Positions 1 to 13,436 of a stretch of DNA of 13,436 nucleotides are shown one piece after another. Each line of letters opens with the position of its first letter. Positions within the stretch are counted from its first letter, which is position 1. A program made the translations under genes and the position numbers. The stretch covers positions 1 to 13,436 of the forward strand of contig CAWEPZ010000007.1 in assembly GCA_963811105.1 (NCBI GenBank), written 5' to 3'. The notes below the pieces were generated by a model. The model was not told where the DNA came from. It was given only the letters and a program-made list of their open reading frames with translations, and did not search any database. This DNA comes from Candidatus Bathyarchaeota archaeon (lineage in GTDB: Archaea > Thermoproteota > Bathyarchaeia > Bathyarchaeales > Bathycorpusculaceae).

Positions 1-51
1 AGTGAAAAAGACTATTTGCGCAAAGTTCTAATGCGTCATCCTATCCACTAA
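1..51 (+). CDS. 3' end of an ORF entering the window (...SEKDYLRKVLMRHPIH*)
   Basis: Frame 1 is open from base 1 to TAA at 49-51, just ahead of the next ORF. Confidence 0.4.
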   Translation, partial: SEKDYLRKVLMRHPIH

Positions 52-63
52 TGCATAGGATAG

Positions 64-567
64 GTGCGAATTATGGCTCACAGTTCACCAAACTATATGA
101 AAAATTACCTTGGCCAGAGACGGTTAAAGGCGAAATTTGCTAAGTCTTTAGCCTTTGTCAAATGGTACCAAGACTATAAAAATAATAAGAAAGTGATGTT
201 AGAAATGTTGGAGCGCACAATTAAAGTAGCTGTGTTTGTGCCCAAGTTCCGCAGAGATTACGAAATCATGAGCCCCTTGGAGGCCAAAGAAAAAATTGAC
301 CTAGAAGGCTGGAAAAAAATACTACTCCAAAGAAACTTTGTTATTGGCGATGATGAACTCAATCGTTACTCTATTTTAGATGATGCCACAGAGAAAGTGG
401 TTTCTCTGGAAATGGAGTTAGCTGCAAAATACAAAATTAATCCGTTGTACATTCTCGCCGACATCAATATTTGCCTTGAGGGAGACCAAAAAAGTGGAAA
501 AGTCTATGAAGAAATTGCTGTTTCTCCTGAAATCTACCTAGAATTTTCGGAGGGAAAAATTCAATGA
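64..567 (+). CDS. Hypothetical protein, 167 aa (start GTG 64 or ATG 73)
   Basis: Long ORF in AT-rich DNA; stop overlaps the next start (ATGA 564-567); no recognised motif. Confidence 0.7.
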   Translation: MRIMAHSSPNYMKNYLGQRRLKAKFAKSLAFVKWYQDYKNNKKVMLEMLERTIKVAVFVPKFRRDYEIMSPLEAKEKIDLEGWKKILLQRNFVIGDDELNRYSILDDATEKVVSLEMELAAKYKINPLYILADINICLEGDQKSGKVYEEIAVSPEIYLEFSEGKIQ

Positions 568-860
568 GTGTTAAAGATCTGACAATCGAGCAGCTCAAAG
601 AGAAGCGTTGGGCGATCATGAACGATAATAAGCCATTGCCAAATGGCGGATGGGGACTTACACGCGAAGAATGGGATCAAGCTCTCGCCCTAGATGAAGA
701 ATTAACAAGACGCGGCTACACCGGCGACAGAGCACCAAAAGGCCAAGAACTTACAGCCGAGGAGTGGAATGAAGCTACAGCCGTCAATGAGGCAATAAAG
801 AACTATCAGCTGAAAATAGGAATCTCTTCCAAGGATGCCAAGAATAAGGTGAAACCTTGA
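564..860 (+). CDS. Hypothetical virus-like protein, 98 aa, with an internal repeat (LTREEWDQA / LTAEEWNEA)
   Basis: GGAGG upstream; ATGA and TTGA overlaps at both ends. Confidence 0.75.
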   Translation: MSVKDLTIEQLKEKRWAIMNDNKPLPNGGWGLTREEWDQALALDEELTRRGYTGDRAPKGQELTAEEWNEATAVNEAIKNYQLKIGISSKDAKNKVKP

Positions 861-1033
861 AAGAAAACTATGAACCTTATACTGACAAAGATGGTGTAGA
901 ATGGCAATTTGATTCTTGGCCGGGGCTACTATATACCAGTGTGGAAAACTTCTTGCATCTACAACATTTGGAAGAGGTAGGAAAAACGGGTGATACTCTA
1001 ACAGTTACTTATTCTTATCAGAAAAAACCATGA
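857..1033 (+). CDS. Small hypothetical protein, 58 aa (MKENYEPYTDKDGVEWQFDSWPG...QKKP), not in the ORF track
   Basis: TTG at 857 overlaps the upstream stop; AAGGTGA RBS-like motif just upstream; frame open to TGA 1031-1033. Confidence 0.6.
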   Translation: MKENYEPYTDKDGVEWQFDSWPGLLYTSVENFLHLQHLEEVGKTGDTLTVTYSYQKKP

Positions 1034-1079
1034 CAACAGAACACCCTTCTTCAAATGTTGGCAAGACTAAGGTGAAAAA

Positions 1080-1214
1080 ATGAGTGAGTGTGTGTATGAG
1101 TATGAGTGTATAGAGTAGAAAAAGAAGAAAGATAAAGTCAAGTGTCCTTTTTGCCCTGCGGAATTTGATACTGTGATAGAAATGATTAGGCACGATGATG
1201 CAACCCATGAGTGA
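1080..1214 (+). CDS. Small C2H2 zinc-finger protein with an in-frame TAG at 1116-1118
   Basis: AAGGTGA then ATG 1080; translation MSECVYEYECIE*KKKKDKVKCPFCPAEFDTVIEMIRHDDATHE* gives C-x2-C-x12-H-x4-H with the canonical F position. Confidence 0.65.
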
Positions 1215-1285
1215 AAAACCATTACAAAAAAAGTCTTGATGGCTCATAAATAAAGCATCCACAACACTATTTCTGAGGAATTCAA

Positions 1286-1534
1286 ATGAAAACTGAAGAT
1301 CTAACGGATGAGGATTTACGCGTTATAAGTAATGTGTATTTAAATTTTAGATGTGTGGATTTGGCTGAAAGTGGAGAAACGCGTGAAGCGTGTGAAGCGC
1401 TTAATGTTGCGGATGTTAAACTGCTTTTGGGTAGGTTAATTAGGCTGAATTCGCGTAATATTAAGCGGCGTTTTTACGTATGTACTAACTGTGTTATACG
1501 TTCTAACGCGGTTAGTGTTCTAAGTAAGCTTTAG
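1286..1534 (+). CDS. Hypothetical protein, 82 aa, with C-terminal CxxC
   Basis: GAGG upstream; followed by an oligo-T tract. Confidence 0.6.
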   Translation: MKTEDLTDEDLRVISNVYLNFRCVDLAESGETREACEALNVADVKLLLGRLIRLNSRNIKRRFYVCTNCVIRSNAVSVLSKL

Positions 1535-1547
1535 TTAGTTTTTTTTG
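1535..1547 (+). terminator. Oligo-T archaeal terminator candidate
   Basis: T run immediately after the last + strand gene, ahead of a convergent gene. Confidence 0.4.
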
Positions 1548-1614
1548 AAGGTTAAATATGCCTTCCGGGAATTCCCAAGGAATCTTTAGCGCCCAAAACG
1601 AGTCAGGCCGTCAC

Positions 1615-1926
1615 TCATGTTTTTGTTCGCAATATTTTATAAAGGCATCGCCAACCGGGGTCACTGTTAGCACTCGGCATCCTCCACTTCTGCTAATATG
1701 CCCAAAACTGCTTTCTAGTATTCCCCAGCTCTCTCGCTTCCCTGATAAATTGATTAACTATATGAAAATCAGTGAGCTCACATAACTTTTTGAAATTAAT
1801 AGGTTCGTTAGCTAGGTTATGCTCCTTTACGGCTTTCAACATTACATAATGAGTGTTTTTCGCGTTGGCTCTGTTTAATGTTAAGGTTCCTCTTTTTTTG
1901 GTTTCACTTGACTTTCCAATTGGCAT
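1615..1926 (-). CDS. Winged helix-turn-helix DNA-binding protein; one frameshift near 1722
   Basis: Removing one base at GGGGAA turns ...EARELGNTRKQFWAY* into ...EARELGILESSFGHISRSGGCRVLTVTPVGDAFIKYCEQKT*, a typical wHTH wing plus T-x-x-G ending. Confidence 0.65.
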
Positions 1927-1950
1927 AATTCAAAATTAGCATGTTTCAAC

Positions 1951-1956
1951 TATAAA
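1951..1956 (-). promoter_or_regulatory. TATA box (TTTATA) of the wHTH gene; probably a leaderless transcript
   Basis: Lies 25 nt upstream of ATG 1926; no RBS in between. Confidence 0.55.
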
Positions 1957-1986
1957 GATTACTATTAGCAGCTGCGAACATATTTG

Positions 1987-2031
1987 AAAAAATCAAACAA
2001 AAAAGAAAAACTTTAGCGGAAAACAACCGCT
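1987..2031 (-). terminator. Pilin gene terminator: AGCGG-N7-CCGCT hairpin followed by long T tracts
   Basis: agcgg 2015-2019 pairs with ccgct 2027-2031; A tracts at 1987-2010 read as oligo-T on the minus strand. Confidence 0.65.
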
Positions 2032-2033
2032 TA

Positions 2034-2491
2034 TTAAGACTACGAATGATGACGAAATGAAACTGACCGCCCGCCTGTGTATACTGTTACTGTGTAGGCT
2101 CCTGAAGTGAGAGCTGTTGAATATGTCCAGTTACTGATATCGAGGTTTCCCTTCGTTAGAGCAAGTGGAGTTTCCATACTGGTACTGTGAGTTAAGTACA
2201 GCGCCACTGTGTTTCCTGATGAGTCTTTAATTATCAACCGTTTATTGTTACAGTGTCCTGCCTGTATGATTGAGCATAACTGTTATATGCCTGTGGACTT
2301 CAATTAATACTTGCTGCTTGTACTGAAATTTTTTCTTGTGCTGCTGTTCCGCCTCCAGTCATGGTTGCTAATGTTCCGCTTGTAAACATGTAAACAACTA
2401 CACCGGCGATAACTGCAATTGCAATGAGAATAAGAGTTGCGAATATTGGTGAAATGGCTTTACTATTCTTGATAAATTTCTTGAAATTCAT
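2034..2491 (-). CDS. Archaeal type IV pilin (archaellin/pilin N-terminal domain), about 150 aa, split by several indels; 3' end approximate
   Basis: Class III signal peptide MNFKKFIKNSKA|ISPIFATLILIAIAVIAGVVVYMF, then QEKISVQ; continues in ORF 2040-2237 (IIKDSSGNTV...LTSGAYTVTVYT); RBS GGAGGTG at 2504-2510. Confidence 0.85.
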
Positions 2492-2548
2492 TTTTTATCT
2501 AAACACCTCCTTCTGAAATTTGGTGTGTGACACTCCATTCTGGGAGTT

Positions 2549-2591
2549 TGCTTATAAACTGAGTTTCTCACCAATACAGATTACAAATTCA
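2549..2591 (-). promoter_or_regulatory. Repeat A copy 1, pilin promoter (GAAACTCAG-TTTATAAG on the minus strand)
   Basis: tgcttataaactgagtttctcaccaatacagattacaaattca; TATA about 60 nt upstream of the pilin ATG; near-identical to 3114-3155. Confidence 0.75.
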
Positions 2592-2686
2592 GTTCTGTCG
2601 AAATATTATCCTATGAAAAATCAGCCTATTTAGCAATTCTTAACTGCCAAATATGTTAAAAGCTAAACTACACTTTTCAATAGAGG

Positions 2687-3013
2687 TTATTTTTGCAGTT
2701 TCTTTTTTTGATAATATATTGCTTGTTTAGCTCTAATAGCCTCTCGATTTTGTTCATAGTATTTTGCCATTTTCGCTTTTTTTTGTGGATATTTTTCTGC
2801 TAATTTAGCTAACATATCTTCTCGATTAAGTCGATAATACTCTAATGATTGCGCTGTAAGTTCTGCTTTTTGTTCTTCAGAGTACAAATCGTATTTTTTC
2901 TTAGAATATTTACTGAAGTAGTCTAGGCGTCTCTTGCTTCGTTGTTGCTCTTCTGGTCCCCAACTACCTGAATTGTAAGGCAAATCGGTCAACGCTTGTA
3001 TTTCTTTAACCAA
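2687..3013 (-). CDS. Basic K/Y-rich protein with repeated YY-x2-NRE-x-(M/I)-x-AK motifs
   Basis: YYRLNREDMLAK, YYEQNREAIRAK, YYQKKK. This motif style is common in viral proteins and in N-terminal tails of HNH proteins, but no nuclease domain is present. Confidence 0.65.
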   Translation of the reverse strand: MVKEIQALTDLPYNSGSWGPEEQQRSKRRLDYFSKYSKKKYDLYSEEQKAELTAQSLEYYRLNREDMLAKLAEKYPQKKAKMAKYYEQNREAIRAKQAIYYQKKKLQK

Positions 3014-3055
3014 GCTGCATTTAAAATTTATTAATCAATCCTTCAGTTAACAGAT

Positions 3056-3102
3056 TTTTTTGTTGGTGGATTAGTGCTAGTATCGTCATCGTAATCTTAA
3101 GA
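3056..3102. repeat. Repeat B copy 1 (direct repeat of 8047-8093)
   Basis: ttttttgttggtgGattagTgctagtatc vs ttttttgttggtgTattagCgctagtatc is 27/29 identical; 39/47 ungapped overall by manual count. Confidence 0.8.
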
Positions 3103-3113
3103 CATTAGGCGTC

Positions 3114-3155
3114 TGCTTATAAACTGAGTTTCCTCCAATACAGATTACAAATTCA
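3114..3155 (-). repeat. Repeat A copy 2 (duplicated TATA-containing element)
   Basis: tgcttataaactgagtttcctccaatacagattacaaattca; differs from copy 1 only at a central tca/ct. Confidence 0.9.
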
Positions 3156-3334
3156 AGATTCTGTTAGCTTGTCAGGAGGTAAAAAAGGGGTGTTAAGCGT
3201 CAGGTTGTGGTGACTTGTATTTTTTTGCTCCGAATCGGCGTTTGCGGGTGATATCTCCACTCTGGAACGGGTTCAAATCTCCACTCATCAAATGGATATA
3301 CTTAAAGAATTCAACAAAAAATCGGTCTTAGCTA

Positions 3335-6300
3335 TCATCGTTTTTTCTTGATTATTAATGCAAATGTTGCACTTATTGCTGAAATAACGGCGACTGCCAA
3401 TGCGTAAAGGTATAGGGGTGTTGTTGTGAGTTGTGAAAGAGGTGAAGTTGAAGGCGATGTTGGTTGGTTTGGACTTGGGGATGGAGTTGCTGGGATTACA
3501 GTGGGACTTGGAGTTGGGGTTGAAGTTGGAATTGGTGAAGCTATAGGCATAGAGGTTACTGTGGGCTTAACTGTCGGAGTTACTGAAGGTGATGGCGATG
3601 GACTTGGCTGTGGGAGTTGCGGTAGGAGTAGGCGTAGGAGTTGTTTCTAATAGTGATAGTATCTGAATAGGTTATGCTAGTTAATCCTGCGTTGTTTTTA
3701 ATTTGATAATAAACGGATTTCACTCCTTCTCCAGACGTAAGAGACCATGCAGCGGGTTGTTGCAGGCGTCTCCCAATTTTCATTGTCCCAAACACCATCA
3801 TTACTATAAGCGGACTTGAGATACACCTGAAATAGCATCATGTATAGGTCAAAGTCAAAATCACCGACACTGAAGTCGTAGAAGCGTCACCACTATTGAT
3901 AATTATAGAACCTGTTGGAGGAGTTGTTGTTAATGTGATAGTGTCGGAGTAAGTTTGACTAAATAACCCGATATTATTCTTGACCTGGTAATAGACCGTT
4001 TTTACTCCATCCCCTGGCACTAAAGACCACAATTTAGTCGCAAGCAGGGACATCCCAATCCTCCGTGTCCCAAAAGCCGTCATTGCTGTATCTTACCTGA
4101 GACACACTAGAAAAGGCATCAGTATAAGTCAGGGAAAGCGTTACTGAAGTTGAAATCGTAAAAGCATCACCACCATTTACAGCAATTGAACCTGTGGGTG
4201 CAACTGTGCCCAATATGATAGTGTCCGAGTAAGTTGGGGAAACTAATCCGGCGTTGTCTTTGATTTGATAGTAAACCGTTTTTGTTCCTTCTCCCGATGT
4301 TAAATTCCATGACTTAGACACCGAAGGAAACTCCCACGCTTCACTATCCCAGATACCATCATTGCTATAGCGGACTTGATAGACACCTGACGTTGCTTCA
4401 TTCGCACCCGAGGTTAAGGTCACAGAGATTGAAGAGGTGTAAGCATCACCATCATTAATTAGGATGAAACCAGTCGGCGCGGTCTTATCCAGTTTTATCC
4501 CATTGAGGATATTGTGTGGTAACTCTTCGTGTCCAAGGTTGTCCATGCTCCAATACTCCAATGTGTTGTTGGCGCCCTCAGTATCTATGAACGGTTGACC
4601 GTTTTTGTTAACAGATTTTAGTTGAACCATCATTGATTATATAGTAAGTATCTTTAACAAATGTAAACTCGTCGTCTGTGGCTGAGAGTTTGATTGTAAA
4701 GTCTGATGTGTGCCATAAGCCGTCGTAATTGTGAATTGTGTCTGGAGGCCCATCAGGTGGCACATTCACAGTTAAACCAGAACCCGACAAGATATAGCCT
4801 CCATCATTTGTTTGGATTACGGAATAGGCAACTTCATCGCCTGGTCCCCCATATGTTTTGTTCCACAGTTGATTGCCCACTGAGTCAGTTTTAACTAGCC
4901 AAAAATCTTTGCCTCCAGCACCAAAGGAATTAGTGTAGCCTGCTAAAGCGTAGCCTCCATCATTCGTTTGGATTACGGAATAGGCAACTTCATCGCCTGG
5001 TCCCCCATATGTTTTGTTCCACAGTTGATTGCCCACTGAGTCAGTTTTAACTAGCCAAAAATCTTTGCCTCCAGCACCAAAGGAATTAGTGTAGCCTGCT
5101 AAAGCGTAGCCTCCATCATTCGTTTGGAGTTTAATGTTGAACTCTTTAGATTGAATAATCAGGTGACTTGCTTGCATTGTCCCGTTCCAACCTCTAAAAC
5201 CTACTGCACCAATAGGGTGAGAGCTGTCTTGTACCTCCAAAACCTTAACTCCATCCACAAATAATTGCAAACTATTGCCAATAGCCACCGCTGAAACCAA
5301 ATACCACCTCCCCGCCACCACCTCACTTGCAGACCCGGAATAAGTAAGCTCTTGATATACTCCATTCACAACTTTGGAAATACTGTACTTATGCCCCCAA
5401 CAACCTAAACCCAGCCAGTAAAAGTTGCCAGAGTCAGTGTATCTAACAACAAGACTTGTGTCATTAGAGCTAACCTCACGCATGTTCGCTGTTGCTTGAT
5501 AAGACATCCAATTTGTATGGTCAGCCCAAATCATATTCTCTTGATTGTTCGCTGAATTACATTGAAGCACACCTCCTGAAACTGACCAAACACCCTTAAC
5601 CACAGTCCATTTGCTTAAATCGGCAAAATCGTCGCTAAACAAAACTAGGTCGCCTGGATTAACAGAGAACATATTGCTTGTTCCAGATTTACCGCCGCCA
5701 CTTGTTGAGATTGAAATGCCTGTTCCTGCTTGAGAGAGAGTCACCAAACCCGTCCAAACACCGGAGACAAATGTGGTAGTACTTGTTGGACTTATGGCTC
5801 CCAAAGATACAGTTAAGTTGTTGTTTCCATTATAGTTGGTTACCGTATTACCATTTGAGTCTTTAGCCGTTATCGTTATGCTGAAAGCAGAGCCAGCATT
5901 CTGGGGACTACTAATAACACTGAAGACAAATGCATTCACAGGTTTACCAGAATTCACCGTCAAAAAAGTAACAGATCCGGTACCACTATTATATTTGCTA
6001 TCTCCACTGTAAACCACTCGGAACTGAAAACTACCAGCAGACAAAGGGATATATGTCGTAGAAGCAAAACCACTATTATTCAAAAATACCAATGAGCCAA
6101 TAGTGTTCCAACCGCTGCCATTAATATTCACCTGAAAACTTGCAGTACCAGAAGGAGTAGCGCCCCCACCGGAAACAGTAACAGATAACGACAAAGAAGT
6201 ACCGACATTAGTAGAGCCCGAAGGACTCAAAGTTGGTGCAGGAACAGACGCATTTTGAGCAAGCATATATTGACTTATTTTTAACAAAGGGTCACCAAAT

Positions 6301-7570
6301 ATGTTCATTCCATAAAACCATTTAGGGTCTGAGTCAGCCCACATTATGGACCATGATTTGAAAGCATCTCCGATTGACTTTCCTTGGCCTAAAGGTTGAT
6401 AAAAGTCCCAGAAATTATACATGCTACCTGTTTTAGTTGAACCGACAGCTAAAAGCCCCCAGTTATTATCCGAAAAGGATGGAACCTGCTAAATTATTTG
6501 TTTCTGTAAATCTTGTTCCTGAACAAACAAATAAATTGTAAAATAGGGCTTTAGGATTAGCTGTGGAATAATAAGATGAAGAAACAGATTCGGACTGCCA
6601 TGCTCCATTAATTTTAAAAGTATGACTTGTTGAGCTTCCATGGCACATTAATTGCACCCATTCATAAGAGTTGTATATAATCTGTTTTTATAATCAGTTG
6701 CGTTTGTAGTTGCGTATTCTTTTACCAAAATGGTGTTTTTATATGCTTGTTGAACTGCAAGATTGGTTTCATCAGCACTGCCAGTCCAATCATCATCTAC
6801 ATATACTAACGCTTGGCGAGAAGCAACTAGGTTACCTATTCTATAGTTATGGTCTTTTATGAGATAGTTGTTAATGTATTGAGTTTCATTGCCCGTTATA
6901 CTGGAAGCATCTATTCTAGCTACCCAAATCTCCGGTTGCATTGGAAAGGTATAATTATCAAATACTCCATTGCCGTTTGTGTCTGTCCAGTTACAATCTA
7001 AGTCCATGTAGATAATAGTCTATTGGAAATTTCTCATATCCCCAAGGTGAAGGATTAGTCATTTCATACCAAGCTGTTGGCAAATTTCCGATTAAAATAG
7101 CACCTTGTAAGCTACCGTTGTAGTAACCTTGTTGAAGAAGGGTTCTAACAGTTAAAGCAGAAGATCCTGAAGATAGGGTGATAATAGAAACGTTATAACC
7201 ACTCGATTGTATGTCATTGGAAAACTGAGTTAAAGTAGTTTTTATGGTTGGGTAAATATTTTGGTTTACTATTAACCATATTTGATTTTTAGATTCTGCA
7301 GGAGGAAGAAGACTCGGAAATTTGGGAATTTGCTGCGCTTGCATTGCCGGTTGAATCTACTCTGGTGTCATAGTTCTTAGCCAATGAACCATCAGGAGAA
7401 TACCATAGAAGGGGGTTAAGATTGTTGGTGTCACTTATGGAAGAGGGTTTTTGGGTCGCGGTTGCGATATTTGTCGATGTAACTTCAAAAATCGAAATAT
7501 AAGAGATCAACAATAAAAAGGCTAACGCAACTCCGAGACTATTTTTTCTGCTCAAAGCCTCTCTACTCAA
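3335..7570 (-). CDS. Large secreted, membrane-anchored multidomain protein (~1400 aa), split by about 10 frameshifts. Order: signal peptide, gingipain-like peptidase C25, Ig-like domains, ConA/DUF1080-like domain, beta-propeller blades, three Ig-like repeats, PT/S linker, C-terminal TM
   Basis: Consecutive minus-strand ORF fragments join. C25-like motifs: GAILIGNLP, FPIDYY(Y)MDLD, PEIWVARID, MCHGS (His ~6640), LFVCS (Cys ~6524), GSTK, IFGDP. Ends in LYLYALAVAVISAISATFALII-KKKR. Confidence 0.8.
3655..4480 (-). repeat. Three diverged ~95 aa Ig-like coding repeats (PTGSI.IN.GD..T.S.SV.L...V.QVRYSNDG.WD...W.L..G.G.K.VYYQ.K.N.GL.S.TYSDTI)
   Basis: The motifs recur in ORFs 4034-4633, 3838-4083 and 3580-3801. 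Confidence 0.8.
4795..5128 (-). repeat. 156-bp in-frame tandem repeat (2 copies plus 22 bp) encoding 52-aa propeller blades QTNDGGYALAGYTNSFGAGGKDFWLVKTDSVGNQLWNKTYGGPGDEVAYSVI
   Basis: Units start at 4795, 4951 and 5107; the two full copies differ at one base (4809). Confidence 0.95.
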
Positions 7571-7714
7571 TTAACTCATTAGCTTCAGTTAGCTCTTAAA
7601 GTTTGTGAAAAATATTTTTGATGTTGACTTTACTGGGTTCAAATATTTGCATTAGATAATAATTGATTTTGTAATTTAGAAAAAGATTCAGATTGTGTGG
7701 AGGCTTAGGAGGTT

Positions 7715-8023
7715 ATGGGTAAGACTGTTCCTTCTTATCGGATGGCTTTGGAGTTTGAGATTCATAGGTGGAAAAGATTTAGAAATGCTCTGCCAAACGA
7801 GGAAGCACGAGTTGCCTTTGATGAGCTGATGGATATGTGTAGGGATAATGGGATGGCAAGTGGAAACGCGTGTAACCCAATAGTTTTCGAGCCTATGGTG
7901 ATGTCTATTCTGTTGGCTCAACAGAAGAAATTGCGGGAACTCGAGTACAAACTAAACGATGTACTTTGGCAAAAAATATGTACCCAACCTCAAACGGAGA
8001 CTTCACAGAACCCGTTCGGTTAA
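7715..8023 (+). CDS. Conserved small helical archaeal protein resembling the PolB2-associated family (arCOG07300-like)
   Basis: GGAGGT RBS at 7708-7713; MGKTVPSYRMALE..I.RW..FR.AL...FD.L...FEPMVMSILL pattern. The family assignment is from memory. Confidence 0.65.
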   Translation: MGKTVPSYRMALEFEIHRWKRFRNALPNEEARVAFDELMDMCRDNGMASGNACNPIVFEPMVMSILLAQQKKLRELEYKLNDVLWQKICTQPQTETSQNPFG

Positions 8024-8046
8024 CTAGTTAAGGCTTTTTTTGACTA

Positions 8047-8093
8047 TTTTTTGTTGGTGTATTAGCGCTAGTATCATTAATGCAATCTCAAGA
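8047..8093. repeat. Repeat B copy 2, upstream of the packaging module
   Basis: Matches 3056-3102; contains palindrome TAGCGCTA; preceded by palindrome TTAACTAGTTAA (8020-8031) and T tracts. Confidence 0.8.
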
Positions 8094-8154
8094 GTTAAAG
8101 GCAATTAGGACCACATATTGGTGGTGTACTCATTCTATTACTAGGTTGACTGTC

Positions 8155-8614
8155 GTGAGTAAGCAAGACTTTAAGCTCTTGGAGGATGTTAAGCCAGGGG
8201 ACCTTATTTCTGTTGATTGGTGCGATGCATCTACTGGAAAAAGCAGCATGAACGGTGGCGCCGTAGATGTTCCGGTGCAAAGCTGGGGCATCTTTCTAGG
8301 CGTAATAGCAGGCCGCGTTCAACACATCATTTTAGCCCAGAACAGTTTCTCCTTCACGGAAACAGTCTTTGACCTAGATTATACTTCTATCCCGGTGGGG
8401 TGGACAGTCGGAGTAAAAATTCTAGTTCGCGCAAACGTAAACAGGGAAATTGCTGACTGCATGATTCACAGCTTCGCCAAAAGCAGTTCAGGACAGTCTC
8501 GCTCAAGCATTATCTCATCTAATCTTCTAAACCCACGTGCTCCACAGGATATTCATGTACCATCGCATGCAAAGGGTGAGAATGAGGATGAGGATGCCTT
8601 GGCAGAAAATCTAA
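8155..8614 (+). CDS. Virus-type beta-rich (SH3/Sm-like) hypothetical protein; likely start GTG 8155; 3' end uncertain
   Basis: KPGDLISVDWCDAS...VQSWGIFLG...IILAQN...SIPVGW matches the V-x-W-x-D-A...IP pattern of many small phage proteins. Track ORF 8080-8691 probably fuses this gene with the next. Confidence 0.6.
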
Positions 8615-8849
8615 TTAAACGTGCCCTCACTCGACATCGACAAGTCCGCGGCCGCCCAACCCTGAAGTTGAATTACCCGACGAACGCCTAGTTCTAGGTG
8701 TAGAATTTGCGATTGCAATGGCCATTTGCCTCTCAATCCTCGAGGTTGCCCACATGGCTATATTGGGCAGCTGGAACAGCGAAATTTTCGCAACCATCTC
8801 AGGCCTAGTCGGAATCATAATCGGGTTATTTGTGGGGAAAAAACATTGA
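8599..8849 (+). CDS. Small two-TM membrane protein (holin-like); frameshift near 8660
   Basis: TTG 8599 after GAGGATGAGG; MAENLIKRALTRHRQVRGRP / EVELPDERLVLGVEFAIAMAICLSILEVAHMAILGSWNSEIFATISGLVGIIIGLFVGKKH*. Confidence 0.6.
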
Positions 8850-8872
8850 ACCCTAAAATAGTTTCTCAGAAA

Positions 8873-8917
8873 ACCTGGAACACCTGGAACAGCTGGAACA
8901 GAATTATAAGCGGAACA
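8873..8917 (+). repeat. Three tandem 9-mers A(C/G)CTGGAAC, then TTATAAG and a fourth GGAACA
   Basis: acctggaac acctggaac agctggaac at 8873-8899; TATA-like at 8904-8910; cggaaca at 8911-8917. Confidence 0.8.
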
Positions 8918-8955
8918 ATAGCTCGAGAAGTCTGCAGCAGGACAGGAAGATCTTA

Positions 8956-9400
8956 ATGGCGAAGGGCAAGCCTTGGACCGTTGAAGAGGAAAGGCAACTT
9001 CGAGAGCTCGTAACAGAAAAAAAGTCCATGCGTTCTATTGCAAAGATTATGGGTAAAACCCTTATGGCTGTACGGTTGAAAGCAGCTCGCTTAGGCTTAG
9101 AAGAAGATGATGAGAGGTGAAAAAAACACGCCATCATCATCTACCCTTCGAAGTTAGTTTTGCCCGATGAGTTGCCTTCAATTGAAGAAAAACTCAAGAC
9201 TTTGGTTGGCGCCTTGGATGCAACTTGAAACGGGCAAATTGGATAAACTTGGTGTTTTGCGTCTACGCACAATCATTAGGGCGTGAAAGTGTACCAGGAA
9301 CTCATAGCAGAATACGTCGATTACCGGGGCATTGAGACTGAAATGCTGGAATGGAGGGACAAGTATGCGGACCTTGCGAAAAAACACCACGAACCTTCCG
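8956..9400 (+). CDS. N-terminal HTH (Myb/GcrA-like) plus helical domain; putative terminase small subunit; 3 or more frameshifts; end approximate
   Basis: MAKGKPWTVEEERQLRELVTEKKSMRSIAKIMGKTLMAVRLKAARLGLE / KLVLPDELPSIEEKLKTLVGALDA / LETGKLDKLGVLRLRTII / GVKVYQELIAEYVDYRGIETEMLEWRDKYADLAKK; lies directly upstream of terL. Confidence 0.6.
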
Positions 9401-10815
9401 GCCAAATAAATTCATTGATTCCCGAGGTAAGACACGCGGGCATATTGGTTCTTTACAGGCGGATAGACTCAGCAGGGTTGAGACGCTAAAGACGGATCCG
9501 CTTGAGTTTTTCCGTCAAATCTTAGGCGTAGAGCCGACAGACTACGAGAAGGAGCTTATCGAGCTTTTCCAAAAGAACCAGTTTGTGGCAGCCCGGTGGA
9601 GCCGACAATCAGGCAAGAGCTTCACAACCTCTGGAATTCTTCTTAATTACGCCCTAGTGAACCCTAATTCCTACATTGGGGTAGTGGGTCCTAGTTGGCG
9701 CCAAACAAAACTTGTCATTCGACGCATTGGGGATTTTGCTAGGCGGCTGCCGCCTGGCTCCAAAATTACTGTGCAGAAAACCAAGATATCTTGTCCTAAT
9801 GGAAGCATCATTGAGGCTTTCCCAAACAACCCGGATACGATCCGAGGGCCTACGTTGCACGTGGTCTATGCTGACGAATTCAACTTCATACCAAACGCCG
9901 AAGACCTCTATGATGCAGCTCTTTTCACTTTGGGAACTACTAACGGGAAGTTCATCTGCACCAGCACTCCATGGAACACGGATAGCCTCTTTTGGCGGAT
10001 CTGCAACAAATCTGACTTTGACGATTTCGCCAGGCATCACGTAACATGGGAGCGAGCGCAAGAGCCTAACGGACCCTTGAAGCTGGGGATTTTGGAGAAG
10101 ATTCGCAAGCAGCTGCGCGATGATCCTGCCCGGTGGCGCCGAGAAATGGAGGCCGAGTGGGCAGAGGATGAAGACGTCTGGCTATCCCAAAACCTCATCG
10201 CCGCCTGTGTCGGCACAGTAAAAAACTGTAAGGAAGACCTGCAGGAATTTGACATTAACGGTACAGCGGAAGGGGAATTCTACGCTGGCCTGGATCCTGC
10301 CCAAACAAGAGACTACCACGTCCTAAGCGTAATTGAGAGAAAGGATGAGCAGCTGCTGCTTAGGCACTTGAAGATTTTTCCACATCCAACCTATGACGCC
10401 TATGTCCTTGGCTACCTGAAAACACTGCAGGACCGCTGGGGTGGATTCCGACAAATCAGAGTAGATGTCACTCGAGAAGGACCCAGCTTCATAGCAGACA
10501 TGGAGAATGCCGGGATCAACAATGCTGAAGGAGTAATTTTTAGCTCGCCTAGGAAAAGTGAGATGGCAGCCCTGCTCAAGAAGCGCATGCAGGATAAACG
10601 TTTCTTTTATCCGCTGCTAAGCTGGGATCGCCCGTACCATGGGGACATCTGTAATGAATTCAATCTGGAACGATTTGCATCTGAGAAAGGACGGCGGATT
10701 AGCCTTTAGCCATCCTCAGGGCACTCATGATGATGTCTTTTGGGCTTCAGCCCTAGCCGTTTACGCTACTGTAAAAATGACGGTGTTTGACATGGAGGCC
10801 CTACATTTTGGCTAG
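9351..10815 (+). CDS. terL: Terminase large subunit (ATPase plus RNase H-like nuclease); one frameshift near 10680; start uncertain
   Basis: Walker A RWSRQSGKS, IRG, Walker B VVYADEF, coupling motif TSTP, nuclease YAGLD and RVDVT. The frame from 10681 gives LRKDGGLAFSHPQGTHDDVFWASALAV...FG* with the terminal HDD motif. Confidence 0.93.
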
Positions 10816-10819
10816 CGTT

Positions 10820-11137
10820 ATGGTTAGCCCTATGGTTAGTTTCTTCACAAGCTATGACTATTGGGAAGTGCACCTCGTGAATAATGAGAGAGGTCCTTGC
10901 GGAAAATGCCAATATTACGCTCAAGTCGGCATTCTAACCGGTGAGTGGCTGCAGGGCATGTTTCCCTGGCTAAAGATCGTCAATGATAACGAGATTAAAT
11001 GCAACATTCACCCAAACTGTCAATGTTATCTAAAGCGTGTTCTCTTGCCGTTTGATAAGCCAACTGTTCCCGATCCCGTGGCTGTTGTCACTGAAAGTAA
11101 GCAGCTGCTAGCCGATTACAAGTCAGGAGGGTACTAG
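10820..11137 (+). CDS. Stand-alone MuF/SPP1 gp7-like Cys/His domain protein
   Basis: CGKC...HPNCQC matches the CxxC...HPNCRC signature of MuF minor head proteins; ATG 10820 is 4 nt after the terL stop. Confidence 0.65.
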   Translation: MVSPMVSFFTSYDYWEVHLVNNERGPCGKCQYYAQVGILTGEWLQGMFPWLKIVNDNEIKCNIHPNCQCYLKRVLLPFDKPTVPDPVAVVTESKQLLADYKSGGY

Positions 11138-11139
11138 GC

Positions 11140-12616
11140 GTGAACAATCGAGATGATGTGCTTAAGATCCGTAAGCTCCGAAGGATCTACGATCGCGGTA
11201 AGGACAGATTTACTTTTCATGTTGAGTACGAAACTATAACGGAGATTACACCAAGGACCTTGGATGTTGCTGAAGCCTTTGGTCTAGGCATCGATGAGGC
11301 TCAAAAATTTCTTGTCCTAAACACTATTTTGCAGATTAGCCCTAGAGATATTGTGTTAGTTACGGGTGATAGTGGCAGCGGTAAGAGTGTTTTGCTGCGA
11401 GCTATCCGGGAAGATCTTGGCTCTGAAGCTGTAGATATGGCTGACGTCCACGTTGACGAGAACAAGCCGTTGATTGATACTATCGGCGCCACGATTGAAG
11501 AGGCCTTTGAGCTTCTCAGCAAGGTTGGGTTGAATGACGCTTTCCTATTTCTGAGGCCGTATAAGCAGCTGAGTGACGGCCAAAAATACCGGTATCGAGT
11601 GGCTAAACTCATTGAATCCGGAGCGCAATGGTGGCTCATGGATGAGTTTTGCGCCCTTCTGGACCGGGACACGGCCAAGATCATTGCGTTTAATGTTCAG
11701 AAATTGGCGAGGCAGCAGGGAAAAGCCGTCATCGTTGCAACCACTCACGGGGACCTGTTTGAGGATCTGGCGCCATCCGTAAATATTCACAAGCGCTTTG
11801 GCGAAGAAATTCAAATCGACTATTACCCAAACATCGCAAAAGCCGTATGCACCCTCATCAAAGAGATGAAAGTTGAAGAGGGCACCAGGGAGGACTGGGT
11901 AAAACTTTGCCGTTTCCACTATCGAGGGCACGGATTCTCTGTTGCAAGAAAGTTCTTCCGCGTAAGCAGAAACGGTGAGCTCTGCGGCGTCATTATTTAC
12001 TCCTATCCGCCTCCGGCATGCTACGGAAGAAGGATGGTTCTGCCCATAATGTCCATGCAGGAAATAAACCAGCAGCTGAGCACAATCAACCGAGTGGTCA
12101 TTCACCCAAAATACCGAACCATAGGTCTAGGAGCTAAATTAATTCAGGGAGAGTCTGCCGCTTGCCGGCACGCCGTACGTGGAGTTAATCGCAGTGATGG
12201 CTAAATATAATCCGTTCGCAGAAAAGGCAGGCATGCAAAAAATCACTCAACAAACCTACGTTGAGAGCGTATCCAAAGTTTCTAAGGCCCTGCAGAATTT
12301 AGGCTTCACCTTGCAGCTCCTAGGCAGCACCCACTACGTCGAGTCAAAGCTTCAAACCCTAAGTAGCCAAGAAATAAGTTGCCTCAAGGAGGCATTTGGC
12401 AAGAATGGCCATCCGAGATTCAAAAAAGTCTTCTCCGGGAAAGGCGAGCCGTATGGGAAAGGATCCGCCTACCTTCAGCATCTGCAGGATGCGGACCTCA
12501 CAAAAATGGCGAAGCTGATAAAGATCGCCAGCATGCTGCTGCAGACGAAAGTTTACTTATTTTGGAAGAAAAATTGCTTAACTTGCAAATTGCTTAAGTT
12601 AAGCAACGTGAATTAA
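11140..12616 (+). CDS. Soluble ABC-type ATPase fused to a GNAT acyltransferase (~490 aa); frameshift near 12148
   Basis: Walker A GDSGSGKS, signature LSDGQK, Walker B WLMDEF, H-loop ATTH; GNAT motif A RVVIHPKYRTIGLGAKL; the shifted frame continues ESLPLAGTPYVELIAVMAKYNPFAEKAGM. Confidence 0.88.
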
Positions 12617-12737
12617 AGGTGTTAAAAATGTGCCTGTTGTGCGCACGATTTACACAATATTGTGTATTTTTAAACATATTTAGGGTCGTTCAACTATGAA
12701 AAGTGTTAATTCAAAATGTGCGCATGACTTAAATCGT
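12571..12737. promoter_or_regulatory. Cluster of palindromes and repeats (operator or origin candidate)
   Basis: TTGCTTAA-g-TTAAGCAA at 12590-12606 with an extra half-site at 12574; perfect palindrome TACACAATATTGTGTA at 12651-12666; TGTGCGCAyGAyTTA at 12638 and 12717. Confidence 0.55.
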
Positions 12738-12769
12738 AAATCCGTATGTAATAGCAATTCATGCGAGAC

Positions 12770-12811
12770 GAAGGGGAAGAAAAATGGAGAGAAGGGGAAG
12801 CAAAATGGAGA
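12770..12811 (+). repeat. 21-bp tandem duplication covering an RBS and start codon
   Basis: gaaggggaagAaaaatggaga / gaaggggaagCaaaatggaga; in-frame ATGs at 12784 and 12805. Confidence 0.85.
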
Positions 12812-12960
12812 GATGTAGAACAAATATTAAGTTAAGCGTTGATGTGAAAAGGCGCGCAACTAACGCCGTTGAAGGTGGTAGTTTTAAAGGTATAACAACT
12901 TTGAGTGGGCTAGTAGAAATAGCGCTATAGGAAATTTTGGACAAGAAAAATGTACCCTAA
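12805..12960 (+). CDS. Ribbon-helix-helix-like DNA-binding protein with an in-frame TAG at 12928-12930, not in the ORF track
   Basis: MERCRTNIKLSVDVKRRATNAVEGGSFKGITTLSGLVEIAL*EILDKKNVP**: alternating ribbon RTNIKL, helix 2 SGLVEIAL-x-EIL, double TAA at 12958-12963. Confidence 0.6.
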
Positions 12961-13046
12961 TAATTCGCGACCTATAGGCCCGACCTGGCTTGAGTTGCCT
13001 GGCGTAAAGGCGTTTTAGCAGGTTTAGAAAAGAGTGCGGGATTGGG

Positions 13047-13271
13047 ATGAAAAGAAAAAACCCTGTTAAGGCGACTAGACATCAGAAGGACCTTCAGGCT
13101 GCAGCAATAATGATGCAGATATTCTTGGGTGGCTTAGCCCTTAATTTTAATTTTAATTGGCATGACCTTGAAGAGATCACCCAGAGAGCTATGTTTGAGT
13201 ATAAATCGAATATTGACGAGGTAAAGCTGCCGAAACAGAGGTTGAAGCGCAATGAGTACAACTCCAAATGA
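13047..13271 (+). CDS. Hypothetical protein, 74 aa
   Basis: Track ORF; overlaps the next ORF. Confidence 0.55.
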   Translation: MKRKNPVKATRHQKDLQAAAIMMQIFLGGLALNFNFNWHDLEEITQRAMFEYKSNIDEVKLPKQRLKRNEYNSK

Positions 13272-13410
13272 GAAGGCTCATTGCAAAATTAATATCGATT
13301 TTAATGGCGGGATAACAGTTGAAGCTCCGACTGTTTCTGAGGTAACTCAACTGTTAGAGACAGCTCTCACCGTTCGGCAGCATAAACCCTTGCAGGAGGC
13401 TATTCGTTGA
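13252..13410 (+). CDS. Hypothetical protein, 52 aa (MSTTPNEKAHCKINIDFNGGITVEAPTVSEVTQLLETALTVRQHKPLQEAIR)
   Basis: GAGGTTGA upstream; frame open to TGA 13408-13410; a GTG preceded by GGAGG follows at 13411. Confidence 0.55.
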   Translation: MSTTPNEKAHCKINIDFNGGITVEAPTVSEVTQLLETALTVRQHKPLQEAIR

Positions 13411-13436
13411 GTGGGCCTTCGGAAAGGATTTCGATC

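Follow-up and report, generated by a model that had tools for sequence, protein, structure and literature searches.

Comparison with described systems

Viruses described from the same hosts, the Bathyarchaeia, include a siphovirus-like provirus of a Bathy-6 genome, of a type called "common in Bathyarchaeia" (PMC11697101), and Fuxivirus and Kunpengvirus (PMC10848311); the family studied here was compared with them by their published descriptions. On this basis, the relatives of the present locus are likewise chromosomally integrated and carry HK97 capsid, portal, TerL, tail tube and other tail genes, whereas their elements are smaller (14.3-kb array, ~18 kb) than the 46.8-kb provirus and the 32-kb Fuxivirus. 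In the family examined here, TerS-TerL is placed after the tail genes and followed by ABC/GNAT; the copy under study is broken and contains none of the structural genes.

The window (the whole stretch of 13,436 nucleotides analysed) is the entire 13.4-kb contig C7 of a Bathyarchaeia genome and includes only 8 kb upstream of the first module gene. Its positions 8049-12624 probably represent the decaying packaging (right-hand) end of a compact Bathyarchaeia head-tail provirus family. The initial annotation had proposed a packaging system without a head, with a permuted or decayed provirus as the mundane alternative: It is the latter that fits, and the module is probably the leftover of a broken provirus and not a headless packaging system, because intact relatives have their capsid, portal and tail genes immediately before this module.

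The packaging/head module of phage Mu, which we take to comprise TerL (gp28), a DUF935 portal (gp29) and MuF (gp30), offers a partial parallel: The portal candidates of the relatives are of the Mu/DUF935 type, a MuF gene follows TerL in the window, and many TerL homologues bear the JGI label "phage FluMu gp28-like protein". In contrast to Mu, the portal gene in the present family adjoins the capsid gene and does not follow TerL, the MuF protein is a stand-alone C-terminal core of 105 aa, and Mu-like replication genes, a transposase included, were not encountered here. As in phage satellites (P4, PICI, PLE-type), the window holds packaging genes without a capsid gene, with capsid and portal encoded elsewhere in the genome; however, the window showed neither an integrase, a replication initiator or a capsid-size redirection gene nor an att site or defined ends, its copy is disrupted, and headless copies form no clade. 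The intact relatives resemble RcGTA-type GTAs in their compact (~14-18 kb) packaging, head and tail clusters, and the single left arm that was inspected yielded no recognisable gene for replication or integration; yet the relatives are multi-copy at differing chromosomal sites (four capsid copies in one complete chromosome), and the window has no structural genes.

Gene content and lesions of the window copy

The module comprises p6, p7, the TerS-like HTH gene p1, TerL, mini-MuF and the ABC-ATPase/GNAT gene p5 (Table 1). As initially noted, no capsid, portal or tail genes were found among the 20 ORFs of the window with Pfam and PHROGs. The host-type cargo initially reported upstream of the module found no confirmation; this region holds small ORFs without family matches and, on the opposite strand, one 604-aa Ig-like/LamG-type protein. 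Searches of the window with Pfam and PHROGs and for repeats yielded neither an integrase or replication gene nor att or terminal repeats; that no integrase or att site marks the provirus ends is a point against the provirus reading. The small gene orf102 (cluster 93, with members L022, L066 and L089; weak match to PHROG 30126) is situated directly upstream of the module both in the window and in a copy at 422 kb of contig C2, and just downstream of p5 in the relative L066.

Table 1. Features of the module and its upstream neighbor in the window
Feature	Position	Strand	Description	Evidence or remark
orf102	7715..8023	+	Small gene of a repeated family; T-rich stretch after	~7 copies in own genome
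p6	8080..8691	+	Conserved protein, function unassigned	Likely start near 8152; HMM positions 3-113 matched
p7 remnant	8608..8849	+		tblastn with L013 p7: 8608-8652 frame 1, 8649-8843 frame 3
p1	8956..9489	+	TerS-like, N-terminal HTH and C-terminal helical/coiled-coil part; pseudogene	
TerL main frame	9351..10709	+	452 aa	Pfam Terminase_6N 8.7e-15; PHROG 2 8.4e-37
TerL C-terminal piece	10681..10815	+	44 codons, out of frame (RKDGGLAFSHPQGTHDDVFWA)	tblastn, L016 TerL
mini-MuF	10820..11137	+	105 aa, CxxC ... HPNCxC, intact	Remote MuF-domain protein
p5 N-terminal part	11140..12204	+	ABC-type ATPase and first half of GNAT domain	HMM 3-337 of 481
p5 C-terminal part	12143..12616	+	Remaining GNAT domain and helical C-terminal domain	HMM 336-479

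The ORF at 8155-8691, first taken for TerS, proved to be p6, an unrelated conserved protein without HTH and without Pfam, PHROG or NCBIfam match (cluster 6, found in 40 of the 82 loci compared; 133-169 aa in intact relatives). A +1 insertion near 8545, which is missing from the second copy on contig C6 and from metagenome contigs, alters its C-terminus and lets it read into the p7 region; in p7 itself (~80 aa with a hydrophobic stretch in relatives), a -1 deletion at 8661 distributes the coding sequence over two frames. Position and architecture suggest that p1 is the actual TerS: Members of this cluster (cluster 1, median 150 aa) lie directly upstream of TerL in 80 of the 82 loci, overlapping its start, and the homologue in L015 shows a weak GcrA-type HTH match (1.1e-3). 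In the window, p1 carries an in-frame TGA (9118-9120), indels at 9127, 9149, 9219 and 9279, and a 60-nt out-of-frame stretch holding three stops, amounting to four internal stops in the translation; p1-like pieces occur at 31 places in the same genome.

The claim that TerL keeps all its motifs does not hold for a single reading frame, although the ATPase motifs and the first nuclease motif are in place. The main frame, which is 82% identical to the intact 482-aa TerL of L013 and whose ATPase domain matches T4-type gp17 (3ezk, 2e-11), contains SRQSGKS, VVYADE and GLDPAQ as Walker A, Walker B and the first nuclease acidic motif of TerL. A +1 insertion at 10679 ends this frame early, and the last ~44 residues (10681-10812, stop TAG 10813-10815) therefore lie in another frame together with GTHDDVFWA, the HDD sequence that we take to be the last conserved acidic nuclease motif. 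This piece is matched at 89% identity by residues 448-491 of the L016 TerL (tblastn), shows a dN/dS of 0.022 against the C6 copy, and aligns in GTHDDVFWA with GYHDDL of gp17, an alignment stretch that is not significant alone. The extra base at 10679 is missing in the covering contigs of all four metagenome runs; in run X2, 9.8 of 12.2 depth lacked it.

The close spacing reported for the genes after TerL was borne out by the ORF coordinates (10813-11140): mini-MuF starts with ATG 10820, 4 nt after the stop of the TerL C-terminal frame, and p5 with GTG 11140, 2 nt after the mini-MuF stop (11135-11137). The interpretation of the former as a MuF-only ORF also held, as a remote relationship: In an alignment of 42 rows (the query and 41 of 123 phmmer matches at E<=1e-3), PF04233 was matched by 13 rows, the query itself giving no match, and C38, C41, H75 and C78 were invariant. 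In the Atlas, nine of 30 matches fell into PF04233-carrying clusters (score 0.92); in the cluster listed, 46% of the members have the domain. Mini-MuF was present only in the window and the C6 copy (dN/dS between them 0.118) and missing from all 80 relatives among the 82 loci.

The ABC-GNAT fusion recognised at first exists as a single gene in the relatives (one ORF of 479-521 aa, ~480), whereas the window has a +1 insertion at 12146 that breaks it into the two parts listed in Table 1. The N-terminal part matches Pfam ABC_tran and Acetyltransf_1 and PHROGs 11143 and 293; residues 335-478 of the L016 p5 match the second part in frame 2 (tblastn). With about eight disabling lesions in total and with p6, p7, p1, TerL and p5 each disrupted, the window copy is most likely non-functional.

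Relatives and TerL phylogeny

With E<=1e-3 as the limit, 1478 database proteins belonged to the TerL family; their typical length was 482 aa, and the named ones were nearly all from Bathyarchaeia; 192 genomic loci were found, of which 80 were fetched, so that 82 loci including the window and the C6 copy were compared. A p5 or p6 gene was present in 46 of them (44 relatives, the window and the C6 copy). Contrary to the notion of an operon that lacks portal and capsid, structural genes (HK97 capsid, Mu-type portal, tail tube or tape measure) occurred within 10.5 kb upstream in 31 of these 46 module loci; seven had none in flanks of at least 8 kb and eight had flanks that were too short, and since the structural profiles were derived from these same loci, diverged structural genes could have been missed. 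The upstream genes of the relatives encode the HK97 MCP (PF25209/PF05065, PHROG 267), tail tube (PF18906, 5.4e-15), Neck1/HK97 gp10 (PHROG 5), a YqbQ-like tail protein and tape measure; p29 resembles a Mu-type portal, since its nearest named Atlas cluster (score 0.98) has PF06074 in 92% of the members. In the same-genus genome G146 the entire 14.3-kb array is intact and contiguous (TerL and p5 each 482 aa), and the element of L030 comprises ~18 kb overall. In this virus family, the structural operon normally ends with TerL followed by p5.

In the TerL tree (77 rows), the window was placed in a nine-row clade (SH-aLRT 96) together with four structural-gene-bearing loci. The label "module-only" required five changes for six rows; headless copies are therefore scattered on the tree, mixed among complete ones without a lineage of their own. 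A further 26 loci consist of p1 and TerL only, mostly with full-length TerL, and include a 14-row clade; structural genes were not recognised in the 10 kb preceding them. Together with the small size of the intact elements (14-18 kb) and the one left arm without a Pfam-recognised integrase or replication gene, these loci would be in line with a domesticated terminase kept by the host, either GTA-like or for defence by means of the TerL nuclease and GNAT modification. We regard this as highly improbable: The copy in the window is disrupted, the module recurs at differing genomic places, PADLOC gave only generic ATPase matches for p5 and none for TerL, and the "syntenic" near-identical p1-TerL loci stem from very close genomes (branch lengths 0.005-0.016). 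Moreover, in L057, one of the p1-TerL-only loci, TerL is immediately followed by a Mu-type portal, from which it follows that the structural profiles miss other head modules.

Other copies in the genome and authenticity of the lesions

The remaining genome, searched with portal, capsid and tail profiles, does contain head genes: Contig C15 contains an intact MCP and a portal gene split in two, together with adaptor, Neck1, tape measure and p71, and tail remnants are found on C3, C10, C12 and C1. Apart from ~30 fragments, a second, frameshifted module copy is located on C6 (93% identical, broken at other places); it shares with the window sharp homology limits (8049 and 12624 in window coordinates), and in neither copy do the 8-10 kb upstream hold a structural gene.

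The heads of contigs C3 and C14 each carry part of a third copy. On C3, decayed tape-measure, p71, Neck1 and adaptor genes lie 14-20 kb upstream of p6-p7-p1-TerL' on the same strand, and the intervening DNA includes a copy of orf102 and matches window positions 2838-3251 at 97-98% identity. As the window is a complete contig that ends 8 kb upstream of p6, its module might by analogy still belong to a full-length provirus that is decayed and interrupted by DNA inserted before p6 and not truncated, with head and tail genes beyond the contig start. This is unlikely, given that window positions 1-7600 resemble no gene of the 80 relatives' loci, the ends of C7 match no other contig end, and the structural cluster of C15 ends without overlap with C7.

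Between the window and C6 copies, dS was 0.2-0.46 and dN/dS only 0.02-0.12; the module genes were therefore under purifying selection almost until now, and frameshifts so numerous and so recent might instead have arisen by misassembly of a repeat. The contigs of four other metagenome runs lack the extra bases of the window at 8545/6, 9219 and 10679, which fits either a private pseudogene or an error. If the frameshifts were long-read assembly errors, the 4.6-kb p6-p7-p1-TerL-miniMuF-p5 segment could be a functional, capsid-less satellite-like element that is packaged into the heads of full-length relatives; shared limits, mini-MuF and missing head/tail genes in both copies, the low dN/dS, the unbroken frames in metagenome contigs, the fully intact modules of L015 and L066 without a structural gene within 10 kb upstream, and the MCP and portal genes elsewhere in the genome would agree with it. 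Such an element is nonetheless quite unlikely: Substitutions account for the in-frame TGA, there are insertions outside homopolymers among the lesions, the ORF lengths of the genome are normal overall (406 ORFs of 500 aa or more), the sole capsid-portal cluster has a split portal gene, and C7 is not circular. We infer that the lesions are real. For the readings first favored (satellite, domesticated or GTA-like split locus, nuclease-plus-modification system), no positive support was obtained in view of these lesions, the absence of a headless lineage from the TerL tree, and the negative searches for integrase, replication gene, att and terminal repeats.

Layout of intact members and predicted role of p5

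Intact members of the provirus family encode on one strand a scaffold-like protein, HK97 capsid, Mu-type portal (p29), adaptor, tail tube and chaperone, then Neck1, tape measure, tail tip/fibre, p6, p7, p1, TerL and p5. The putative small terminase p1 would bind the packaging site through its HTH, and TerL (T4/Mu-type ATPase plus RNase-H-like nuclease) would cut and pump the DNA; in the sublineage of the window, mini-MuF may act at the portal or head, like MuF domains. Using ATP and acyl-CoA, p5 is predicted to transfer an acyl group onto DNA bases, a mark that would shield the viral DNA from restriction. In the window, this module stands apart from all head and tail genes and is probably decaying.

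According to a prediction of Iyer et al. 2013 (cited in PMC7824862), the combination of GNAT and ABC ATPase introduces an acyl modification of uncharacterised type into a DNA base. This two-domain architecture is common to p5, which is named "ABC-type ATPase with predicted acetyltransferase domain" by JGI, and by this analogy p5 is a predicted DNA base acyl-modifying enzyme. Judged by sequence, p5 is a known phage gene type: By tblastn it matched 95 phage records, in 18 of which the match extended over 80% or more of the query, and among the matches listed, SSU5-like, nickie-like, Stenotrophomonas and Rhizobium phages have genes 31-41% identical to it. The best viral structure match was the GNAT protein of Leptospira phage LE4 (E 1.5e-18); Mom of a Salmonella phage ranked 42. 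In Pseudomonas phage nickie the gene immediately precedes a DNA-binding gene, TerL, portal and MCP, and in Escherichia phage Cyrano it lies at the end of the record, just before a DNA-binding-domain gene. While the phage gene lies upstream of TerS-TerL and is often split in two, with ParB-like genes nearby, p5 of the window family is downstream of TerL and forms a single 480-aa protein with an extra helical C-terminal domain; more distant Bathyarchaeia have the gene upstream of TerL, like phages.

Genomic context of the module in related loci

The module of the window, in which the conserved proteins p6 and p7 and the TerS-like HTH protein p1 precede TerL, a small MuF-like ORF (mini-MuF) and the ABC-ATPase/GNAT protein p5, is probably a decaying provirus remnant, i.e. 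the packaging end of a family of head-tail proviruses. A decayed provirus had been mentioned in the initial annotation as the mundane alternative to a headless packaging motor; it proved to be the best explanation, since relatives carry structural genes upstream and the window copy is broken. The genes and spacings behind the packaging-motor proposal were real, but the headless look is better explained by the window showing a packaging end that is broken and stands alone. As a decaying provirus fragment, the window would be an ordinary result and would not qualify as a novel packaging system without a head.

From the 192 related loci found, 80 were fetched, their ORFs were called and clustered, and profiles were built; together with the window and a second module copy on contig C6 of the same genome they form a set of 82 loci. 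Structural genes were located at most 10.5 kb upstream in 31 of the 46 loci bearing p5/p6 (44 relatives, the window and C6), versus seven loci (five relatives, the window and C6) without structural genes despite a flank of at least 8 kb; the flanks of the other eight were too short to judge. The upstream genes encode an HK97-type capsid (PF25209, PF05065, PHROG 267), a tail tube (PF18906), Neck1/HK97 gp10, a YqbQ-like tail protein and a tape measure. In a genome of the same genus the whole array is intact, on one strand and within 14.3 kb, running from a 242-aa and a 142-aa protein through capsid, the portal candidate p29, adaptor, the array proteins X and p22, tube, chaperone, Neck1, tape measure and tail to p6, p7, p1, TerL (482 aa) and p5 (482 aa). 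On one complete chromosome the element has a length of about 18 kb, and the genes to its left are cytochrome genes of the host. A terminase accompanied by TerS-like, portal and capsid genes occurs in relatives, whereas in the window p1 is a pseudogene and portal and capsid genes are missing.

The p29 protein (410 aa, adjoining the capsid gene) is a portal candidate by its lead in the protein Atlas, where the nearest named clusters are all portal families (best: Portal_Mu in 92% of members, score 0.98). Neither Pfam, PHROG or NCBIfam, nor tblastn in phages, nor a PDB profile search gave a match for p29, and its alignment with the DUF935-type portal that follows TerL in the related locus L057 was not significant (hhalign probability 0.55, E 0.11, 273 collinear columns). 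The 440-aa ORF after TerL in another relative, L038, had no phage match.

Among 151 sampled Bathyarchaeia genomes there were 65 with a TerL match, 44 with p5 and 19 with a match to the capsid query; the corresponding numbers within the window's own family (20 genomes sampled) were 13, 14 and 7. The proviruses represent a widespread and very compact head-tail family of Bathyarchaeia with an unusual gene order, the terminase following the tail genes; members may be listed in the supplements of Bathyarchaeia virus papers. A gene transfer agent, as also considered in the initial annotation, is a single, vertically inherited structural cluster, in contrast to the module, which is present in several copies per genome at different sites and in the window is devoid of structural genes.

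Some related loci deviated from this arrangement. In a p1-TerL-only clade (TerL of 476-488 aa), p5, p6 and p7 were missing, and no structural genes were recognised in the 10 kb upstream; its members are L077, L080, L081, L083, L085 and L086 (six near-identical loci from very close genomes), and the same 14-row TerL clade also holds L072, L074, L079, L082, L084, L087, L089 and L090. Some of these loci have glycosyltransferase-like genes beside them, and the clade may consist of other provirus types or of genes kept by the host. The p1-TerL-only loci number 26 in total. In L064, whose contig was assigned to Methanocella, perhaps wrongly, an 825-aa ORF (8909-11386) fuses the N-terminal part of X to TerL; the absence of the entire tail block and of p6-p7-p1 suggests a deletion derivative. 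Many related loci have genes of large proteins that are secreted or surface-located (clusters 21, 34 and 91) beside them. In the window, a 604-aa protein combines an Ig-like domain (Big_3_5) with a LamG/3-keto-disaccharide-hydrolase-like domain.

State of the module genes in the window

The presence of TerL was confirmed by matches to Pfam PF03237 (Terminase_6N, 8.7e-15 over residues 84-283) and PHROG 2 (8.4e-37), and the motifs of a packaging ATPase, SRQSGKS (Walker A) and VVYADE (Walker B), are visible in the translation; the ATPase domain of the TerL of the relative L016 aligned with T4-type gp17 at 2e-11. That TerL keeps all of its motifs was not borne out: the last 44 codons (..RKDGGLAFSHPQGTHDDVFWA..), including the ..GTHDD.. 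of the C-terminal nuclease motif, lie in another frame as a result of one extra base, and the acidic nuclease motifs are not contained in one open frame. In a relative, the stretch that corresponds to this motif, of which the Asp is presumably catalytic, aligns with GYHDD of gp17, the stretch not being significant by itself. A programmed frameshift was rejected, as TerL is encoded in a single frame in all relatives and all metagenome contigs. The reported 4-nt spacing between TerL and mini-MuF (ATG at 10820) holds when 10813-10815 is taken as the TerL stop, but this reading crosses the frameshift; the 2-nt spacing between mini-MuF (stop at 11135-11137) and p5 (GTG at 11140) is correct.

Coordinates of module genes and further features (C1-C15: contigs of the same genome)
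Feature	Position	Lesion or remark
TerL-like ORF	9351-10709	main frame ends at 10709; +1 insertion at 10679
p6	8155-8691 ("TerS" of the initial annotation)	+1 insertion near 8545
p7		split by -1 deletion at 8661
p1	8956-9489	in-frame TGA at 9118; 60-nt shifted stretch with three more stops
p5	11140-12204 and 12143-12616	split by +1 insertion at 12146
p1-p5 junction derivative	window counterpart 8952-9172; C11:334702-335458, C11:617480-617676, C11:573560-573901	own genome
p1-p5 junction derivative	C1:104811-105000, C13 near its end, C9:7360-7953	own genome
p1-like genes or pieces (examples)	C2:222512-223072, C8:86930-87400, C11:961018-961524	own genome
604-aa protein gene	4608-6422 (minus)	156-bp tandem duplication, 99% identity (repeat 4795-5128)

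The ORF taken for TerS corresponds to p6, which shows neither an HTH nor a family match, and the TerS-like gene is the broken p1. According to the ORF clustering of the 82 loci, p1 (about 150 aa, directly upstream of TerL and overlapping its start) occurs in 80 loci, p6 (about 137 aa) in 40 and p7 (about 80 aa) in 39. No significant Pfam, PHROG, NCBIfam or PADLOC family was found for the three proteins, a weak GcrA-type HTH match of p1 being the sole family hint. The p6 protein and the small hydrophobic p7 are located between tail genes and terminase (window 8080-8849 and relatives); phages often keep lysis genes between tail genes and terminase. A domesticated or defence system, such as the nuclease-plus-modification system of the initial annotation, is rated very unlikely.

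As had been claimed for the operon, no portal or capsid gene was detected by Pfam and PHROG scans of the 20 ORFs of the window. The window comprises all of contig C7 (13,436 bp), which has no terminal overlap and whose ends match no other contig end. An interrupted provirus with its structural genes beyond the contig is rated unlikely. Furthermore, the window contains no tRNA gene and no Rfam family, and its tandem repeats are restricted to the gene of the 604-aa protein and intergenic DNA.

Origin of the lesions

The genome (3.49 Mb in 15 contigs, 96.65% complete) is archaeal according to its SSU rRNA (1489 bits with the archaeal model versus 1103 with the bacterial model); in the taxonomy check the mcrA family was not found in it, and named TerL homologues belong almost all to Bathyarchaeia. 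With 406 ORFs of 500 aa or more, the genome shows a normal set of long ORFs and thus no general indel problem, and the lesions of the window include TGA-creating substitutions as well as insertions outside homopolymers. On the other hand, the decay must be very recent, as the window and C6 copies differ by a dS of 0.2-0.46 at a dN/dS of 0.02-0.12, and the extra bases of the window at 8545/6, 9219 and 10679 are missing from the contigs covering these sites in four other metagenome runs (contig cover was absent over 12670-13059). In consequence, an assembly error in a repeated region is a possible, albeit clearly less probable, source of the lesions. In a check for expression, none of the 22 runs listed was an RNA run.

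The mini-MuF protein

The 105-aa ORF between TerL and p5 is the sole intact ORF of the module in the window, and its dN/dS between window and C6 (0.118) indicates purifying selection. The full phmmer scan gave 123 homologues at E<=1e-3; in an alignment of 42 rows (the query and 41 of these homologues), C, C, H and C residues were invariant and 13 rows matched PF04233 (Phage_Mu_F, best 3.4e-6), with no other family recurring. The same MuF lead was obtained from the protein Atlas (score 0.92-0.94). On account of these PF04233 matches among the homologues and the Atlas lead, it is reasonable to regard mini-MuF as a putative remote, stand-alone core of the MuF domain. The earlier description as a MuF-only domain therefore stands as remote homology to the domain core, but the query itself matches no Pfam family, even at E<=5. 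Unlike MuF genes of a head module, mini-MuF has no portal gene beside it in the window; among the 82 loci it is confined to the window and C6 and missing from the loci of all 80 relatives. In some close relatives, namely L015 (11362-11745), L017 and L020, the gap between TerL and p5 is filled instead by a wHTH protein of about 127-131 aa (HTH_45, 8e-12), and this gap apparently accommodates small genes that vary between loci.

The ABC-ATPase/GNAT protein

In relatives, p5 (about 480 aa) directly follows TerL and unites an ABC ATPase, a GNAT and a helical C-terminal domain in one polypeptide; the ABC-GNAT fusion reported for the window was confirmed as regards its first ORF, but the gene is split by a frameshift. 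The relatives' proteins matched PF00005 (1.5e-10) and Acetyltransf_1/7 with invariant GDSGSGKS, LSDGQ and DEF motifs, and their N-terminal half is a genuine nucleotide-binding domain of the ABC type. A PDB fold search with the AF2 model (pLDDT 83) was uninformative on the GNAT and C-terminal half, as it returned ABC domains only. The best BFVD match of the model was a GNAT-annotated protein of Leptospira phage LE4 (365 columns, E 1.5e-18), with phage Mom at rank 42. Homologues are named 'ABC-type ATPase with predicted acetyltransferase domain' by JGI.

By tblastn, p5 homologues were present in 95 phage records. Pseudomonas phage nickie has the order ParB-like, methyltransferase, ABC, hypothetical, GNAT-part, hypothetical, DNA-binding, TerL, portal, hypothetical and capsid, and Escherichia phage Cyrano ParB, ParB-like nuclease, ABC, 'MK0520 ... 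acetyltransferase' and a DNA-binding gene, with which its record ends. In distant Bathyarchaeia families p5 is likewise located upstream of TerL, in contrast to its downstream position in the window's provirus family. The occurrence of the ABC/GNAT gene near the terminase in both archaeal proviruses and bacteriophages suggests that DNA modification and packaging are connected. In a passage of Iyer et al. (2021, PMC7824862), a GNAT coupled to an ABC ATPase is predicted to perform an uncharacterised acyl modification of a DNA base; following this published prediction, p5 is a predicted acyl-CoA-dependent DNA-base acyltransferase. A literature search (ATPase/acetyltransferase names, COG2401, MK0520, SSU5) yielded nothing on the p5 family.

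Headless loci and the TerL phylogeny

Slightly less likely than an interrupted provirus is that the p6-p7-p1-TerL-(mini-MuF)-ABC/GNAT cassette is functional and self-standing, a helper-dependent 'terminase-carrying satellite' with the window and C6 as members, the frameshifts being partly or wholly assembly errors. Such a cassette would bring its own packaging specificity and a DNA-modifying enzyme, heads and tails would come from full-length relatives in the same cell, and the window and C6 would be one lineage marked by the acquired mini-MuF. Indeed, the two are sister copies with shared limits and low dN/dS. However, phage satellites possess their own integrase or replication genes and defined ends, whereas no integrase or replication gene families were found among the 20 window ORFs scanned, and neither direct nor inverted repeats were detected at the module limits (8049 and 12624), in the window or in C6. 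Moreover, the module-only label was scattered on the TerL tree (5 changes for 6 rows; 77 rows, quick IQ-TREE method, with the broken C6, the L064 fusion and three TerLs <430 aa left out). The window fell into a 9-row clade (SH-aLRT 96) together with four structural-gene loci, two other module-only loci, the class-A locus L011 and the p1-TerL-only locus L018, the latter two short-flanked. Of the five module-only relatives, two were fully intact (L015, L066) and three broken.

Further copies and remnants in the same genome

The C6 copy is the counterpart of 8049-12624 at 93% identity and is frameshifted at positions other than those of the window. The assembly splits a third module copy, with one part at the head of C3 and the other at the head of C14, and decayed tail genes lie 14-20 kb upstream of it on C3. 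Contig C15 carries an intact capsid gene with a split portal candidate, adaptor, Neck1, tape measure and the p71 gene, and tail remnants are present on C10, C12 and C1; elsewhere in the genome TerL and p5 occur as fragments only. The p1-like genes or pieces are found at 31 places, and these dozens of remnants show a heavy colonisation of this host lineage by the virus family. They far outnumber TerL, and several precede only the first 90-150 codons of TerL, so that p1 has been retained preferentially.

In a short derivative, p1 is retained with its N-terminal HTH part up to about 9164-9186 and continues directly into the final ~80 nt of p5, starting near 12537. At least six places of the genome show this junction, one of them (on C9) in the form of a 95-bp tandem array, and a contig of the metagenome run X6 joins 9145 to 12539 by the same type of junction. 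Since the similarity among the junction copies is 82-92% and extends over no more than about 130-300 bp, they represent one old deletion form that multiplied.
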